A DNA stretch of 64,000 nucleotides, taken from assembly GCA_963700285.1 (NCBI GenBank), contig CAVOXA010000001.1:1440001-1504000 (forward strand). The letters run 5' to 3'. Made by a program: the position numbers and the translations under genes. The notes beneath the pieces were generated by a model. The model was not told where the DNA came from. It saw nothing but the letters and a program-made list of their open reading frames with translations, and did no database searches. This stretch comes from an uncultured Chloroflexia bacterium (lineage in GTDB: Bacteria; Chloroflexota; Anaerolineae; JAAYZQ01). Positions 1 through 64,000 of the stretch are shown in pieces (within the stretch, counting starts at the first letter, position 1; every line of letters starts with the position of its first letter).

Positions 1-3000
1 CCGCAGGAAATTGTCCGGATCGGGATAATCGGCTACCCAACCCCAGGTGAAAAGGCCTGGTGGCTCTCTATCCAGCCTGCCGGCATATGCGCCAAACTCA
101 ACCACCTCCTCCCTGACCTCTACGCCCAGTTCCTGCTGCCAAGCCTAGGCGCAAGTACTCGCTTGGCTCTTTTTGCACGGTGGCGAGCAGCGTCAAACAG
201 ACAACGGGAGGGAAGCCGCGACCGCCCGGATAGCCAGCCTCGGCGAGGAGTTTCCGCGCCTCGTCCGGGTCGTATGGGAGCGCGATGCCCGGCGAGTGCC
301 CGGCCATGTTTGGAGGTACGAACCCACCCGTCGCGGGGAAAACGGTACCGCCCAGGGCTACCCCTGACAGCGTCTCCCGGTCCATGGCCAGGACAAAGGC
401 CCGGCGCACCCGGACGTCGTCGAAAGGCGGCCGGCTCGTGTTGAAGGATAGATAGTGGGTGTGCAGCCAGGGCTCCGAGACAAACTCTTCAGGGTGCCGT
501 TGCCGGGTACGGTCCATGTCCGAGGTTGGCAACTCCCAAGGGTGGTAAACATCCAGGTCGCCGGCTTCATACGCCTCCAGTAGCGCTGGAGACGACTCTC
601 TGGAGAGAAGCAACGAGAGCTCCACCCGCTGCAGGTTGCCCGTCGAGCGTCCGTGGTACGCCGGATTGCGCACCAACACCATCAATTCAGCCGAGGGATG
701 GGCCTCCAAACGAAAAGGACCGTTGCTCACGAACTTGCCCACCTCCGTCCAGGACTCGCCGTGCGCCTCGATCGCGTGCCGGGGCGCGGGAAAGGTGGCA
801 GTGCAGTGACAAGCAACTGGAGGAAATGGCCTGTTGGTTCTTCTAGCTCCACCTCCAGGGTGAGGTCGTTCAGGGCGCGGACACCCAACTGATCCGGTTG
901 GGATGACTTTGCCCTGATGGAAGGTTCTGGCACCCCAAACGTCGTACAACAACTCGGCATTGGGTGACCCGGTCGCCGGATCCAGCACCCGCTTCCAGGC
1001 GTACTCAAAGTCTCTGGCGGTCACCGGCACCCCATCGCTCCAGTACACGTCATCCCGTAAGTGAAAGAGGTAGCGCCTCCCGCCGTCGGATACTTCCCAG
1101 CTCTGGGCCACATCGGGTGCGATGTCCAGATTTGGGTTCTCCGTGAGCAGCCCGCTAAAAAGCTGCTCGTGGATCCAGCCGCCAGCAATGGTAGCCTCCA
1201 TGGCCGGATCCAGGCCATGGCCCCTGTACCAGGCCATCCGGAGGGCGTCGGACGCGGGGGACGACGGGATGTCCGGCGCTGTTTCCACTGCCTGTTGCCA
1301 GAGGGCAAAGCCTTCGTCATGGGCCTGGCGCGACTGCTGGAACTGGAAGGCATTGTGGTAGGCCAGCCCCAGCTTCATCAGCGTCCGGGCCGCTTGTTCG
1401 TCGTTGCCCTGTTCCTTGAGGAGGACCAGAGCGCGTTCGTAGGCATGGATCGCCTCCTGGTGGGCGTACAACCCCCGCGCCCGGTCTCCGGCCTGCACCA
1501 GGTAGTCGACAGCCTCTTGCGTTCGCCCGGCCAGCGCCAGGTGGTCGGCGATCAGGCCGGTGTACTCCTCGACCCGCTCACCGGCCTGCTCCAGCAACCA
1601 GTCGGCCACCAGCCCGTGATAGGCCCGCCGTACCCGCTTCAAGCACGCTTTCGTAGGTTACCTCGCGCAGCAGGGCATGCTTGAAGAGGTACTCCCGGGC
1701 ATCGGCAAAGGCCGAGGTCTCCCGTTGGAAGACCATCTCCCGGCCCCGCAGGGCCGCGAGGCGGTCCATGACCCCGGCTCTGCCGATCCCCTCCTCCGCC
1801 GACGCGTTGATGCGGGCCACGGCCCGATCCCAGAAGAGCCGTCCTACCACCGACGCCTGCTGCAATACCGTCCGTTCCTCCGGCGGCAGGCGGTCCAACC
1901 GGGCCTGGAGGACACCGGTCAGCGTCGGCGGCACGTGCACACCGGCCAGCCGAGAGGGGACCACCTGCCATTGCTCCTCCCCCTTGACGATCACACCATC
2001 CTCGACCAGCATCTTGACCAGTTCTTCGATGAAGAAGGGGTTGCCCTCGGCGCCGGCCACGATCGAGGTCGCGGAGCGTATCGGGCACCTGGTGAACCCG
2101 CTGCAGGATCTCGGCCACCAGCCGCCGGCTGTCCCACTTGGACAGCGGTTCCAGCGCCAGGCGTCGGTGAAAGCCCTGTCCCTCGCCCCAGTGGGGCCGC
2201 CGCTCAAAGAGCTCTGGGCGCGCGGCACCAACGATCATCAGCGGTTGCTCGCATAGGGCAAGCGCCAGGTGGTTGAGGGCATCCAGCGAGCTGTCGTCAG
2301 CCCAGTGCAGGTCCTCCAAGAGGATCAGCAGAGGAAACTGCCGCGCCATAGCCTGAAAATAGCCGGCCAGATGGGCCAGGGCCTGGTCGCGCAACTGTTG
2401 AGGATCGTCCCGCATCTCTGCCAGGTGGGGGCTGTCCCCCAGCTCAAAACCGACGAGGTGCCCGATCAGGTACGCTCGCAGGGCAACTTGCGGCTCCCAG
2501 GTCCCTGTCTTTGTCCCCGCCCAGCGCCGCTCCAACGCCCTCTTCCAGCTTTTCCCGGACACCGGCGGCTGTGTCGCTGTCCTGGATCTGGAAACGGAAG
2601 GCGATCAGGTCCCGGATCAGGCCGTAGGGCTGGTTCTGCATCTCGGCCGAGGCCCGCCCCTTGAAGTAGTAGAACTGCTCCGGCAGCAGCTCGGCCCAGA
2701 CGTCGAACTCGTGCAGCAGGCGCGACTTGCCCACCCCCGCCTCGCCGCTGATCGTGACCACCTGTAGCTCACGATCCTCTACGGTCGTGTAGAAGGCTTC
2801 CTGCAGGTGCTTCAGCTCCGCTTCGCGGCCCATCATGCGGGTCTCGATGCCCTCCACGCCACGGCCGGGTCGGCGAAACGCTCGCGGCTTGGCCCGCTGG
2901 ACCAGGTAGGTCTGTACCGGCTCGGCCTTGCCCTTGACGGCCAGCGGTTCCTGGGCCAGCACGTCAAACACCCCCTGCACGTGGCGGTAGGTGTCATGGC

Positions 3001-3715
3001 TGATCAGGATGCCGCCCGGTGGCGCGTTCTGCTCCATCCGCGCGGCCAGGTTGATGGCGTCGCCCATGGCCGTGTACTCGACCCGCAGGTCCGAGCCCAC
3101 CTCGCCGACCACGACCAGCCCGGTGTTGATGCCGACCCGTACATTGAAGCCGGTGATGCCCCGCTCCCGCTCCAGGCGTGCGGCATACTCCTGACTCCCT
3201 GAAATGATGTCCAGGGCTGCCCGGCAAGCCCGCTCCGGGTCGTCCTCGTGGGCGATCGGCGCCCCAAAGAAGGCCAGCACCGCGTCGCCCATCAGGCGCG
3301 CCAGCGTGCCCTCGTAGCGGTAGACCGGCTCGATGAGCACGTCAAAGGCCCCGTCCATGATCTCCAGCCAGTCCTCTGGGTCCAGTTCCTCTGCCAGTGC
3401 CGTCGAGCCCTTGACGTCGGAGAAGAGGATGGTCACGGTTCGGCGCTCGTGTCCCACCTGACCGCGGGTGGCCAGCAACCGCTCGGCGTACTCTGCGGGC
3501 ACCAGGCGCCGGAGCCGCTCTAGCGCGCTTTCTGTCGGGGGTGTCGGGCGCGTGACCGAATGAGCCTTTACCTCCATCCCGCAGGCAAAACAGAACCTGG
3601 CTTCCGAGGGCAACTCGGTTTTACACTCCGGACATGCCAGAGCAAGTCCGACGCCGCAGCTCAGGCAGAATCTGGCACGCTCGGGGTTTTTGGTACCACA
3701 TTGGGGACAGTTCAT
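1..3715 (-). CDS. Double zinc ribbon + class III adenylate/guanylate cyclase + AAA/STAND ATPase + TPR + family-5 ABC solute-binding domain fusion; frameshifted, 3' end runs off the window
   Basis: ORFs 2444-3715, 1639-2562, 1578-2231, 98-1642 and 727-1008 join into one protein: CPQC..CLSC..CPEC..CFAC; TILFSDVKGST, MGDAVLAFFG, GDAINLAARME; Walker A GEAGVGKS; LLILLEDLHWAD; GNPFFIEE; FKHALLREVTY; TPR helices; then WSDGVPVTARDF, SNGPFRL, PPFDDVRVRRA. WVADYPDPDNFL reads in bases 1-45. Confidence 0.88.
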
Positions 3716-3766
3716 GCGTACCCTCCTTCACTCGACACCAAATGCAAGCAAAGGTACTGTGTGCTG

Positions 3767-5065
3767 CTACAGGTCGATGGTCCTTTGCAGCTTTTTCAGC
3801 GCCTCGTAGGCCGCCGGCCCAACCATGCCCTTCATAGTCCGGGCGCGTAGCGCCCGGTCCAGATCGGCGATGAGATCCTGGGGATCCTCCAGACCTGTAC
3901 TGACGCGCACGATGCCGTCTCCTGTCCACTCTCGGATTGCTGCCTTCTGGGCATCTGTCAGGTAGGCCACGGCATCAATGTACAGATCCGTGGGGTAGTA
4001 AAAGATAAGGCTGCGGGCGTGGCCCAGGGAGGTGGCGTAGGTAAACAAGCGTACCTTCTCTGCCAGAGTGATGGCCGCCCCCAGGCCCTGTTCCAACTGG
4101 AACGTGAGCATGCCACCATAAGCCGACATCTGCCGCTGGGCCAGATCGTGGTGAGGGTGGCTCTCCAGGCCTGGGTAGAAAACACGGCTCACTGCGGGGT
4201 GGTCCTCCAGGAATTGAGCGATGATCATGGCGCTATCGCAGTGGCGGGCCATCCGCAAGGGGAGCGTGGTCAGCCCGCGTGCGATCAGCCAGGCATTGAA
4301 GGGGCTGATCGCCCCGCCCAGATGGACCAGTGCCTCTTTGCGCAGGCGATGGATGCCTTCAGTGGGTCCTACGAGGACACCGCCCAGGGCATCCCCATGG
4401 CCATTCAGGTATTTGGTCGCGCTATGGATGACATAATCCGCTCCCATCGCCAGGGGTCTTTGCAGGCAGGGTCCGGCCCAAGTCGAGTCGATGGCCAGCA
4501 GGGCGTCTGCCTGGTGTGCCATCTTGGCCAATGCTTCAATGTCAGCGATGCGAAGGATGGGGTTTGCAGGGGTTTCGACGTAGACCATTCTGGTTTCCGG
4601 TCTCAGCGCGGCCCGTACCTGCGCTAGATCGCTAGAGTCTACCAGGCTGACCTGGACGCCGTGCTTCGGCATGTGAAGGCCAAATAGCTCCACCGAGCCG
4701 GCATAGCAGACTTCGCTGGCGATCAGGTGGTCTCCGGGCTTCAGGAAGGTGAAGAGTAGGGACGAGACGGCGGCCATGCCTGAGGCCAGTGCCAGTGCGG
4801 CTACCTCCCCTCCTGGCTTTCCAGCGGCCGGCGATTCCAGAGCCGCAATCTTTTTCTCCAGCGCTCGCGTCGTGGGGTTTCCCCAGCGCGCGTAGGCGTA
4901 GGGGGGCTGGGCTGAGTCCATGGTCAGGGCGTCAAAGAGCTTGGAACCAAAACCCGGAAGTTGGTAGGCGGCCGACATATGCAGGGCAGGGGTAAGGGCG
5001 CCCGTGGTCGGGTCGGGTCTTTCACCAGCGTGGATGGCGAGTGTATCAATGGATAGTTCAGGCAT
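3767..5065 (-). CDS. PLP-dependent Cys/Met metabolism lyase (cystathionine gamma-synthase/lyase family)
   Basis: YARWGNPT, ASGMAAVS, VETPANP, PLP-lysine motif HSATKYLNGHGD, TSLG, IVRVSTGLED. Start set at MPELSIDT (ATG 5065, GGAG upstream). Confidence 0.9.
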   Translation of the reverse strand: MPELSIDTLAIHAGERPDPTTGALTPALHMSAAYQLPGFGSKLFDALTMDSAQPPYAYARWGNPTTRALEKKIAALESPAAGKPGGEVAALALASGMAAVSSLLFTFLKPGDHLIASEVCYAGSVELFGLHMPKHGVQVSLVDSSDLAQVRAALRPETRMVYVETPANPILRIADIEALAKMAHQADALLAIDSTWAGPCLQRPLAMGADYVIHSATKYLNGHGDALGGVLVGPTEGIHRLRKEALVHLGGAISPFNAWLIARGLTTLPLRMARHCDSAMIIAQFLEDHPAVSRVFYPGLESHPHHDLAQRQMSAYGGMLTFQLEQGLGAAITLAEKVRLFTYATSLGHARSLIFYYPTDLYIDAVAYLTDAQKAAIREWTGDGIVRVSTGLEDPQDLIADLDRALRARTMKGMVGPAAYEALKKLQRTIDL

Positions 5066-5160
5066 CAAGTCTCCTGTTCCTTCTCCCTCTGATAGGCGAG
5101 AATCTTTGATCGAGTCCGTCCCGCCTTGGTCAGAGACCTCGGCGAACCAAGGGTAGAGCC

Positions 5161-6564
5161 CTAGGCTTCCAGTGTGGCTAGCTCCTCGCGCAACGCCTGG
5201 TGCTGTTCGCGGGTGATGGGATAGCGCCACGCGCAAAAGATGGCCAGAACCAGCAACACGGCGGGCACGGGCCCCATGAACAGGCGGATGGCCGTCACTA
5301 CTTCGGCTGGCTGCTGGGGCAAAGGCTCCCTGGGAGTGGGCGTAACGTACCTGGTAAAGGCCAGGGCCAATCCCATGGCCCAGATGGCAAAGCCGGTGGC
5401 CAGTTTTTGAAAGAAGGAGGCAAAGGCATAAAAGGACCCCTCGCGTCGCTGGCCGGTCTTGACAGCGTCATAGTCGGTGACATCGGGCACCATGGACCAG
5501 GGGACGACGTACGCTGTTGCGATGCCCAAGCCGGCCAGGGCCGCCAGTGCGTAGGCAAGCGCCACCTGATGGGGGCCGAGGGCCGAGATACCAAGTAGCA
5601 CAAGGATCCAGGTCAGTGTGCCGATCACAAAGGCCCGGCGCTTGTCCAGCCGGCGTGCCAGCCAGACGATTATCGGGATAAAGAGGATGGCCGAGCCCTG
5701 GGCAGCGAGCACAAAATAGTTGGCCTGATCGGGCACGCCCAGGTAGTAGTTGGCAAAGTAAACCAGCGCGGCCGCCAGGATGCTAGCCGCCGTCCAACTG
5801 AGCAGATAGAGGCCCATCACCCACCGAAAGGGGCCGTTGCTCAACGTTGCCCTCAGCGCCTCAAGTGGGGACAGTGATTCTGGTAGCTCGTCGGACGGAC
5901 GCTCGCGGGTGACGGCAAAGACGATGAGGGGGGGAAAGATAGCGGCCAGGCCCAAGATCAGGCCAGTGAGCGCATACAGCGCCCGCGAGTCGTTGATGAG
6001 CCAGCCCAGAATTGTCACTAGGATGATGGCGCCTAGGGTACCCGCAATGGAAAAGACCATGCGATAGCCATTGAGTGAACTGCGCTCGTCATAATCCGGT
6101 GTCATCTCTGGGGTCAGGGCATTGTAGCCGACGTGAACGGCAGTAAAGATGGTATCAAAGAAGATGAACGCCAGGGTATAGTAGGCGGTCAGGGCCAGGG
6201 GGCCCCAGGGAGGAACCAGCCACATCATGGCAAAGGACACGCCCAACGGGATGGCCCCAAAAAGCAGGAGCACCCGCCGGCGTCCCCAGGGGCTGCGGAT
6301 CCGGTCGGCCACAATGCCAAACAGGGGGTCATTAACCGCGTCCCAGATACGACCGATGCCTACTGCCCACGCGGCCAGGCCGGGTGGAAGCCCTGCCACG
6401 TCGGTGAGAAAGTAGAGTTGATAGAACATGACGATGGCCAGAGGGATACTCGTACTCAAGTCACCAGTGCTAAAGAGGAGCTTGGTGCGAAGCGCGAGCT
6501 TGTCACGGCCCTGATCTTTGGTTCGTGGTGCATGGCTCGTGGTTTGTGATCCCTCGTTGGTCAT
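5161..6564 (-). CDS. MFS transporter, glycoside-pentoside-hexuronide (GPH/MelB) family
   Basis: RIWDAVNDPLFG, YNALTPEMTPDYDERSSLNGYR, GQRREGSFY, C-terminal YPITRE; about 12 hydrophobic segments. Confidence 0.9.
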   Translation of the reverse strand: MTNEGSQTTSHAPRTKDQGRDKLALRTKLLFSTGDLSTSIPLAIVMFYQLYFLTDVAGLPPGLAAWAVGIGRIWDAVNDPLFGIVADRIRSPWGRRRVLLLFGAIPLGVSFAMMWLVPPWGPLALTAYYTLAFIFFDTIFTAVHVGYNALTPEMTPDYDERSSLNGYRMVFSIAGTLGAIILVTILGWLINDSRALYALTGLILGLAAIFPPLIVFAVTRERPSDELPESLSPLEALRATLSNGPFRWVMGLYLLSWTAASILAAALVYFANYYLGVPDQANYFVLAAQGSAILFIPIIVWLARRLDKRRAFVIGTLTWILVLLGISALGPHQVALAYALAALAGLGIATAYVVPWSMVPDVTDYDAVKTGQRREGSFYAFASFFQKLATGFAIWAMGLALAFTRYVTPTPREPLPQQPAEVVTAIRLFMGPVPAVLLVLAIFCAWRYPITREQHQALREELATLEA

Positions 6565-6605
6565 TTGTCCACCGCTCGTCGTCTGCCGTCCATCGTCCGT
6601 GGTCC
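6518..6605. repeat. Degenerate short tandem heptamer-like repeats (TCGTGG/TCGTCC) between mttB and the MFS gene
   Basis: ggttcgtggtgcatggctcgtggtttgtgatccctcgttggtc ... tcgtcgtctgccgtccatcgtccgtggtcc. Confidence 0.4.
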
Positions 6606-6618
6606 AGATCCTTGCCTA

Positions 6619-8124
6619 CTACAAGGCATCCCAATCCTGCCTATCGTCCATCTCATGGAGGTAAAACTCATCCAGGGGCCGCTCGGCCACCATCTGGCGG
6701 TAGGCGGCCAGTTCCTGTTCCATGGCAGGGTCCAGTTCGCGGGGCTGGTGCTGCTCCAGGACTTTGCGGACGCGATCCTGGGCGTGATCCAGTGCTGACC
6801 GGCTTCCTCGCTCCAACCAGGCCGCATAGGGCTCGCGGGGCAAAAGTTCGGGGATGAAATGCTCCTGCCGGAAGCGGCGCACGGTGTGGGCCTCGGCCAG
6901 GTAGTTGCCTGATGAGCCGATCTTCTGGATCAGGTTCACGGCCAGGGTCCCCTCATCAACCCCGATCCCACGAGCCATGCGCAGGGCTGCCCCACAGAGT
7001 TCATCGTCCAGCATCAGCAGCGCTTCGCTGGCGAGCATTGTGCCGTCGATCGTCCCGCCGCAGGTAACAAAGTTGACGCCGGCCAGTACAGCGGGCAAAA
7101 GCGTAGACGTTCGCTCCAGCCCTGCCTGAAGGTCCTCCAGCTTGGACTCGGTCACCCCACCGACACTGCGACAGGGCAGGCCATAGTAGCGGGCCATCTG
7201 GGCTGCTCCCGCGGTGATGAGCCCCGTTTCCACGGCCCCCAGGGCTACCGTCCCCGTCCTCATGTTGGCGATGGTCGAGACAGTGCCATAGAGCACTGGT
7301 GTGCCCGGCCGGAAGATCTGGGCCAGGGTCACGTGGGCCAGGATGCTGGCGTTCTGCTGGACCAAGAGGCCGGCCAGTGTGGCTGGCGCCGTTGCTCCGG
7401 CGATGGCCTCGGGTGACATGGCCAGGGGCTGGCCATAGTCGGCGCAGATCAAGAGTCCTTCAAGTTGCATCTGGATCATCTGCAGTGGGCTGCCCACGGA
7501 ACAGATGGCAAAGAAACTCGGCCGGCGGCGGGCATGCTCTTTTCCTCCGGCCACGATGGCCATCATGCGCATCATATCCAATGTAGGCAGATAGCCGTAG
7601 CAGCCCATGCCAAAGCTTTTATGGCTGTGGTGCGCCCAGGCCCAGATGGCTTCAGTGTGGATGGTGGTCATGGGCACATCGTTAGGCCAGATGTCCATCT
7701 GGGAATTGTGGATGTGCTGGCAGCCGTTGATGAGCTGGATGTGGCGAACCACGTCGGCCATGGTCGTCTCGCGGCGCAGACCCGTGTCGCTGTCGATGAT
7801 GTGGGTGGGAGTACCCAGCCCGGCAAAACAGATATGGTCGCCACCGATCTCCAGGTAAAAATCAGACAGAGGAGCATCCCTACTGGGTCCCGAACCGTAG
7901 AGACGAAACTGCCGGGGGGCTTGCTCCACGGCCCAGCGTACGAGCTTTTCGGGGATACGCACAGGCCCACCGTCGTCACCGACCTGGGCGCCAGCTTCCC
8001 GAAAGAGGTTTCGGGCAGTATTCCAATCGACCTGGACGCCAACGGTTTGGAGAATCTCCATGGAAGCCGTGTGGATGCGTTCAACTTCCTCGGGGCTCAG
8101 CACTTCAAAGCGGGCCGTCTTCAT
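6619..8124 (-). CDS. Trimethylamine methyltransferase (MttB) superfamily protein, non-pyrrolysine type
   Basis: LSPEEVERIHTASMEIL, GATAPATLAG, PGTPVLYG. YGLPCRSVGGVTESKLEDLQAGLE has Val where Pyl enzymes carry the amber codon; there is no in-frame TAG. Confidence 0.92.
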   Translation of the reverse strand: MKTARFEVLSPEEVERIHTASMEILQTVGVQVDWNTARNLFREAGAQVGDDGGPVRIPEKLVRWAVEQAPRQFRLYGSGPSRDAPLSDFYLEIGGDHICFAGLGTPTHIIDSDTGLRRETTMADVVRHIQLINGCQHIHNSQMDIWPNDVPMTTIHTEAIWAWAHHSHKSFGMGCYGYLPTLDMMRMMAIVAGGKEHARRRPSFFAICSVGSPLQMIQMQLEGLLICADYGQPLAMSPEAIAGATAPATLAGLLVQQNASILAHVTLAQIFRPGTPVLYGTVSTIANMRTGTVALGAVETGLITAGAAQMARYYGLPCRSVGGVTESKLEDLQAGLERTSTLLPAVLAGVNFVTCGGTIDGTMLASEALLMLDDELCGAALRMARGIGVDEGTLAVNLIQKIGSSGNYLAEAHTVRRFRQEHFIPELLPREPYAAWLERGSRSALDHAQDRVRKVLEQHQPRELDPAMEQELAAYRQMVAERPLDEFYLHEMDDRQDWDAL

Positions 8125-8190
8125 CGTCGCAACTCCTTCTGGCTGCCAGGCCTTGGCATTCTGGGATGGCGGTTTCCTGGGCTAATGCCG

Positions 8191-8219
8191 ATTATACCAT
8201 CAGTTCATGCCTTGTACAA
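8191..8219 (-). promoter_or_regulatory. Sigma70-type promoter for the mttB operon
   Basis: Minus strand TTGTAC-17 nt-TATAAT, with TG of an extended -10. Confidence 0.65.
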
Positions 8220-8307
8220 AGCTCCAGGGAGGGGGCTCCAGGATCTGGCAGCCCGCAGGGCAAGATATCAGGCAGCGATACCAAGCTGGAACCTGGGGGC
8301 TGGTATA

Positions 8308-8739
8308 CTAGGATTCTAGCTCGGCTTTTAGCTGGCGCAGGTTCTCTTCAAAGTGGGCTTTGGTCGCGGAGGTGACAAATGGGCGAAGCAACCTGGCAAA
8401 GCCACCCGTGCGCAGCTCGCCGGAAAAGGTAACCCGGGTACGGCCTCTCACCGTCTCGAAGGCGTACTCACCTGAGATGGGGATCATTCCCGAGGTTGTC
8501 TCGAAGGCATACCTGCGATTGGGCACAAAATCCGTGATGACGCCGGTTGTCTCGAACTTGCGGCCGTAGGTCTCAAAGGTATAGCGATACTGGAGTCCGG
8601 TACCAGTAACCCCGTCGGAGATGATCTGCGAGTCGAGCATACCCGTTTGCCACTTGGGCAGTTGGCATTGATCGACCGTGAAGGCAAAAACGATGTCTAC
8701 AGGTCGGTCGATGGTCACGCTTACCGTGATAGGGGCCAT
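8308..8739 (-). CDS. SRPBCC (polyketide cyclase/dehydrase-like) family protein
   Basis: SVTIDRPVDIVFAF..LPKW, GRTRVTF, C-terminal helix NLRQLKAELES. Confidence 0.85.
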   Translation of the reverse strand: MAPITVSVTIDRPVDIVFAFTVDQCQLPKWQTGMLDSQIISDGVTGTGLQYRYTFETYGRKFETTGVITDFVPNRRYAFETTSGMIPISGEYAFETVRGRTRVTFSGELRTGGFARLLRPFVTSATKAHFEENLRQLKAELES

Positions 8740-8830
8740 GGTGATATTCCTGCGACGTGGGTGACTGCTTGGGCCTCAAATGCTTCGGCCGCTGCAAAGT
8801 GCGTCTGCAGCGCCAATTGGCCGACGTGAC

Positions 8831-9319
8831 CTAGTCTTCGGCGCCAAAGGCGGCCTTCAGTTTGGCCTCATCGTCCCTGGACAGCGAGGTTTGCAGGACC
8901 TTGGCATCGAATTGGGCCAGACCGTCCAGGACTTTGTCTTCGGTCCAATCCTCGACCAACAGGAACAGGGCCGACTGACCTGGTTCAATCGTGTTGCTCA
9001 CCTCTTTGATGAACCTGTCATCCAGGCCGGTGTCGCTCAGTGCGCCGCCCAGAGCGCCGCTGGCCGCGCCGATGGCCAGACCCAGCCACGGCATCCAGAA
9101 TAGCAGACCGATGAACATGCCCCAGAATGCGCCGCCCAGGGCGCCGATCCCGACCAGGCTGGTGGCCTGCTTGACCTTGACCTTGCCGTCTTGTCTGCGC
9201 ACTGCCACCGCAGCATCGGAAAGGGTAATGAGCTGTTGCTTCTGCAGGCCCCCTAGCTCATCGCGCATCTGTTCCGCGCCTTTCTCGTCCTTGAAAGCAA
9301 AAACAACCATCTGGCTCAT
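8831..9319 (-). CDS. DUF1269 domain membrane protein
   Basis: DAAVAVRRQDGKVKV, GALGGAFWGMFIGLLF, DTGLDDRFIKEV, PGQSALFLL, VLQTSLS. Confidence 0.9.
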   Translation of the reverse strand: MSQMVVFAFKDEKGAEQMRDELGGLQKQQLITLSDAAVAVRRQDGKVKVKQATSLVGIGALGGAFWGMFIGLLFWMPWLGLAIGAASGALGGALSDTGLDDRFIKEVSNTIEPGQSALFLLVEDWTEDKVLDGLAQFDAKVLQTSLSRDDEAKLKAAFGAED

Positions 9320-9615
9320 CGCGCGCTCCTTTTACCTTGGGTTCGGGTTCCAAGACCCGCCTGCGCAACATGTCCACCTTGCGGTCCCCATTCTAGCGCA
9401 ATTGGGGGCCACGCGCATCAGGCATCCGTACAGTTTTCTCCCTGTACATTCGTCCAGTCTTCTTCCTGTATGGACGTACAGGTTGCCTCGGGTCAGTCTG
9501 GAGCTACTGCAGTGCTACGGTGGGTAGGGGAGACCGTGGAACGCTGTGGCTGGCGTTGAGGTAGGTGGGTGGTTCTTCGACCCCATGAACTTGGCTGAGC
9601 GTGGGTGGCGTCATG

Positions 9616-10653
9616 CTATCGAGAGCGCACGGGCCCAGTTTGGATCCCCTGCGCCCGGGCCAACTGGTCCAGCGCCTGGGCAGCCGCATTCTGCACGCTT
9701 TTTTTGGGATCCTGAAGGAGATCAACGAGCGGCCCGGCTGCCCGTGCGTCTCCGATCCGCCCCAGCGCCCGTGCGGCTGCTTCGCGTACCTGTCCATCCT
9801 GGTCCTGCAGGGACATGGTCAGCGGTTCTATAATCTGTTGCCTATGATCTGCTTCCGCCAGGTACTGCCCGATCTGGCCCAAAGCCCTGACGGAAGCAAG
9901 CCGGAGTCTCGGGTCTGGATCTGATACTGCAGCGACGAGGATTGTCACTGTTTGAGCCTGTAGCGCGCTATCATTGGATTCTTGCCCCATCTGTCCCAGG
10001 GCGACTACAGCGCCCTCTCGACGGCGCCAGTCTGTGTCATCCAGAGCGGCGCATAGAGATCCCAAATGGGCGGATCCCAGGTTCGCCAGCGACCCCGCAG
10101 CAGCCCTACGCACTGCCTGTCGCTCGTCTCCCAGGGATAGCAGCAGCGCTTCCGCCAGGTGCGGGCACGGTATTTCGTCTTCTATCCGAGGACCAACCAC
10201 CGCCAGCGTTTCTGCAGCCGCCTCACGGACTTGCCAGACCTCGTCATGAAGCGCATTGATCAGAGCTGCCCCCATCTGGTTTGAAAGGGAATATCCATCC
10301 GTCTGTCCGCTGCTTCTTTGCGGCGCTCTGATGTTCACTGGTCCAGGGGCTGAGTTCTGCTGCTCTTCGACAGTTGGAGCTGGTTGTGGTTCGGCGCAGC
10401 CATCTAGCAGGCAGCCCAGTGCCCGCACGCCAGCTCTACGCACCGTCCACTCATCATCACTCAGTGCCTCGATCAAGTCCGGCGCAGCCCTCCAGTCGCC
10501 TACTTTGCCTAGAGCCAAGGCCGAAGCCTCCCGCACACTTGGGTCGGGATGGCGTAGAGCGCCCGCGAGCCTGGCAGTGTCTGCCCTGGCTTGGAGTTCC
10601 TCCACGTCTGGCGTTCGGCCACCGAACCTTGCCTGGAAGAAACGCAATATCAT
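9616..10653 (-). CDS. HEAT/PBS-lyase repeat protein
   Basis: About 8 repeats of L.D.d..VR..AA.ALG (DPSVREASALALG, DEWTVRRAGVRALG, DGQVREAAARALG). Start set at MILRFFQ. Confidence 0.88.
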   Translation of the reverse strand: MILRFFQARFGGRTPDVEELQARADTARLAGALRHPDPSVREASALALGKVGDWRAAPDLIEALSDDEWTVRRAGVRALGCLLDGCAEPQPAPTVEEQQNSAPGPVNIRAPQRSSGQTDGYSLSNQMGAALINALHDEVWQVREAAAETLAVVGPRIEDEIPCPHLAEALLLSLGDERQAVRRAAAGSLANLGSAHLGSLCAALDDTDWRRREGAVVALGQMGQESNDSALQAQTVTILVAAVSDPDPRLRLASVRALGQIGQYLAEADHRQQIIEPLTMSLQDQDGQVREAAARALGRIGDARAAGPLVDLLQDPKKSVQNAAAQALDQLARAQGIQTGPVRSR

Positions 10654-10682
10654 GGGAATGCCCCGCGTCTGGATGGCCGTCC

Positions 10683-13600
10683 TTAGCCCGGCTTCGCAGC
10701 TTGTCGCTGGCTCCGGTTCACGGGAATCAGGAACAGGACGAAACGCAGCGTGAGCGCCCAGGCCAGGACGGCTATGGCAACGATGAAATAGTCGGTGGGC
10801 TCCTCCAGCAACCCCAGATGCAAGAGTTTCTGCGCCAGCGGTATCGCTGATACGCCGACAAAGAGAGCCAGCAGCACTACGGCCATGATTACTGGCCACC
10901 ATGCTCCTACCTGGGCACTGCTACTCCACGATGTTCGTCGCGGTGGCTTGATGAACACAACCAGCAACAGGCCGCAAGCCACCAGGGTGTAGGTGACACC
11001 GAGCTGGGCGTAACCTATCTCGCCACTCCTATCGAGGAAGAGCAGATACACGAGGAACGCTGCAGCACTGATGGTAAGGGCCGCGGGCACCACAAAGCGG
11101 GCTAACAGGCGGCCCAGCCTGGCACTTGGCAGCACTCCGGAAGCAGCTCCCAGTGTGAGACCCAGCGATGGGATTGCAACAGTAAGCACGCTGATGGCCG
11201 TACCCTGTCCGGAGCGAAAAGGGTAGCCCCTGGAAAAAAGCGGGATGGCTACCAGAAGAATTGCCAAATAGCATACCTGGGTCAGGTTCACCTTGAGGAT
11301 GTCCATGAGGCCGTTGACGATGCGCTGCCCTTTTTCCAGGACCACGCCCAGCACACTGGGCGAGTCCTCCATGAGGATGATGTCGGCCATGCTGAGCGCG
11401 GCTTGGGTACCGCTCCGTCTCGAGATGGCCAGGTCAGCCTGGCGCATAGAGGGTAGGTCGCCTACCCCGTCGCCGACTACGGCCACGGCCTCGCCCGCTT
11501 TGCGCAGTGCAGCTACCACCTGCCCTGCCTGCTGGGGAGTGAGTAGGCCGAAAATGGCCTTCTTGTCGGCGACCTGCGCAAACTCACCCGCGCTCAAAGA
11601 GGCCAGGTCTGGACCAGAGGCTGTCTCCAGCGCAAAACCCTCATCTGCGGCCAGTCCAGCCTGTCTCAGCATCTTGGCCGTATGCTCTGGCTCCCCAGAA
11701 GCGAATATCTTGATGTCCACGCCTGTCTCTGCAAATCTTTTGATGGTCTCGACCGATTCAGGGCGTACGCGCTCGGAATAGCGCAGTGTACACAGGGGAA
11801 TAAGGCCATCGGGCAAGTGAGGTTGTCCGTCAGCGTCGTGGATGGCAGTAAGGTCCGGTACGTAGGCAAAGGAGAGATGGTCTTCTTCGACCTGGTCATC
11901 TCTGGGACTCTCCTCGGCTTCTTCTTCACCTTCGCCACGTCGTAGGGCCGTATTGAGTCTCTTGCCCAGACCCCGGAAGAAACCGCGGACTCGGGAGTTC
12001 TTGCCTTCCTCCTCTTTTCCTGGCGGTGTCGGCTCCTGAATAGCCGAGGGTTCCGTTGAAGGAGCACTGGCGTCGCCAGCCGCGCTCCCATTTGCCTGTC
12101 CTGCCCCTTCGACCTGAGCTTCTGCTGCAAGGGCCGGCACAGATGGAGAGGCAGGAGCTCTGGCGTCCACGGGGGAGGTGCTAGTTGTAGACGTCTCCTG
12201 CTCGGCCTGGGGAGATTCGTCGTCCGGGGGCTTGTCTTTTCCTCGCCGGAAGAGCCGTCCCAGGGGTGCGAAGGCACGGCGCACAGCTTTGACGGGCGAT
12301 CCCTCTTTCTCGCTTTCTGTGTCTGCTCCTTCGTCTTCCGTTGGCAGGTGTACTTTGAGGATTTCCGGCTCGGCAAGCACATAGACGCCCCGCAGATCGT
12401 CGTCGTCAAAGGCGAGGGCGATCCAACCATAGACCGACATAAAGGGAGCATCCTCGAGGGGAACGCGCTGGCTTCCCTCGAACGTATCGCGAATGGCTCT
12501 GACTGCGCGATTGTCGACCGAGGACGTGCGGGAGAAATCGCCCAAGATCTGCCTTAGACGCGATTCAGATATTTGCTCCTGGTCTTCCATGGGTTCTGCC
12601 AGTTGAAGCTCGACGTGCGTGCCGGTCAGAATGCCTTCCTGGGCAAAGCAGATGACCGTTGCCTGAGCCAGAGATTCTACCGATCTGGCCCGATTCACGA
12701 GAGCTCCCAGTCTGCCCAGGTCGGCCGTACCTGATGCATAAGTCACGACGATCATGAAGAACAGCGTGACAGGCGCGATGCTAAAGATAAGCGATACAAC
12801 CTCGCCGAAGGCATCTACTGGAACCGGACCCATGTCCCACTTGAAGTAGCGGGTCAATAAGAAGATAGTAAAAACCGCTACGACGACAAGTAGCACCTTG
12901 AGAACTCGCTCGATGACACGTTCGATGGCCGTCAGTTGCTCCTTGACCTCCGGCGTGTCGGACAACCGGTTTGTGATCAGACGGTCGCTGCCAGTTTTTT
13001 CGACGAGGCAGGCGGCCCGGCCCGAAAGACAGAAGCTGCCGGCGTACACCCGATCACCGGGGTGCCTGATCTGCCTGGTGCTGTCGCCGGTGAGTACCGA
13101 TTCATCGACCACGATATGGCCGTCGCCTATCAGCTCTCCATCGACCAGTATCTGGTCGCCTGGCCCAAGCACGATGGCATCGCCCAAGACGATCTCGGCA
13201 GGGTCAACACTGCGAACCTTTTCATCCCGGACGACAGTGACCTTCGGGCGGGTGGCCTGCTGGATATCCCGCAACCTCCTGCGGGCGAACATTTCCTGAA
13301 AGATGTTGATACCAACGTTGAAGGCTATTGTGCCCAGACTTAATAGCGCATCCAGCGGCTTGCCCAGCAACAACTGGGAGGCGGCCAGCCCGACCAAGCT
13401 GAGGTTAAAGAGGTTGTAGACGTTCTCGTGCCAGATCTCTTGCTTTGTACGTGGAGGTTTGAGCTGAATGACGTTGTCCCGGCCCTCGACCTGGCGGGCC
13501 TCGGCCTCGGCCTCGGTCAGACCCTCGACCGGGATCACAGGGGGTGTAGGCGCTGGCCGGCGCCCAGCAAGCCTCTTTCTCTCCTGGAGACGATACCAAA

Positions 13601-13721
13601 TACCTACTGCAATGGCCGCGACGGCGGCCACCACGACCACGATCAGGGTGATCCAGACGAGAGGTCTTGGTTTGGGTTTTCGGTTCTGGTCGTCCATGCT
13701 CTCTCTAGCGTGCGGTGCCAC
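10683..13721 (-). CDS. P-type ATPase homologue (CtpE-like cation transporter family) with degenerate catalytic motifs
   Basis: GLTEAEAEAR, VDESVLTGDS, VYAGSFCLSG, VESLAQATVICFAQEGILTG, VVGDGVGDLPSMRQADLAI, GQRIVNG, multiple TM helices, and a long acidic insertion. Confidence 0.85.
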   Translation of the reverse strand: MAPHARESMDDQNRKPKPRPLVWITLIVVVVAAVAAIAVGIWYRLQERKRLAGRRPAPTPPVIPVEGLTEAEAEARQVEGRDNVIQLKPPRTKQEIWHENVYNLFNLSLVGLAASQLLLGKPLDALLSLGTIAFNVGINIFQEMFARRRLRDIQQATRPKVTVVRDEKVRSVDPAEIVLGDAIVLGPGDQILVDGELIGDGHIVVDESVLTGDSTRQIRHPGDRVYAGSFCLSGRAACLVEKTGSDRLITNRLSDTPEVKEQLTAIERVIERVLKVLLVVVAVFTIFLLTRYFKWDMGPVPVDAFGEVVSLIFSIAPVTLFFMIVVTYASGTADLGRLGALVNRARSVESLAQATVICFAQEGILTGTHVELQLAEPMEDQEQISESRLRQILGDFSRTSSVDNRAVRAIRDTFEGSQRVPLEDAPFMSVYGWIALAFDDDDLRGVYVLAEPEILKVHLPTEDEGADTESEKEGSPVKAVRRAFAPLGRLFRRGKDKPPDDESPQAEQETSTTSTSPVDARAPASPSVPALAAEAQVEGAGQANGSAAGDASAPSTEPSAIQEPTPPGKEEEGKNSRVRGFFRGLGKRLNTALRRGEGEEEAEESPRDDQVEEDHLSFAYVPDLTAIHDADGQPHLPDGLIPLCTLRYSERVRPESVETIKRFAETGVDIKIFASGEPEHTAKMLRQAGLAADEGFALETASGPDLASLSAGEFAQVADKKAIFGLLTPQQAGQVVAALRKAGEAVAVVGDGVGDLPSMRQADLAISRRSGTQAALSMADIILMEDSPSVLGVVLEKGQRIVNGLMDILKVNLTQVCYLAILLVAIPLFSRGYPFRSGQGTAISVLTVAIPSLGLTLGAASGVLPSARLGRLLARFVVPAALTISAAAFLVYLLFLDRSGEIGYAQLGVTYTLVACGLLLVVFIKPPRRTSWSSSAQVGAWWPVIMAVVLLALFVGVSAIPLAQKLLHLGLLEEPTDYFIVAIAVLAWALTLRFVLFLIPVNRSQRQAAKPG

Positions 13722-13952
13722 GTTCCTTGCGCGAAGGCTGGTGGCCAGTATACGCTGGGTGTGTGTGTCGTGGCAGTCTGTCTAGACTGGATTATACATC
13801 AAAGGTATAAGTTTGGGAAACTCTGGACGGTCTGTTCACCGCCAGCATCCATGCAAGGGTAGTATCCTCGCGGGCTATTCGGTCAGCTTTTGACAGAGCC
13901 TGAAGGGCATGGTACACTGGGCACGAGACCATGCCAGAAAGCGAGTCTTGCC

Positions 13953-14820
13953 ATGCCAAACGTTGCCATTGTTACAGATAGCTGCGCCAGCATACCGGAA
14001 CCGCTTAGTGAGTCTCTCCAGATCCACCGGGTTCCCTACTATATGCACTGTGGAAACAATGTTCTTCGCGACCTGGTTACAGTCCACCGGGATTCTTTCT
14101 ATCGTTGGCTTCTGGCGGCCAGAGAACTTCCCAAGACAGCCGCTCCAGGTCCTGGCGACTATATGGACCTATACGAGAGGCTGGTTCGAGATGCGGATGT
14201 CGACGGGATTGTCAGCATCCATATGACCTCAAAGGGCAGCGGCGCCTACCAGGCAGCCAGGATCGCCCAGTCGATGGCGGTGGAGACTCTTGCCTGGCCT
14301 GCAGTTGGCCGTGATCGACACCCTCAACGTTTCGATGTGCCAGGGCTGGATGGCAATCGAGGCGGCCCGTGCCGCGCTGGAAGGTAAATCCCTGGCGAGC
14401 ATTGTCCGTTTGGTCCAGGACATGATCCCGACCACGCGCATGATCCAAACAGCGGACACGCTCAAGTACCTGTACATGGGCGGGCGCATCGGCCGGGCCA
14501 AGCACCTCGTGGGCAGCCTTCTCAGCATCAAGCCCCTCATCGGCATGGAGGAGGGAGTCATCGTGCCACTGGGGCAGGCCCGCAGCCGGCGGCAAGCCTA
14601 CGCCAAGATGGTAGACATGGTGGAGGCGGCGGTGGGCTCGGGCAAAGTCAAGATCGCCTGCGTCCACGCTGCGGCGCGGGATGAAGCGGAAAAGCTTGGG
14701 TGTCTCATGGAGGCCCGACTGGACGTGGCAGAATTGCTCGTGGCCGAGCTATCGCCCGTATTGGGGGTACACACCGGTCCGGGAACGGCTGGCATTTGCT
14801 ACTTTCCAGTGCCGCTCTAG
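13953..14820 (+). CDS. DegV family fatty-acid-binding protein (frameshift near 14290)
   Basis: VAIVTDS, PKTAAPGPG, SIHMTSKGSGAY; second frame VIDTLNVSMCQG, LKYLYMGGRIG, LLSIKPLI, HTGPGTAG. Confidence 0.9.
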
Positions 14821-14976
14821 CTGTCCCCTGCGTGCTTTGGGTTCCACAGGCACGGCTGGATCCTGGTTCCGCGGCAGCAAAAAGAAAGCCTGCCGGCAGG
14901 CGCGGTGATAGATCCTGCTCGCCGGGCGATGCGGCGTGGCCTGAGGTGGCCACCCTGAGAACGGATCGCTGTTGTC

Positions 14977-15177
14977 CTAGGCCGGATCCAACTCGAACTG
15001 CCAGTCTTTTTCCCAGTTGTCGTCAACCAGGTTGGAGCTCCAGTCGAGTTCTGGGGGGCTAGTCCTGACAACCTCCAGATCAGCATAACAGCGCTGGCAG
15101 AGGGCTGCCTGCCCTACCCAGGGCTTGCGCCCAAGATCAATACGGTTTCCGCAATCCGGACAGTACGCGATAGCCAC
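14977..15177 (-). CDS. LysW-like zinc-ribbon small acidic protein
   Basis: GTG start after AGGAG; CPDC...CQRC, ADLEVV, ELDW, acidic tail. Confidence 0.7.
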   Translation of the reverse strand: MAIAYCPDCGNRIDLGRKPWVGQAALCQRCYADLEVVRTSPPELDWSSNLVDDNWEKDWQFELDPA

Positions 15178-15350
15178 CTTTGTTGCTCCTTGTTTTGTTC
15201 GCGCCGGAGTGGTGGCGCACAGAACTCTGCGAAAGGAATCAAGAAAAGGAGAAAACAACCGCAGAGTTCCGTACGCGCCTTCTGACTCTCCAGCTTTCTA
15301 CCAGCTCTCGGGCGCTTTCCAGACGGTCGAGAGCTGTAGTGGACCGGCTT

Positions 15351-15551
15351 CTACCAGTCCTCGTCGTCGTCCCCCGAGGCATAGTCCCCATCTTCATCGG
15401 ACCAGTCGTAGGCCCAGTCAAACTCTAACGGCTTGACGCTAATCACTTCCAGGTCCGCTTCGCAACCAGGACACGTTAGCTTCTGGCCAAGCCTCGCGTG
15501 GGGGTTCAAGGTGATCTTTTGCTCACATTCGGGGCAATATCCACTTTCCAT
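15351..15551 (-). CDS. LysW-like zinc-ribbon small acidic protein
   Basis: CPEC...CPGC, ADLEVIS..PLEFDW, tail DDDEDW; AGGAG ribosome-binding site. Confidence 0.8.
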   Translation of the reverse strand: MESGYCPECEQKITLNPHARLGQKLTCPGCEADLEVISVKPLEFDWAYDWSDEDGDYASGDDDEDW

Positions 15552-15703
15552 GGCAATACTCCTCTATCTCAGTTGACCGGTGTACGGCAATGCCCTACCA
15601 TCTCTAGGCGTCAGCCAGCTTTTCGCTGGCACTAGCAAGGATCTTTTTTCCAGTTTAGTATGGTTGTGTTCAAGCAGGGGGGAAAAAAAGTACCAAGAAG
15701 GTG

Positions 15704-16421
15704 TTATGTTCTGCCAGAATGTACGATTTTTGTCACATCTGGGCTGTCTTCCGGGTCAAAGGAATAGCCCAGCCCGGGTATGGTGTGGACGTAGCGGGGA
15801 GTGCGTGGCTCAGACTCAATCTTGGACCGCAGTCGACTGACCAGGCCCCGCACCAGGTCCCGGTCGCCGCGACCGCTGTAGCCCCACACCCGCTCGACAA
15901 TGACCTCGGTGGGCAGGATTTGGCCGCGATGGCTCATGAGCGTGTAGAGCAAGCGGAACTCGAGGTGGGTCAACCGACGCGGTGGGCGGTCGGTGATCTG
16001 TACGGTCCGGTTAGCGGCGTCGAGGGTCAAATCTGCCTGGCTGAGGGTGGGTAGGCTGAACAGGGGGACACTGCCTGCCCGGCGTACCAGCGCTTGTACC
16101 TGGGCAATGAGCAACCGGCCACTGAAGGGGCGTACGACAACCAGGTCCGTACCGGAGACAAGCAGATCACGGTGAAGATCCTCGGTGATAGGATCGATGA
16201 CTATCAGCAGGGGTACCTCGGTCTCAGCCCGGACGCGACCTACATCGTCGAGGGGTTCGCCGACAGACTGCCAGCGCGACAAGGTCGGCCGGGCGCTCCA
16301 GCCAACTCTTCATGGCTCGTTCCAGATCGCTGGCGATGGTCACCGCCAGCCCGGCACGCTGCAGTACAAGCGACAGCACTGCGCGTTCATCTGGGTCGTG
16401 GCTGACTAGCATAGCATACAT
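15704..16421 (-). CDS. OmpR/PhoB-family response regulator with atypical receiver domain (frameshift near 16265)
   Basis: Winged helix LTHLEFRLLYTLM..RVWGY..LVSRLRSKIE..PRYVHTIPGLGY; receiver MLVSHDP..ADLVALA..VVRPF. Confidence 0.85.
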
Positions 16422-17026
16422 GGTTTCGGCGCTGGCTCCCAGCGTGATGGTCTTTGCCGAATCAGCGGTTCTAGTATATCATTCCTTGCTCTGCACGTCA
16501 ACTGGGACAGGCAGAGTTCAGGTTTCTGGGGTACGGGCACATATGTAGATTTTGGGGCCAACAGCGTTGTCTTTCTGCCGCGTCCTGCTGTAGGCCTGGG
16601 GAACTATTGCGGCAGGGGCAGCGTCTATGTGTACAGTATTCCGCTTCGGTGTGAATGACGAGCGGAAGGTGCAGCGTGATCTTGCGCGGGGCAAGCGTCG
16701 CCCAGTCGTCAAGCAATAGTGGTCAGCACTATGCTACAATACTGGCGCATCGTTACTCGGATGCGGCTGACTTGCGTGATAGGGGTGCGGGATCGGGATC
16801 GGCGTTCGTAGCCAGAGCCGGGCACGTCGCCGTGCCAGGCTCAGGTGCTCGAGGGCCAGGATTCCAAAGTCTTTTTCGGTCGGCACTCATGATCGTTGTG
16901 GCAAGGCCCTGCCATCCGCTTCTGGAAACTGTGGGTGTCGTGTGTTCAAACGGGCCCTCTGGGTGGGAGTGATTCTTTTGACTAGTGATTCCAACGAACA
17001 TAGTGCATTGTCTGACAAAGAACCAG

Positions 17027-19084
17027 ATGGTGGATCCTGCCATGACAGCACTGCGCCAAGCTCGGCGTCGTGCAAAGGACAATTCTATCTCTTCGCGTAC
17101 CAGGAGACCCACTTTGCGGTTGGTCCTGTCCCCGGCAGGGCTAGTTCTACCTCTGGTTTTTATCGTAGTGGCGGTCTACCTGATAGCTCCTGAGGTGCTG
17201 GCACGCCAACGGTCCATGGGAAGGCAGGAGCTGGCGCCGGCAGCCGAGATCCGCTATCGGAACTTGATAGCCAACCCAAGCGTTCGGTGGGAGATGGGTT
17301 AGTCGAGAATGGGGCTTCTCTCGATGTTGAGGCCCTACTCGATCATGCATCAAATCTCGTCCTACGAGGGTCGTATAGACGAAGCCGTTGCCGCTTACGA
17401 GACCGTTGCAGAACGGGCACCCAAAGAACCCCGCCTCGAGTCTGGGTGGGCCAGGGCCTTGCTGATGCAGGGCCGGGCCGATGAAGCAGTTGTACACGCC
17501 CGGCGTGCGGTTGAACTCGAGCCCATGGATGCCGAGGCGATGACGGTCCTTGCCCAGGCCTACCTGGCCGTGGGGGATGTCGGACGGGGGCTGGGCATTG
17601 GGCAGGCGGCGGTGGAGTTGGACGACAGTAGCGCCATTTCCCACGCGACCCTGGCGGAGGCGTATCGGGCGGATGGCCAACTGGAGCAGGCAGCTGAGGA
17701 AGCCGCGCAGGCCTTGAGACTAGATCCGGAGAATGCAGCCGCGCACCGGGTTCAGGGCTGGCTGTACTTCATACTGGAGCAGGATGCGCAGCATGCGCTC
17801 AAAGAGATGCGCCTGGCCGTGGCCCTGGAGCCTCTACAGTGGCGGAATCACTTTGATCTTGGAGGGTTGTTGCTCCAGACCGGAACCTATGCAGATGCCA
17901 TCCCCGTACTTGAGCGGGCGCTCGCCCTGCGGCAAACCAGTGAGATCCATGTGGCTCTCGCTGAGACCTACCTCCGGCTTGGTCAAGAGGCGGAAGCCTC
18001 CACGTACCTTGAGCGAGCACGAGAAACAGGCGCAGAGGAGGCCGGGATACGTGCCTTGACGGCGGCGATCCGTGCGAGGCAGGGTTTCTGTGAGGATGCA
18101 AAGCTCTACTACGATCAGGTGCTGACCCAAGAACCTACCAGCCCGCTTGCCCTGGAGGCCAGGCTTATCTGTGAGGGGGCGACGCCTGAATCGGCAGAGC
18201 TGGCCGTCACTCCCACTGCCCTGGCAACGAGTGCCGCGCCACTGCAGGGCCGCATTGCCTATCCTGTATGGAATCCGGGCACGGAGCACTATGACATCTA
18301 TGTGAGTCAGGTGGATGGGACGAGCCGGCATCTGCTGCTGACCGGAGCACGCCAGCCGGCTTTCAGTCCCGGTGGTCAGTGGCTGGCCGTGAACGGCGAA
18401 CGCCACTTGCAGGATAATCTCCTGGTCTTGCGGACAGACGGCAGCGAACTCTGGGAGGTCACTGAGCACGTCGAAGATGGTCTCCCCGCTTGGTCGCCAG
18501 ACGGAAATGAGCTGGCCTTCAGTTCCACACAGCACGGCGACCGGCAGTCGCGCGTCTATGTCATCGACGCCGTCCCCTTGGACGGCCGGAAGGAGGGCGG
18601 GCGGCCCTTGAGCGCTGGCTTCTATGATGCCAGTGGGGCGTACCCCACCTGGACGGATGATGGACAGGTTGTGTATGATGGCTGTGACTATTCGGTCAAT
18701 CCGGCCGTCTGCGGCCTGCTAAAGGTCCCAACTGGGCCTGGCCCCAATGGCCCTATGGCCTTGACCAACAATTCTGCTGATACAGCGCCCGCGGCCTACA
18801 ACGGAAGGATAGCCTTCATGTCCAAAAGCGAAGGCAATTGGGACATCTATGTCATTGACAGTGATGGCGCGGGGCCGAGGCGCCTGACACGGGGAGCGGC
18901 CAATGAGGGGCTGCCGACTTGGGCCCCCGACGGCCAAGCCCTGGCCTACGTTTCAGACCAGAGTGGGAGGTGGGCAGTGTGGGCCATGGCACACGATGGC
19001 TCGGACCAGCACCAGCTTTTTGAGATCGGTGGTGGAGGGCTGGGAGGCGACTGGCCTCAGGAGCGGATTAGCTGGGCTCCGTAG
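17027..19084 (+). CDS. Membrane-anchored TPR + TolB-like PD40 beta-propeller protein (two apparent frameshifts at about 17285-17365)
   Basis: N-terminal TM LVLPLVFIVVAVYLIA; several TPRs; PAFSPGG, PAWSPDG, PTWAPDG, GNWDIYVID. Confidence 0.82.
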
Positions 19085-19204
19085 CGGGATGGCCGGTCGT
19101 GGTTGGGCTTGTCACGGCTGACACCCACAAGATCATCAAGGTCAAGACTTCCATACCGGTGATGGTGGTGAACGCTTGAACGCGCAGGAAAATCGGACCT
19201 GCTT

Positions 19205-20290
19205 TCACTTCATGTCTATCATGGCCAGTACCTGATCTACAGGCAGTGCTGGCACCGTGACTCCCTGGTAGCCAGTGACAGTACTCGCCACAAAAAGCGA
19301 GTTGTAGATCGCCTCCTCTGTCGCCTCGATGGCAGCCAGGAAGAGCGGGGACATCTTTTCGTTGGGCAAGTCGACATAAGTCGAAATCTTGCTGCGTTTT
19401 GCTGGCGTGCGCCGTACGGCATCCGCTGCTGAGAATGCGATAGCATAGTCACCCGAACCATTGGACATCGATGCGCCTGTACGCGCCAGGCCGGCCAGTG
19501 CGCGGCGAGCAAGGCGCTCTAGATTGCGGTCTGAAAGCGGGGCATCGGTGGCCAGAACCATCATGATTGAGCCGTCCGCCCGGTTCTGCTCCAATAGTTC
19601 TTGCAGGTAGTCCCTGCCCAGTCCCTGTCCGACGGGTACGCCCAAGACCTGGAGCATGCCGCCAAAGTTGGATTGGACCAATACCCCAACGGTATGGGCT
19701 CCGAGCTCTTCCGGGAGCCGGCGTGAACTGGTACCAATCCCTCCTTTCCAGCCAAAGGCTACTGTGCCGGTTCCAGCGCCGACCACGCCCTCGGCAACGG
19801 GTCCCCCTTTCGCTTGCCCGATGGCCTGACCGATGTTGTCGGCAGTGGGTAGCCTGAGCCGGATGTTGTTCAGGCAACTGTCGTTGGTTTCGCCCACGAC
19901 AGGGTTGACCGAAACAATATCACCGTTGCCGGGGTAGGCCAGGGTCCAGTCCAGGATGGCCCCGGCTGCTTGCGCGACGGCCAGTGTGTTGGTCAATACG
20001 ATGGGAGTCTCTATCTCGCCCATCTCTTTGATCTGTGTGCTGCCCATCAGCTTGCCATAGCCGTTGCCAGACACGATCGCTGCCGGGACCTTGTCTTGGT
20101 AGAGGTTGCCGCCATGGGGCAGGATAGCGGTCGCTCCGGTTCGGATATCCTGGCCTTCCACGAGCGTCGCGTGCCCGATGCGCACGCCATTAACGTCAGT
20201 GATGGCGTTCAAAGGCCCAGCCGGCAGGATGCCAGGTATGATCCCAAGTTCCCGGACCCGGGTGCGAGGTTGGTAGGGCGGATTCAGCAT
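19205..20290 (-). CDS. dmpA: Peptidase S58 (DmpA/P1 family aminopeptidase)
   Basis: GPLNAITDVNGVRIGH, PVVGETND, GWKGGIGTSSR, autoprocessing NGSGDYAIAFS, EATEEAIYNSL. Confidence 0.92.
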   Translation of the reverse strand: MLNPPYQPRTRVRELGIIPGILPAGPLNAITDVNGVRIGHATLVEGQDIRTGATAILPHGGNLYQDKVPAAIVSGNGYGKLMGSTQIKEMGEIETPIVLTNTLAVAQAAGAILDWTLAYPGNGDIVSVNPVVGETNDSCLNNIRLRLPTADNIGQAIGQAKGGPVAEGVVGAGTGTVAFGWKGGIGTSSRRLPEELGAHTVGVLVQSNFGGMLQVLGVPVGQGLGRDYLQELLEQNRADGSIMMVLATDAPLSDRNLERLARRALAGLARTGASMSNGSGDYAIAFSAADAVRRTPAKRSKISTYVDLPNEKMSPLFLAAIEATEEAIYNSLFVASTVTGYQGVTVPALPVDQVLAMIDMK

Positions 20291-20378
20291 CGGAGTCTCC
20301 TTCTGTTTCATGCCCCTTGAGTGGGCATTGTTTCGGGTCGTGAGTCCTGTCACTCATCGGAAAGGCGTCCATAGGGTT

Positions 20379-20407
20379 ATGATAGATCAGAAGACGGACA
20401 GCGTCAA
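20379..20407 (-). promoter_or_regulatory. Sigma70-type promoter for dmpA
   Basis: Minus strand TTGACG-17 nt-TATCAT. Confidence 0.6.
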
Positions 20408-20452
20408 CTCTGATGCAGGGCTGCTAGCGTGCCGAGTTCACAAACACAGCTC

Positions 20453-20508
20453 TTGACAAGGCCGGATGCCTGTGCTATACTCTTTTGTAAGTTCAATGGA
20501 CTTACAAA
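20453..20508 (+). promoter_or_regulatory. Sigma70 promoter with overlapping palindromic operator upstream of ROK-nagA
   Basis: TTGACA (20453)-17 nt-TATACT (20476), then the inverted repeat TTTGTAAGT-N7-ACTTACAAA (20484-20508) over the expected start site. Confidence 0.8.
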
Positions 20509-20532
20509 TCAGGGTCTGCAAAGGGAAGAGAT

Positions 20533-21944
20533 ATGGCTGCATCGATTAGGCTCCCGAGTCCGGTTTGCGTGCCCCCCTTGGATGAGGGCTTTCGCCCGGC
20601 GGTACTGGCCAACCGGATCTTCTGAAAGAGGTGGAGGACTCGCGCGCCGGGGTGTCTCTGGTCTTTGGGCTGGAGCGCTCCGGCGGCTCTCTGTCCCGTT
20701 TTGAGACAAGCGTCTTCCCCGACGGGCATCCTCGTTCCGAGGCAAACCTGTTCTATGCCGAGCGCATCCTCAAGTTCTTGCTGTGGCAGCGGGGCGGCTG
20801 GAAGGTTTATGTTGGGGGGCCAGTGAGCATCGGTCGCCACATCCAGGCTTGTTATGCAGCGGATGGTGAGCGCGGCTTTGATGCTGCTCTCCTGGGCTCC
20901 AAGATCTACCAGCGACAGTTTACTGTCGTTCCTTGCGCGGCGGCGGACGTGCCCCAGGAGCAGGAGCCCACGCGAGCCCTGGGCCGCCACCTGAATGGTT
21001 GCCGGATAGGTTTTGACCTGGGTGCATCGGACCTCAAAGTATCGGCCGTGGTCGATGGCCAAGCCATCTACAGTGAAGAGATCGTCTGGGAGCCAACTGT
21101 GCAGACCAATCCCCAGTATCACTATGACCACATTGTTGGGGCACTAAAGGTCGCTGCGTCCAAGATGCCCCGTCTGGATGCCATCGGTGGCAGCTCTGCC
21201 GGCGTCTATGTCGATAACCGGCCCATGGCGGCTTCTCTATACCGGGGCATCCCCGAGAGCCGCTATGACGAGATCCACAATATGTTTCTGCGTATCAGCG
21301 CCGAGTTTGGTGTCCCGCTGGAGGTCATCAATGACGGTGAGGTCACGGCCCTGGCCGGTGCGATGGCCCTCGAAGAGAATGGTCTCCCGGGTAAGAGTAT
21401 CCTGGGGATCGCGATGGGTTCGAGCGAGGCTGCAGGCTATGTGGACTCTGAAGGCAAACTTACCGGCTGGTTGAACGAGCTGGCCTTTGCCCCCATCGAC
21501 TATAGCCCCGGTGCTCCGGTGGAGGAATGGTCCGGCGACCAAGGGGTTGGGGCCCGGTATTTCTCACAGCAATGTGTGTTCCGCCTAGCCCCCGAGGTGG
21601 GCATTGAGCTTCCCACCGGGGCGACCAAGGCCGAGATACTCAAGTCCGTCCAGGCCAAGCTGGAGGCAGGTCACGGCGGAGCACGGAAAATCTGGCAGAG
21701 CATGGGCATCTACCTGGGCTATGCCATTGCTGGCTATGCCCAGTTCTATCATCTGAAGCACGTACTGATCTTGGGACGCTGTACATCGGGCAGCGGGGGC
21801 ACCTTGATCCTCGAGGGGGCCAGACAGGTCATCAATGCCGAATTTCCCGAGCTGGCCTCCCAGATCAACATCCAGCTCCCTGATGAGAAGTTCCGGCGCG
21901 TGGGCCAGTCGATTGCCGCAGCAAGCCTGCCGTCACTGGGTTAG
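20533..21944 (+). CDS. ROK family protein (likely amino-sugar kinase); frameshift near 20620
   Basis: MAASIRLPSP..PPLDEGFRPAVLAN joins the 20631 frame; IGFDLGASD, INDGEVTALAG, GIAMGSSEAAG; directly upstream of nagA. Confidence 0.82.
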
Positions 21945-22012
21945 GGGCTGGGCCGAAAGGCCTGCGCCCTCGTCTACAGAGCAGTTTGCACCTCAAGAGG
22001 AGTGGGTTCAAC

Positions 22013-23173
22013 ATGCTATGCATCTGCAACGCAACGGTATATACGCCAGAGCGTCGGATCCAAGATGGAGCTGTGCTCGTCGACGGCACCTGGATCGCGG
22101 CGGTTGGTCCGTCGGGCCAAGTGCCGTGTCCTGAAGGCGCCCAGACCATCGATGCTTCGGGCCTATTGCTGACTCCAGGCTTCATCGATCTGCAGATCAA
22201 TGGCGCTTTTGGGCACGATTTCAACTCCGACCCTGCGTCGATCTGGCCGGCAGCTGCCAAGCTTCCGCGCTATGGCGTTACGGCTTTTTTGCCAACCATC
22301 ATCACCTCGCCGTTGGAGACAGTGACCGCTGCCCAGGATGTGATGGCGGGCTCTGCTCCCGTTCCCGTTGAGGGCGCTGCGCCACTCGGCCTGCACCTCG
22401 AAGGCCCATTCCTGAATCCAGAGAAGAGAGGAGCCCACAATCCGGCCTACCTGCGAAAGCCTGACCTGGCAGATATCGGTGATTGGTCGCCGGAACGGGG
22501 AGTGCGGATGGTGACCCTTGCACCAGAGTTGCCTGGAGCGCTGGATCTGGTGGCAGCCCTCACCGAGAGGGGAGTGGTTGTGAGTGCTGGGCACTCTGCA
22601 GCCACCTACCTCCAGGCTATGTCAGGCATCGAGGCGGGTATCCGCTACGGGACGCACCTTTTCAACGGAATGGCACCATTGTATCACCGTGAGCCCGGGC
22701 TACCTGGGGCCTTGCTGACCGATCCCAGGGTCGTGGCAGGCATGATCGGCGACGGTGTTCACACCCACCCAGCCATGATCAAGCTCGCCTGGCAGGCAGT
22801 GGGTAGCAGCAGGCGACTTTGTCTGGTCAGTGATGCGATAACTGCCTTGGGCATGCCACCTGGTCTTCACTCGTTGGGGGATGGTCAGATCCTTGTGGAT
22901 GACTCCTGCGCGCGGCTGCTGGATGGTACCATGGCGGGCAGCATCGCGGCGCTGGACACCATCCTGCGCAATCTGGTTGCCTTCACGGGATGCTCCCTGG
23001 GGGAGGGACTGGCGACAATTACATCGACGCCGGCGGCAGTGCTGGGACTGGGAGCTGAGCGGGGCAGTATCGCCCCGCGCCGTGTGGCTGACCTGGTATT
23101 GCTTACCCCTGATCTGCATGTCCACACCACCGTGGCAGCCGGCAGGATTGCCTATCGGTCGCAGGAGGCCTGA
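22013..23173 (+). CDS. nagA: N-acetylglucosamine-6-phosphate deacetylase
   Basis: PGFIDLQINGAFG, HLEGPFL, GAHNP, VTLAPE, GHSAA, THLFNGM, DGVHTHP, SDA. Confidence 0.95.
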   Translation: MLCICNATVYTPERRIQDGAVLVDGTWIAAVGPSGQVPCPEGAQTIDASGLLLTPGFIDLQINGAFGHDFNSDPASIWPAAAKLPRYGVTAFLPTIITSPLETVTAAQDVMAGSAPVPVEGAAPLGLHLEGPFLNPEKRGAHNPAYLRKPDLADIGDWSPERGVRMVTLAPELPGALDLVAALTERGVVVSAGHSAATYLQAMSGIEAGIRYGTHLFNGMAPLYHREPGLPGALLTDPRVVAGMIGDGVHTHPAMIKLAWQAVGSSRRLCLVSDAITALGMPPGLHSLGDGQILVDDSCARLLDGTMAGSIAALDTILRNLVAFTGCSLGEGLATITSTPAAVLGLGAERGSIAPRRVADLVLLTPDLHVHTTVAAGRIAYRSQEA

Positions 23174-23275
23174 CCCAACGCCACCCATACCCTCCGAGTA
23201 TCTGGACATTCGATCCCGGCCGGTGGGCAGGTCAATCAACCGGTTGAGCGGGGGCATTCAGCCTTTGCTTACGTT

Positions 23276-23626
23276 TTACAAGGTGAGGGAGGCTTTGGGG
23301 GACAAGGTGAAAACGGGGGCATGGTGGTGGCGCAACCAGCGCTGGTCAGAGCGTTCACCCACATCCGACCAGCGTGATTTTTGGGGGCGGGCTTCATCCA
23401 CTCTCAGTTGACGACCATCCAGCGGCTGTCCATTGAGCGCGCCGATAGCGGCGGCTGCGTCGTCGTCGCTCTCCATCTCGACAAAAGCAAAGCCCCTCGG
23501 GCGCCCGCTATAGCGGTCTGTGACGATATTGACCGTGGTCACTTCGCCATAAGCTGCGAAGGCGGCTCGAAGCGTTTCCTCGGTCGTATCATAGCTGAGG
23601 TTGCCGATATAGATATGCTTGGCCAT
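23276..23626 (-). CDS. RRM-domain RNA-binding protein (C-terminal end uncertain)
   Basis: RNP2 IYIGNLSY, RNP1 RGFAFVEM, GRQLRVDEARP; GGAG before ATG 23626. Confidence 0.92.
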   Translation of the reverse strand: MAKHIYIGNLSYDTTEETLRAAFAAYGEVTTVNIVTDRYSGRPRGFAFVEMESDDDAAAAIGALNGQPLDGRQLRVDEARPQKSRWSDVGERSDQRWLRHHHAPVFTLSPKASLTL

Positions 23627-23839
23627 TTGTTCGTCTCCTTGCCTCGTGATCTGCATGCTTTCTAGCTGCGATGCCTGCAGGCCCTTGGGGCCTAGTTCAG
23701 TGGAGGCTATTCTTGACAGTCCGAACTCCGGCCCAGCTATAGTAGCTTTCCTGTTGTGAGCGCTGTGTCTTCCGAAGCTGAGCGTCACGAGCCCTGTGGG
23801 GGACTGGCACAGAGAAACTCAAGGGAACCAGATCGAAAG

Positions 23840-23866
23840 AGTGCCCGGACTGTAAGTCCGGGCACT
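23840..23866 (-). promoter_or_regulatory. Perfect 12-bp hairpin in the long 5' leader of the RRM gene
   Basis: AGTGCCCGGACT-gta-AGTCCGGGCACT. Confidence 0.6.
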
Positions 23867-23911
23867 TGCTCACTTGAACTGACTCGGGATCTTGCCTAGC
23901 CCTGTTGTGAG

Positions 23912-23940
23912 AGTATACCGGTCTTCTTTGATATAGCCAA
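23912..23940 (-). promoter_or_regulatory. Sigma70-type promoter for the RRM gene
   Basis: Minus strand TTGGCT-17 nt-TATACT. Confidence 0.65.
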
Positions 23941-24089
23941 GTTGGAAAGCACACCTTCGTACGGGACCCGATTCCGCATCGCCAGGGAATCGGCCTTGCA
24001 GTGGGTGTTTTCTCGGCCCAGCGGCGAAAGGTTGCGCCCGCATGACCCCTGACAGGGATGAACCCCCATAGTGCGGCGTGCCCTCGGGC

Positions 24090-25271
24090 CTAGAGCAGAT
24101 AGTGCGCCAGCACTTGTGCCAGGGTAGCTACCCCCAAAGGCAACGCGTCCTCGTCGATGTCGAAACGTGGATTGTGGTGCGGGGCATCGGTCCCGCGCTC
24201 CGCATTGCCAGAACCGACAAAAAAGTAGCAACCGGGTATCTCTTGCATAAAGAGGGCGGCGTCCTCGCTGCCCATTGTCCGGTGGTCGCTTATCACATTC
24301 TCCGCGCCCACTACCGCTTCGGCTGCTGCCAACACTACTTCTGTGACGCTGCTGTCGTTGATGACGGCTGGGGTACCGGCTGCGATCTCTACTTCAACCC
24401 TGGCGCCACATGCCGCAGCCACACCATCGATTACCTCGCGCATCCGCCGCCATACCAGCTCCTGAACCTCCGGGCTGAAGGTCCGGATCGAACCTTCCAT
24501 CTTGACCTGGGGCGGAATGATGTTGAGTGCTGTGCCGCCGTGTATCGAGCCAATGGACACAACGGCTGTCTCAAGGGGGCCGACATTGCGGCTGACAATA
24601 GTCTGCAGAGCGTTCACTATCTGGGCTGAGGCGACAATGGGGTCTACCGTCTGGTGGGGGGCCGCGCCATGACCACCTACACCGTGTACCGTGCAGGAAA
24701 ACTCGTCTGCTGCGGCCATGACTGGACCTGCTTTGGCGGCGATGGAGCCTATCGGCAACTCACTGAAGACATGAACGGACAGAAAGACGTCAGGACGAGG
24801 GTCTTCCAAGACACCCTCCTGTACCATGCCCCTTGCCCCCCCCAGTCCCTCTTCGGCAGGCTGGAAGATCAGTTTGAGCGTGCCTTTCATTTCTTCACGG
24901 TGCTGTGCCATGATCGTTGCCACGCCCAACCCCATCGCCATGTGGGCGTCGTGGCCGCAGGCATGCATTACTCCCGGGTTCTGTGATGCATAGTCGACCT
25001 CATTCTCCTCGCTGACGGGCAGTGCGTCCATGTCAAATCTGGCCATGGCTACCGGTCCCGGGCCCTTGCCTTCCATGAGACCCACTACTCCCGTTTGGGC
25101 CACACCCATCTGCACCTGATAGCCCAACTCGTCCAATCGTGCGGCGATCACCTCTGCCGATCGGTACTCCTGGAAGCTCAGCTCCGGATGCATATGAAAA
25201 CCCCGTCGCCAGGCGACCAGCTCATTGCGAAGCGCCTCCGCCTCGCTCTTGAAATCCGCAACGTCCGACAT
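24090..25271 (-). CDS. M20D family amidohydrolase (hippuricase/N-acyl-amino acid amidohydrolase-like)
   Basis: HMHPELSFQE, RFDMDALP, MHACGHDAH, FQPAEEG, GSEDA, PHHNPRF. Confidence 0.93.
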   Translation of the reverse strand: MSDVADFKSEAEALRNELVAWRRGFHMHPELSFQEYRSAEVIAARLDELGYQVQMGVAQTGVVGLMEGKGPGPVAMARFDMDALPVSEENEVDYASQNPGVMHACGHDAHMAMGLGVATIMAQHREEMKGTLKLIFQPAEEGLGGARGMVQEGVLEDPRPDVFLSVHVFSELPIGSIAAKAGPVMAAADEFSCTVHGVGGHGAAPHQTVDPIVASAQIVNALQTIVSRNVGPLETAVVSIGSIHGGTALNIIPPQVKMEGSIRTFSPEVQELVWRRMREVIDGVAAACGARVEVEIAAGTPAVINDSSVTEVVLAAAEAVVGAENVISDHRTMGSEDAALFMQEIPGCYFFVGSGNAERGTDAPHHNPRFDIDEDALPLGVATLAQVLAHYLL

Positions 25272-25357
25272 TCTGTATCTCCTTTTTTTCGCGCAATGTA
25301 GAGGATCTAGGAACAGCCGAGGATCTGGGCAAGATCCCCGGCAAAGTGACATGGTCG

Positions 25358-26329
25358 CTATGGAATCCAGCGAAAGGTTAGATAGAAACTGGTGTGGAAG
25401 GTAAAGTCGGGGTGTTCCACTGTACCCATCCCCATTCCGGTGACGCGGTCGCTAGGGGCACCGCCTCCCACAAACGAGTCGTAGCTTCCCAGTGTATTGA
25501 ACATGGGAAAGTCGGCTCCCCATTCAGGCGGCGGGCCGGGCTTGACAAAGATGGTCAGATCTCCGCCCGGCCACTCGACGATCACCGGCTGGCCCGTTGC
25601 ACGCTCCCCATTTTCGTCCAAGACCTCGAAAAAGATGTTGTGCCGGCCGACCGACTCGATGGGGTCTGCCCATTGGGCCGCCACCAGGCGCCAGTGTGGC
25701 TGGCCTGGTTCTATGGGGGCAGGCTGGAGCGTGACACCCAGGTCATCCAATCGTGGGTCCCAATCGCGGGGAGGAAGATCTGAGGAATGCTCTCTGAGGA
25801 CAAGGGGCAGCGTGGCCGAACAAAGGTTGGCACAGGTGGTTATACGGGCAGTGCCACTGGCTCCTTCTGCTGTTGTAACTTGTACCTGGTTGGTCAGCGG
25901 CCCTGTGTAGCCCTCTGTGACTGTGACTACCAGCGTGTGCGTCCAGGCGCCGCCTGGCTTGATGAGGGCAGTCCATGCCTGGTGCCCACTGGCTGTGACC
26001 TGTGCCGGAAGCACGTCCGTGATGGTGGCTGTGAGAGTTACCCCACCCGTGTTTGTGATCTGCAAGGTATAGGTCAACTGCGCGCCATCCAGCACCGGTT
26101 GTGGGCTGGCCGTCTTGGCGACTTCCAGCGAGGCCAAAGACCTGCCAGCACCCCACACTGGGGCCGCCAGAAGGGGGCCGGTGGAGACATCAAAGCTGCG
26201 TTGCTTGACAGTTTGAACAGCCGGCGCAGCAGCCTGAGTGGCAGAAATCGAGATGAGGACAAGCATAGTCATCGATATCGCCAGACTTGAGATCAGGGCT
26301 AGTGCTATCTTTTGGCTTGACTTGGCCAT
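25358..26329 (-). CDS. Secreted DUF11-domain protein with an uncharacterised C-terminal domain
   Basis: Signal peptide; LEVAKTASP..G.QLTYTLQITNTG..ITDVLP (DUF11); LPLVLR; PRDWDPRL...HTSFYLTF. Confidence 0.75.
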   Translation of the reverse strand: MAKSSQKIALALISSLAISMTMLVLISISATQAAAPAVQTVKQRSFDVSTGPLLAAPVWGAGRSLASLEVAKTASPQPVLDGAQLTYTLQITNTGGVTLTATITDVLPAQVTASGHQAWTALIKPGGAWTHTLVVTVTEGYTGPLTNQVQVTTAEGASGTARITTCANLCSATLPLVLREHSSDLPPRDWDPRLDDLGVTLQPAPIEPGQPHWRLVAAQWADPIESVGRHNIFFEVLDENGERATGQPVIVEWPGGDLTIFVKPGPPPEWGADFPMFNTLGSYDSFVGGGAPSDRVTGMGMGTVEHPDFTFHTSFYLTFRWIP

Positions 26330-26726
26330 GTTTCCTCCTCTGCATCGATGAGCGCGTAACCTGGACCCAGGGGCGTAGTTGCATTCTATCGTAGATCTCT
26401 GGCAATGTCAATCTGACCCGCAGGACCGCAAATACTTCTGTCACAGCCCGAAATAACTGAAATCATCGATTTAGGATAGAAAAAACCAAAAGAAGTGGCT
26501 TTTGATCTCATAAAACATAGTATCGCCATTTGCACGCCGTTATGCGTAGGTTCTCATCAGAAAAAGGTTATAGACCCAAGGTCCCGTCAGAATCAGCCCT
26601 AATATCCTCCCTACGGAGCATGGCAATCGGGACGAAGCTATGGTACACTCGGATGCATAGGTATGAGACGATATCATTCATTATACCCAGAGATGGGTGA
26701 CTAGTCACTAAAAAGGAGGAGTTATC

Positions 26727-26921
26727 ATGGCAAGCGAACTGAGGCTTTTCACGGCCAAGGAGGCAGCGGCATATCTGCGGGTCAGCCCTTTCACCCTGCG
26801 CAAGATGGAAGAAATGGGCATGATCGTGCCTTATCGCACTCCCGGGGGACACCGACGCTATAGCCTGGACATGCTAAACGAGTATCTGGAGGAAAGCCGC
26901 GTCTTTCCGTCATCCCAGTAG
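26727..26921 (+). CDS. BldC/excisionase-like MerR-superfamily HTH protein, copy 1
   Basis: FTAKEAAAYLRVSPFTLRK..RTPGGHRRY; strong AGGAGG ribosome-binding site. Confidence 0.85.
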   Translation: MASELRLFTAKEAAAYLRVSPFTLRKMEEMGMIVPYRTPGGHRRYSLDMLNEYLEESRVFPSSQ

Positions 26922-27104
26922 AGCGTGCCTGCTACCACGGGGGCCGGGCAAAGGCAAAGCAACAACCTCTTCTTTGCAGGTACATGCTTTGTAGGTACCA
27001 AGAGCCCTGGGTCTGGCGTGGTGCTGTGCCGGACCCAGGGCTCTTGTTCGGGCCTTGGCTGCTCAGGCCCCACGAGGCTGTCGCACACGAGTTGTGGATG
27101 ATGT

Positions 27105-27468
27105 CTACGGAGCCGACGCGTCGGTCTGGTGAACCCCAAACACGTCTCCCTCAGTATCTTGGCAGCAGGCTTGATAGCCTACCTCTGGGACACTTGGGCT
27201 GGATAATCCTAGCGCCGGCAGCCTAGAGCTTGGCCAACACCTCGTCGATCGAGCCTCCCTGGCCGTAATCCAGTTGCTGGCCTTGGGATCGATACGCCTC
27301 AGCAGCGCGCCAGTGGTGCCCGGCCCTACATTTGGGTCGGTTGTGATCAGCCAGTAATCCACCGCCCATCCCACTTTGTATCTCCTAGTTGAATGCCTCG
27401 CGACAGAATCCGGCAGCTCGCTCTGGATCCGCTGCACTGATCTCAAAAGGGATGATTCTTGGCATCAT
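27105..27468 (-). pseudogene. Decayed VOC/glyoxalase family gene
   Basis: MPRIIPFEISAADPERAAGF...[TAG]...DYWLITTDP...GYQACCQDTEGDVFGVHQTD; in-frame stop plus frameshifts. Confidence 0.72.
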
Positions 27469-27574
27469 GTCCTCGGCCTCAACGACATGAAACTCACTGA
27501 ATAGACCATTTCTGCAACCTTTTCAGTGTTTCGGCGTATAGTGGGTTGAAATCAGACGAAAGGGGGGTGTTGCC

Positions 27575-27769
27575 ATGGCAATAGAGGTTAGGCTCTTGAC
27601 GGCCAAGGAAGCGGCCGACTACTTGCGGGTCAGCCCTTTCACGCTGCGCAAAATGGAGCGCATGGGCATGCTGGTACCGTACCGCACGCCAGGCGGCCAC
27701 CGGCGCTATAGCCTGGACATGCTGAACGAATATCTTGAAAACAGCCGCGTCCAGCCCTATCTGGTGTAG
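27575..27769 (+). CDS. BldC/excisionase-like MerR-superfamily HTH protein, copy 2
   Basis: 53 of 64 aa identical to copy 1 by manual count; same RTPGGHRRY motif. Confidence 0.85.
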   Translation: MAIEVRLLTAKEAADYLRVSPFTLRKMERMGMLVPYRTPGGHRRYSLDMLNEYLENSRVQPYLV

Positions 27770-27930
27770 GGCACCCAGACCGGTCCTCCGGCTACCGCTT
27801 GCAGGACCGGTTTGGGTGTCCTCTGGCTGCATTGGGCAAGCCAGAGTGTTTCGAAAGAAGGATATGCAGAGAGAGGCGACACCCGACCGGGTGCCGCCTC
27901 ATGTCTACCATCGTTTTTTGTGCTCTGCCG

Positions 27931-29194
27931 CTAGTTGCGGCCCTCCTGGCCAGCGGTCAGCCTCCGACCCAGGAACAACCCTGCAGCCGCGAGCCCGACA
28001 CCGCCCACGACGAGGATCCAAGCACTGTTGAGAGGCGTGCCACCCGTCTGCGGTACGTTTTCTGGTGCCGCGCCGGCAGAAGCGACCTGCCCTTCCAAGG
28101 AGGTCACACCTGTGAACAGGACCAACTCGCCAGAGCCAGGGGCGCCGACGCCGTTGGTCGTGACGTAGGCGTCACCTGCCGTCGTAAAGTCGATGGAGGT
28201 CGGGAATGACAAGCCACTGAGTACGGCTTCAGAAGCGCCCCCCTCCTTGATGCGGAGGATGGCGCCGCTGTTGGGGACGGGGCCCTGTTCAGTAAACTGG
28301 CCCATCTGCACGGCGTACAGCTGCCCATCAGGACCACTGCGCAAGTCGGTGATCATTGTCAACCCGGTCGCATAATCGCTGACCTGGCCATCGGCCGTCA
28401 CCTTTACCACCTTGGCTGAACCAGGCAGGAAGGGAAAGCCTGGCAGCAGCGAGACGTACATGTTGCCATCCCCGTCAAAGGCTACCGCAGTGGGCACCGG
28501 GTCCGTCTCCATAGCGCCGCCCCGTTCTGGATTGGGGAAGGGCCCTGGCAACCCGCCAAAGACGGCTACCAGATCCACCTGACCACTGCTGGGATCCACT
28601 TTGAGGAGCGTATTCCCACCAGCGTCAGCCACATACAGGCTTTCGTCCGGTCCGGCCGTGATGCCGTAGGGGTGCGAGTCCAGGATATTGGGGTCCGGGT
28701 TCTGCGCCTTCTCCAGCTCCCATAGTTCTGGCTACCTCGGTTGCCGCGCCGTCCTCGATCTTGACCACGGCGGCAGTGTTGGGCAGCGCCTCGTCGCTGA
28801 CAACCCCCAACCAGATGCCGCTTGTGGCATATACTGTGCCGTCCAGCAGCGCCAGGCGGGCGCCGCCGGTTGCCTCCTGGCCGACCAGGATCGAAGGCAA
28901 CGACGCGGCGACGGTCTGACTGCCATCGCTGGCAATCACGACCACGCGTGCCGAATCACCGATCTTGGCCGTGACCTCTTCCCCCGTCTCAGGATTCACA
29001 AAGGGGATATCGTCTTCGCCGCCAACGCCCGAGTCGATGACCCACACGCTTCCATCGGCGGCGACCAGTACACCCTGGGGGGCGTTGAACCCCCCGGCTA
29101 TCGTTGTGCCCCCGCCTTGGGCGCCAGCCACACTGGCCACCAAAAGGACCAGAACCAGCGCCAACCCTGTTACAGAAATTGTCTTCTTGCTCAT
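27931..29194 (-). CDS. ScyD/ScyE family beta-propeller protein with C-terminal sortase-like VPQTG-TM-RR tail (frameshifted at about 28630-28730)
   Basis: Signal peptide; ADAGGNTLLKV, DPVPTAVAFDGDGNMYVSLLPGFPF, TDLRSGPDGQLY, GLSFPTSI; VPQTGG + hydrophobic helix + GRR. Confidence 0.85.
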
Positions 29195-29293
29195 TTGTTT
29201 TCTCCTAAGGCTAATTTTTGGTATTCTATCCAGCCTTCTGAAGCCATGCGAACCTGGTTCGCCCAATGGCTTTGGAAGGTTGGGTTTGACCCT

Positions 29294-30028
29294 TTACTCC
29301 TGCGCCAGCAGCATCTGCACCAGGGCCAGGATCTGATCCTCGCTCAGAAAATCGTAGGCTGGCATGGGGTGACTGGTGATGCCGTACCCCGGTACAATGA
29401 ATGCTTTCGGATCCACTATGCTCTCGCGAATGTACTCTTTCGCGTTCGTGGCCGCGCCTCCGTACCCCTGCTCGCTAACGCGGCTCAGGGCGGTCGAGCC
29501 CAAACCTTCGTGTGTCGGGCCGAATGACCCTCCAGTGCCCGCCGCGCCGAGCTGGTGGCAGATGCCACAGAACTGGTCTTTGTAGACCTGCAGCCCGATA
29601 GTGGCCAAATCCTCCGCTGCCATGACCGGTGCAGCCGTCGGTGACGCCATAGTCGTCGCTGGTACCGTAGCGGTCGCCGCGGCGATGGTGCTTGCCGGGG
29701 CAGTTCGAGTGGGCGTCGGGTCGGGCGCTGGCTGTTCGGTGGGCTGCGTGGTCGGCGCGCGCGTTCTGGTAGCCGTAGGGAGGGAGACTCTGGCCGTGGC
29801 TGATGCCGCAGCCAGAGTGACTGCCGCAGCGGCCGGCTCGGGGTTGCTGCCAACTACTATGGTCGTGGCGGCGGACGCCGTGGCTGGGGCTTCCGTGACT
29901 ACAGTTGAGGTAACTGGCTCCGCTCGAACGCCTGAGCCAGGCTCTCTGCTCGGTGCCACACAACTCGTGAGCAACGCGGCCAGTATCAGCGTCCATGTCA
30001 GCAACCAGCCTGCGCGGAGTTTGTCCAT
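29294..30028 (-). CDS. Lipoprotein monoheme cytochrome c with Pro/Thr/Ala-rich linker
   Basis: Lipobox LLTSC; CGICH; GSFGP; EYIRESIVDPKAFIVPGY; HPMPAY (Met ligand). Confidence 0.88.
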   Translation of the reverse strand: MDKLRAGWLLTWTLILAALLTSCVAPSREPGSGVRAEPVTSTVVTEAPATASAATTIVVGSNPEPAAAAVTLAAASATARVSLPTATRTRAPTTQPTEQPAPDPTPTRTAPASTIAAATATVPATTMASPTAAPVMAAEDLATIGLQVYKDQFCGICHQLGAAGTGGSFGPTHEGLGSTALSRVSEQGYGGAATNAKEYIRESIVDPKAFIVPGYGITSHPMPAYDFLSEDQILALVQMLLAQE

Positions 30029-30052
30029 CTTGACTGTACCCCCGCCTCTGGC

Positions 30053-30346
30053 TCAGGCGTGCTCGTGACGGATGACCTTTCCGTCGCGCCACTCAGGATC
30101 GGCCTGGAGAAGTTGCCTCATCTTGAGGTACAGTTCGTGGCTTTCGGCAGATTCCGAATATGCCCGGTAGGCTTCCTGGCTCTCGGAGATGGCCACGACC
30201 CAGATCTCGTTGGGGTCGGCGTCCATCTGGAAGACAGACAGGGAAACCGCGCCACCCGGACTATGCCCTCCATCCATATCCATCATTTCGCTCAGTTCCT
30301 CCAACCTGCCTGGCCTAACCTTCATGCTAGCGATGCTGCCGTACAT
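30053..30346 (-). CDS. Antibiotic biosynthesis monooxygenase (ABM)-like dimeric alpha/beta barrel protein
   Basis: MKVRPG..., VAISESQEAYRAYSES, PEWRDG; 97 aa with GGGAGG ribosome-binding site. Confidence 0.7.
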   Translation of the reverse strand: MYGSIASMKVRPGRLEELSEMMDMDGGHSPGGAVSLSVFQMDADPNEIWVVAISESQEAYRAYSESAESHELYLKMRQLLQADPEWRDGKVIRHEHA

Positions 30347-30488
30347 GCGTACCTCCCGCTTCTACTGTTTTAGCCATTCTATCACTTCTGGTTGGCCGAA
30401 GACCAGCCTAGTGGGCAGAGCAGTGATGATGCTGTGCTGTTTGCCCTCGGGTCTGCTGTACACACACTTGGCAGCAGGACCTGCTCGT

Positions 30489-30896
30489 TCATAGACACCT
30501 GCACAGCAGGTCTAACAGCTTGGCTGTGCCCCATGCCTCACGAATCCGGCCGCCGGAGAAACGCATTACTACAGCGCCCTTTGTCGTCCCCCCCTCATGT
30601 CTGGCAAGATGGCTCTTGGTCGAGCCGGGGAGGCAGCCCTCGATCGCGTACCGGACCGCGACCTTGTCCCCGGTGGCGTACATCTCTTCAATGGTAAGGC
30701 GTTCGTAGGGGAAGCCTGCGACGGCGGTACTGATCCAGTGCTTGTACCGGCTTCGGCCGGAGGTGATCCCGAGTTGGGTGCCATGCTCGACAAAATCGTC
30801 GGCGTACAGGCTGTCGACAACATCCAGATTGCCATGGTTCCAGACTTCATGGAGCGCTTGTTGGGCGCTTTGCCTATTGGTTTCAAGCGTAGACAT
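30489..30896 (-). CDS. SnoaL-like ester cyclase family protein
   Basis: EVWNHGNLDVVDSLYADDFVEH, AGFP, GDKVAVRY, RFSGGRIREAW. Confidence 0.8.
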   Translation of the reverse strand: MSTLETNRQSAQQALHEVWNHGNLDVVDSLYADDFVEHGTQLGITSGRSRYKHWISTAVAGFPYERLTIEEMYATGDKVAVRYAIEGCLPGSTKSHLARHEGGTTKGAVVMRFSGGRIREAWGTAKLLDLLCRCL

Positions 30897-30986
30897 GGGG
30901 TTGGCCTCCCTTCTTGTATCTCTTTCGGCTGACAGCAAGGGTAAATAACGTAATAGAGATTATTTATATCATGTCTAGCAGTCTGA

Positions 30987-31022
30987 ATTCTATCAGTTCA
31001 GTGCATACAAAATGCATACAGC
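30987..31022 (-). promoter_or_regulatory. Promoter with 11-bp-spaced direct repeats (ester cyclase gene)
   Basis: Minus strand cTGTATGCAt-TTTGTATGCA...; 14 nt from TTTGT to TAGAAT. Confidence 0.7.
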
Positions 31023-31037
31023 CAGGCCTGAACGAAA

Positions 31038-31069
31038 GAGGCTCCACCTCTTCGAAGAGGTGGAGCCTC
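31038..31069 (-). terminator. Intrinsic terminator
   Basis: GAGGCTCCACCTCT-tcga-AGAGGTGGAGCCTC followed by TTTCGTT on the minus strand. Confidence 0.8.
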
Positions 31070-31090
31070 GCTACTGCATTTTACCCTTTC

Positions 31091-31339
31091 TCAGCAGCAC
31101 TGTTCTTTGGGCGTGGGTGGCCTGGTAATCCAGGATCGAGCTGCGGCCTTTGTTCTCCCGGCTGAGGCTGCCAGCTGACTGAGCCCAGCCCGGATCTGGG
31201 CCAGCCGGCTGTCCACTAGCGCGAGTTCCGAACCGCCATGTCGCAGGTGTTTTGCCTGGTTTGCCTGCTCCGCTTCCTTGAGCCACTGGTTCGGGACCAT
31301 ATTGTTCTCGTAAGCAACCATGAACCATTCATCGTACAT
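31091..31339 (-). CDS. Small hypothetical protein (82 aa, ends EQCC)
   Basis: AAAGGAG ribosome-binding site before ATG 31339; helical WLKEAEQANQAKHL segment; terminator directly downstream. Confidence 0.68.
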   Translation of the reverse strand: MYDEWFMVAYENNMVPNQWLKEAEQANQAKHLRHGGSELALVDSRLAQIRAGLSQLAASAGRTKAAARSWITRPPTPKEQCC

Positions 31340-31535
31340 CGTTGATCTCTCCTTTGACCGAAGGCCAATTCCTGCGCACAAAATGACACGTTCGCAGAAG
31401 GGAGGCTTCGGTAGTCAAACAAAAGGGACTTCTGTCTTGACTTAGAAAGCTGCGCTAGCCTGTGGCCAACCCACTGGGCAGCGCAAAGCGAGCAATTCTT
31501 GTGGGCCGGCCAAACGCTGCCCTTTGAGATCGAGA

Positions 31536-31574
31536 CAAGTGCCGGATGAGGGCGTCGCCCTCATCCAGCACTTG
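31536..31574 (-). terminator. Stem-loop downstream of the NPELK-repeat gene
   Basis: CAAGTGCcGGATGAGGGCG-t-CGCCCTCATCCaGCACTTG; weak U tract. Confidence 0.6.
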
Positions 31575-31591
31575 CTTGGCTGCGTAGTTAC

Positions 31592-32143
31592 CTAGCAGCC
31601 ACAGTATTGCTCAAATGCGGACAGTTCCGGGTTCACGGAGCCTTCGCCCGAGTTTGCCACTGCCGCTGAACTACCTTCCCAGCCGCTGGCGTACTTTGCC
31701 TCAGGGTTCTCGGCATAGAAGTCAGAGCCTGCTGCTGCCGAGCCACCGCTCCAATTGCTTGCGTACTTTAGCTCGGGATTCTGGACCAAAAAGTCCGACG
31801 CCACTGCTGCTGAGCCGCTGAAGGACTTTAGCTCAGGATTCGTTGCCAACTCTGCGGCATTCTGGGCAACTACCACGCTGTTCCCTTGGCCATAAAAGCC
31901 GGCCAGGGCTTCGTACCGGCTGGTACCGGCTGCATAGCTGGCCTCGAGCCTCTGGGCTGTATAGTACTGCCCCAAGGCTGCCAGCCGGGCGGAGCCGGCG
32001 TCAATGCCGTTTGAGGCACCCCCGTTGTCGGCTGATACTGGCAGGATCACCAGCACCAGAAGGAGTGCCGTCGTCAATACGACCAATTGGGTCTTTGCCA
32101 TACGTTTCTGCTTGCCAGATCTGGATGTGAAAAAGCTTGTCAT
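31592..32143 (-). CDS. Secreted protein with NPEL/NPEA repeats, ends YCGC
   Basis: GGAGGAG ribosome-binding site; signal peptide ...LLLVLVILPVSA; four NPE(L/A) repeats. Confidence 0.8.
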   Translation of the reverse strand: MTSFFTSRSGKQKRMAKTQLVVLTTALLLVLVILPVSADNGGASNGIDAGSARLAALGQYYTAQRLEASYAAGTSRYEALAGFYGQGNSVVVAQNAAELATNPELKSFSGSAAVASDFLVQNPELKYASNWSGGSAAAGSDFYAENPEAKYASGWEGSSAAVANSGEGSVNPELSAFEQYCGC

Positions 32144-32206
32144 CTTCTCTCCTCCGTTCTACCTCGTTAGATTGATTTGACTGAATCTGTTCTGAACCAC
32201 GATTGC

Positions 32207-32253
32207 AGTGTAGCACACGGATGTGCACAAACTCACTACAAAACGCGTACAAA
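32207..32253 (-). promoter_or_regulatory. Promoter with three 11-bp-spaced TTTGT boxes
   Basis: Plus-strand ACAAA at 32227, 32238 and 32249; 14 nt to TACACT (32207-32212), TG-extended. Confidence 0.75.
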
Positions 32254-32376
32254 GCAGTGGTGGGCAAAAATACTGCAAGGAAACGCTGCTATCCCCAGGC
32301 AACAGCAGCGCAGAGTCAGAGTGCTGGCGATACCGGTCGCGACCGGCCATGCCTGGCCAGAGATTGGCCAAGAAGA

Positions 32377-32640
32377 TCAGACGCACCGGCCTGCGGAGAA
32401 TAGGTGCGCGTCTTCCCCGCGCAGGATCGACCGCACTAACTCGTAGTGCGCCAACCGTTCGGCTAGCACGACCCGGCGATAGTCCAACTCGCACAACAGC
32501 CAGTTAGCCCGGCGAGCATACCAGCGTGGTTGCGATCGCCTGATCTCCTGGATTATCTTTTGGTATGCGTTCTCACGCATGATATCTTTGACAAGAGCCT
32601 CGTGTTCTGTACGTACGGTTTGAGCATCCCTAGGAATCAT
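32377..32640 (-). CDS. Small protein, paralogue 3 of the CE(L/M)D family
   Basis: LLCELDYRRVVLAERLAHYELVRSILRGE...GRCV; GAGGAG ribosome-binding site. Confidence 0.78.
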   Translation of the reverse strand: MIPRDAQTVRTEHEALVKDIMRENAYQKIIQEIRRSQPRWYARRANWLLCELDYRRVVLAERLAHYELVRSILRGEDAHLFSAGRCV

Positions 32641-32688
32641 GATGAGTCTCCTCTGTATTCTGTCAGTTTCCTGGCACTGCAACCAGTA

Positions 32689-32943
32689 TTAGCTACAGTG
32701 CCCGGAGGAATACTTGCTCGCCTCGTCTGCATGAAGGATGGACTGTACCAAGTCGTAGCGTTCCAACCTTTGGGCGAGCACTACTCGATGATGGTCCAGC
32801 TCGCACAGCAATCGGTCAAGCTGATGCAACAGCCATCGCCGCTGCCCATGCCGCCTGATCACTCGCGTCTGCTTCGGCAGCATGGCCTCCTGGAGGCGCA
32901 GGTGGTAGAGCGATTCTTCCACTTGATAGTCTGGATGTAGCAT
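32689..32943 (-). CDS. Small protein, paralogue 2 of the CE(L/M)D family
   Basis: LLCELDHHRVVLAQRLERYDLVQSILHADE...GHCS; GAGG ribosome-binding site. Confidence 0.78.
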   Translation of the reverse strand: MLHPDYQVEESLYHLRLQEAMLPKQTRVIRRHGQRRWLLHQLDRLLCELDHHRVVLAQRLERYDLVQSILHADEASKYSSGHCS

Positions 32944-33027
32944 TGTCCTCACTCCATTGCCTGTTTCTGCTATCTTGTCTGCGGATGCGATCTCCCTCGC
33001 GAGACAGCAACCTTAGCTCGGAATGAG

Positions 33028-33063
33028 AACCTACCATGAGAGTGCCTACGGATTGCATACAAA
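33028..33063 (-). promoter_or_regulatory. Promoter with 11-bp-spaced repeats (paralogues 2 and 3)
   Basis: Minus strand TTTGTATGCAa-TCCGTAGGCA...; 14 nt from TCCGT to TAGGTT, TG-extended. Confidence 0.6.
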
Positions 33064-33108
33064 GCCGCATGCTGGCGACGCAAATGTGCATTGCCAGCAT
33101 GCGGCTTT
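33061..33108 (-). terminator. Intrinsic terminator after paralogue 1
   Basis: AAAGCCGCATGCTGGC...GCCAGCATGCGGCTTT, a 16-bp inverted repeat. Confidence 0.75.
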
Positions 33109-33136
33109 GGTACTCCTGCCGGATGACGTAATTCGA

Positions 33137-33403
33137 CTACCTACACTGACTCGTGGAGAAAAAGCTCGTTTCGCCAGCGCGCAGGATGGACTGCGCCATG
33201 TCAAATCGTTCCAGCCGCTGGGCGAGGGCCAAGCGCTGATAGTCCATCTCACAGCGCAGTCGATCCGCGTACTTGGAAAGCCGGCTCTCTTGCCTCTGTC
33301 CTTGGCTTGCTGCACGCCTCAATCGATGGGCGTCCAGGTCGCTCACGGTGTCTTGCTCATGCCTGGCCAGGATTGCTTCACCAGCGCCAAAGTCGATATA
33401 CAT
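33137..33403 (-). CDS. Small protein, paralogue 1 of the CE(L/M)D family
   Basis: LRCEMDYQRLALAQRLERFDMAQSILRAGE...SQCR; GGGAGG ribosome-binding site. Confidence 0.78.
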   Translation of the reverse strand: MYIDFGAGEAILARHEQDTVSDLDAHRLRRAASQGQRQESRLSKYADRLRCEMDYQRLALAQRLERFDMAQSILRAGETSFFSTSQCR

Positions 33404-33489
33404 GTTGTGCCTCCCTTCGAAGCGTCAGCCAAAATGCTTGGGTTGCTGTCAAGGGAAATCCGGCAGCCTTCCCCTCACCCTTGCAGCAT

Positions 33490-33568
33490 ATTGTACCGGA
33501 GCAGGGATTACAAAGTGTTTACAATGCAGGCGCTTGAAGGGGGAGTGTTGTATGCAGAGATGCATACA
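33490..33568 (-). promoter_or_regulatory. Promoter with 11-bp-spaced TTGTAA repeats plus an upstream palindrome
   Basis: Minus strand ATTGTAAacacTTTGTAA; 14 nt from TTTGT to TACAAT; TGTATGCA-gaga-TGCATACA at 33549-33568. Confidence 0.7.
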
Positions 33569-33640
33569 GGGAGAAGAGCCAACGGTCATTCTGTGCCCAG
33601 ATTTTGGGCCTGGCTTGACCGCCGGAAGGAGAGACGGGGG

Positions 33641-36600
33641 TCAAACGTCCAGTTTTTTCAGCACCTGGCTGGCCAATCGCTGGTCGTACGCGGCCCCCGT
33701 TGCCTGAGCCAACGCCAGTGCTTGGTGGGCGTAGGAGACAGCCTCGGCACGGTCGCCGGCGATGTCGTAGGCTTGGGCCAATCCTGACAACAGCCAGCTC
33801 TGCTCCGTGCAGGAGCCGATCTCCTGAGCCAGCGCCAAGCCCGCTTGCAGGTGTTGTATTGCCTCCGACGGGTGCTCCAGGCGTACGTTCAACCAACCCA
33901 GGTGCGTGTGGCACAGGATCTCCTGGGTGCGGTCCGCCGCCCCGCGGGCTATGGAGAGACTCTCTTCCAGAGATATCCGCGCCAGTGCCACGTCACCCAT
34001 GGCCCCGGCCGCAGCACCCATATCCCCAAGGGGCAGGCGCCGCTCCAGGTGCAGGCCGGCGGCCTCGCACCGCTCCAGAGCTTGTTGGGCCAGGTCCATT
34101 GCTTGCCTGCAATCATTTTCGTACCAGGAGAGGGTGGCCAGATTGCCCAGGGTATGAATCTCGTGGACGGTCTCGCCCAGCTCGATAAACTGTCCCAGCG
34201 CTTGCTCTAGATCTTCCCTGGCCAGGTCATAGTCGCCCAGGGCCCGCGCTGCGAGGCCGGACTCGCGCCGGCACATCGCCTCCAGCAGGCGATCCTCTGC
34301 TTCCAGGCTCAGCCGAATGCCGTCCACAGCGCTGGTCCGAGCGTCGGAGAAGCGGCAGAACCAACGGTGGCCGTAGGCTTCCCGCCACCGAAGGTGGGCC
34401 ATGGTCTGTGAGTCGCCCAGAGACGCGGCCAGACGAGCCACCGCTTCCGCATCTTGGGCGTAGGCCTCCATGTCGCCGAGCAGGCGCAGTGCCCAGCCTC
34501 GCTCGTACAGTGCTTCGACCCGGAGTCGCTGGTTGGCGGTCACAGCCTCCGGCCCTTCGAGGTCAACGGCTTCCCACTCCAACAGTTCCAGCGCCTTGTC
34601 AAAGTAGGCGCGCGCTTCGATGTGGGCAAAGACCTGCTTGGCTGTCCGGCCAGCCTGCAGAGCATAGGGTGCCGCTCGACCGGGCTGACCTGCACGCTCG
34701 AAATGTCGGGCCAGTGCCCCTGCATTGGCAGGGTCCAGCCGCTCCAGCGCTTCTCCTGCCCGCCGGTGCAATACTTCTCTGCGCTGGCGACTCAACTGCT
34801 GGTATACAGCCGTCCGGATCATCTCGTGGCGGAACCAATACCCGGTGGCCCCCTCCTCCACCAGGTTCCGTGCCACCACTTCATCAAGGCTGTCCACAGT
34901 CTCCATCTCACCTCTCCCGGACGTTTGACGTGCCAGCGCGAAACTGAAAGACCTGCCCAGGACTGCGCCAGATTCCAGTACCTGCCGAGCTCTGGGGCTG
35001 AGGCGCGCCACCCGTTCCTTGACGGCATCTAGGACGCTGTCGGGAAGGCATAGGGAATCAGCATCCACTAGCTCCTCTGGCTTGCATCCGGCCTCCATGA
35101 GCGACCGTACTGTCTCCAGGAGGAAGAAGGGATTGCCACCGGTGGCCTGTACGAGGCTGCGGACCAGATTCTGGTCACAAGGCAGAATGGCTTCAAGGGG
35201 CTTGAGCAGCTTCTGGATCTCGGCTTCGTTGAGCCCTGTGAGTGGCAGTTCAGTCAGCATGCCCTCTCGGGCCAAGCCCTGGCGCAGATTGAGGACGGTA
35301 TCAGCTTCTTCGCTGCGATAGGTTCCCAGGATCAGCAGCCTGGGGCGGGCTGCATGGGCCAGTTGCCTGCCCACGTAGACCAGCCAATCCAAGGTTGTTC
35401 CGCCAGCCCAGTGGAGGTCATCCAAGCAAAGGAGGACTGGTTGCGGGCCAGCTGCCAGGGCCAACAGGATCTGGTACAGCGCCTCAAATAGCGTAGCCTG
35501 TTCCGAACTGGCCATCGCTGTGGGCGGCATTTCAGGGTGCATGTGGCGCAGTTCAGGTATCAAGCGGCACACCTCGGCGTGACACCAGTCGGCAACCTCC
35601 AACCGATCATGGCGGGTCAGGAGCGCAGGCCGCAATGCCTCTGCCAGTGGCTGATAGGGACTCGATTGCGTGTCTGGATAGGCTGCGCCTACCAGTACCA
35701 GTGCCTCCTCACCCAGGCCCGCAGCAAATTCCTGCATCAACCGCGACTTGCCGATGCCGGGCTCGCCCGAGATGAGGAGAATTCCTCCCTGGCTCTCTCG
35801 GGTGAGGGCAAAAGCATCCTCCATCTGCCGAAGCGACTCGCCTCTCCCGACCAGCTCCACGTCGAGTCCTGGATGCGTGGTCCAGGTCACTTCTACAATG
35901 GGCTTGTGCTCCGCGTCGGGCCAGGGGGCCAGCCTGGGCTGAGGTGCTGGCGCCGCCTCCCCAAGCGGCCCATAGCTTGCCAGAGCAGCCTGGTAAGCCG
36001 CATGGGTCTCTGGAAGTGGCTCTACGCCCAGTTCGTTCTCCAAGATCGTGATGCAGTGGTTATACTGGCGTAGTGCCCCGCTGCGGTCTCCCACGGCCAC
36101 GTATAGTTCGATCACCCGACGATGAATGTCCTCGGCCAGATCGTCGGTTTCCAGATACTTTTGGGCGTAGGCAAGGGCTGAGTCATAGTTGCCTTCAGCA
36201 ATTCCATAGTCGATTAAAGCCGTGAGGGCTTCCAGGTAGACCCGCTCGCAGCTCTCACGTTCCACTGTCATCCAGCTCTCATACTCTGGACCATCAGGCA
36301 TTGAGAACCCGTGGAGGAACGGTCCCCGGTAGTGAGCTACGGCTTGCTGGAGTGCCGCCTGGGGCGCCGCCGAGGGTTGGCTGGCGCACAGACGCTCAAA
36401 GGCTACAAGATCTGACCATGACTGCCGGGGATCCAGTCCGATGTGATCCTCCTGCACGACCAGGACCTCCGGATCGGGCAGATCTCGCCGAAGGTGAGCG
36501 AGCAGGCCAGAAAGCTTGCGACGGGCGGTAAGCTCGGGAACGTCAGGCCAAAATAGAAAAGCCAGGTACTCACGGGGGATGGTGTCTCTCGAAGCTGCTA

Positions 36601-36730
36601 GCCGGAATAGCAGGGCGCGTACCTGGCGGCGCGAGATGGACAGGCGCCGACCTGCCCATTTCGTCGCGGGTGCTCCCAGCAAATAGACCTGCAGAATGGC
36701 TTTGGTATCTACAGTGGGCTTATCGATCAT
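33641..36730 (-). CDS. BTAD/SARP-family transcriptional regulator with AAA/STAND ATPase and TPR domains
   Basis: LQVYLLGAP, REYLAFLFWPD, YRGPFLHG, EDIHRRVIELY, ELGVEPLPET (BTAD); GEPGIGKS; LDDLHWA; GGNPFFLLE; FRHEMIR; TPR C-terminus. Confidence 0.93.
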   Translation of the reverse strand: MIDKPTVDTKAILQVYLLGAPATKWAGRRLSISRRQVRALLFRLAASRDTIPREYLAFLFWPDVPELTARRKLSGLLAHLRRDLPDPEVLVVQEDHIGLDPRQSWSDLVAFERLCASQPSAAPQAALQQAVAHYRGPFLHGFSMPDGPEYESWMTVERESCERVYLEALTALIDYGIAEGNYDSALAYAQKYLETDDLAEDIHRRVIELYVAVGDRSGALRQYNHCITILENELGVEPLPETHAAYQAALASYGPLGEAAPAPQPRLAPWPDAEHKPIVEVTWTTHPGLDVELVGRGESLRQMEDAFALTRESQGGILLISGEPGIGKSRLMQEFAAGLGEEALVLVGAAYPDTQSSPYQPLAEALRPALLTRHDRLEVADWCHAEVCRLIPELRHMHPEMPPTAMASSEQATLFEALYQILLALAAGPQPVLLCLDDLHWAGGTTLDWLVYVGRQLAHAARPRLLILGTYRSEEADTVLNLRQGLAREGMLTELPLTGLNEAEIQKLLKPLEAILPCDQNLVRSLVQATGGNPFFLLETVRSLMEAGCKPEELVDADSLCLPDSVLDAVKERVARLSPRARQVLESGAVLGRSFSFALARQTSGRGEMETVDSLDEVVARNLVEEGATGYWFRHEMIRTAVYQQLSRQRREVLHRRAGEALERLDPANAGALARHFERAGQPGRAAPYALQAGRTAKQVFAHIEARAYFDKALELLEWEAVDLEGPEAVTANQRLRVEALYERGWALRLLGDMEAYAQDAEAVARLAASLGDSQTMAHLRWREAYGHRWFCRFSDARTSAVDGIRLSLEAEDRLLEAMCRRESGLAARALGDYDLAREDLEQALGQFIELGETVHEIHTLGNLATLSWYENDCRQAMDLAQQALERCEAAGLHLERRLPLGDMGAAAGAMGDVALARISLEESLSIARGAADRTQEILCHTHLGWLNVRLEHPSEAIQHLQAGLALAQEIGSCTEQSWLLSGLAQAYDIAGDRAEAVSYAHQALALAQATGAAYDQRLASQVLKKLDV

Positions 36731-36850
36731 GGCCTATCCTCATAGGCATCTGGTGCCTTGGAGCTTCATCTACTTTGTCTGGACCTAGTGCAGACGGCGT
36801 CCGCGCGCTGCTCCAAGAGCGTTCCGCCGGGAAAGATCCTCAATGCGACC

Positions 36851-37765
36851 CTATTGCCCTCGCTGATCGCGAGGGAGTCTGAGCTTGGCGTCGATAAAGA
36901 CCTCGTGGGGAAGCTTGAGGGCGTTGGCGACACTCCGGATCTCTTCGATCTCCTCGTAGCATGCCTGACCATCGGCAGCGGCTACGGCGAAAAGAACGTC
37001 GAGAAAGCCAGCGCGTTCCTCGTAGGTACACGCATCCGCAAACTCGCGTGCGAGGCGGTAGCGGTCCAGGTGAGACGCGGTTTCATCGACCGCCACATCT
37101 GCCACAAAGCTAGCCTGTTCGCGGGTCAGGTACCAGTGCGTTTCGAGAGCGTCGACCATTACCTCTACTTCAGGGTCTGTGACTTGAGGGTTTGCGCGGG
37201 CGACCTGGGCCATCACGCCACCTGCCAGACTCAGGGTTCGCAGCGTTTCCTCACCCAGGTCCAGTTCTGCCTCACCCTCATCCAAGCGGCGGCGAACGCC
37301 ATAGTAGACCCGGTTCTTTACATAGTCCTCGAAATAGTCCTCCCGATTTGGGGCATCTGCCAGCGCCGTAGAGCGCCGGCCAGTCATGCCCTTGGTCAGG
37401 CGCGAGAACAGGCCAAAATCGACCGACTCGATAGCGGCCTCTATCTCTGCGACGACCGCCTGTTCGTCCCCGGTGACCTCACCATCGGCCATCACCATCT
37501 CTTCCAGGGCTCTGAGGGTCAGAGCACGGTCTCCTGGCTTCTGAATCGCGCTGCGCAAATCCTCAACCAGACGCTCGCGTTCAGCGTCACCGACGGGGGT
37601 CTCGATGTACATTTCCAGTCGAGCCCACTGGAGGGCAGTGAGTTGGGGCATTCGGTAGAGGAGGTCTTTCATACTATTGATCTCCTCATTCGTTAGCTCT
37701 CCATCGGCCCAGGCTGCAGCGATAAGCACCTTGGCCAGTTTCACGATCAACTGTTCTTCCGACAT
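36851..37765 (-). CDS. Tandem TerB-family (tellurite resistance-like) domain protein
   Basis: AAAWADGELTNEE, MVMADGEVTGDE, VAAADGQACYEE. Confidence 0.85.
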   Translation of the reverse strand: MSEEQLIVKLAKVLIAAAWADGELTNEEINSMKDLLYRMPQLTALQWARLEMYIETPVGDAERERLVEDLRSAIQKPGDRALTLRALEEMVMADGEVTGDEQAVVAEIEAAIESVDFGLFSRLTKGMTGRRSTALADAPNREDYFEDYVKNRVYYGVRRRLDEGEAELDLGEETLRTLSLAGGVMAQVARANPQVTDPEVEVMVDALETHWYLTREQASFVADVAVDETASHLDRYRLAREFADACTYEERAGFLDVLFAVAAADGQACYEEIEEIRSVANALKLPHEVFIDAKLRLPRDQRGQ

Positions 37766-37838
37766 ACGAATCGGTCTCCTCGGGTAAGGTGTTCACCCGG
37801 CGGCTGGGTCCGGCGGACCTGACGCGGGCTACCAGGCT

Positions 37839-38501
37839 CTACTCCTCTGAGTCCAGGAGGCAGTAGCCGACCCCGCGCACCGTGCGCAGCAGGGTGGGTT
37901 TCCTGGGTTCATTTTCGATCTTTTGGCGCAGCCAGCAGATGTGGACGCTGAGCGTGCGGGTATCCCCCACATAGTCGGTTTCCCACACCTGCTTCATGAT
38001 CTCCTGGCGGCTGACCACTCTACCTGCATTGCCCATGAGCAGGGCCAGCACACTTGCTTCCCTGGGCCGGAGCTGCCAGCTCTGTCCACCCCTGTGTAAC
38101 ACGCGACTATCCAGATCCAACACCAGGGAACCAACCTGGATCTGTCGGAAGGTGATATGCTCAGCGGCGACTCTGATCCGGTGCAGCAGCTTGCGTGAGG
38201 TGAAGGGACGAGTCATGAATGCCTCTGCGCCGCTGCCTGCGGCCTGATGTCCTTCCTCCAGGAGCAATACTGTCGGCACGCCCGCCAGGCGGCTACGGAC
38301 AATATCACTCACTGCGTACCCCCTCGGGCCAAAGGAGGCGACGTCAATCACCAGCAGGTTGGGGCGTAAGGACCGGATCTGGCCCATGGCTTGGCGTTGG
38401 TTGTGGGCCACTCCCACCTGATAGCCCTTCCGCTGGAGGCTGGGGACCAAAGAGTCAGCGGCCGAAATGTCGTTTTCGACAAATAGGATTCTTAGCCTCA
38501 C
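37839..38501 (-). CDS. OmpR/PhoB-family response regulator (no adjacent kinase)
   Basis: ILFVEND, PNLLVID, MTRPF, VWETDYVGDTRTLSVHICWLRQKIE, LRTVRGVGY; GTG start is inferred. Confidence 0.88.
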   Translation of the reverse strand: MRLRILFVENDISAADSLVPSLQRKGYQVGVAHNQRQAMGQIRSLRPNLLVIDVASFGPRGYAVSDIVRSRLAGVPTVLLLEEGHQAAGSGAEAFMTRPFTSRKLLHRIRVAAEHITFRQIQVGSLVLDLDSRVLHRGGQSWQLRPREASVLALLMGNAGRVVSRQEIMKQVWETDYVGDTRTLSVHICWLRQKIENEPRKPTLLRTVRGVGYCLLDSEE

Positions 38502-38749
38502 AGGTTCGCAACCTTGGGAACTGTTACGGCCCGGCAGGGACTTGCCCTGGCTCATCAGACTACTTGGCTCCTCGTAAGGGGTTGATACCATTATACCACA
38601 AAAGCCCGGAGCCTGCATCTGTCGAGGGCATGGTGTCTTGCCCGTACTAATGAGCATCCTAGCTGTACCCTCGTAGAGGAAGCCGCAGAGGCACCCGGTC
38701 CGGTGATTCTTGCCCTCGATGGAAAGGGGCCCCAGCCTTACTCGCTGCC

Positions 38750-38778
38750 ATGGTACACGAATTTTATGAAATTGTCAA
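38750..38778 (-). promoter_or_regulatory. Sigma70-type promoter upstream of the response regulator
   Basis: Minus strand TTGACA-17 nt-TACCAT; a second TG-g-TATAAT lies at 38590-38598. Confidence 0.65.
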
Positions 38779-38907
38779 ACCTATATCATGTAAAATCCAG
38801 GAAGACCGGGAGGCCCTGATAACCTGTACAGGCTGCCAGTGAAAACTGCCGGGTGCCTGCCCGGTCTACCAGGTCCGCTGCCGCGCCCTGTGCTCTCGGC
38901 CAGGGGA

Positions 38908-39982
38908 TCAGTCCTGGGGTATGATTTGTCCTTCCGGGGAAACGCCTCGGACTCTGTCGACGCCAGCATACGCGATGGCCGCAAACGTGGCCTCCAGTTT
39001 TTGGCCAGGCCCCAGCACGTGGGCTGAGCCATCCTGGACAGCCTGAGCCACCGTGGGTTGCACGGTGCTAAAGGGCTCCAGGGCTATGTTGTAGGTCCGC
39101 CCGTACCAGGGGGCAGTGTAGGCGCCGCCATAGACCTGCCAGAACCAAAGTGCTGGAAAGACTTCCAGTGGCCAAGCCATGGCGAAACCGACCTGGCGTC
39201 GGGTGTTGGTCACAGCATACCAGCCCTCCTGCAACTGGTCCAGGAACAGGGTATCCGAGGTATCCGCTTCCGCGGAGGCTACGTCGCGCAGGTCAATGAC
39301 GCCCCCATCTCGTCCGGGGATCATGGGCCAGTCGTGGATGCCGGCCGCAAATCGGGTGTTTGACGTCAGGCTGGTGCAATGGACCCGCGCGCCTGGAAGG
39401 TCGATCCTGCAGGTCTCATCAACAAAAGGGGCGCCCAGGGCCGGGTGCTGGCCCCACATCAGATTCTATGGGAACCCGGCCTTCATTGACAATCAGCTCT
39501 TCAATCTTGAGCACTGCCCGGTCTCGTTCTAGCGACAGCGTCTTCTCTACGTAGAGGGGAGTACGGTAAGTGCGTACCCAGAGCTGGATCGCCACGCAAT
39601 CGGGAGTGTCTTTGACGATGCGGTACTCCCAGGGGATGGTTGGTGTCTCGCCATGGGCGCCAAAGGGCAACCCTTGGTACTCCCCGGGGTTGCCGCCCGA
39701 GGGCAGGCAGTCCTGCCAGCCCCCCTCGTAGTAGTCCAGGAAGGCGCTGGCCCGATGGTGGTCGGTGGCCACAAACCGCGCCGGGTCGCGCACGCCCCAT
39801 GGCGATCGCCACAGAAAGTCTACGTCTAGCGGCTTGTACAGGAACTCAAAGATATCGCTGCCCTTGTCCGCCAGAACGCTAATGCGCAGTAGTTCGTTTT
39901 CCAACGCGATGGTGCGCAAGCCCTTGTATACGTACTCGGTCAGGCGGCAGCCGTAGTTCCGTTCGTGCGTGTAATAGATCAA
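38908..39982 (-). CDS. Aldose 1-epimerase-like/DUF4432 galactose mutarotase-fold protein (frameshift near 39460)
   Basis: LENELLRISVLADKGSDI, YEGGWQDCLP, HGE, MWGQHP, LWFWQVYGG, ALEPFS. Confidence 0.82.
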
Positions 39983-40776
39983 TTTCCTCCTCCTCGGGAT
40001 CCGCGCAGGGATTCCCCGGGCTCAAACCGAAGGGTACGGATGCGGATCTGCCCGTCCGCAAAGGCCAGCAAGTTGAAGCCCGGCTGCTCACCAGATCTCT
40101 CTGCGCTGGCAGCATCAGCGTTGCCGCTGAACTGCCATCCCGTGGCGGGACAGCTCGCGACCAGAACGCCACGGTGGATACAGGTTACTTGCATGTGCAA
40201 GTGAGCGACAAAGACACCGCACAGGCGGCTTGCATACCGAGCGGCCACGACCCAAAACTCATCCATGTTGCGCAGGTTGATGTTGTCCAGCCAGGGTACG
40301 CCGATCCTTAGCGGTGGATGATGCATAAAGATCAAGATTGGTTGTGGATGGCAGTGTGCGAGATCGTCATCAAGCCACTGTAGCTGGGCCTCATCCAACA
40401 GGCCAAACCCCTCTCCGGTCCCTGCCGAGTGAAGGAGAACAATGTGATAGCCAGCCGAGTCAAAGGAATAGTAGCCCGGGAAACCAGGAGAAGGGGGCGG
40501 CTGTGCGGTCCTTCGGTACGTATCCAGGTGGTCATGATTTCCCATCACCAGGTGAACCGGCTGCTTCAGCGCTGAAAAAGCGTCTTGCAGGACACCATAG
40601 TCCGCACCAGCTCCGTCGTTGAACATGTCGCCGCCAGTGATGATCAGATCAGGCTGAGGCTGTAGGGACTGCAGAACGCTCACAGCCCTGTCCAGGTGCA
40701 GGTAAGGGCTGATTCCGTACAAGCGTTCGGCCCGGTCATTGGGCAGGTGAAAGTCAGACAGGTGAACGATCCGCAT
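39979..40776 (-). CDS. Metallophosphoesterase (Icc/CpdA-like)
   Basis: HLSDFH, TGGD, MGNHD, FMHHPP, AHLH. Confidence 0.88.
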   Translation of the reverse strand: MRIVHLSDFHLPNDRAERLYGISPYLHLDRAVSVLQSLQPQPDLIITGGDMFNDGAGADYGVLQDAFSALKQPVHLVMGNHDHLDTYRRTAQPPPSPGFPGYYSFDSAGYHIVLLHSAGTGEGFGLLDEAQLQWLDDDLAHCHPQPILIFMHHPPLRIGVPWLDNINLRNMDEFWVVAARYASRLCGVFVAHLHMQVTCIHRGVLVASCPATGWQFSGNADAASAERSGEQPGFNLLAFADGQIRIRTLRFEPGESLRGSRGGGN

Positions 40777-40778
40777 GG

Positions 40779-41963
40779 CTACGCGCCGCCGCCAAACTCG
40801 AATGCTAGCTCTCGTACCCGCTGGCGATAGTAGGCAAAGTTCTCCCAGGAGATATCGGGGTGAACCAGGTGATCGACAAAAGGGATATAGCCCCCCTGCT
40901 GGAGCAAGGGTGGAAGTTTGGCTTCGAGTTCGGCGTCGATGGCATGCTTGCCCTTGGCCACCGCGTTTTTGTCCAGCCCAGCATAGATCTGCAATTGAGG
41001 ATATTCCCTGCGGATTTCCACTACATCACAGCCCGACTGTACCTCAAAGGGCAGCATGCCAGTCATGCCACATTCCAGAAAGAGGGGGATGAGCGACCGG
41101 CAGTCACCATCCGTATCCACGCAAAAATGACGCACGCCCTGGTCCCGCAGAAAGCCGATCAGACGTTTGTAGTAGGGCATCATAAACTGGCGAAACATGG
41201 CCGGGGAGATCATGGGGCCGTTCTTATAGCACATGTCCTCCCAGAACTCGGCGCTGTCCACATCTTTGACCTGCTGGAGCACGTGCCCATAGATCTCAAT
41301 CCAGAAGCCACACAGAAAGCTGGCCATGTCGTGAAGCAAGGTAGGGTTGTCATAATAAGCATAGAACAGGTTTACCTCTCCTATCAGTGCCCGCAGTGCT
41401 CCAAAGAAGCCGCAATAGCCGCTGGCGATGGACAGCGGGTAGTCGCGGCTTTGATATGCGACGACCAGATCGGCCCAGTTTGCTGGCAATCGTTCCTCAG
41501 GCCTGGATTGGAACCGTTCTGCTTTGAGCCGCTCCCAGTCGTCGCGGTTGCTTACCGGCCAGGCCAAGGGGTGTGGCACTGAGCCGGCATCTTTGCGCTG
41601 CTGCAGCGTCACACCGTCCTTGTTGCGGACCGTGACCGTTTCCTCGTCCTCGTCTAGTACCTCTTCCTGGAAGGGAGGCCAGACGAAATTCTGGAGGGGA
41701 ATGGTCTCCCGACCCCCGTCCAGGCCAACGGCGTCGGCGACATCTTCTGCGTCGGGAACATTCAGCACGCCGCTACGCCAGGCGGCCCCGGGTCCCGCCA
41801 GCGTCTCGCCGAACTCGACCGGCTTGGGTAGGCCCTTATTCGCGGATAGTCCTTCTTCGTACCAGCGCTCGATGGTCCCACCCCAGTATCCCCACTCCCA
41901 GAGCAGGGTGCGATCGCAGGGCTCGAAATCCATGACTGCCAGGAACCGCTCGCGTGTATTCAT
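40779..41963 (-). CDS. Uroporphyrinogen decarboxylase/MtaA-like family protein
   Basis: MNTRERFLAVM, FWEDMCYKNGPMISPAMFRQFMMPYY, VDTDGD, GGYIPFVDHLVHP. Confidence 0.85.
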   Translation of the reverse strand: MNTRERFLAVMDFEPCDRTLLWEWGYWGGTIERWYEEGLSANKGLPKPVEFGETLAGPGAAWRSGVLNVPDAEDVADAVGLDGGRETIPLQNFVWPPFQEEVLDEDEETVTVRNKDGVTLQQRKDAGSVPHPLAWPVSNRDDWERLKAERFQSRPEERLPANWADLVVAYQSRDYPLSIASGYCGFFGALRALIGEVNLFYAYYDNPTLLHDMASFLCGFWIEIYGHVLQQVKDVDSAEFWEDMCYKNGPMISPAMFRQFMMPYYKRLIGFLRDQGVRHFCVDTDGDCRSLIPLFLECGMTGMLPFEVQSGCDVVEIRREYPQLQIYAGLDKNAVAKGKHAIDAELEAKLPPLLQQGGYIPFVDHLVHPDISWENFAYYRQRVRELAFEFGGGA

Positions 41964-42026
41964 GCAGAATCCCTTCCAACGTCCCATTGAAGCCCTTGCT
42001 TCAGATAGCTGTGGCAGTCCGCAGCC

Positions 42027-42830
42027 CTAGCGCGCAGTCCAGCCCAGATCCATTGACCAGGCACTGCCGGTGATGATGTTGCCTGTATCGGTGCACAAGT
42101 AGGCTACGAGATCGGCAACCTCCGCCGGTTCGATCAAGCGCTTGATTGCCGCGGGCTCTAGCATCACCTTCGCGATGACCTCCTCCCGGCTGATTCCTCG
42201 CAGGCGCGCCTGGTCAGCGATCTGGGATTCAACCAAAGGTGTGCGAACGTAGGCCGGACAGATAGCGTTGACGGTGATGCCGTAGGCGCCGCCTTCCAGT
42301 GCGGCTGTACGCGTCAGGCCGATGAGCCCGTGCTTGGCTGTGATGTAGCCGCTCTTAAAGGGCGATGCAACCAGGCCATGTATGGAGGAGATCTGGATGA
42401 CACGCCCCCAACGCTGGGCCTTCATCGCTGGCCAGGCGTACTTGGTCAGGAGGAACGGGGCGGTCAGCATGACGGCCATCATGCGATCCCAGGTATCCTC
42501 GGGGAAGTCCTCGATGGCGTCAACGTGCTGGAATCCGGCGTTGTTGACCAGGATGTGGACCGTGCCAAAGGCATGCAGTGTGCGATCGATCAGGGCTTGG
42601 CAGTCAGACCGGAGCGCCAGGTCGCATTCCACAAACATGCCGCCAATGCGCTCGGCCTGAGCGTGTCCAGCATCGGCCTGCAGGTCGGCGATGACTACCT
42701 GGGCGCCATCGGACGCGAGACGTTCAGCAACGGCCAGCCCAATGCCGCTGGCAGCGCCTGTCACCAGGGCCACCTTTCCCCGCAAGGCATTGCTCGCCAA
42801 CCGCTCATCCTGTTTAGAAACATCGCCCAT
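42027..42830 (-). CDS. 3-hydroxybutyrate dehydrogenase-like SDR
   Basis: [51 protein letters not shown]. Confidence 0.88.
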
Positions 42831-42911
42831 CCTAGCACCTCGCTCAAGAGTCGTCGTACCAGGCCACGAGGGCCTGGAACGATGTCTCATGCTACGCGTC
42901 AGCTCAGCGCG

Positions 42912-45095
42912 TCACCGCTCTAGCTCGACGTAGATTGGACTGCTCCAGGCCATTGCCCCATCCCGCTGGATCACCCGCAGCCAGTAGGCATTGATGCCCT
43001 CCGTAGCTGAAGCGTCGCGGTAGGCAAAGCGTACCACGGACGGCCGCGGCCCCCGGGCGACCAGGGCTGCTGTGACACGCTGGCCCAGCCCTCCGGCCTC
43101 TACGGTCAAAGGCCCATCGGCCAGGTCCGCAGGCGTGAATGTAAAAGATGCTGGCTCGGTTTCGAAGGACAGGACCGCATCTTCGGGCGCGTCAAGGTCC
43201 AGGAAGAGTCCATCGGGATCACCAGCCGTGGATGATCTCCAGGAGATCTTGTTCTCCGTTTGATCGACGATCCCCTGATCAGGACTATCGAACGCGAAGG
43301 TCTCTGCGGAGAGGATGCGTCCACCCTGGAGGCTCAGCGAACCGTGCCAGATGGTTGGCCTAGCTCGCCATTTGCGCCGAGCGCCTTCCCACACCAACTT
43401 GAGCAAGGGACGCTCGTCCTCTTTGGGCTCCGCCAGCGGGTGGCTGTAAATCACTTCCAGCCCGCGACGCAACTCTACTGTTTCAAGCGGTGCTGTGCCC
43501 AGGACCTCGACCTTGATGAGAGGGGGCTGGGAGCAGATGATTTCAGAGCCCATGGGCTCGCCGTCAGCGCTCACCCGGAGGACGATGCGCTCTCCGGTCG
43601 TACCATAGCAGCGGCGTGCCCAGAATGCTTCCCACAGAGCCTCACGGGTCAAAGCCTCGGCATAGATCCCAACCAGACCCCCGCGCATGCCAAAGTGGAT
43701 GTCGGTGCCGGTGGGATAGGCAGCGCCTTGCCGTCCAGAGTGGTCATCGCTGCTGGCAATGAATCCGACGCGAAGCCCCCGCCGGAACGCGTCTTCGGCG
43801 AACCACTCGAAGACGCCATGGACTGAGGCAATCTCGATCAGGGGCGTGTGATCGGCATCGAAAAAGTCCAGGTTGGCATGGCGCCCTCCGATATGGGGGA
43901 TGACCATGACGTCGTCGCGTTCGCGCAGCGTCTCGTGCAGCTTGCTGATGGGGTAACGATCAGTCTCGATATCCGACTTGTCTGCAAGCTGGCCGTGGCT
44001 GGAGCGGTGCAGCGGCCCGTCGTCGCCCAGGTAGTAGACATTATGGTCTCCCCCGCCGGGTGTCAGCCCCGACCACTCGTAGGCCAGGAAGGTAACGTAG
44101 CGGCCTGGCTCGTGATAGCGCTTGATCAAGTCCTTGGTCTCTTGCCAATGCTCTCCGGTAACCCGCAGATCGTTGGCGCAGTGCGCTACAACGTCGAGAG
44201 CTGCAACGTCGCGGCCAAAAGCAAGGTACTCGTCCACGGTGCCTGTGCCGACTGTTGATTCTGTCTGCCCATGGATGTCGCCCCAGTAAAGCCGCACCTG
44301 GGGGGCGCTCTCGTAGCAGACGATGGGGTTGCTGGCTGCTTCCAACCCACCGTCCATGTCCCGTGCGAGGACTCGGTACACGCCTGGCCCTGGCAGGGTC
44401 AGCCCGGTGAAGCGGTGCGCACCTCGTTCCTCTAGCCGGAACCCGTGGGCCGGAAGGACGCTGGCCTCTCCCTCGACGGCCAGTTGTACGTTTCCCTGGT
44501 AGCCGTCGCTGGGGTTACCCAGGCAGTCTTCGGCTACCACCGTGACGGAAAAGGGCTCGCCCACCTCTACCTCCGATGGCGCGCGGACACAGAGTCTGTC
44601 AGCGGGACCGCCGATGAGGCGCAAGACGGGAGGGTCTGGCACCAGCTCAAATACGCCGTTGCCAAAGGGGTCCACCGCCATCCGGAATTCGTAGGTTTCC
44701 TCGCGAAAGGTCTGGGCTTTTGAGCCGGGACCGCCAAGGTTGGTGTCGCCGAACGTGATCTTGACCACGTCGCCGGGCGCCAGGGCGCCGTCACGCACGT
44801 CGATCACCAGCGCCCGCTTCCAGGGCCGGACAAAAACGTTCGTGTCCCAGTGCATCGGCAAACGGGCTTGCCCTGAAGTCCAGGCGGTCGTGTATTCGGC
44901 CTCCTCCGGCCGGTCAAACTGGGGCACGCCCCAGTTTGAAGCCAGACGGCGGGCGATGAGTATTCTCGCGCTGTCGTCCATGCCATGATAGCCCACCGTA
45001 TAGGTGATGGTCCAGGTTCCTATGGTGCCAGCGACAACGTCACCCGCTGGATCGATGGTTGCCCGTCCGTAGGTTGGGATCTCCTCGGTTGTCAT
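42912..45095 (-). CDS. DUF3604 (PHP-like metallohydrolase) domain protein
   Basis: YWGDIHGQT, FLAYEWSG, GDHNVYY, IPHIGG, GFIASSDDHSG, LWEAFWARRCYGTTG, AWSSPIY. Confidence 0.85.
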   Translation of the reverse strand: MTTEEIPTYGRATIDPAGDVVAGTIGTWTITYTVGYHGMDDSARILIARRLASNWGVPQFDRPEEAEYTTAWTSGQARLPMHWDTNVFVRPWKRALVIDVRDGALAPGDVVKITFGDTNLGGPGSKAQTFREETYEFRMAVDPFGNGVFELVPDPPVLRLIGGPADRLCVRAPSEVEVGEPFSVTVVAEDCLGNPSDGYQGNVQLAVEGEASVLPAHGFRLEERGAHRFTGLTLPGPGVYRVLARDMDGGLEAASNPIVCYESAPQVRLYWGDIHGQTESTVGTGTVDEYLAFGRDVAALDVVAHCANDLRVTGEHWQETKDLIKRYHEPGRYVTFLAYEWSGLTPGGGDHNVYYLGDDGPLHRSSHGQLADKSDIETDRYPISKLHETLRERDDVMVIPHIGGRHANLDFFDADHTPLIEIASVHGVFEWFAEDAFRRGLRVGFIASSDDHSGRQGAAYPTGTDIHFGMRGGLVGIYAEALTREALWEAFWARRCYGTTGERIVLRVSADGEPMGSEIICSQPPLIKVEVLGTAPLETVELRRGLEVIYSHPLAEPKEDERPLLKLVWEGARRKWRARPTIWHGSLSLQGGRILSAETFAFDSPDQGIVDQTENKISWRSSTAGDPDGLFLDLDAPEDAVLSFETEPASFTFTPADLADGPLTVEAGGLGQRVTAALVARGPRPSVVRFAYRDASATEGINAYWLRVIQRDGAMAWSSPIYVELER

Positions 45096-45129
45096 AACTA
45101 TCTGTCCTCCTGTGTGAGGGCCGGCAAGC

Positions 45130-46530
45130 TCATACTACGACGCAGTCGATACCCAGCAGCGCTGCCGCCTTTTCCAGTGTTCCCGCCCAGCGGCCATAGG
45201 CCAGGGCCTGATGGTGCGAGCCGCCTTCGAGGCTAAAGCGCGTCAAGAAATCGCTCAGATCACTCTCAGGCCTGAACTTGTAGTGCGGTCGCTCCAGACT
45301 GGGGACATAGGGGAAATCGACGATCTCGCCCTCGGTTACGATAAACTTGAGCTTGCCGTTGGCCAGGGTAGTGAGACTGACCAGGGTCGCCACGCCAGGC
45401 TCCAGGCTGAAGGCCAGCAGCAGTGGGTTTACCCGCAGGTCGACGAGACCCAGGTTGCTGCGTAGCACGTGTACAGGCTCGTCGGCACGCGCCATCTTCC
45501 AATTTCCCTCGCCCATGTGCATCATCAGGGCCGCATTGCCGGCAAAGTCCATGGTGAACATCTCGGTGAAGTTGGCCGCTCCGGCCAGCTCCACCATCAT
45601 GGCTACTGCCGCCGCGCTGGTCACGTCACCCTCACCTCCAAAGCCATAGCCCTCACCCAGCAACTTGGCGGCGGCCAGGAAGGGCAGCGTGTCCAGCCAG
45701 CCGTCTTCGGCAATGGCCATAAAGTGGGCGGCAAAGCCGTGCATGCCTCGCTTTTGGAGTATTTCGCGCAATGCCCACTCTATCCGGGAGCTGGCTTCGT
45801 GTTCCTCCTTGGTAATGCTGTCTTGGAACTGAAAGCTCTCCCGGTCCTGAGCCATTTGCTGCTCGATCTCGCTCTGTGGCGCGGCCTTGGCCCGCTCGGC
45901 CAAAGCCTTGGCGGCGATATGGCGGATCTCCACGCCGAGCTGGCTGAGAAATGCCGTCTCATCCAGGCCAAAATCGCCCATGCCCTCCATGGGATAGCCG
46001 ACCAGCCCAATGCGTACCTTGCTCATAAAGGAGGCGATCCGTGCTGCGTCGCACCAAGCCTTGACCTCTGCCAGCGCCCGCTCATCCTGGTAGTGGCCGG
46101 TCACGATCTGGAAATTTTGCCCCGCGCGCAGCAGCACGTTGGCCAGGTCCTGTACCCCGTGCATGCCGTGATTCTTGGTCGTCTCCATGGCCTCCGTCTC
46201 GGAGGTGATGGCATACAGGCGCTGGGTGTTGAAAAGGAGGATGGGCAGCCGGGTGTGCAGCAGTGCAGGTAGGGCGATGTGGCTGGGCGCGTACGTCAGC
46301 AATACGACGACGACCAGATCCTTGCCCTTGGCTTCAAAAGCGTCGATGGCCCCGTCCACTTGCTCTCGACTGTTGCAGACGCCGGGAAAGTCTACCTCGG
46401 CAAAGGGCGACATGGTCTCTGCCAACTCTGCTGCGAAATCGGCCATCATCGGCTTGAGCTGGGGCATGCGGTCGTACAGATCGAACATGAGGCCCAGTAG
46501 GCCCACTTTTGCTTTCTTGCTTTGGGTCAT
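45130..46530 (-). CDS. L-arabinose/L-fucose isomerase family protein
   Basis: NHGMHGVQD, GYGFGGEGD, FTEMF, HMGEGN, GGSHHQAL. Confidence 0.82.
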   Translation of the reverse strand: MTQSKKAKVGLLGLMFDLYDRMPQLKPMMADFAAELAETMSPFAEVDFPGVCNSREQVDGAIDAFEAKGKDLVVVVLLTYAPSHIALPALLHTRLPILLFNTQRLYAITSETEAMETTKNHGMHGVQDLANVLLRAGQNFQIVTGHYQDERALAEVKAWCDAARIASFMSKVRIGLVGYPMEGMGDFGLDETAFLSQLGVEIRHIAAKALAERAKAAPQSEIEQQMAQDRESFQFQDSITKEEHEASSRIEWALREILQKRGMHGFAAHFMAIAEDGWLDTLPFLAAAKLLGEGYGFGGEGDVTSAAAVAMMVELAGAANFTEMFTMDFAGNAALMMHMGEGNWKMARADEPVHVLRSNLGLVDLRVNPLLLAFSLEPGVATLVSLTTLANGKLKFIVTEGEIVDFPYVPSLERPHYKFRPESDLSDFLTRFSLEGGSHHQALAYGRWAGTLEKAAALLGIDCVVV

Positions 46531-46582
46531 GGTCAACTCCTTTAACTTGACATATCTCTTCTGGTTTCGGTTCTTTGGTCCG

Positions 46583-47893
46583 TTACTCTGGCAAGTGGAA
46601 GAATCGTACGGCGTTGTCATGCAGCAGCTTGCGGGCGAGCACGATGGCCTCATCTTCAATCAGGTAGCCGGCTTCAACCTTTTCAGCCAGCACCTGGGCG
46701 ACATTGCTGCGAGCCATTCTAGAGTGCGCATAGCTGCCCTCGACAAAGATATAGTCGCCGCCGAAAGCAAAGATCTTGTTGGCCGGCAGCGTCTCGATCC
46801 ATTCGTGAAGCGTCTGCCTGGCGACCCATGGTGAGATAATATGTACCCAGCAGAGGTCGGCGTAGGCGTTGGGAAAGTTCTTGACCAGGGCTGCGACTTC
46901 ACCCTGGTAGGGATAGCCGGCGTGGAACAGGTCAAAGCGGGCCTCCTGGTACTCGACCAGTAGGTTGGTCAGGTGCAGTGGGTTGGCGTTGGATAGAAAG
47001 TTGGCGTTGCCTTCCTGCAGGCCGGTGTGGACCTGGATGGGCAGATGGTGTTCGATGGCCCGCCGCACTACCTGATGCATCAGATAGTCTTGCAGGGGTT
47101 TGGCTTCGGCCCAGGACACGGGCGGCAACTGGCTGCCATCGACATGGTCGAAAGGGTAGCGGTGCAGCCGGTTAAAGACCCGCTCTGCATCAGCCCTGAT
47201 GACCTTCTCAAAGTAGAGTGAGCGACTGTAAGCCAAGCCAACTTTGAGCCCGACCACGCCCGCCGCGAGCCCTCGCTCCAAGACCGCATCCATGGCCGCC
47301 AGCAGGTCGTCGAGGCTGTGGATGGCCACGCCGGTCTTTTGCTCCAGCCTTCTCAGCTCGACCGCGTTACAGGGAGTTATGTACTCGCCCATCGGTAGCA
47401 CGGGCGCAAAGAGTTCGCGGTCGATCTCTTCCAATGGCGTTGGGTCGATTTCCTCGAGGGGGTGCAGGATCGAGAGCTCGATGTTGGCCCGTTCTTGGAG
47501 CACATAACGGTACCAACCCTCGCGGTTCGATGCAGAGATCTTTTCCGAGAGTTCTTGGTAGGTCGCCTCATTGATGTCCGGGACGTCGAACAGGTCACGG
47601 GCGGCCAGGAGCAGGGCGCGGCCATAGCCCGTGGTGCGCACCTCTTTCCAATAGGGCGTGAATGCAGCCCAGCGTTCGTCGAGGGGTCTGTTAGGGTTAC
47701 GTATGTCCTCCAGGGTCTCCTCAGGCATCCCCGCCGACACGAGGTCGCTGGAGGCATAGTGGGAGAACCAGTAGAACAGGTCGATCTCCTGGCTCAGCCG
47801 CGCCTTTTCGCTCATCAGGTGCTCGTGCGTGTTGAGCAGGGCGATGTCTTCTATCTCTTCTTGGATACGTCTGTGAACCTCTGTTGCCTGCAT
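46583..47893 (-). CDS. Amidohydrolase family protein (uronate isomerase-like fold)
   Basis: NTHEH, QVHTG, DLFHAGYPY, DLCWVH, FGGDY. Confidence 0.85.
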   Translation of the reverse strand: MQATEVHRRIQEEIEDIALLNTHEHLMSEKARLSQEIDLFYWFSHYASSDLVSAGMPEETLEDIRNPNRPLDERWAAFTPYWKEVRTTGYGRALLLAARDLFDVPDINEATYQELSEKISASNREGWYRYVLQERANIELSILHPLEEIDPTPLEEIDRELFAPVLPMGEYITPCNAVELRRLEQKTGVAIHSLDDLLAAMDAVLERGLAAGVVGLKVGLAYSRSLYFEKVIRADAERVFNRLHRYPFDHVDGSQLPPVSWAEAKPLQDYLMHQVVRRAIEHHLPIQVHTGLQEGNANFLSNANPLHLTNLLVEYQEARFDLFHAGYPYQGEVAALVKNFPNAYADLCWVHIISPWVARQTLHEWIETLPANKIFAFGGDYIFVEGSYAHSRMARSNVAQVLAEKVEAGYLIEDEAIVLARKLLHDNAVRFFHLPE

Positions 47894-47937
47894 CTTGCCT
47901 CCCCTTTCTGTCCGGAAAGAGTTTGGGTCAATGTCAA

Positions 47938-49647
47938 TTACACGTTGAGCCCCTGCATTAACTGCCGGTAGCGGTCCTGCGCCTCCTCGACCGAGATTTC
48001 CTGGAAGCGTACCCTGCTTTTTCCAGGCAGGCACTGGGCCAGTAGGGGTATGTCAGCGCTGGCCACCACGCCGATCTTGGGGTACCCCCCAGTGGTCTGG
48101 CGATCGGCCATCATCACAATGGGCTGCTGGTCGGCCGGCACCTGGATGGCGCCCAGGACGATGCCATCGGAGACAATGTCCGCTGAAGCTTTCTGGTCTG
48201 GGCCCTGATGGCTGACGGTCGGGCCCTGCAGTCGATAGCCCATGCGATCGGCGGTGGGGCTAACCAGATACTGGTTGCCGAAGAATGCTTCAAGCCCCGC
48301 AGTGCTGAAGGCCTCGCTTTGTGGACCAGGAATGACCGCCACCGTGGGCTCGTCGCTGTAGGCCGGCAGCAGGCGCTGCAACCGGATCGGATCTCTCGAC
48401 AGCTCTCGGGCTGCCCCGGCTGGCAGATGCCCACCGGCTGTGACCGGGCCTATCGGCAGAACATCGCCGGTTTTCAGCGCTCGTCCCTCCATTCCCCCAA
48501 ATCCACCACGCAGGTAGGTGGCCGCAGAGCCCAGCACTGGCGGCACGGCGATCCCGCCGGCTACGGCCAGGTAGGCCCGGCAGCCGCTCTTCAGGCCGCT
48601 AAAGTCTATCTGCCAGCCTCTCCTGACAAAGGCTGACATCCAGATAGGGATGGGCCGACCGTTTACCCGTAGCCCCAGATCGGCGCCACCCACCGCAATG
48701 AGGCAATCGGCAGTGGCCCGCAGCGTAGGTCCGGCGATGGTAATCTCCAATCCGGCCGCGCCGGGTGGGTTGCCCACGAGGCGGTTGGCGGCCTGCAGGG
48801 CAAAGAGATCCATGGCCCCAGCGACCGGGACGCCCACAGCCTCGTGGTTCCGCCGGCCAAGGTCCTGTACCGTGGTGAGTAGTCCGGGCTGAATGACCTC
48901 CAGGTTGGGGCCCTCTGGGCTTGGTACGGCTGGGCTAACTGGCTCGCGAGTTCCCCATTCCTGTTCCCAGAGCTCCTCAAAGCCTTGGGGATCGATGGGC
49001 ACGAATCGTACCCGGTCGCCTGGTTGCAGAAGGGCCGGTGGCTCACGCCTTGGATCAAAGAGACGCAGGGGAGTGCGGCCGATTAGTTGCCAGCCGCCTG
49101 GCGTGGCAATGGGATAGATCCCGGTTTGCTTTCCAGCGATGCCTACGGAGCCTCCCGGTACCTCGGTGCGTGGGCTGGAGAGGCGGGGCGTGGCGATGGC
49201 CGGAGAAAGGCCGCCTAGATAGGCAAAGCCAGGCGAAAAGCCCAGCATGTACACCGGGTAGAGGGTTGAGGTGTGTCGCTGGATGACGTCTTTGGGACTC
49301 AGGCTGTTGTGATGGGCGACAAAGTCCAGATCGATACCGAACTCGCCGCCGTAGCAGACGGGCACCTCCACCACCCGGGGCTCTACGGTGACCTTCTCTT
49401 GTGCCCGAGCCAGGGCCGCCTGGCCAAAGGCGCTGACCTCGGCGTAGGTCAGGCGTCCAGGGTCATAGTGCAGGAGCAGGGAGCGGTAGGTAGGTACCGC
49501 TTCGCCCAGACCTGGCAGCGGCAAGGCGCGCACGGCTTGGGCCAGCGCGTGGGCGCGGGCGTTGATCTCCAGATCGACCTCATCGCCGAACTCGATCAAT
49601 AGGGCCGAGTCGCCGGCCGGCTGAAAGCGGGGTGGGTCGTATCGCAT
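47938..49647 (-). CDS. pxpBC: 5-oxoprolinase subunits B+C fusion
   Basis: AGDSALLIEF, YMLGFSPGFAYL, GSVGIAG, TPGGWQLIG; then TTVQDLGR, DRMGYRL, DRQTTGGYPKI. Confidence 0.9.
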   Translation of the reverse strand: MRYDPPRFQPAGDSALLIEFGDEVDLEINARAHALAQAVRALPLPGLGEAVPTYRSLLLHYDPGRLTYAEVSAFGQAALARAQEKVTVEPRVVEVPVCYGGEFGIDLDFVAHHNSLSPKDVIQRHTSTLYPVYMLGFSPGFAYLGGLSPAIATPRLSSPRTEVPGGSVGIAGKQTGIYPIATPGGWQLIGRTPLRLFDPRREPPALLQPGDRVRFVPIDPQGFEELWEQEWGTREPVSPAVPSPEGPNLEVIQPGLLTTVQDLGRRNHEAVGVPVAGAMDLFALQAANRLVGNPPGAAGLEITIAGPTLRATADCLIAVGGADLGLRVNGRPIPIWMSAFVRRGWQIDFSGLKSGCRAYLAVAGGIAVPPVLGSAATYLRGGFGGMEGRALKTGDVLPIGPVTAGGHLPAGAARELSRDPIRLQRLLPAYSDEPTVAVIPGPQSEAFSTAGLEAFFGNQYLVSPTADRMGYRLQGPTVSHQGPDQKASADIVSDGIVLGAIQVPADQQPIVMMADRQTTGGYPKIGVVASADIPLLAQCLPGKSRVRFQEISVEEAQDRYRQLMQGLNV

Positions 49648-49734
49648 TCCGGTTTCCTCAATGAGTAGTGAGCATGCTCACACGCGAGCGGACCCCTAGG
49701 ACCCTTTGGCTTCCTGAGGATGCCTCCCTCGGAG

Positions 49735-50493
49735 CTAGGCTGCCAGCGATGTCACTTCCACGCCAGCCTCGATCAGGGCCTGGCGGATGGTCTGGGCGAT
49801 GGTCAGGGCAGTGGGGGTGTCGCCGTGGACGCAAAGGGTCTCGGCTTGCACCGGCACTTGCTGGCCGCTGTAGGCTGTGACCAGACCATCTCGCGCGATG
49901 CTCAGTGCCTGCTCCGCAGCTTGGGCTGGATCGTGCAGTACGGCGCCGGGCAGGTGACGGGGCCGCAGCGAACCGTCGTCTTCGTAGGCCCGGTCGGCAA
50001 ATGTCTCGCGGGCAACCGACAAGCCGACCTCCTGCCCGGCTTGGATCAGCAGCGAATTGGCCAGTCCTACCAGGATGAGTGCGGGATCGAAGCGAGCTAC
50101 TCCGCGGGCGATGGCCTCGGCCAGGGTACGGTCCTTGGCTGCCAGGTTGTACAGCGCGCCGTGAGGCTTGACATGCACCAAAGTGGCCCCGGCGGCCCGG
50201 ACAAAGCCTGCCAACGCGCCGACCTGATACAGGATGAATGCCTCGGCCTCCTCCGGGCTGAGGTGCATGACCCGGCGCCCAAAGCCCTGCAGGTCAGGAA
50301 AGCCTGGATGCGCTCCGATGCCAACGCCGTGGTCCCTGGCCGTCCTCACCGTACGTTCCATTACCAGGGGATCGCTGGCGTGAAGGCCACAGGCAATGTT
50401 GGCCGAAGTAATATACGGCATCAAGGCGGCGTCTGTTCCCAGCGTATATCGACCAAAACTCTCGCCCATGTCACAATTGAGGTCGATCTTCAT
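49735..50493 (-). CDS. pxpA: 5-oxoprolinase subunit A (LamB/YcsF)
   Basis: IDLNCDMGESFG, ANIACGLHA, GFGRR, HVKPHGALYN, FADRAY, TLCVHGD. Confidence 0.95.
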   Translation of the reverse strand: MKIDLNCDMGESFGRYTLGTDAALMPYITSANIACGLHASDPLVMERTVRTARDHGVGIGAHPGFPDLQGFGRRVMHLSPEEAEAFILYQVGALAGFVRAAGATLVHVKPHGALYNLAAKDRTLAEAIARGVARFDPALILVGLANSLLIQAGQEVGLSVARETFADRAYEDDGSLRPRHLPGAVLHDPAQAAEQALSIARDGLVTAYSGQQVPVQAETLCVHGDTPTALTIAQTIRQALIEAGVEVTSLAA

Positions 50494-50536
50494 GGTCACC
50501 TCCCCTCGCAAGACTCCTGTACTACGGTCCGAGCGG

Positions 50537-51364
50537 TCACGCTTCAGCGTCTGCCCACGCCTGGCGCACAAAGTCAACGGCTGTCTTGATGCCTGCCTGG
50601 CCCGTCCCACTGGCTTCCTCGATGCAGATCCAGCCGTCAAATCCCCTGCTTCGCAGGAGCGCAAAGATCTCTGCAAAAGGAACCAGGCCAGTGCCGATCA
50701 CAGTCGGTTCCAGGGTTCCGCGCGTGTTGGTATCTGCTGCATGCACGCTCACCATCCGATCCATCACCTGGTCGAGAACCGGCAGCGGATCATCTCCGGC
50801 AACCAGGGTATTGGCGGTATCGAAATTGATGCCAAGCGCCGTGCCGGCTGTGGCCCCGACGATGGCCAGAAAGATGTCCGTAGGATGGGCAAAGTCGGCA
50901 TAGTCCCAAACGCCCGGCTTGGAATGGTTCTCGAACACAAGCTGGATGCCATGCTTATCCGCAACAGGGAGGGCGCTGGTCAGCCCCTCGATGGCCCACG
51001 TGAGCCCCTTATCTCGCTCTGTTTCAGGGTGAGCCTGGCCCGCCGTGGCGCGCACCATGGCGGCGCCAAGAGCAGCAGCGGCAGCGATATGTTGCTCGAG
51101 GCGGGTTGCCTCGCGCACTCGGACCTCTGCGCTCGGATTGGTAAAGTCGGGATAGGTGGTGACCATGGCCACCCTCATCCCCGCAGCTTCGATCTCCCGT
51201 CGCAAGGCGCTCAAATCGCTTGGATCGAGACCCTCGACGAAGAGGATGCTGAGATCGACGGCATCCAACCCTACGCTGGCCGCCTCGCGGGCCCACTGTC
51301 CGACCGACATGGTACCGCCAATGATCTGTCTAAAGTAGGATACCGGCAGACAACTGAGTTTCAT
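50537..51364 (-). CDS. Sugar phosphate isomerase/epimerase (xylose isomerase-like TIM barrel)
   Basis: FENH, NFDTAN, VHAAD, GTGLVPF, GWICIEE. Confidence 0.87.
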   Translation of the reverse strand: MKLSCLPVSYFRQIIGGTMSVGQWAREAASVGLDAVDLSILFVEGLDPSDLSALRREIEAAGMRVAMVTTYPDFTNPSAEVRVREATRLEQHIAAAAALGAAMVRATAGQAHPETERDKGLTWAIEGLTSALPVADKHGIQLVFENHSKPGVWDYADFAHPTDIFLAIVGATAGTALGINFDTANTLVAGDDPLPVLDQVMDRMVSVHAADTNTRGTLEPTVIGTGLVPFAEIFALLRSRGFDGWICIEEASGTGQAGIKTAVDFVRQAWADAEA

Positions 51365-51559
51365 ATTCCCCTCTCGATGTAGTCAAGAACACCCACAAAG
51401 CTCGAAGGTTACCTTCCTAATGTGTGAAGGTCGCCCTCTTCCTGCTCGCAGGGCTTCCCTTAGATGGGTGAAGGTCTCTCGACCGAGCCCAATGCGCCTC
51501 GATCATCAGTCCGGGTCTGAAGACAGACCATTGGCGAACAAGCGCTTGATCTGGCAAGC

Positions 51560-52999
51560 CTAGAACAATCCTGCTATCCGCTCTGCCATAGCGTCGATCA
51601 CGGTCTCCAGGCAGCCTGGGGCCAGGATGGAGGGCTCCTCCTGGTACAAGCCCTGCCCATAGCGGTCCGCTGGCAGCAGATAACCAACCGGCTGGTCGCC
51701 CGACACCGGGGACAGGAGGATAGCCCTTTCAGGAAAGCGCCTGCGCAGCTCAACCTGCAGCAGGTTGTAGGGCTCCCCACTGCAAGTCGCCCATACGGCA
51801 TCCCCCAGGCGATGGACCGAGTAGTGGAAGGAGTAGGCCCCTCCATCTGGCAGCGTGTTCACCTTTGCGAGCCAGCGCCGCGCCCGCTCGGCGCGAGCCC
51901 CAAAGTCCCGGGCCGCTATCGTATCACCGCGGTCCTCGGCTTCTTGATGCCGCGCCAGCCATTGGTCGAGTTCCTGCTGGAGAGACCGAGGATCCGGCTT
52001 GGGTCTGAGGGGCAGATCGATGGTATAGGTTCTACCTTCAAACCGGGCAGCCGCCGCCTGGTGCTGGGCGGCCAGCGGAACGTGGTCCCAAACCCCAAGC
52101 GTGGCGCCAGAGATCACTGGTCCCTGGTACACGTAGTCGGTTCCCGGCGGCCCCATGGACTCCAGGGACGAGAGGGCGGCGTAGGCCAGCCAACGGCCAT
52201 TCTGGTCAGCGACAGCGGGTCCGCCGATATAGTCTCGGCGAGGTCCCAAATCACCACAGGCCCCCTGGGCATAGATGCAGGGCGCACCGGTCATGGATGT
52301 GACCGTTTCTCTCATGGCTCCAGCAAAATCGGGGCTGATCAGGGTGTTTTCGTAGGCCAGGGTGGTGGCATGGCAGCCATAGTTGACGATCACGGCCAGG
52401 GTTTCTCCCGATTGATCTGTCACGCGAGCGACCAGGACGGTATCATCGGCCTCAGCGTCGGGGTTCAGGCCACAGACAAAGCAGTTGTTCTCCTCGTCCC
52501 AAAAGTCCCGGTTAGCGGCCATGTTGCAGCGCCCAAAGGCGTAGGTGATGGTCGCCTCTTTCAGGCAGGCTGATGCCTCCTGGGCAGCCAGCTCCAGCCT
52601 GGCCTGCATCTCGGCCAGGTAGAGCGGGATCATGTCTCCGCCCGGCATCGCCTGGCGGTCGGGGCTGAAGCCGCCGGAAGCGTGGGTGTGGGAGTAGGAC
52701 ACAACCGTTTGTTCGAGGGGCAAGCCACTGGCCTTGCTCAAGGCCGTTCGCAGCTCGTTGTGCTGGCGAAGGGGCAAGTTGATCAGATCCAGGTGAGCCC
52801 GGAGCAGCGCCGGACCGGCCCCATCGATGGAGCCGATCACCATGACATCACCCAGAAGAGGGCGGTGAACTCCTGTGGCCCGGTCGTGCCTGGCAGCTCC
52901 CCACAGACGATGATAGATGCCTACGGGCGGTGTGATGTCAGTACGAGCGTAGCCCCAGCGGACCCTAGATGTCGGCGCAGGTACAATTGCAGCAGTCAT
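51560..52999 (-). CDS. Neutral/alkaline ceramidase-like N-terminal domain protein
   Basis: DITPPVG, SHTHAS, NYGCHAT, ISPDFAG, QGACGDLGP. Confidence 0.72.
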   Translation of the reverse strand: MTAAIVPAPTSRVRWGYARTDITPPVGIYHRLWGAARHDRATGVHRPLLGDVMVIGSIDGAGPALLRAHLDLINLPLRQHNELRTALSKASGLPLEQTVVSYSHTHASGGFSPDRQAMPGGDMIPLYLAEMQARLELAAQEASACLKEATITYAFGRCNMAANRDFWDEENNCFVCGLNPDAEADDTVLVARVTDQSGETLAVIVNYGCHATTLAYENTLISPDFAGAMRETVTSMTGAPCIYAQGACGDLGPRRDYIGGPAVADQNGRWLAYAALSSLESMGPPGTDYVYQGPVISGATLGVWDHVPLAAQHQAAAARFEGRTYTIDLPLRPKPDPRSLQQELDQWLARHQEAEDRGDTIAARDFGARAERARRWLAKVNTLPDGGAYSFHYSVHRLGDAVWATCSGEPYNLLQVELRRRFPERAILLSPVSGDQPVGYLLPADRYGQGLYQEEPSILAPGCLETVIDAMAERIAGLF

Positions 53000-53011
53000 G
53001 CCAATCCTCCA

Positions 53012-53225
53012 TTAGAAGTTGGTCAAGAAATCGGATCGTATCGTCGATGTCCCCTTTGTCGGCGATCAGGGGCGGGGCGAGCGTGATCATGTCCATCTGG
53101 CAGCGCATGGCTTCCATCACCCGCGGATGGCGGTGTCCCAGGACTACCAAAGACACCTCCGATGGCGTCAAAGTATCGTTTGCCGTGGATGTCCCAGTAG
53201 TACAGCCCTTCCGCCCTCTCATCGA
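53012..53225 (-). pseudogene. Internally deleted class III aminotransferase remnant
   Basis: RAEGLYYWDIHGKRYFDAIGG..LGHRHPRVMEAM (N-terminus) is joined directly to TLAPPLIADKGDIDD (C-terminus). Confidence 0.8.
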
Positions 53226-53285
53226 GCTTTCTCCCAATGCTGGCTCTGCCCTCTCGAGGTCCCGAACCCTCTTCAGGCGGAGCCG

Positions 53286-54785
53286 CTACTGTATTCGCAC
53301 TGCTTTGTAGTAGTCTCGAAATGCGCGGAATCCCTCGTCGTAGACTGAAGCGACGCCCGGATCCGGGGCCAGCCGCGTTTCCTGGCCGCCAAAGGCAGCA
53401 AAGCCGGCCTCAGGATCGGCAAAGTGTCCAGCACCCACGCCGCCCAGGATGGCTGCCCCCCGGCCTGCTGCCTGTTTGGAGGACGGCAGCGCTACCGGGA
53501 CGCCCACGACGTCGGCCACGATCTGCGGCCAGGCCGGGCTCTCGGCCGCCCCGCCAACCATCGTCATTTCCGCTACGCGCATGCCTGCGTCCTGCATCTC
53601 CTGGACAACCCAGCGTAGCTCATAGGCAATGCCCTCCATCACGGCACGAGCCATGTCAGCGCGGTTGTGAGCCAGAGACATGCCAAGAAAGCCGCCTCCG
53701 GTCCGGGCAAAGGCCAGGCTGTGTCCTCCTGTCAGTGGGAAGAAGAACAGACCGCTAGCCCCAGGTGGGGACTGGACCACGGAGCGATTGACGGCCGCGT
53801 AGAGGCCGTCCCGCCCTTCACCTACACCTTTTCCATCCCAGACGTTGTCGACAAGCCATTCCAGGGAGGTACCCACACCGCCCATGGATCGCAGCGCTCC
53901 CCAACGGCCCTTGACCGCGTGGTGGCTGACTGCCATGCCGTTGTCTAGGGCAACACCCTTGTCTGCCGGGACCGCCAGAATGACCCAGGCCGTGCCGCAG
54001 GAGAGCAGCACTTGCCCCGGACGTGTGACCCCAGCCCCAACTGCAGCGCAGTACTGATCGTGGGCGCCATTGACCACCAGGACGTCCTGGGACAGGCTTG
54101 TCGCCGCGCTGGCCTCTGCCGTCAGCCTACCTACAGGGAAGCCGGAGGGCTGCATCGGTGACATTTGGTTTCGTCTGGCGCCAGCGAACGCTAGCAATTG
54201 TTCGTCCCAATCCCCGGTATCCAGGTTCAGGAGCTGGGTGATGCCCGCGTCCGAGGGGTTCATGCACAGCCGCCCTGTCAGGCGTTGTACAACAAAGTCA
54301 TTTACAAACAGGAATTGCCGCGTCGCCGCAAATGCCTCTGGACAGTGCTCGCGGAACCAGGCAATGAGCAGCAGGGGCAATCCGCCGCCCAGGCGCCAAC
54401 CGGTGGTGCGGTGGATGAACTCGGCGCCGAACTGGTCCCTGACGCGTTGGGCTTGCTCACCGGCGCGGTGGTCCATCCAACTGAAAGCATGGTGCGTGGG
54501 TTGGCCGTCAGCGCCGACAGGGATGGCCGTACCTGCCTGCGACGATAGACCCAGCGCGATGATCCTGGTATTGCACCCAGCTTGCTGGGCGACAGAGCGG
54601 CAGGTTGATACGACTCCGCGCCACAGGTGCTCGGGATCTTGTTCCACCCACCCGTCCTGGGGGGTGATCAGGCCGTAGCTGTAGCTGGCCGCGGCGACCT
54701 CGCGTCCCCGGCTATCCAGGAGCAGCGCTTTGGTCGCCGTTGTGCCCACGTCTAGCCCTAGGAACAGGTCTGTAGATGCGCTCAT
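53286..54785 (-). CDS. FGGY-family carbohydrate kinase (xylulokinase/gluconokinase-like)
   Basis: GLDVGTTATK, WVEQDP, GAHDQ, SCGT, RAVMEGIA, VGGAAES. Confidence 0.92.
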   Translation of the reverse strand: MSASTDLFLGLDVGTTATKALLLDSRGREVAAASYSYGLITPQDGWVEQDPEHLWRGVVSTCRSVAQQAGCNTRIIALGLSSQAGTAIPVGADGQPTHHAFSWMDHRAGEQAQRVRDQFGAEFIHRTTGWRLGGGLPLLLIAWFREHCPEAFAATRQFLFVNDFVVQRLTGRLCMNPSDAGITQLLNLDTGDWDEQLLAFAGARRNQMSPMQPSGFPVGRLTAEASAATSLSQDVLVVNGAHDQYCAAVGAGVTRPGQVLLSCGTAWVILAVPADKGVALDNGMAVSHHAVKGRWGALRSMGGVGTSLEWLVDNVWDGKGVGEGRDGLYAAVNRSVVQSPPGASGLFFFPLTGGHSLAFARTGGGFLGMSLAHNRADMARAVMEGIAYELRWVVQEMQDAGMRVAEMTMVGGAAESPAWPQIVADVVGVPVALPSSKQAAGRGAAILGGVGAGHFADPEAGFAAFGGQETRLAPDPGVASVYDEGFRAFRDYYKAVRIQ

Positions 54786-54787
54786 GC

Positions 54788-55847
54788 TCAAACCCTGGTC
54801 TCGACCCCGTCCCTCACCTTGGCAATGACGCCCACAGCGTTGCCGTAAAAGACGTCCTCGACGTCTGTCGTGGACAGCTCTGTCGCCTCGGCTGCCTCTC
54901 GAAAGGCGAGCAGCTCTTCGTACATAAAGAAGGATAGTCTCTCACCCTCTTCCCGGCTGACCTCGCCCATGTTGGGGTCGTCGCTAACGTCACCATACAG
55001 GCCGGGCGGCACCAGATTGACATATTTCCCATCCCGGCAGATGCGCCGCATGCGCATGCGCAGAATGGGCATGTCGCTGCCAAACAGGATGCGCTTGGCG
55101 CCCACGGTGCGGATCAGCCCCTCCATGACCTGGGCATTGGTGTGGGCGCTAAAGTCAAAGAGCATTCGCTCGGTGTCTTGCAGAACCTCGAAGGCGTTGC
55201 CTACATCTTCCTGGCAGTAGGCGCGACCGATGTGGGCAATGATCAACTGCAGATTGGGATACCGGCGCTCGATCTCCAACATGGCCTCGAGATTTACCGG
55301 ATCCCGGAGGCGGTCTCTGCGAGGGATGTGCAGCATCACCAGCCAGCTGCCGTCGTCTGCTGCTTCGAGGTGGGCGTGGGGCAGAAAATCCTCGATGGTG
55401 ATATCACCCGAGGCGATGTGGGCCGGCGCAAAGTTGAGGTAGGGCTTGAGCCCCAAAAAGCCTCCATCGCGTACCCGCTGGGTGACTTCCTCGGCCGTCC
55501 AGTCAGGGGTGCTGACCAGCAGGCTGGGAAGGTCGTGCTGCTGGGCGACCTGGCTGATGTAGCCGTTGGTCTGGTCCATGATCGACGCCCCGCCGCGGCG
55601 AGCCAAAGACCAGGGGGGTCACCTGCTGCTCGGGGAACATCAGCTTGTAGGTCTCGAACAGATCCTCAATGGGATTGTCCTCGGCCACAAGGCTCGGCCA
55701 CTTGGCGCCACGCGTCAAAGGGTCTTCATGCTGGAAGAACTCTTTACGCCATACGTGGGTATGGATGTCGATCATTCTGGCCGGCAGGAACCCGGCCAGA
55801 TGCTGGCGGTAGAATTCCCGGTCAACGTCCTTCATTTCAAAGAGCAT
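54788..55847 (-). CDS. Amidohydrolase_2 family protein (frameshift near 55595)
   Basis: IDIHTH; GLKPY, MLHIP, IAHIGRA, LFGSDMP. Confidence 0.82.
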
Positions 55848-55910
55848 TGTTTGGTCTCCAGTCGATGGGGCGTGATTCCCGCCGCTGTCGCGGCTTCTCT
55901 ATGGCAGTCG

Positions 55911-57200
55911 CTACAAGCCGGCGAGTGGGTGGTCGGGCGGGCCCCAGTCCTTGTACATTGCTTCGTGATACGGTTCCTCCTGCTGCCGCTGGCGGATGCT
56001 CTGGAGCGCCTGCTGGTCGGGCAACAAGGTCTGGCCCAGTGTAGCGTGATTGGGCAAAAGATATGGCTCTGGCGTTCCAGGCCTGCAGGAATAGTGGTCG
56101 TTCTCCCATTCCTTGCGAACCGCCTCGTCACGCAGGTCGGGGATGTCGATCCAGCCCCCACCCTGCAGAACTGAGCGCCAGGCAAGGTTGCCCACCAGGG
56201 TCATGTCCAGGCCCATATAGACGTCGATGTCCGGCTTTTCGCCAGTCTGGATCGCCCTGGCGAACTCGTACATCAAGAACAGGTCAGAGCCCCAATGCTG
56301 GGTCTGTGCCGCCTTCTTGTTCCAGCGTGGGTGCCTGGCCGTGTAGCGCCGGATCTCCTGGTCCTCGTCGAGAAAGACGGTTACCTCGTTGGGGTCGGGC
56401 CAGCGGTTGCTCTCGATGCAGCCCTTGCTGCCGCCGACAGAGTACCAGGGCTGCCAGGGCTCCCGTGGGTAGGGGCCGCCGTGCAGGCTCTTGACCAGCG
56501 CCCCGTTCTCCAGCCGGACCATCTCCATGGCCGGCGTCTGGGCTGGCAGCATACCCTCCTTGTCCATGCCCAGCAGCCCGGTCGCAGCCTGGACGGCGAC
56601 CGGGCGAAGACCGGTAATGCGCAGGATCGGCCCGATGGAGTGGGTTACATAAAACGTTGGATACATCCACAGCCGCCAGTGGTGGGGAAGGTTTAGGTCG
56701 ACGAGTTTGTGTACGACGTCGCGGGCAAAGTGCACGTATTCTCCCTCGGCGTAGCGCAGCTCGCCCAACGCGCCCGACTCGTAGAGGCGGCGCATTTCCT
56801 GTACAAAGGCCAGGTAGCAGAAATTCTCGCCGAAAAAGTATACCTTGCCGCTGGCTTCCACCGCCCGGGCCAGTTCCACGCCCTCGGCGATGGTCACGCA
56901 GGCCGGCACCTCGCTCAGGACGTGCTTGTCCGCGTGGAGGGCCTGGCAAACCGCCGGCACGTGCTCGTCGGCATAGTTGGCCACCGCGATGGCGTCGAGT
57001 CCCTCGTCGGCCAGCATCTCTTCGTAGGACGTGAACAGCCTGGCCTCGGGGTACATATTGCCGATGATGCGCAGCCGTTCCCGGCTGCGACCGCAAAAGG
57101 CGGCTACGGTCACCTGCGGCAACTGTGCGGCGGCTTCGGCAAAGGCGGTACCCCGGCGCGTGCCGAGGACGCCTAGTTGAACTGTGTTGGTAGAGACCAT
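55911..57200 (-). CDS. Gfo/Idh/MocA family oxidoreductase
   Basis: LGVLG, HVLSEVP, GENFCY, YAEGEYVH, YVTHSIGP, HWGSD. Confidence 0.9.
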   Translation of the reverse strand: MVSTNTVQLGVLGTRRGTAFAEAAAQLPQVTVAAFCGRSRERLRIIGNMYPEARLFTSYEEMLADEGLDAIAVANYADEHVPAVCQALHADKHVLSEVPACVTIAEGVELARAVEASGKVYFFGENFCYLAFVQEMRRLYESGALGELRYAEGEYVHFARDVVHKLVDLNLPHHWRLWMYPTFYVTHSIGPILRITGLRPVAVQAATGLLGMDKEGMLPAQTPAMEMVRLENGALVKSLHGGPYPREPWQPWYSVGGSKGCIESNRWPDPNEVTVFLDEDQEIRRYTARHPRWNKKAAQTQHWGSDLFLMYEFARAIQTGEKPDIDVYMGLDMTLVGNLAWRSVLQGGGWIDIPDLRDEAVRKEWENDHYSCRPGTPEPYLLPNHATLGQTLLPDQQALQSIRQRQQEEPYHEAMYKDWGPPDHPLAGL

Positions 57201-57314
57201 TGTCCTCTTCCAGTTTCAGATTTGGGTTTTCTGATCGCAGGGTGCCTGCTGCCTGAGCAAGTTCGGAGCTCCTGGCGTGAGATCATGTTCCCAAAGTGCC
57301 CGAATGATCTCGCC

Positions 57315-58301
57315 CTAATCTAGTTTCATACGCGGGTCAAGGGCGGAGCGCAGCCCATCGCCGAACATGTTCACGGCCAGCACGGTGAAGGCAATGGCCA
57401 GCCCCGGATAGATAGTCATCCAGGGCGCCTGGTTCATAAAGCGCCGGCCGCTATTAAGGATGACGCCCCACTCGGGATCTGGCCGCTGGACCCCCAGGCC
57501 GATGAAACTCAGGGCGGCGGCGGTGAGGATCGCCGTGCCGATGTTCATGCTGCCCAGCACAATCAGCGAGGAAGCGATGTTGGGCAGGATGTGCCGCCCC
57601 AGGATGCGCCCGGTCCTGGCTCCGGTACATCTGGCTGCTTCGACGTACAGTTCCTGCTTGGCGCTGAGCACGGTACTGCGTACCAGGCGCGTGTAAACGG
57701 GGATCCAGGCAAAGCCGATGGCCAGCATCACGTTGGTGAGCCCGGGACCAAGGATGGCGATGACGGCCATGGCCAGCAGGATGCCCGGGAAGGCGTACAG
57801 GATATCGATCCCGCGTTGCGTGACAAAGTCCAGCGTGCCGCCGAAATAGCCCGATAAGAGGCCAAAGATGGTGCCAAAGATGAGGCCGATGGCGTTGCAC
57901 ATGATGGCCACCTGGAGTGAGACGGTGGTGCCGTGCAAGACGCGGCTAAAGAGATCCCGACCGTACTCGTCGCAGCCCATGATGTGGGGGAAGGCATGGA
58001 CCTCATTGTCATTCGCGTCCCAACCCAGCAGTTCGCCCTGGAAAGTGGGCTCGCAGAACTGGGCGCTAGGATTCATTTCGATGGGATCGTAGGGGGCTAT
58101 GACCGGGGCCAAGATGCCCAGGATGACGAACAGGATCAGAACGGCCAGCCCGACCATGGCCGCCTTGTTTTTCCACAGCTCGCGGCGGACGATCTGCCAC
58201 TGCGTCTGCGGCTTGCGCGCCAGATCCTGGATCTCCTGGCGCACGTGGTCCTGGATCTCGGCCTTCAGGCCGTGGGGATCCTTATCGGTGCTTTGAGCCA
58301 T
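57315..58301 (-). CDS. Peptide/nickel ABC transporter permease (DppC/OppC-like)
   Basis: MGCDEYGRDLFSR, YVEAARCTGA, ILPN, LSFIGLG, GDGLRSALDPR. Confidence 0.93.
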   Translation of the reverse strand: MAQSTDKDPHGLKAEIQDHVRQEIQDLARKPQTQWQIVRRELWKNKAAMVGLAVLILFVILGILAPVIAPYDPIEMNPSAQFCEPTFQGELLGWDANDNEVHAFPHIMGCDEYGRDLFSRVLHGTTVSLQVAIMCNAIGLIFGTIFGLLSGYFGGTLDFVTQRGIDILYAFPGILLAMAVIAILGPGLTNVMLAIGFAWIPVYTRLVRSTVLSAKQELYVEAARCTGARTGRILGRHILPNIASSLIVLGSMNIGTAILTAAALSFIGLGVQRPDPEWGVILNSGRRFMNQAPWMTIYPGLAIAFTVLAVNMFGDGLRSALDPRMKLD

Positions 58302-58318
58302 GCAGAAACCTCAACGTT

Positions 58319-59246
58319 TCATTCCTGGAGCCTGATTCTTGGGTCCAAATAGGCGTAGGAAGCGTCGATCAAGATATTCGATACGACATAGATGATTGCG
58401 GTAAAGAGCACGACGCCCTGGGCCACGGTAAAGTCCTTGTAGATGATCGAGTGGACGGCCAGCCTGCCGATGCCGGGCCGGGCGAACACCGTTTCGATGA
58501 CGACCGCGCCGGCCAGCAAGCGCCCCAATTGCACGCCCATGATGGTGACCACGGGGATGAGGGCATTCTTGAGTGCGTGGCGGATGACGGTCACTCGTTC
58601 CTGCACACCCTTGGCCCGCGCCGTGCGGATATAGTCCTGCTGGAGGACCTCGACCAGGTTGGAACGCGTCATGCGAGCGATGACGGCCATCTCGGCGATG
58701 CCGATGGCAATGACGGGCATGATGAGGTGCTGCCAACTGCCCACGCCCGATGAGGGAAGTCATCTTCAATCGCACCGAGAAGAAAAAGATCATCATCAGC
58801 CCGATCCAAAAGCCTGGGATAGACACCCCAGCCACGGACAGGGCCATAACGGCGTTGTCCAGCCAGGAATTGTAATTGACCCCGGCCAGGATGCCCAGCG
58901 AAAAGCCCAGGATGGACGCCATGAGCATGCCCAGCAGGGCCAGTTGCAGGGTGTAGGGGAACTGCTCCAGGATTAGGTCTGTGACGGTCCGTCCACCCTG
59001 GATCGACCGGCCCAGGTCACCCTGAACCGCCCGGCCTATGAACTTGGCGTACTGGACCATGAGTGGGTCGTTTAGCCCCAGCCGGTCACGGATGGTCTGG
59101 ATCTGGGCTTCGGTCATCGATTGCTGGGCGAAAATGGCCGAGATGGGGTCGCCAGGGATGAGATGCAGCATAAAAAACACGAGCGTCGCCACACCCAGAA
59201 TCACCGGAACAGCAAAGACGAAACGCCGGATGATGTATTTGGTCAT
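58319..59246 (-). CDS. Peptide/nickel ABC transporter permease (DppB/OppB-like; frameshift near 58750)
   Basis: PGDP, GDLGRS, DYIRTARAKG, HALKNA, ETVFARPGIG, LDPRIR. Confidence 0.9.
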
Positions 59247-59273
59247 ACCGATTTCCCTACACCTGTTTCTAAA

Positions 59274-59304
59274 GCTGGGCAGGGAGCCGCGCTCCCTGCC
59301 CAGC
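59274..59304 (-). terminator. Intercistronic stem-loop between solute-binding protein and permease genes
   Basis: GCTGGGCAGGGAGC-cgc-GCTCCCTGCCCAGC followed by TTT on the minus strand. Confidence 0.7.
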
Positions 59305-59352
59305 GCGCGCCTGAGCAATCAGAGACTGCTCAGGTGGCTGTGCGACTATCCC

Positions 59353-61099
59353 CTAGGGTAGGATGTAGGCTTCGTAGAGCCAGGGATAGAAGGCCGTGGC
59401 GTCAAAGGCGATGCCCTTGACGCTATCCTTGATGCCGGTGTAGAAAGCCAGTTCGACGATGGGTACCTCGTAGGCGTTCTCCATGATCTGCATCTGGATC
59501 TGCTTGATCAGCTCGTTGCGCTCGTCCATGTCCAAGGTCGACTGGGCGTCGGCAATGAGCTGGTCCAGCACCGGGTCGTCCAGGCAGGCCCAGTTGGAGC
59601 TGGCCTGGGTGCCAAAGAAGCCCTTCAGGTCCAGCGGGTCAACCGACACCCCGCCGTTGCAGGGCATGGCTTCGGTGCAGCTATCGCCCCGCTCGTTGTT
59701 GGCCGCGCCGGACAGGGTGCTGATCTCGGCGTCAAAGCCGACGGCGATCAGGTTGGCCTGGAGGAACTCGACCCACTCGTTCCAGCCCTCGTTCTGGCCG
59801 ATGACGACTTTTAGCGTCTCGCCGTCCTTCTCGCGGATGCCGTCGCCATCGCTGTCGACCCAGCCGGCCCCTTCCAGGAGCTCCATGGCCTTCTCCGGGT
59901 CATAGTTGTAGAGCCGCTCGACCTCTGGGTTGTAGGCTTCCTTGTCCCACTTGGTCACGGGGCCATAGGCCGGCACCGTCAGGCCAAAGTAGACCACGTC
60001 GGCGATGCCCTGCTTGTCGGTGGCATAGTTGATGGCCTGGCGGACGGCAAGGTCATTGGTGGGCGAGATGGAGACGTTGATGGCGTTGTGCTGGGGTACG
60101 CCAGGGATAAAGTTGGAGATGATGTCCAGACCCGGCGTTTCGGCCAGGCGTCCGGCGTCGGCGTATGGCACGCGTGAGATCACGTCGGCGTCGCCCGATT
60201 CCAGGGCGGCGGTGCGGGTGGCGTCCTCCTGGATATACTGGAAGACGATCTCATCCAGGTAGGCGGGCCCATCGTGGATGAACATGGGCGAGGCCCAGTT
60301 ATAGTCCGGGTTCTTGACGACTTTGACGTGCGAGCCGGGCAGCCATTCCTCAAAGATGTAGGGCCCGGTGCCCACGGGGTTGGTGCCAAACTCCTCGCCA
60401 AGCTCGGCTGTCGCCTTGGGCGAACCGATGCCCGAAGCCGTGCGCGCCAGATCCTGGAGCCACAGGATGTTCGAGTCCTTGAGGTTGAAGCGAACGCGAA
60501 TAGTCGCCCGTCTTCTCAACGCGTCTCGATCTGGTCGGTCCAGCGGACGATCGCGCCGATGGGGATAGTCGGGGTCCATGATGCGCTCGAACCAGGCGAC
60601 GACGGCATCGGCGTTGAATGGCTCGCCGTCGTGGAAGGTGACGTCGTCGCGCAGTTCCATGTCAAAGACGGTATAGTCGTCGTTGTGCGTCCAGGACGTG
60701 GCCAACCCGGCTGCAGGTTCATGTCCGCGTCCAACCAGATCAGATTGTCAAAGATCTGGTAAGATGGTCATGAACTCGACGGCATACTTGCTCTGTCCCG
60801 GATCGAGGGTCGAGCCCTCCTGGTTGATGACGTAGGTCAGCGTGCCGCCCAGCTGACTGCGCCGCGGCGTCGGGGGTCGCGGTGATGACTACCTCGACCT
60901 CTTTTTCAACTTCCTTGACGACCTCTTTCTCGACCTCGACGATCTCGGTCACAACCTTTTCGACCTGCTTCTCGACCTCGACGACGACGGTTTCTTTGAC
61001 GACCTCCCTGACGACTTCCGGCGCGCCGCCGCAGGCAGCCAGCGCGGTCATCATGGTCAGGACGACCAGCAGAAACAGCAACTTTTTGGCGTTCTTCAT
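59353..61099 (-). CDS. Family-5 ABC solute-binding lipoprotein with Val/Glu/Lys-rich linker (several frameshifts)
   Basis: Lipobox LAAC; VVKETVVVEVEKQVEK; TFHDGEPFNADAV, PVGTGPY, VRQAINYA, DSDGDGIREKDG. Confidence 0.9.
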
Positions 61100-61487
61100 T
61101 TCACACTCCTCCTGAATTTTGTGTGCCCCCAGGGGCTCTCGAACTGCGACCGATACTGATCCTAGCTTGTCCGGCATATTTGGCGGGACCGTCGAGTCGG
61201 GGCAAACAGCCCAGATGGCGCCCGGTGTTGCAGAGCTGGAACCGGGCAACGACTGACCCTTGGTCCTTGCGGCATCACCCCCTTCCTTCGTTCAGGGCAT
61301 TGGCGAGAGCAGGACCGGCCTCTGCGTAGTGCCTGAGGCTGGCCAAGGCGCCGCTCTAGTAATGCCCGCGACTACCATCTGTTCTGGCGCACCATAGCCA
61401 ACATTCCTACTCTTTCAGTGAAGCCCGGATATGCTGGATTCGAACTGCGGCAAACGATGTTGTGTTGACATGCCACGACCTGGGCAT

Positions 61488-62300
61488 CTAGTCCAGGCCG
61501 TATTCCGCTGCCGCCTCGGCCGGCGTTGCTGCACCATTGACCACAGCCTTTAGCCCGCGCAGGAACGCGGCTGGATCCCGTGCCTGGACCACGTTGCGGC
61601 CAAAAACCACACCCCGCGCGCCGGCGGCAACCGCCTTCTCGGCCAACTCTAGGGCGTCCGCCTCCCGCTCCATCTTTTCTGCTCCCAGGGCAAAGACCGG
61701 GATGGGCGTCCCCTCGGTCACCTCGGCAAAGCGCTCGCCGGTATAAAAAGTCTTGATGGCGTCGGCGCCCAGTTCGCAGATGATACGGCACATCTTTTTG
61801 ATATAGTCGTGAAACTCGTCGGGACGCTCCCGCAGCCCGCCGACGGAAAAGACCTCACCGATCAGGGGGATGCCCAGTTCGCGCAGCTCTTGGGCCAGCT
61901 GGCCAAAGGTCTCTACGTTGCGCGCATCCCACCGCTGGTTTCCAGTCTGGAGTACCAGGCTGGCTACCACGGCATCGGCGCCGGCCGCGACCACGGTCTG
62001 GAGCGGGATACTCTTGACGATGTGCGCCTCCTGGTAGTGCCACGGCTCGCAGTGGATGGTGTTCCAGTTTCCCCGGACGAGGACCGAGGGGCTGCCCTGG
62101 CCCAAGAAAAGGTCCCCCGAGAAACGGATCATCTGCGGGGCTAGCAGGACGCCGTCCGCTTCTTTCAACAACTCGGCAGCAGCGGTATAGTCGATCAAAC
62201 CTTCCATGGGTCCAAAGGTTTGGCCGTGATCGATGGCCACGATGACGGCTCGTCCGCTGCTGGAGAATAGCTTGCTCAGTCGGATCTCTTTTCCTCTCAA
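61488..62300 (-). CDS. Class I fructose-bisphosphate aldolase/DhnA/LsrF-like protein
   Basis: IVAIDHG, ELGADAIKTFY, GVVFGRNV; TTG start after GGAGGAG. Confidence 0.88.
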   Translation of the reverse strand: MRGKEIRLSKLFSSSGRAVIVAIDHGQTFGPMEGLIDYTAAAELLKEADGVLLAPQMIRFSGDLFLGQGSPSVLVRGNWNTIHCEPWHYQEAHIVKSIPLQTVVAAGADAVVASLVLQTGNQRWDARNVETFGQLAQELRELGIPLIGEVFSVGGLRERPDEFHDYIKKMCRIICELGADAIKTFYTGERFAEVTEGTPIPVFALGAEKMEREADALELAEKAVAAGARGVVFGRNVVQARDPAAFLRGLKAVVNGAATPAEAAAEYGLD

Positions 62301-62389
62301 AGGTACTCCTCCTTGTGTCTTGGTTGGCCTATCCAGACCTCGGGGGTGTGAACCTTTGGGTCGGCCCAAAACCCCCGAGGTCCAGTGCA

Positions 62390-63723
62390 CTAGCGCGACA
62401 ATAGTTGCGTGACTTCTTCAAAGACCTCCATGACCCGTTCGGCCTCAGCTTCGGTGATGACCAGGGGCGGCTTGATCTTGACCACGTTGCCCATGCCGCC
62501 GTACTTGGCATGGCCAAACTGCACGCCGCGCTTGAACCCCTCCTCGACAAAACGGTAGGATTCTGCGTTGGCTGGCTCTTTGGTCTCGCGGTCACGCACC
62601 AGCTCGATGCCGATCATCAGGCCCGGCCCCCGCACGTCGCCGATCATCTCGTACTTGTCCTTCAGTGCCAGCAGGCGCTCGGTAAAGTAGGCCCCCATCT
62701 TGCGGCAGTTCTCCAGCAGGTTTTCCTCTTCCATGGCCTTCAGCGTGGCCAGCCCAGCCACCATGGAAATGGGGAAATGGGCAAAGGTGAAGGAGTGGTC
62801 GCCCGGTTCAAAGCCCCGAACGCTGTCCCGCTGGAGGCTGCCCGCCAGGGGGAAGCCGCCGCCGATCGATTTGCCAAAGATCAGGATGTCGGGAATGGTG
62901 TCGTACAGCTCAGCGCCGAACATCTCGCCCAGTCGCCCAAAGCCCGTCTGGATCTCGTCCCAGACCAGCAGCATGTCGTGCTTGTCGCACAGCTCGCGGA
63001 TGGCCTGGTAGTAGGGCAGGGGGAAGGGGATCATGCCCCCGCTGGCCTGAACTGGCTCCATAAAGAGGGCCACCGGCTGGCCGTCCAGGGCGTTGCTCGA
63101 GGAACTTGTCCATCATCTTGACGCAGTAACAGGTCGCACTCGGGATAGGTCTTCTCGTAGGGACAGCGATAGCAATAGGCCTGGGGCAGGCGGATCTTGT
63201 GACCCGTATAGTCCAGGAAGGGGGTCGGATGGGGATAGGTCAGGTCCATGGTGGCCAGGGTCCGGCCCGAGTAGCCATCCCACATGGTGACAAAGTACTT
63301 GCGGCCCGGCTTGTTTCGCAGGGCCAGCTTCATGGCCCCCTCTACGGCCGTCGTGCCGTGCAGGCAGTAGGTCACCCGGTTCAGATCGCCGGGCGCGATC
63401 TCGACCAGCTTCTTGGACAGCAGGAGCTTGGGAACAGTGTCAAAGTTGGTGCGCACGTGGGTGAAATAGTCCAGTTGCGCCTTGACGGCCTCCATGACGG
63501 TGGGGTGGCAGGCGCCCACCCCCAGGCTCCAGGCCTGGGAGGTACAGTCGATGTACTCCATCCCGTCATCGGTCCAGTACTTGGCCCCGCGGGCCTTGAC
63601 GAAAACCTTGGGCACGGCGGCGCCCACCGAACCGCTGAGCATGGCCCGGCGGCCAGCCTCCAGGTCCTCCTCGCTTACGTTGCGGTACAGGTCATGTACC
63701 CAGTCTGCATTTGTAGTTGTCAT
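62390..63723 (-). CDS. Class III aminotransferase (frameshifts at about 63080-63130)
   Basis: EYIDCTS, GTTAVEGA, EPVQASGG, WDEIQTGFGR, FGKSIGGG, VRGPGLMIG, KPPLVI. Confidence 0.92.
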
Positions 63724-63743
63724 GGTCTATTCCCTCATTGAAT

Positions 63744-63777
63744 AGACCTGACAGGTTTCGGAAAACCTATCAGGTCT
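63744..63777. repeat. REP-like palindrome
   Basis: AGACCTGACAGGTTT-cgga-AAACCTATCAGGTCT; intergenic, one mismatch. Confidence 0.65.
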
Positions 63778-63782
63778 CGAGT

Positions 63783-64000
63783 TTACGGCTCAAGTACTAC
63801 CTTGACTGCTTCGCGCTCTTTGCTGGCCTGGAAAGCGGCTGGCGTCTGGTCCAGCGGGAACGCCGCAGAGACCAGCTTTTCCATCTGCAACTGGGGCAGC
63901 AGGCCCACGGCCCGGCGCATGTCCTGTACCGTGCAGTCGATGCTGCCGTGCAGGTGCAATTCCCGGTAGTGGACCAGGTTGATGTCCAGGGGCAGGGTCG
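63783..64000 (-). CDS. C-terminus of a zinc-binding (MDR) alcohol/sugar dehydrogenase (partial)
   Basis: Manual translation: LDINLVHYRELHLHGS...EKLVSAAFPLD...VKVVLEP*. Confidence 0.8.
   Translation of the reverse strand, partial: TLPLDINLVHYRELHLHGSIDCTVQDMRRAVGLLPQLQMEKLVSAAFPLDQTPAAFQASKEREAVKVVLEP

Follow-up and report, generated by a model that had tools for sequence, protein, structure and literature searches.

A SARP-type regulator and its candidate operator in front of lineage-specific, Cys-tailed small genes in an uncultured Chloroflexia bacterium

Our comparative analysis makes it fairly probable that a SARP-type regulator encoded by an uncultured Chloroflexia bacterium reads short repeated boxes in nearby promoters and switches on a lineage-specific set of small, Cys-tailed proteins. 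The locus occupies positions 30,489-36,730 of the window, that is, of the whole 64,000-nt stretch of contig CAVOXA010000001.1 (assembly GCA_963700285.1) that was analyzed. A literature search, thin on subscription journals, returned nothing on this box, these Chloroflexota regulators or these small proteins.

Results

The regulator gene (33641..36730, on the minus strand, as are all genes, boxes and hairpins below) encodes a large SARP-type activator of 1029 aa, identified by Pfam scan and profile comparison. The Pfam scan placed a BTAD at residues 107-248, an AAA_16 at 292-462 and TPRs at the C-terminus. The N-terminus is formed by an OmpR-like winged helix plus the BTAD (PF03704 at 77 bits), and both Walker A and Walker B are intact in the AAA_16 STAND NTPase. 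This is the make-up of a large SARP of the AfsR type: an OmpR-like DNA-binding domain with BTAD, a STAND NTPase and a C-terminal TPR. A profile of the N-terminal domain matched AfsR (8hvr, E 5.5e-21) and EmbR (PDB 2FEZ, E 2.5e-18) over the full length; profile searching was required here, as the single N-terminal sequence retrieved only designed TPRs from the PDB. Gly75 of the regulator aligns with AfsR T88 and His79 with AfsR R92, two residues that contact bases in the AfsR structure (PMC10936776). The genome holds 11 BTAD matches, and the other scored BTAD genes are at most 39% identical to the regulator and have no box. A reading of the protein as a Cys-rich sensor was dropped: its last 300 residues contain 6 Cys, inside the clade range of 1-12.

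Four promoters behind this gene carry direct repeats with a TGTAGVCA-like consensus. Box 1 (33502..33523) has two 11-bp repeats at about -40..-19 and a -10 element TACAAT at 33495-33490. A TGn extension accompanies the other three: box 2 (33040..33061; -10 TAGGTT at 33033-33028), box 3 (32219..32251, with three repeats; -10 TACACT at 32212-32207) and box 4 (30999..31020; -10 TAGAAT at 30992-30987). The promoter architecture that the first-pass annotation had described as shared by four units is indeed common to them, all fitting YGTR-N7-YGTR-N13-TAnnnT, and four of the 18 genome-wide matches to this pattern fall within this 2.5 kb. That annotation had also put the repeats near -35; they are present but occupy the -35 place itself rather than its vicinity, a placement (-40..-19) that presumes a -10 hexamer starting at -12. 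The hexamers predict transcription starts near 33483, 33021, 32200 and 30980. All four promoters escaped a scan for the sigma-70 consensus. An inverted copy of the half-site (33549..33556, plus strand), retained in two relatives, lies upstream of box 1 and is possibly an accessory operator.

In the genome at large, the loose pattern is not enriched (18 matches vs 3-19 at other spacings), nor is a weight matrix built on the four sites clearly enriched at low thresholds (17 vs 1-18). A tighter pattern gives 8 matches at the true spacing against 0-1 at each of 53 other spacings, but it was tuned after inspection on the very sites counted and misses box 3. The picture of a regulator driving a local module holds only in part, as the regulator-box link is backed comparatively (below) but about five further boxes lie elsewhere in the genome, distant from the locus.

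The link between regulator and box is well supported by sequence comparison across the phylum. A GTDB pattern scan returned 65 box loci, 63 of them titled as Chloroflexota groups. A related regulator lies directly upstream on the same strand at 28 of the 60 non-training loci, and 17 of the 60 have long flanks without one. When regulators were instead chosen by protein similarity alone, not by box, 8 of the 10 non-self proteins at least 48% identical to ours carried a box at most about 2.5 kb past the gene (one facing back), compared with 0/4 at 44-45% identity and 0/19 below 40%; a close regulator with a truncated frame (L040) has none. The residue equivalent to T88 tracks box position 6, with His beside C/C in 19/20 cases and Arg beside A or G in 9/9, the exception being one His regulator next to an A/C box; this count excludes two 34%-identity Arg proteins adjoining C/C boxes and amounts to only 4 independent pairs (p=0.125). 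In the Gly lineage, represented here by Gly75, box positions 5-6 are relaxed. Fourteen genomes were reached through loci without a regulator upstream, and 11 of them hold a clade regulator with the fitting residue (two of these already counted, three carrying both residue types); none was found in the remaining three (G692, G699 and G700). Our regulator is thus likely to bind the four boxes.

As first annotated, the BTAD-AAA-TPR gene is followed by six small genes on the same strand, which ORF coordinates and Pfam confirm. Three are paralogues, as had been claimed: g1 (33137..33403; 88 aa, with a central and a penultimate Cys and a predicted single helix), g2 (32689..32943; 84 aa) and g3 (32377..32640; 87 aa), the latter two being 28-42% identical to g1. 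With no box of its own and a gap of 48 nt to g2, g3 is likely co-transcribed with it from the one box in front of the pair. At the corresponding locus g2 is missing in the relatives G001 and L137, and the presence of g2 and g3 varies among three relatives. The fourth gene, g4 (31592..32143; 183 aa), ends in CxC and matches its description as a secreted repeat protein, with NPE[LA] repeats and a hydrophobic N-terminus (a signal peptide by eye), so that secretion is predicted. The 82-aa g5 (31091..31339), ending in CC, is not the orphan it was taken for, as it has orthologues and a paralogue on contig C14. The SnoaL-like identity of g6 (30489..30896), with its conserved CxCx tail, stands up to Pfam (PF07366, 70.5 vs a cut-off of 28.4 bits). 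Beyond the span first annotated lies g7 (30053..30346), an ABM-fold protein (PF03992, Pfam) with no Cys tail, possibly transcribed together with g6.

These small genes are real. They are under purifying selection in this genus and its close metagenomic relatives (dN/dS 0.16-0.56), and the check on expression proposed in the first-pass annotation came out positively, with RNA contigs from sediment RNA libraries covering them. Searches of Pfam and NCBIfam gave no match above cut-off for g1-g5, with TOMM and HaaT NCBIfam matches far below it. A protein atlas held no usable match for g4 and only unnamed clusters for g2 (0.85-0.86). AlphaFold models g1 as a single helix (pTM 0.38), and sequence conservation among g1-type proteins is concentrated in the C-terminal half; a hypervariable core is absent. 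The paralogues g1-g3 join a broader, unnamed group of Anaerolineae-type helical small proteins (alignment A4; hhalign 97.9%, E 4.6e-13), whose profile picks up g1-g3 among 13,397 small ORFs, a recovery that is not fully independent because most A4 members first came from the g1-g3 profile. Membership of g5 in this group was also tried, but it fails to align (1.5%) and the link was therefore dropped. Nor do we describe the g1 family as widespread: weak matches occurred in 12 other genomes of 401 in the class and in 2 others of 301 at phylum scale, with few candidates scored per genome in each survey.

The hairpins said to divide these genes into units are present, three strong and one weaker. 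A strong one 3' of g1 abuts box 2 (33060..33109, z -6.6), another lies between g4 and g5 (31536..31574, z -6.0), and terminator-like hairpins follow g5 (31038..31069, z -3.9) and, more weakly, g3 (32284..32307, region z -1.8). Hairpin 33060-33109 contains the ends of two of the three g1 RNA contigs; the g4-g5 hairpin, however, is bridged by one RNA contig, and it is largely missing in L137. Position 33431, which lies about 50 nt downstream of the start predicted for g1, is where g1 RNA contigs from three studies end, and among the RNA contigs listed none crosses a box. Hardly any RNA contig covers the regulator gene, although gaps in contig cover are no proof of absent transcription.

All six genes g1-g6 carry a Cys within the last 3 residues, as the first reading had seen, against a baseline of 3-4% in the genome. 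The tail is retained in 26/28 g1-type, 7/7 close g4-type, 11/13 g5-type and 3/3 g6 proteins, part of these matches being closely related and not independent sequences. The terminal Cys is thus kept in four unrelated families in a row, and it persists even where the final residue differs. Of the five distant box genes, one (C1:101098-101586) ends in CxxC and three have no tail; nor do the six members of the broader family that were detected elsewhere in the genome have one. Selenocysteine read-through was considered and set aside, the stop codons being mixed.

Only in this genus and in close metagenomic relatives did we find the Cys-tailed set. Elsewhere, regulators of this clade and their box stand before unrelated genes, commonly SnoaL/ABM-like singletons, with Cys tails at baseline (2/54), and the proposal that the regulator and small genes form one conserved, undescribed system is not supported. 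Synteny had been suggested as a check, and homologues of the small proteins do exist, but most clade regulators have no g1-type neighbor. Because the distant genes and foreign cargo are largely untailed, nothing but conservation speaks for a thiol role.

Discussion

Based on these comparisons we can propose how the locus might work. The regulator would bind as a pair to the two 11-bp repeats that occupy roughly -40 to -19 in the four neighboring promoters and in some five distant ones, where it would recruit RNA polymerase in the manner of AfsR. By analogy with AfsR, its NTPase and TPR parts would hold the SARP auto-inhibited until released by the binding of ATP or a ligand, and sigma region 4 would dock on the SARP dimer, which would substitute for a -35 element. 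We consider this regulatory part very probable. Activation would then turn on the lineage-specific small proteins, whose terminal Cys are predicted to serve thiol chemistry. More tentatively, and with a somewhat smaller chance of being right than wrong, the output may be a stress or envelope response, the Cys tails serving to bind metals or electrophiles or to form cross-links between the secreted members.

It is possible, though rather unlikely, that the regulator reads the box while its cargo is a collection of opportunistic, lineage-specific genes whose Cys tails have no common function. The cargo changes freely from one genome to the next, g2 and g3 are present in some and absent from others even among three relatives, the distant box genes are mostly untailed, and the pattern was spotted post hoc. 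However, tails on four unrelated adjacent families and one distant box gene stand against the 3-4% baseline, and both the constancy of the Cys beside a varying last residue and the untailed relatives elsewhere in the genome speak against such a reading. A different and improbable view would make g1-g3 regulatory small proteins, an AfsS-like relay or feedback on the activator or RNA polymerase, rather than stress effectors: g1 comes first after the regulator gene, much as afsS is a direct target of AfsR, a single helix is predicted, and several members of the broader family adjoin response regulators or HTH genes, but g1-g3 resemble no named family and are not the usual neighbors of clade regulators. 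We would give still less credence to a convergent C-terminal Cys tag (Cx, CC, CxC, CxxC) placed on unrelated proteins for one shared treatment under SARP control. Lipid attachment, cross-linking of a surface or dormancy layer and metal loading are candidates for such a treatment; on that reading the program would be actively transcribed, and SARP targets would be readable from one helix residue.

It is very improbable that another factor, either a BTAD paralogue or an alternative sigma factor, reads the box and that the adjacent regulator is incidental. The 11 BTAD matches, the GTDB sites with regulator-free long flanks and the scarcity of the regulator gene in RNA contigs would fit such a factor, but boxes lie directly behind clade regulators, they are missing beside distant paralogues, and the helix residue agrees with the box base. 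The peptide product raised in the first-pass annotation, with g1-g3 as precursors and the SnoaL and ABM proteins as tailoring enzymes of a natural-product cluster, has next to no chance of being correct, despite the typical control of biosynthetic clusters by SARPs, the two enzyme folds and the short Cys-bearing paralogues, since no radical SAM, YcaO, lanthipeptide or export family was recognized in the 34 scanned of about 60 window proteins, g1-type proteins, conserved chiefly in the C-terminal half, show no hypervariable core, the TOMM and HaaT matches fall far below cut-off and the clade's regulators often have SnoaL/ABM-like singletons as cargo.

The reading we favor, a SARP-type regulator acting on its boxes, offers uncharacterized SARP-STAND regulators of one Chloroflexota clade a candidate operator and a specificity rule based on a single residue, in a phylum where regulatory genetics is scarce. 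It makes binding, the prediction of regulons and the sigma-adaptation model of AfsR directly testable outside Actinomycetota. The locus further adds small genes without annotation, which are under selection and occur in sediment RNA libraries.

Relation to known systems

Among the closest known systems, AfsR has an NTPase of the NB-ARC type and MalT a C-terminal LuxR HTH. AfsR-afsS of Streptomyces coelicolor likewise joins a SARP to a nucleotide-binding domain and TPR (PDB 8HVR, 8K60, 8JKE; PMC10936776, PMC11301090). According to PMC10936776, the afs box consists of two 11-bp direct repeats at -40..-19 that overlap -35, afsS is a direct target of AfsR, and ATP binding relieves AfsR auto-inhibition. 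The two systems agree in box position and geometry, in the T at repeat position 3 and in a base-reading helix that aligns residue for residue. They differ in that our regulator is non-orthologous (NF053617 score 47.1 vs a cut-off of 1430 bits), and in repeat sequence, the TGn extended -10 at most sites, the Chloroflexota host and the unnamed small-protein targets. The design had first been called undescribed; the layout fits the AfsR-afsS type, so the basic SARP-STAND-plus-box design is already described, with the common Cys tail unaccounted for.

PimR, SanG and PolR (SARP-LAL), whose SARP is fused to a half that binds ATP and is akin to guanylate cyclases and to LAL regulators, also use two or three repeats at an 11-bp period, as here, and have secondary operators, as our locus may (PMC5930380). 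The PimR operator CGGCAAG lies off -35, whereas those of SanG and PolR overlap it, and all three target antibiotic-cluster genes (PMC5930380); that heptamer is not the operator at our locus, where the box is TGTAGVCA-like. EmbR of Mycobacterium tuberculosis (PDB 2FEZ) has the SARP domain in common with our regulator but carries an FHA domain in place of the STAND-TPR. Finally, the STAND activators MalT and GutR provide the inducer-plus-ATP switch that is cited as the model for AfsR in PMC10936776.

The small-gene block and its promoter box

The genome measures 7.05 Mb, and the window sits on its contig C1. Pfam-type domain matches and gene positions bear out the first-pass annotation of a BTAD-AAA-TPR gene followed by six small genes: the regulator (33641-36730, minus strand; BTAD, AAA_16 and TPR matches), with intact Walker motifs, precedes on the same strand g1 (33137-33403), g2 (32689-32943), g3 (32377-32640), g4 (31592-32143), g5 (31091-31339) and the SnoaL-like g6 (30489-30896), and then an ABM-fold gene. 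As had also been described, g1-g3 are paralogues, hairpins (three strong, one weaker) set the units apart, and four units have one promoter architecture: repeats with an 11-bp period precede g1, g2, g4 and g6 (two each, three at g4), the last repeat beginning 17 nt ahead of a TAnnnT hexamer, with TGn ahead of the hexamer in three of the four. With the hexamer placed at -12 (start sites are predicted), the repeats occupy -40 to -19, the position of the afs box of the Streptomyces activator AfsR in the available excerpt of PMC10936776.

A loose form of this pattern gave 18 genome matches, four of them at this block, and showed no enrichment against other spacings genome-wide. A tighter pattern, tuned on the same sites that it counts, gave eight, all intergenic, versus 0-1 in each of 53 other spacings. 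The regulon had been taken to be local; four boxes do stand beside the regulator, but five further tighter-pattern boxes lie elsewhere in the genome. They precede a g1 paralogue and then a g5 paralogue on C14; a predicted secreted repeat protein with a CxxC end on C1; a 105-aa protein on C5 with no Pfam match, ThiS/MoaD-like by eye, whose box is kept in G001, a genome of the same genus; and, on C10, 109-aa and 49-aa proteins with hydrophobic N-termini. This C14 pair (C14:1031885-1032609, locus L001), a second g1+g5 copy, carries besides its box an inverted half-site in a similar place; the 14 kb of sequence covered there contains no related regulator.

All six small proteins carry a Cys among their final three residues, and each of g1-g5 contains exactly two Cys in total. 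Our own gene calls, made on an assembly that seems to contain frameshifts, put the genome baseline for such tails at 3-4%. Homologues retain the tail in 26/28 g1-type, 7/7 close g4-type, 11/13 g5-type and 3/3 g6 proteins; it is absent from three of the five distant box genes. Judged from these comparisons, its retention is beyond what chance would be expected to give, though the pattern was noticed post hoc.

Elsewhere in the window, two genes (27931-29194 and 38908-39982) are apparently split by frameshifts and are whole in G001 or in the metagenome locus L137; these splits are likely assembly errors. An adenylate-cyclase/AAA_16 protein with an SBP_bac_5 part downstream (98-3577) also appears frameshift-split, and the TPR part of the regulator's G001 orthologue (L031:11372-14212) is frameshifted, through error or loss. 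There are also tandem near-identical 64-aa HTH_17/MerR-like genes (26727-26921 and 27575-27769; one at the matching place in G001) and two LysW-like zinc-ribbon small genes in tandem (14977-15177 and 15351-15551).

Coding and transcription

The small genes are real, with dN/dS of 0.16-0.56 across g1, g3, g4, g5 and g6. Part of the stretch is present in 14 sediment metatranscriptomes, and in the four runs examined near-identical RNA contigs lie over part of each of the six genes (for g1, in three of these runs). A 19.9-kb neighbouring control gave scattered pieces only, of at most 216 nt among the matches listed. Because the runs were selected for containing this stretch and the contigs carry no strand, level or start, they support transcription only. 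One contig bridges g4-g5, and three g1 contigs break off at 33431, about 50 nt downstream of where transcription is predicted to begin.

The box follows a clade of regulators

Among regulators initially chosen by protein similarity alone, the box lies close behind the gene in eight of ten non-self members with at least 48% SARP-domain identity; of the two exceptions, one lies on a short contig and the other has a truncated frame. At 44-45% identity no box was found behind any of four regulators (for three of them the contig is limiting), nor behind any of 19 with identity below 40%. A GTDB scan with a box consensus from six relatives returned 65 loci, 63 with Chloroflexota-group titles; five are training sites. 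Among the 60 left for counting, a related regulator stands immediately upstream in the same orientation at 28 and nearby in another arrangement at seven, while eight are short-flanked and 17 lack one.

The SARP-domain profile aligns to AfsR from end to end: Gly75 matches T88 and His79 matches R92, two residues that contact bases in AfsR according to the portions of PMC10936776 and PMC11301090 available. Where the T88 position is His, both repeats have C at their position 6 in 19/20 cases; where it is Arg, that base is A or G in 9/9. This count leaves out three Gly proteins and two Arg proteins of 34% identity beside C/C boxes; the regulator tree holds only four independent residue-base pairs (4/4 concordant, p=0.125). 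Since the genomes of both excluded Arg proteins also hold a His regulator, these proteins may be targets. In the Gly lineage, box positions 5-6 are relaxed. Of 14 genomes reached through loci without an upstream clade regulator, 11 hold one with a fitting residue; two of these were already counted, and three possess a His type as well as an Arg type and so discriminate little. None was found in the other three, one of them a Melainabacteria record.

The same reader head occurs on differing NTPase and sensor parts, and also in frames of ~290-300 aa. Seven exact boxes (L089, L096, L097, L102, L107, L119, L124) lie in a single Chloroflexia genome, whose best clade regulator is a small SARP without NTPase in a 289-aa frame.

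The cargo varies

The first gene behind the box elsewhere encodes an ABM, GYD, DUF3303, SCO4226-like, SRPBCC, glyoxalase, NmrA, BON, secreted or 70-aa unnamed protein (one domain scan covered 31 proteins), and only 2/54 first genes in other genomes have a Cys end. Cargo is not conserved across genomes. The expected synteny of the small proteins with BTAD-STAND genes holds in G001 (g2 missing) and L137 (g2 and g3 missing), where the block recurs with its boxes, but other genomes carry different cargo. Strong g1-type matches were found in 2/401 class and 2/23 order genomes, the window's included; database searches yielded 28 g1-type proteins, seven close and one distant g4 homologues, and 13 matches to the 82-aa g5, which is therefore no orphan as first supposed. 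The paralogues g1-g3 fall in a broader unnamed family of helical proteins; six further members were found in the genome, and these lack the Cys tail.

Another tandem triplet of that family, with no Cys tails, lies at C22:295831-296762 of the same genome (G000). Secreted-type repeat proteins at L002:6290-7129 and L003:5286-5765 each have one of g4's two repeat types and no box upstream. An unnamed protein of ~70 aa (alignment A5), with no Pfam match, adjoins BTAD regulators: all six genome matches lie within ~2 kb of a BTAD gene (copies at C14:195880-196098, C22:175445-175960, C10:1779637-1779912, C10:1244382-1244696 and C1:1177272-1177511), with none beside the window's regulator. It occurs at 16/65 box loci; named A5 loci are L032, L033, L035, L036, L041, L042, L046, L049, L050 and L138.

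Comparison with known systems

Of the proposal that a signal-activated regulator drives a local small-protein module, the co-occurrence of regulator and box stands, but conserved cargo and a purely local regulon do not; a peptide-product pathway is unsupported. Our literature search gave, among the entries listed, nothing on this box or these small proteins. The regulator is most likely an AfsR-like activator. By analogy with AfsR, its NTPase and TPR parts would keep it off until nucleotide and a ligand release it, whereupon it would pair on the repeats over -35 and recruit polymerase. It would resemble AfsR in working mode but is no AfsR orthologue, and PimR-type regulators, as portrayed in the accessible part of PMC5930380, are a second neighbour.

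Follow-up and report, generated by a model that had tools for sequence, protein, structure and literature searches.

This locus raises the question of why six neighbouring genes, belonging to four sequence families, should all encode proteins with cysteine as the last or penultimate residue. The six minus-strand open reading frames, g1–g6, lie in the window (the whole 64,000-nucleotide stretch of DNA that was analysed) and have the endings SQCR, GHCS, GRCV, YCGC, EQCC and CRCL, respectively, as an earlier reading made from the sequence alone had reported. No called genes intervene between them, and all the products are shorter than 200 aa. The features of the region, starting from the regulator, were the following:

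33641..36730, minus strand: AfsR-like regulator adjoining the cluster, 1029 aa, BTAD + AAA/STAND ATPase + TPR
33490..33523, minus strand: SARP-type box before g1 (two TGTR repeats 11 bp apart, 8 nt, -10 hexamer)
33137..33403, minus strand: g1, 88 aa, Cys51 and penultimate Cys87, end SQCR; predicted to be one long helix plus a disordered tail
33064..33105, minus strand: strong terminator-like hairpin 3' of g1
33028..33061, minus strand: SARP-type box before g2 (before g3 in G001, where g2 is absent)
32689..32943, minus strand: g2, 84 aa, g1 paralogue, end GHCS
32377..32640, minus strand: g3, 87 aa, g1 paralogue, end GRCV
32207..32240, minus strand: SARP-type box before g4
31592..32143, minus strand: g4, 183 aa, signal-like hydrophobic segment at the N-terminus, NPEL repeats, CxC end (YCGC)
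31536..31574, minus strand: long palindromic hairpin in the g4–g5 gap
31091..31339, minus strand: g5, 82 aa, tail PxE[QE]CC, end EQCC
31038..31069, minus strand: terminator-like hairpin of 14 pairs, 3' of g5
30987..31020, minus strand: SARP-type box before g6, the top-scoring site genome-wide
30489..30896, minus strand: g6, 135 aa, SnoaL-fold protein, end CRCL

The box scan found no SARP-type box belonging to g5 itself. A GGAG-type ribosome site was clear at the used start in five of the six genes, and for g4 one was present at the upstream ATG 32143. Export was predicted for g4. There were no Rfam matches in 26000–38000, and in the ESM Atlas g1 had weak leads only (best 0.85, hypothetical proteins). 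An overlapping hairpin between g2 and g3 was seen in the window only. The PVCG end at 28625 was ruled out as a seventh member, being a frameshift product.

Homology between the g1–g3 and g5 profiles was undetectable (probability 0.4%), and therefore the count of four unrelated families given in the sequence-only reading stands. The g1–g3 and g5 proteins are alike in being short and have a similar layout.

Transcription and authenticity of the stops

All the stop regions are represented among the short-read RNA contigs, each by one or more, and no differences are listed for the cysteine and stop codons; at g5 the RNA contig stops 6 letters beyond the stop codon. The cluster is apparently transcribed. 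The regulator had no RNA contig coverage in any of the four runs and the following 20 kb was sparsely covered, but these differences rank nothing because the runs were chosen for containing the cluster. The dN/dS values against orthologues were 0.16–0.56 in all nine pairs (none available for g2), indicating that the whole proteins are under purifying selection.

Assembly error was considered since the genome is rich in frameshifts, one of them in the ScyD/E gene next door. However, the stops, whose alteration would have undone the earlier reading, were repeated in the short-read RNA contigs, and the same ends were present in the independent assemblies G001 and L017, which refutes such errors. 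Selenocysteine read-through is contradicted by the 22 gene ends read, in which TGA is never aligned with Cys, the cysteine codons alternate between TGC and TGT, and all three stop codons (TAA, TAG and TGA) occur. The chance that either process produced the endings is negligible. An internal TGA, not at a Cys position, occurs in one g5-like G001 copy, which was taken as broken.

Frequency of terminal cysteines

The proteome-wide comparison proposed with the earlier reading showed that cysteine in the last two positions is rare, being present in 147 of 6546 genes in one count and in 148 of 6486 in another. The gene calls were made with our own codon-model caller in a frameshift-rich genome, and the caller took five of the six cluster genes, g2 remaining below the score threshold. 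A terminal cysteine pair (CC, CxC or CxxC, followed by at most one residue) was found in 23 of 6486 genes. Among 20,000 shuffles, runs of at least five Cys-ended genes were seen twice and runs of at least four 25 times. With the cluster collapsed to its four families, 0.0018 runs are expected per genome, or about four per assumed 15 million genes, and three adjacent pair-ended genes with a Cys-ended neighbour are expected 0.03 times per 15 million genes. The probability of a chance origin over large-scale scanning is not nil.

Conservation and gain of the terminal cysteine

The terminal cysteine was kept among homologues at the protein level, which the sequence-only reading had named as a point to check: in 39 of 47 g1–g3 matches (29/31 plus 10/16), in 14/14 for g5 and in 7/9 for g4. 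Three long low-complexity matches (P0058, P0066 and P0067) were removed from 28 prior to counting. In the g5 family the terminal cysteine was present in 10/10 matches and the CC was invariant in all 14 aligned rows, down to 22% identity, the tail thus staying the same while the body of the protein diverges. Exactly two cysteines were present in each of the 19 non-SnoaL gene copies read. In the g1 family (n = 47, phylogenetically non-independent) 42 proteins had both the internal and the terminal cysteine, three had neither, two had the internal only and none the terminal only. The tails were of low confidence in both structure models.

The g6 protein clears the PF07366 cut-off and matches the SnoaL fold with a TM of about 0.7–0.78. 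In comparison to its family, the ending QQLG is changed to CRC[LVE], THxG to Cys and a late Asp to Lys; the THxG and late Asp positions of close relatives, which we take to be catalytic in SnoaL relatives, are replaced in all three cluster orthologues. Also the CRCx ending is present in 3/3 cluster orthologues, and none of the 32 other SnoaL matches is Cys-ended; the conservation of g6 refers to three copies only, with 78–84% identity. Distant NPEL-repeat proteins likewise have no terminal cysteine. The comparisons support a gain of the terminal cysteine by those SnoaL and NPEL lineages that belong to the cluster.

Because homologues keep the terminal cysteine, its codon is either TGC or TGT, and it was gained in cluster lineages, it is best regarded as a selected C-terminal thiol. 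To this extent the shared thiol handle proposed from the sequence holds.

Class-wide profile searches with g5 and g4 found, among the genomes searched, only G001, one g5-like copy in G002 and weak matches; the cluster is restricted to one genus and further relatives. In G001, DsrE-like genes follow g5-type EECC genes at two loci (one of them Pfam-tested). The possibility that exported repeat proteins are Cys-ended in general was rejected (1/8, by a heuristic that missed g4 and a CEQC protein). The G001 relatives of the CEQC protein have no Cys ending.

The promoter box and the AfsR-like regulator

The sequence-only reading noted the cysteine ends, but missed what links the genes, a common SARP-type box and the adjoining regulator. 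Each of g1, g2, g4 and g6 is preceded by an 11-bp direct-repeat box with SARP geometry. At 12 sites (window, G001, L017 and C14) the repeats have an 11-bp period and the last repeat lies 8 bp before the -10 element, a spacing matching that of SARP promoters (PMC10936776). With a matrix built of seven G001 and L017 sites, the top six sites included the genome's own sites at g6, g4, g1, the C14 g1-like gene and g2. The same matrix found a distant target of a fifth family, with the end CEVC and predicted export, and both its box and its ending are retained in G001. Two repeat-sharing relatives of the CEVC protein, unflagged by the box scans, lack that ending.

The regulator exceeds the cut-offs of PF03704, PF13191 and PF13424. 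It scored 47 against the NCBIfam AfsR equivalog (cut-off 1430) and is therefore called AfsR-like, not AfsR. In its TPR domain, residues 690–1029, Cys888 and Cys940 are invariant in eight aligned regulators, and they are retained also where the cluster is absent. The box was found 3' of 4/4 close regulator orthologues and 0/2 distant ones, which points to a regulon of the AfsR/afsS type; it also lies next to BTAD genes of G011 and G017. The adjacent regulator likely reads the repeated box of the four genes, judging from these sequence comparisons.

The box is not sufficient for a Cys ending. Three other strong boxes in the same genome precede genes without terminal cysteine, and in other genera the first gene behind the box was Cys-ended at one of eight loci. 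Neither is the box necessary, as EECC and CEQC genes occur at other BTAD loci. A general tendency of BTAD neighbours to be Cys-ended was rejected on the basis of 67 loci of other genera, where Cys endings were present in 2/143 small, 0/97 middle and 0/75 long genes. The YxSFLLRLW small family was Cys-ended in 1/39, and at the G001 loci 6/61 small genes were Cys-ended, several of them frameshift fragments.

Interpretation of the terminal thiols

Since the cysteine ends are conserved and gained, and the box is shared, the thiol pair is likely used to catch a metal or sulfur species. Our leading but tentative explanation is that the six genes are targets of the adjacent regulator and that the exposed dithiols of their products bind a soft metal or sulfane sulfur. 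The regulator would bind the box and activate four separate promoters, with the inducing signal sensed by its own Cys-bearing TPR domain. Each product would offer two cysteines, one or both of them with the thiol at the free C-terminus, as a ligand for the soft metal ion or sulfane sulfur; the helical g1–g3 and g5 would be cytoplasmic, g4 and the distant CEVC protein extracytoplasmic, and the altered SnoaL protein g6 would be a binding protein, not a cyclase. Together the proteins could serve as a thiol sink, or as a hand-over set, that spans several compartments. There are published precedents: the penultimate Cys of DsrC, on a flexible arm, binds sulfur (PMC3397948), recurring CC motifs of the SAO locus were interpreted as metal handling (10.1101/2022.07.06.499078), and 396 of 2034 CC-stop proteins fell in metalloprotein groups (PMC7246954). 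No metal transporter or sulfur enzyme was found within the six-gene cluster, and tblastn of the genome with the G001 DsrE-like protein gave no match. One ligand for all six proteins is an assumption, because the endings differ in spacing.

An unlikely alternative is convergence: products of unrelated families, some cytoplasmic and others exported, would each have acquired a C-terminal Cys address read by one shared machine, whether a thiol-tail relay, a Cys-tail modifying enzyme or the TPR sensor of the regulator. If this is true, sediment Chloroflexota would express a C-terminal tagging system of a new kind. TPR domains bind free C-termini, and the tails could be docking peptides for the TPR of the regulator, perhaps metal-bridged, in an AfsS-like feedback. 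The invariant tail of g5 on its divergent body fits such docking, and AfsS binds AfsR and increases its DNA affinity (PMC10832544). We consider docking rather improbable, because the four tails have only Cys in common, export is predicted for g4 and the CEVC protein, such genes are missing beside orthologous regulators that carry the same TPR cysteines, and EECC genes adjoin also a different regulator subfamily. Repeated gains at the extreme end of unrelated proteins, and the three ICMT-like domains of the genome, would suit an address tag across the families, with the cysteine as a handle on which a trans-acting enzyme would carry out lipidation, glycosylation, decarboxylation or ligation. 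However, ICMT-like domains exceeded the cut-off also in 4/14 control genomes, the locus lacks a modifying enzyme in three genomes, both PF02441 proteins are encoded elsewhere, and one cysteine would suffice where the proteins have two. Rab-type prenylation, to which the earlier reading had likened the endings, was not borne out: PF00432 and PF01239 had no match in this 89% complete genome (no control reached the cut-off either), the endings are mixed (Cx, CC, CxC and CxCx), and g4 has a predicted export. A handle of this kind is improbable.

We hold it to be similarly improbable that the cysteines form structural disulfides without any ligand, by which coiled coils and exported repeat proteins would be closed or cross-linked. 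The two cysteines per protein, their coupled loss in the g1 family and the model of g1 as a single long helix, probably oligomeric, agree with such bonds, but these would not explain the gain of CxC by a SnoaL protein; moreover, adjacent CC and CxC pairs form strained intrachain disulfides and the cytoplasm disfavours disulfides in general. The families may also each retain the cysteine for a reason of their own, brought together by ancestry and chance. About four runs of four Cys-ended families per assumed 15 million genes, the lack of Cys endings in most other box targets and the restriction to one genus and its relatives speak for this. Against it are the 0.03 occurrences expected for three adjacent pair-ended families with a Cys-ended fourth, the fifth family (CEVC) having both box and ending, and the coincidence of the SnoaL and NPEL gains with cluster membership; we give coincidence an equally small chance. 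Very improbable is a role of the codons in translation, by Cys-sensing stalling or attenuation, or of the residue in shortening protein lifetime. Mycobacterial polycysteine short ORFs attenuate (10.1101/834739) and a terminal Cys reduced Mycoplasma reporter levels to 0.76–0.79 (PMC7246954). Here, however, masking of the ribosome footprint does not prevent the hairpins 3' of g1, g4 and g5 from forming in any of the 3 genomes, g2, g4 and g6 have boxes of their own, and there are just one or two Cys codons in proteins that appear to be selected as a whole.

Whichever ligand or reader is involved, the locus offers a small set of genes with clear bounds, apparently transcribed and with a predicted operator, from a lineage of Chloroflexota that has been little studied. 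It is also a clear example of a single terminal chemistry that was acquired several times while genes entered a regulon. No description of such a Cys-ended gene cluster was found in the literature searched. Should the tails have a ligand or reader in common, they would show what is sensed and controlled by an AfsR-like regulator outside the streptomycetes, and may reveal a C-terminal Cys tag not known to be used by bacteria.

Comparison with known systems

CC and CXC are the motifs of Rab geranylgeranylation, and the ends of g5 (CC) and g4 (CxC) resemble them; here, however, no prenyltransferase subunit was found, there is no GTPase substrate, the endings are mixed and one protein is exported by prediction. 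No RiPP modifying enzymes were present among the flanking genes in three genomes. Of the features of polycysteine attenuators, the Cys tract is absent (one or two codons) and the main hairpins are unaffected by masking. With the SnoaL-like polyketide cyclases (PF07366) g6 shares the profile and fold match, but the family THxG, late Asp and QQLG tail have been exchanged, the tail for CRCx, and the six-gene cluster has no polyketide genes.

The g1–g3 proteins resemble DsrC/TusE in having a penultimate cysteine on a flexible tail and a second conserved cysteine, and the DsrE-like neighbours of g5-type genes in G001 recall the DsrE donors. The sequence and fold differ, though: g1 is modelled as one long helix and has no Pfam or NCBIfam match, a DsrC-like gene is located elsewhere in the genome, and the Pfam-tested G001 DsrE-like protein has no Cys. 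The SAO locus protein SaoC, a Cys-Cys-COOH (seleno)protein, is likewise exported, of unknown family and with a terminal Cys pair, and its locus too has Cys pairs recurring across unrelated proteins. NCBIfam models were unmatched by g1–g6 except for a weak SnoaL-type match, and neither the SAO families nor the nine-gene SAO neighbourhood were matched in the NCBIfam scan and the gene content of three genomes. The present cluster is without ABC transporter, MerB-like lyase and selenocysteine, and the terminal pair is in SaoC only there, in contrast to six Cys-ended genes here.

The arrangement is shared with AfsR–AfsS of Streptomyces, the pair of a large SARP and its downstream target, the small repeat-bearing protein AfsS; there, too, a BTAD-ATPase-TPR regulator is directly followed by a small gene and 11-bp direct repeats end 8 nt before the -10 element. 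That system belongs to another phylum and has another box sequence; AfsS homology was not seen here, and in the available part of the source the terminal cysteines have no counterpart. One box and one small gene there correspond to four boxes and six genes at the present locus.

Layout and reality of the cluster

The sequence-only reading had claimed that six consecutive gene products all end with Cys at the last or penultimate residue. All six genes lie on the minus strand, and their ends, from g1 to g6 SQCR, GHCS, GRCV, YCGC, EQCC and CRCL, were verified:

33137–33403, minus strand: g1, C-terminal Cys
32689–32943, minus strand: g2, C-terminal Cys
32377–32640, minus strand: g3, C-terminal Cys
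31592–32143, minus strand: g4, C-terminal Cys
31091–31339, minus strand: g5, C-terminal Cys
30489–30896, minus strand: g6, C-terminal Cys

A 1029-aa BTAD-ATPase-TPR regulator precedes the six genes. The proposed genome-wide rate check found Cys in the last two residues of 148 of the 6486 genes, and Cys-pair ends (CC, CxC or CxxC plus at most one residue) in 23 of the 6486, with our own gene caller on the own genome. The caller left g2 below threshold, and the run was thus counted as five, a length reached in 2 of 20,000 shuffles. Four consecutive Cys-ended families are expected 0.0018 times per genome and about four times if 15 million genes are assumed, and three pair-ended genes with a Cys-ended neighbour 0.03 times in the same assumed number. 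On these figures, the run taken alone is suggestive, not decisive.

The genes and their ends are real. The same-genus relative G001 holds the cluster as g1 and g3–g6 and the metagenome contig L017 as g1 and g4–g6, with terminal Cys in every gene, and all nine orthologue pairs gave dN/dS values of 0.16–0.56. Each of four sediment metatranscriptome runs gave contigs matching stretches of the cluster, and for every stop region at least one contig repeats the Cys and the stop without a listed difference; the adjacent 20 kb were sparsely covered, though the runs had been picked for containing the cluster. The concern that other sequence might alter the stops was thus settled by the same ends in G001, L017 and the RNA contigs. 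Nearby, an exported ScyD/ScyE-family protein (27931–29194, minus strand) is split by a frameshift, the PVCG end of its first piece being accidental.

Conservation and gain of the terminal Cys

In homologues, the terminal Cys proved conserved in the g1–3, g4 and g5 families and in the cluster orthologues of g6. It was present in 29 of the 31 g1–3 matches, four of them own-genome sequences or almost the same as these. Among a more distant set of 16 matches, from which three low-complexity false ones had been removed, 10 have it. Internal and terminal Cys occurred together in 42 members of this family; three had neither, two only the internal and none only the terminal one. The g5 family retained CC in all 14 rows, down to 22% identity, and YC[GS]C was retained in 7 of 9 g4 matches, the two others being NPEL-repeat proteins of 25% identity; an own-genome NPEL paralogue of g4 likewise lacks the terminal Cys. 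In g6, the QQLG of the SnoaL family is replaced by CRCx in all three cluster orthologues, while 0 of 32 other SnoaL matches were Cys-ended. The family's THxG and late Asp, which are catalytic positions, are likewise replaced in all three. Both Cys and stop codons vary across the gene copies read at DNA level, among which no TGA stands at a Cys position. The conserved residue, the varying codons and the Cys-less outside relatives together show that selection acts on the Cys residue itself, which arose in the cluster lineages.

No Pfam or NCBIfam match above cut-off was obtained for g1–g5, and literature searches covering mainly freely available papers found none on this locus or its promoter element. 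The Cys-ended cluster is a real, conserved feature, apparently undescribed so far.

Promoter element and proposed regulon

The same element lies upstream of g1, g2, g4 and g6: two TGTR repeats 11 bp apart, with a −10 hexamer 17 nt past the start of the second repeat. This is the geometry that PMC10936776 gives for SARP promoters. With a matrix trained on seven sites, from G001 and L017 only, the top six own-genome sites included five that belong to cluster-family genes; the seventh precedes the gene of an exported repeat protein that is unrelated to these and ends CEVC, and whose box and ending are both kept in G001. Exact-pattern scans gave 10 matches against 1 for the reversed control in the own genome, and 7 against 4 in G001. 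All four close orthologues of the regulator from other families have the box behind them; the two distant orthologues do not. Given the shared box, its SARP geometry and its presence behind close regulator orthologues, the cluster is best read as an AfsR/afsS-like regulon, whose regulator would bind the box.

Some further box sites were seen. An orphan set at G000:C14:1031885–1032611 (L001) comprises a box with g1-like and g5-like genes and no regulator nearby, and is likely a distant regulon member. A high-scoring box at G000:C5:168134 precedes a 105-aa gene, MoaD/ThiS-like by eye, with neither a Pfam match nor a GG end, and a box-like site (score 24) lies upstream of a SnoaL gene of the usual kind, whose product lacks the terminal Cys, at L064 in genome G268.

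Beyond the cluster-family and CEVC sites, three strong own-genome box sites precede genes without terminal Cys. The targets of orthologous regulators are different ones, and of eight first genes one is Cys-ended. In other genera, 2 of 143 small genes near BTAD regulators were Cys-ended. Within the genus, EECC and CEQC proteins adjoin other BTAD regulators, and an array in genome G002 has two Cys-ended small genes with no regulator in view. The Cys tag is a lineage feature, enriched in the regulon but not defined by it.

Some other genes were noted as well. Two near-identical 64-aa BldC-like helix-turn-helix genes lie at 26727–26921 and 27575–27769 (plus strand), between whose counterparts G001 has a second BTAD regulator, a DsrE-like gene and a pair of EECC genes. 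CExC stands at or close to the C-terminus of three exported proteins whose tandem repeats are of unrelated type, at G000:C1:101098, C7:108221 and C10:1436289, that at C7 facing another BTAD gene. The BTAD loci of the family (L080–L159) have a 60–90 aa family with YxSFLLRLW beside the regulators (39 copies counted; the single copy scanned had no Pfam match), and a second recurring pair, a short membrane peptide with a protein of about 105 aa starting MKHK. Helical proteins of 70–85 aa with a g1-like layout and no terminal Cys, some in tandem arrays, occur at G000:C10:88384, C10:138681, C22:107466 and C22:295831–296762.

Possible function of the tails

Each of the 19 non-SnoaL copies whose DNA was read codes for two Cys and no more. 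In the predicted structures g1 was modelled as one 76-residue helix and g6 as a SnoaL fold, and the C-terminal tail has low confidence in both. Ligand chemistry is suggested by the presence of two thiols in every protein, by the free tail and by the repeated gain: the exposed thiols would bind a soft metal or sulfane sulfur, the reading that we favour, though tentatively. In G001, g5-type genes are followed at two loci by DsrE-like genes. The cluster genes include no transporter or sulfur enzyme. Elsewhere (G000:C10:781740–784034) lies a gene that looks DsrC/TusE-like on inspection and has the two C-terminal Cys; genes for membrane and Fe-S proteins come after it.

Of the shared C-terminal thiol handle proposed earlier, the conserved and repeatedly gained thiol stands. 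CC and CXC are Rab prenylation motifs. Modification of the thiol by an enzyme is quite improbable here, as prenyltransferase subunits were not found in the own genome, in a search with weak controls. Structural disulfides between the Cys residues have a similarly small chance, as has an origin of the tails by ancestry plus chance. TPR domains can bind peptides. Feedback on the regulator, rather unlikely, has a precedent in AfsS (PMC10832544). Attenuation through the Cys codons, of the kind described in 10.1101/834739, is unlikely because masking the ribosome footprint in RNA folding left the cluster hairpins unchanged.

Comparison with known systems

The regulon type itself is known; the convergent terminal-Cys tail is the part that is apparently undescribed. 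The favoured role, with sulfane sulfur or a soft metal as the ligand, has precedents in DsrC (PMC3397948), the SAO locus (10.1101/2022.07.06.499078) and the CC-stop metalloproteins (PMC7246954).

Follow-up and report, generated by a model that had tools for sequence, protein, structure and literature searches.

Four putative promoters with 11-bp direct repeats beside an AfsR-like SARP-type regulator gene in an uncultured Chloroflexia bacterium

Introduction

The closest described system is AfsR and the afs box of the afsS promoter of Streptomyces coelicolor (PDB 8K60 and 8HVR; PMC10936776, PMC11301090). In the portions of these papers considered here, AfsR combines a winged helix, a BTAD, a STAND ATPase and TPRs, as does the regulator of our locus, and the afsS promoter carries two 11-bp direct repeats over the -35 region with G-T at -39/-38 and -28/-27, an arrangement that recurs at our sites. 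The same portions describe bases read from two helix positions, predicted to be the same two in our regulator, and a small target gene directly behind the regulator gene, again as here. Small SARPs and EmbR (ActII-ORF4, DnrI; EmbR PDB 2FEZ) share the SARP fold, and two or three repeats with an 11-bp period precede their -10; the ATPase-TPR module is missing from these proteins, EmbR carrying an FHA domain, and their repeat sequences are different. The direct-repeat boxes of the OmpR/PhoB family likewise have an 11-bp period, a winged-helix reader and a replaced -35, but this family is under two-component phosphorylation control, whereas the switch would be a built-in ATPase-TPR module here.

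We analyzed a 64-kb stretch of DNA from an uncultured Chloroflexia bacterium (GCA_963700285.1, contig CAVOXA010000001.1, positions 1,440,001-1,504,000), hereafter the window, in which a reading of the sequence alone had pointed out four promoter-like sites of identical geometry. Comparison with related loci and with AfsR indicates that these sites are very probably sigma-70-type promoters activated by the adjacent AfsR-like protein (33641-36730).

Results

Four sites with one geometry

The nine boxes and four minus-strand -10 hexamers listed in the sequence-only reading match the DNA letter for letter, and the geometry holds as well: the repeat unit is 11 bp, and 14 nt separate the proximal TTTGT-like box from the -10 at all 4 sites. 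The claimed absence of a canonical -35 was also borne out, since no hexamer at 15 to 19 nt spacing has more than 3 of the 6 TTGACA letters and a sigma-70 scan lists none of the 4 sites. The elements are:

33504..33525, minus strand: P1 putative operator, two 11-bp units (33525-33515 and 33514-33504), 116 nt past the regulator stop codon; plus-strand boxes ACAAA 33510 and ACAAT 33521
33490..33495, minus strand: P1 -10 hexamer TACAAT (33490), with G at -14 and without TG; predicted start approximately 33483
33042..33063, minus strand: P2 putative operator, two 11-bp units; plus-strand boxes ACGGA 33048 and ACAAA 33059
33028..33036, minus strand: P2 extended -10 (TGG-TAGGTT; hexamer at 33028); predicted start approximately 33021
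32221..32253, minus strand: P3 putative operator, three 11-bp units, the top-scoring site of the genome; plus-strand boxes ACAAA 32227, 32238 and 32249
32207..32215, minus strand: P3 extended -10 (TGC-TACACT; hexamer at 32207); predicted start approximately 32200
31001..31022, minus strand: P4 putative operator, two 11-bp units; plus-strand boxes ACAAA 31007 and ACAGC 31018
30987..30995, minus strand: P4 extended -10 (TGA-TAGAAT; hexamer at 30987); predicted start approximately 30980

The -10 hexamer was taken as -12 to -7, a register inferred from the description of the afsS scaffold. In this register GT is invariant at -28/-27 and -39/-38 in the window boxes, the distance from the 3' repeat to the -10 is 8 nt after the 11-bp unit as drawn, and T at -27 and -38 is invariant, as in afsS. 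The TG extension, present at 3 of the 4 sites, had been missed in the earlier reading; G at -14 is common to all 4. As a separate observation, and a point against activation, such a near-consensus, TG-extended -10 could be active with no activator present, in contrast to the poor afsS -10. Scanning the window with the rule TTTGT-N6-TTTGT-N14-TAnnnT and up to 2 mismatches returned exactly these 4 sites, all on the minus strand and within 2.5 kb, against a mean of 0.08 matches (maximum 1) in 60 locally shuffled windows, a contrast that is inflated because the rule was derived from these very sites.

The predicted starts were compared with metatranscriptome contigs of 8 sediment runs, all from the same year and possibly from a single campaign. 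Contig ends lie at 33470-33474 in 4 runs (P1) and at 32191 in 1 run (P3), 9 to 13 nt inside the starts as predicted. This nearness is a weak hint; neither starts nor activator dependence can be read from contigs. In the P1 region, contigs of three runs end at 33431 instead. One RNA piece (32894-33044) spans the P2 -10, and another reaches 30990, within the P4 -10.

The adjacent gene encodes a large SARP-type protein

The regulator gene and the domains of its product are:

33641..36730, minus strand: large SARP-type regulator, 1029 aa, with winged helix, BTAD, AAA_16 STAND ATPase and C-terminal TPRs
residues approximately 12-105: winged helix, with recognition helix 66-83 containing G75, A78 and H79
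residues 107-248: BTAD (PF03704, E 2e-21)
residues 292-462: AAA_16 STAND ATPase, Walker A at 322 and Walker B region at 433; TPR_12 was also matched

The Pfam family Trans_reg_C was not matched in the regulator at E<=0.001. The family profile aligns with EmbR and AfsR over positions 3-244 (E 1.6e-10 and 7e-8, respectively), and the predicted structure of residues 1-260 (pLDDT 89.9) has AfsR and EmbR as its sole matches at E<=0.001 (8K60, 8HVR and 2FEZ, E 3e-10 to 6e-9, TM 0.64-0.67). By its domains (winged helix, BTAD, and STAND ATPase with TPR) the protein fits a large-type SARP-family activator. An AfsR orthologue, that is, the AfsR-AfsS system proper, was ruled out by the score against the curated AfsR model NF053617 (47 bits, with a cut-off of 1430) and by a box other than CGTT(T/C)ATCG. 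AfsR E76, a polymerase contact, aligns with D63 of the regulator, which is nearly invariant among 29 sequences, and the AfsR pattern L243/E246/L247/V249 resembles L230/E233/L234/V236 in a match made by eye. The regulator gene itself is represented by two RNA pieces in 1 of the 8 runs, from which neither absence nor level can be read.

Genes downstream of the sites and hairpins around them

The following genes lie downstream of the regulator gene:

33137..33403, minus strand: 88-aa ORF without a known family, the leading member of a set of three paralogues; RNA contigs cover it
32689..32943, minus strand: 84-aa paralogue, likely start 32943 by its ribosome-binding site
32377..32640, minus strand: 87-aa paralogue, likely start 32640
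31592..32143, minus strand: 183-aa protein without a family, with short internal repeats and a hydrophobic N-terminal segment (judged by eye a likely signal peptide)
31091..31339, minus strand: 82-aa ORF with two terminal cysteines, likely start 31339; a paralogue lies behind an unlinked site on contig C14
30489..30896, minus strand: SnoaL-like (NTF2-fold) protein, 135 aa from its likely start

Pfam gave no family for the four small ORFs or the 183-aa protein, nor did NCBIfam for the 88-aa and 183-aa proteins, whose Atlas matches were below 0.9 or lacking; homologues of near length numbered 7 and 8, respectively. The three tandem paralogues are 24-36% identical, and P1 and P2, which precede paralogous genes, may be one duplicated unit. 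We also considered the 183-aa repeat protein as a counterpart of AfsS and set this aside, as the analogy is one of position, without sequence support.

Hairpins were found around the sites:

33444..33488, minus strand: hairpin where the P1 transcript is predicted to begin, approximately -21 kcal/mol for the 75-nt folded stretch, without a T-run, so that a canonical terminator was ruled out
33064..33079, minus strand: terminator-like hairpin, with the distal P2 box forming its T-rich tail
32284..32307, minus strand: terminator-like hairpin upstream of the P3 boxes
31038..31069, minus strand: 14-pair terminator-like hairpin upstream of the P4 boxes

The site follows related regulator genes

Relatives were drawn from 80 of the 370-odd confirmed loci in each collection, and 70 were intact and non-redundant. 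With the window-derived rule, a site lies at most 500 nt past the regulator stop in 58 of these 70 (median 58 nt). Controls gave 0/56 upstream on the same strand, 1/56 upstream on the opposite strand and 0/70 downstream on the opposite strand. In 1.33 Mb from 112 loci, with 1 mismatch, period 11 and spacer 14 yielded 60 matches against 0 to 5 for 29 other geometries, and TG at -15/-14, which is outside the rule, was present in 45 of the 58 sites. No recognisable box was found at 5 of the 70 loci. The genes downstream of the cassette differ between loci; since 58 of the 70 loci bear the site while the targets differ, the boxes go with the SARP-type gene rather than with the genes behind it. Over the N-terminal part, the regulators of the conserved loci are approximately 41-61% identical to that of the window. 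A different box occupies the equivalent position in a sister SARP subfamily. A homologue of the nearby OmpR-type response regulator occurs in only 3 of the 58 site-bearing loci (mean locus 15 kb), on which ground an OmpR/PhoB two-component regulon was rejected. That the same box accompanies related regulator genes across the class is well supported by these sequence comparisons. The consensus TTTGTAnGCA given in the earlier reading suits this lineage as a relaxed form; that of the family is TTTGTAG(C/A)CA.

A terminator-like hairpin that begins inside the -10 was detected in 20 of the 58 relatives, with 1 match on the opposite strand, and is absent from the four window sites. In these hairpins a G+C stem that includes G-U and compensatory pairs precedes a coding-strand T-run, and two-sided change was seen in 7 of 10 stem pairs among 26 sequences, which had been selected for having the hairpin.

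Two recognition-helix residues vary with two box bases

Of the 678 columns in the alignment, the top-ranking one for box base 8 is residue 75, and for base 6 residues 79 and 78 come first. With His75, base 8 is C in 59 of 64 boxes, compared with 0 of 46 for other residues; held-out loci (n = 12) gave 8/10 against 0/14, and the combined counts are 67/74 and 0/60. Tyr79 goes with G at base 6 in 12/12 boxes and His79 with A in 80/86. The Gly75 of the window regulator is consistent with its looser boxes. Residues 75 and 79 align, in a weak profile match (E 0.026), with AfsR T88 and R92, given as base-contacting residues in the portion of PMC10936776 considered. On a quick tree used for independent contrasts, the covariation comprises approximately 6 changes, with 3 independent pairs on well-supported branches for His75 and 5 for Tyr79; none is contrary, and the pairs are too few to reach significance (sign test, p 0.25 and 0.125, respectively). 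Box bases 8 and 6 appear to track regulator residues 75 and 79.

Further candidate sites in the genome

The genome scan proposed with the sequence-only reading gave a divided answer. Under the simple five-letter rule the geometry is not enriched genome-wide (29 matches with 2 mismatches, against 9 to 37 for other geometries; 6 with 1 mismatch, against 0 to 6), whereas a matrix trained on other genomes, without this one, is enriched, with 7 matches of at least 24 bits at this geometry compared with 0 to 2 for 32 others. By this matrix the window sites rank 1, 5, 6 and 9 in the genome; P1, the closest to the regulator, has the lowest score among them (19.5 bits, and 10.1 in the same-genus genome G001, which retains all four promoters). 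The matrix adds approximately 5 unlinked candidates. One site of this kind, on contig C14, stands before two ORFs whose paralogues lie in the window (46% and 51% identity over the aligned parts), and a few unlinked promoters of this genome are probably also targets. Two others are unconfirmed. The best counterpart of the C22 candidate in G001, at 66% identity and possibly paralogous, lacks the site, and G001, which is 90% complete, yielded no match to the C10:1291383 stretch.

Discussion

The proposal that the boxes are the operator of the neighbouring SARP-type protein gains support from the cassettes of the relatives, the covariation between helix and box, and the geometry of the afsS promoter. 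By analogy with the AfsR structures, a pair of SARP domains would occupy the -35 region next to each other, with one domain on each box, and RNA polymerase would be recruited via sigma region 4, the beta flap and the alpha-CTD, while the STAND ATPase and TPRs would keep the protein off until a signal triggers nucleotide exchange. The targets would be small cytoplasmic paralogues, likely secreted repeat proteins and the SnoaL-fold protein. Terminator-like hairpins, which precede the boxes at P2-P4 and in many relatives are fused with the -10, would likely insulate the units from read-through.

It is quite unlikely that the adjacent protein binds the boxes but represses promoters that are constitutive through their extended -10. 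Sites over the -35 and spacer are usually repressor positions, according to the portion of PMC11301090 considered, and the near-consensus hexamers with TG (45/58 relatives, 3/4 window sites) and the finding of target ORFs in RNA libraries would suit repression; activation, however, is what the AfsR papers report in the portions considered. The spacing to the -10 is moreover fixed to the base, as polymerase recruitment would predict, and the polymerase-contact residues of AfsR have counterparts in the regulator (D63; L230/E233/L234/V236).

OmpR-family proteins bind 11-bp direct repeats, and the regulator has an MtrA/PhoB-like gene 1.1 kb upstream. The afs box is, in the part of PMC10972967 considered, common to PhoP and AfsR. 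We nevertheless consider it very unlikely that an OmpR/PhoB-type response regulator (37839-38657 or a global one) is what binds the repeats, given the rarity of such a gene at site-bearing loci (3/58), a box that varies with the neighbouring SARP helix, and the other box at equal position in the sister subfamily; a second regulator sharing the boxes may exist. That the sites are tandem-duplication relics or chance matches in AT-rich intergenic DNA, with no regulatory role, is hardly credible and largely refuted already: three paralogous ORFs do stand in tandem, the motif was defined after the fact and its simple form is not enriched genome-wide, but the boxes persist though the paralogues have diverged, P3 and P4 precede unrelated genes, and the cassette is kept at 58/70 loci and at unlinked promoters.

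Activation by the adjacent AfsR-like protein would provide a concrete operator, predicted starts and a small regulon for NLR-like one-component activators, which are widespread in uncultured Anaerolineae and, in the literature found, characterised only in actinobacteria. The covariation makes SARP specificity testable by single substitutions and could give orthogonal activator-promoter pairs, and a reporter built on the operator could help to find what signal the ATPase-TPR part senses. We lean slightly towards a broader view, in which Chloroflexota would have a large family of portable cassettes that link a sensor to a promoter. Each would consist of a SARP-STAND-TPR switch gene, followed directly by the operator it uses, an extended -10 and, in many cases, a terminator with the -10 as its 5' arm. 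This terminator would stop regulator read-through and spare activated transcripts started in the loop, and the cassette would capture any gene behind it. A two-residue code (His/Arg/Gly/Gln 75 for base 8, His/Tyr 79 for base 6) and sister subfamilies with other boxes would separate paralogues in one genome. If true, SARP activators would have a natural recognition code, and the terminator-promoter geometry would be new relative to the literature examined.

Promoter-coupled terminators, as described in part of bioRxiv 10.64898/2026.08.19.745784, likewise have a terminator and downstream promoter sharing DNA between tandem genes, with the stem at the -35, the T-tract just before the -10 and termination approximately 10 nt upstream of the start. 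In the 20 of 58 relatives, by contrast, the stem starts in the -10, the predicted start falls within the loop, and the T-run lies downstream of that start, a geometry not found in the part of that account considered. Titles and abstract openings, mostly of open-access papers, on Chloroflexota/Chloroflexi SARP, BTAD, AfsR and STAND proteins and Anaerolineae regulons yielded no such operator, and the literature matches to the box letters were, among those listed, all unrelated. Unlike AfsR, the regulator has a Chloroflexota host, an ATPase that scores as AAA_16 and a weak match to the NCBIfam AfsR model. The box is TTTGTAG(C/A)CA instead of CGTT(T/C)ATCG, the -10 is near-consensus and TG-extended where that of afsS is poor, and there are several consecutive promoters and probably unlinked targets as well. 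Which genes are targets varies freely from genome to genome, with no antibiotic pathway seen among the annotated ones. The activator design is nonetheless the known AfsR one, and the window sites are a well-supported new example of it.

Four probable paired-box promoters behind the regulator gene

The gene of the AfsR-like SARP-type regulator is followed on the same strand by four predicted promoters (P1 to P4, with -10 hexamers at 33490, 33028, 32207 and 30987) in the following layout:

33641-36730, minus strand: regulator, 1029 aa, with BTAD, AAA_16 and TPR
3' of the regulator gene, minus strand: P1, then an 88-aa ORF
3' of the 88-aa ORF, minus strand: P2, then two paralogues of the 88-aa ORF (84 and 87 aa)
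Next, minus strand: P3, then a 183-aa protein (likely signal peptide and repeats), then an 82-aa ORF
Next, minus strand: P4, then a SnoaL-like gene

The nine boxes and four -10 hexamers described in the sequence-only reading are all present, with the proposed gap of 14 nt between proximal box and -10 at every site, and its claim that a -35 element is absent agrees with a best match of 3 of 6 letters at 15-19 nt spacing. Allowing up to 2 mismatches, the rule TTTGT-N6-TTTGT-N14-TAnnnT matched only these four sites in the window, whereas 60 shuffled versions averaged 0.08 matches, a contrast that is inflated because the rule was derived from the sites themselves. The simple rule was not enriched across the 7.05-Mb genome, and independent tests were therefore required. 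The -10 is TG-extended at three of the four sites, and all four carry GT at -39/-38 and -28/-27 when the hexamer is set as -12 to -7, a numbering inferred from the scaffold description excerpted from PMC10936776. This register is that of the AfsR repeats: according to the same excerpt, the AfsR-bound promoter has two 11-bp repeats from -40 to -19, in which R92 reads T-38 and T-27, and T88 reads -36 and -25. Excerpts of PMC11301090 and PMC10972967 are concordant on the general SARP promoter design.

A clear ribosome-binding site precedes every gene of this layout, and terminator-like hairpins lie immediately 5' of the P2, P3 and P4 boxes, consistent with separate units. Strain variation is seen at 31715, where the repeats of the 183-aa gene are lengthened by 6 nt, in frame, in the RNA contigs from three runs. 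Further along, two overlapping ORFs of 213 and 233 aa (27931-29266, minus strand) look like a single gene for a secreted beta-propeller-type protein split by a frameshift; the RNA contigs from two runs are one letter shorter at 28725, so the frameshift may reflect either a misassembly or variation between strains. On the plus strand, a pair of nearly identical genes lying 850 nt apart (26727-26921 and 27575-27769) each encode an excisionase-like helix-turn-helix protein of 64 aa (HTH_17/MerR).

A profile built from 11 N-terminal regions of the regulator family matched EmbR and AfsR along its entire length, and the same two proteins were the sole matches of the AlphaFold model (pLDDT 89.9) at E<=0.001. 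Orthology with AfsR was rejected, since the score of 47 bits falls far below the cut-off of 1430. Judged by the record titles of relatives, the family is mostly from Chloroflexota, chiefly Anaerolineae. In the same-genus genome G001, the orthologue (locus L031) is frameshifted in the TPR region, giving a 946-aa frame and a separate C-terminal piece, which may be an assembly error; all four promoters are retained there despite the frameshift, and one paralogue is missing.

The site accompanies the regulator in other genomes

The same rule, left as it was, was applied to the surroundings of 11 close homologues, and in 8 of them a site lay beyond the stop codon of the gene (G001 with 3 sites, and one region with a site on the opposite strand 2.5 kb off); two of the three others had scant or zero downstream DNA. 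The surroundings of 9 more distant paralogues yielded no such site. We then assembled 160 loci from two collections, each contributing 80 (out of 373 and 370 confirmed loci, respectively), of which 113 remained after reduction at 85% identity, and scanned 112 of them (1.33 Mb, excluding the G001 locus). At 1 mismatch, period 11 and spacer 14 gave 60 matches versus 0-5 at 29 other geometries; at 2 mismatches, 81 versus 0-36, where the maximum of 36 comes from a shifted reading with the distal box in common. A site lay within 500 nt past the stop in 58 of the 70 intact genes with at least 500 nt of downstream DNA (median 58 nt; controls 0/56, 1/56 and 0/70). Among the 12 misses, 4 had recognisable boxes with 3 mismatches; in 2 the site was farther off, at about 900-960 nt, in 1 it was on the opposite strand, and in 5 no box was recognisable.

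The family consensus is TTTGTAG(C/A)CA(T/C), twice, and TG, which is not part of the rule, precedes the -10 in 45 of the 58 loci. The genes 3' of the site (55 of 81 candidate ORFs scanned) vary between GYD, DUF3303, ABM, SRPBCC, SnoaL, glyoxalase, a 70-aa unnamed protein and large likely secreted proteins; the site therefore travels with the regulator and not with its targets. The commonest first target is the conserved unnamed protein of about 70 aa, the first ORF past the site at L052, L057, L063, L073, L114, L134, L138, L151, L163, L174 and L175, for which no Pfam family was found among the members scanned. An OmpR-type gene resembling that at 37839-38657 occurs at 3 of the 58 loci.

Covariation between the recognition helix and the boxes

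Mutual information over 55 loci and 678 columns placed residue 75 of the regulator helix first for bases 8 and 7 of the 11-bp box unit; for base 6 the top ranks went to residues 79 and 78. C8 is found in 59 of 64 boxes with His75 and in 0 of 46 with other residues, G6 in 12 of 12 with Tyr79, and A6 in 80 of 86 with His79. In 12 held-out loci, picked by the TGT core alone, C8 occurred in 8/10 boxes with His75 versus 0/14 with other residues. Residue 75 of the window's regulator is Gly, and the window's boxes are less strict at bases 7-8, a looseness shared by other loci with Gly or Cys75 (L154, L137, L138). On a tree made without the DNA-binding domain, both traits (residues 75 and 79) change 6 times; well-supported branches offer only 3 and 5 independent pairs, none of them contrary (p 0.25 and 0.125). 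These sequence comparisons indicate well, short of formal proof, a two-residue recognition code. In a gap-free alignment from the conserved Trp, residues 75 and 79 correspond to T88 and R92 of AfsR.

In a sister subfamily, 4 of the 9 distant paralogues are followed by a different box at the corresponding position. At L043, L044, L045 and L048 this paired box (T-run, G, G/A, C, A, in the same 11-bp/8-nt position) lies 45-274 nt past the stop of SARP-STAND genes whose recognition helix differs, and the box at L204 looks similar. At C10:1779943 (minus strand) in the window's own genome, an 11-bp repeat pair of another sequence precedes a -10, divergent from a SARP paralogue starting at about C10:1780071.

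Candidate sites elsewhere in the genome

A matrix was trained on boxes from 23 non-His75 loci and on -10 elements from 55 loci, leaving out the window's own genome and G001. At 24 bits or more it gave 7 sites at the true geometry versus 0-2 at 32 others, so that the genome-wide motif scan called for by the sequence-only reading, negative with the simple rule, was positive with this matrix. The four window sites rank 1, 5, 6 and 9 of 10. Among the other candidates, C14:1032581 is followed by paralogues of both the 88-aa and the 82-aa ORF, and no match to the SARP domain was found in its vicinity; C10:1905785 and C10:1291383 stand before small likely secreted proteins; C5:168164 is retained in G001; and C22:335281, at a DUF1269 gene, was not confirmed by the G001 comparison. 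Unlinked sites in G001 stand before additional small likely secreted proteins. Such proteins follow the sites at L221 and L217 in G001 and at C1 ~101690 and C10:1905785 in the window's own genome, and some have short repeats and C-terminal cysteines resembling the window's 183-aa protein. The output of the unlinked sites may be peptide signals or surface proteins.

Terminator-like hairpins at the -10 of relatives, and RNA contigs

In the interval from the stop to 250 nt beyond the -10, 28 of the 58 loci have a stem-loop with a T-run, and at 20 of the 58 its 5' arm begins inside the -10 hexamer (opposite strand, 1). The fused loci include L052, L060, L133, L138 and 16 more, with the predicted start in the loop. 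In 26 sequences, selected for having the hairpin, which favours pairing, 96.5% of cells pair and 7 of 10 pairs show two-sided change, one -10 base included; G-U pairs are common. With the predicted start placed in the loop, transcripts made upon activation would not include the 5' arm and would thus avoid termination, and read-through from the regulator gene would be stopped at the fused hairpin. None of the four window sites has a T-tailed -10 hairpin. At L137:3311-3360 and L154:5082-5130 a terminator-like hairpin is shifted about 24 nt downstream, and an additional upstream segment, seen by eye and by folding, could pair with its 5' arm, possibly as a built-in anti-terminator.

Parts of the stretch occur in 14 sediment metatranscriptome runs, 8 of which, perhaps from one campaign, were compared as contigs throughout. 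The target ORFs are covered. Upstream contig ends for the first ORF lie at 33470 (three runs), 33474 (then adapter) and 33431 (three runs), and one end lies at 32191. Measured from the predicted starts at 33483 and 32200, these ends are 9-13 nt downstream (52 nt for 33431). Among the pieces listed, none continues upstream from 33474 into the boxes of P1; the P2 -10 is crossed by one piece, and another extends into the P4 -10. These ends give a weak hint in favour of the predicted starts.

Proposed mechanism and comparison with known systems

The linkage behind regulators and the helix-base covariation support the view that the boxes are the operator of the neighbouring SARP-type protein. Beyond the observed sites, spacing, linkage, covariation and fold, analogy with AfsR (excerpts of PMC10936776 and bioRxiv 10.64898/2026.09.02.748808) suggests that two SARP domains would sit side by side as a dimer on the boxes, that this dimer would take the place of the -35 contact, that RNA polymerase would be recruited by the bound regulator, and that its ATPase-TPR part would inhibit it until an ATP-gated release. 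The main rival is that the regulator represses constitutive extended -10 promoters. We favour activation, and the window sites very probably belong to the SARP activator-promoter kind, outside actinobacteria.

Two features set the system apart from a routine example: the covariation between helix and boxes and, among relatives, the terminator-like hairpin fused to the -10. The covariation has the same polarity and 2-bp offset as the AfsR contacts but is shifted by one base. Promoter-terminator coupling has been published (bioRxiv 10.64898/2026.08.19.745784); in that system, as excerpted, the stem is at the -35, whereas in the relatives described here the 5' arm starts from inside the -10.
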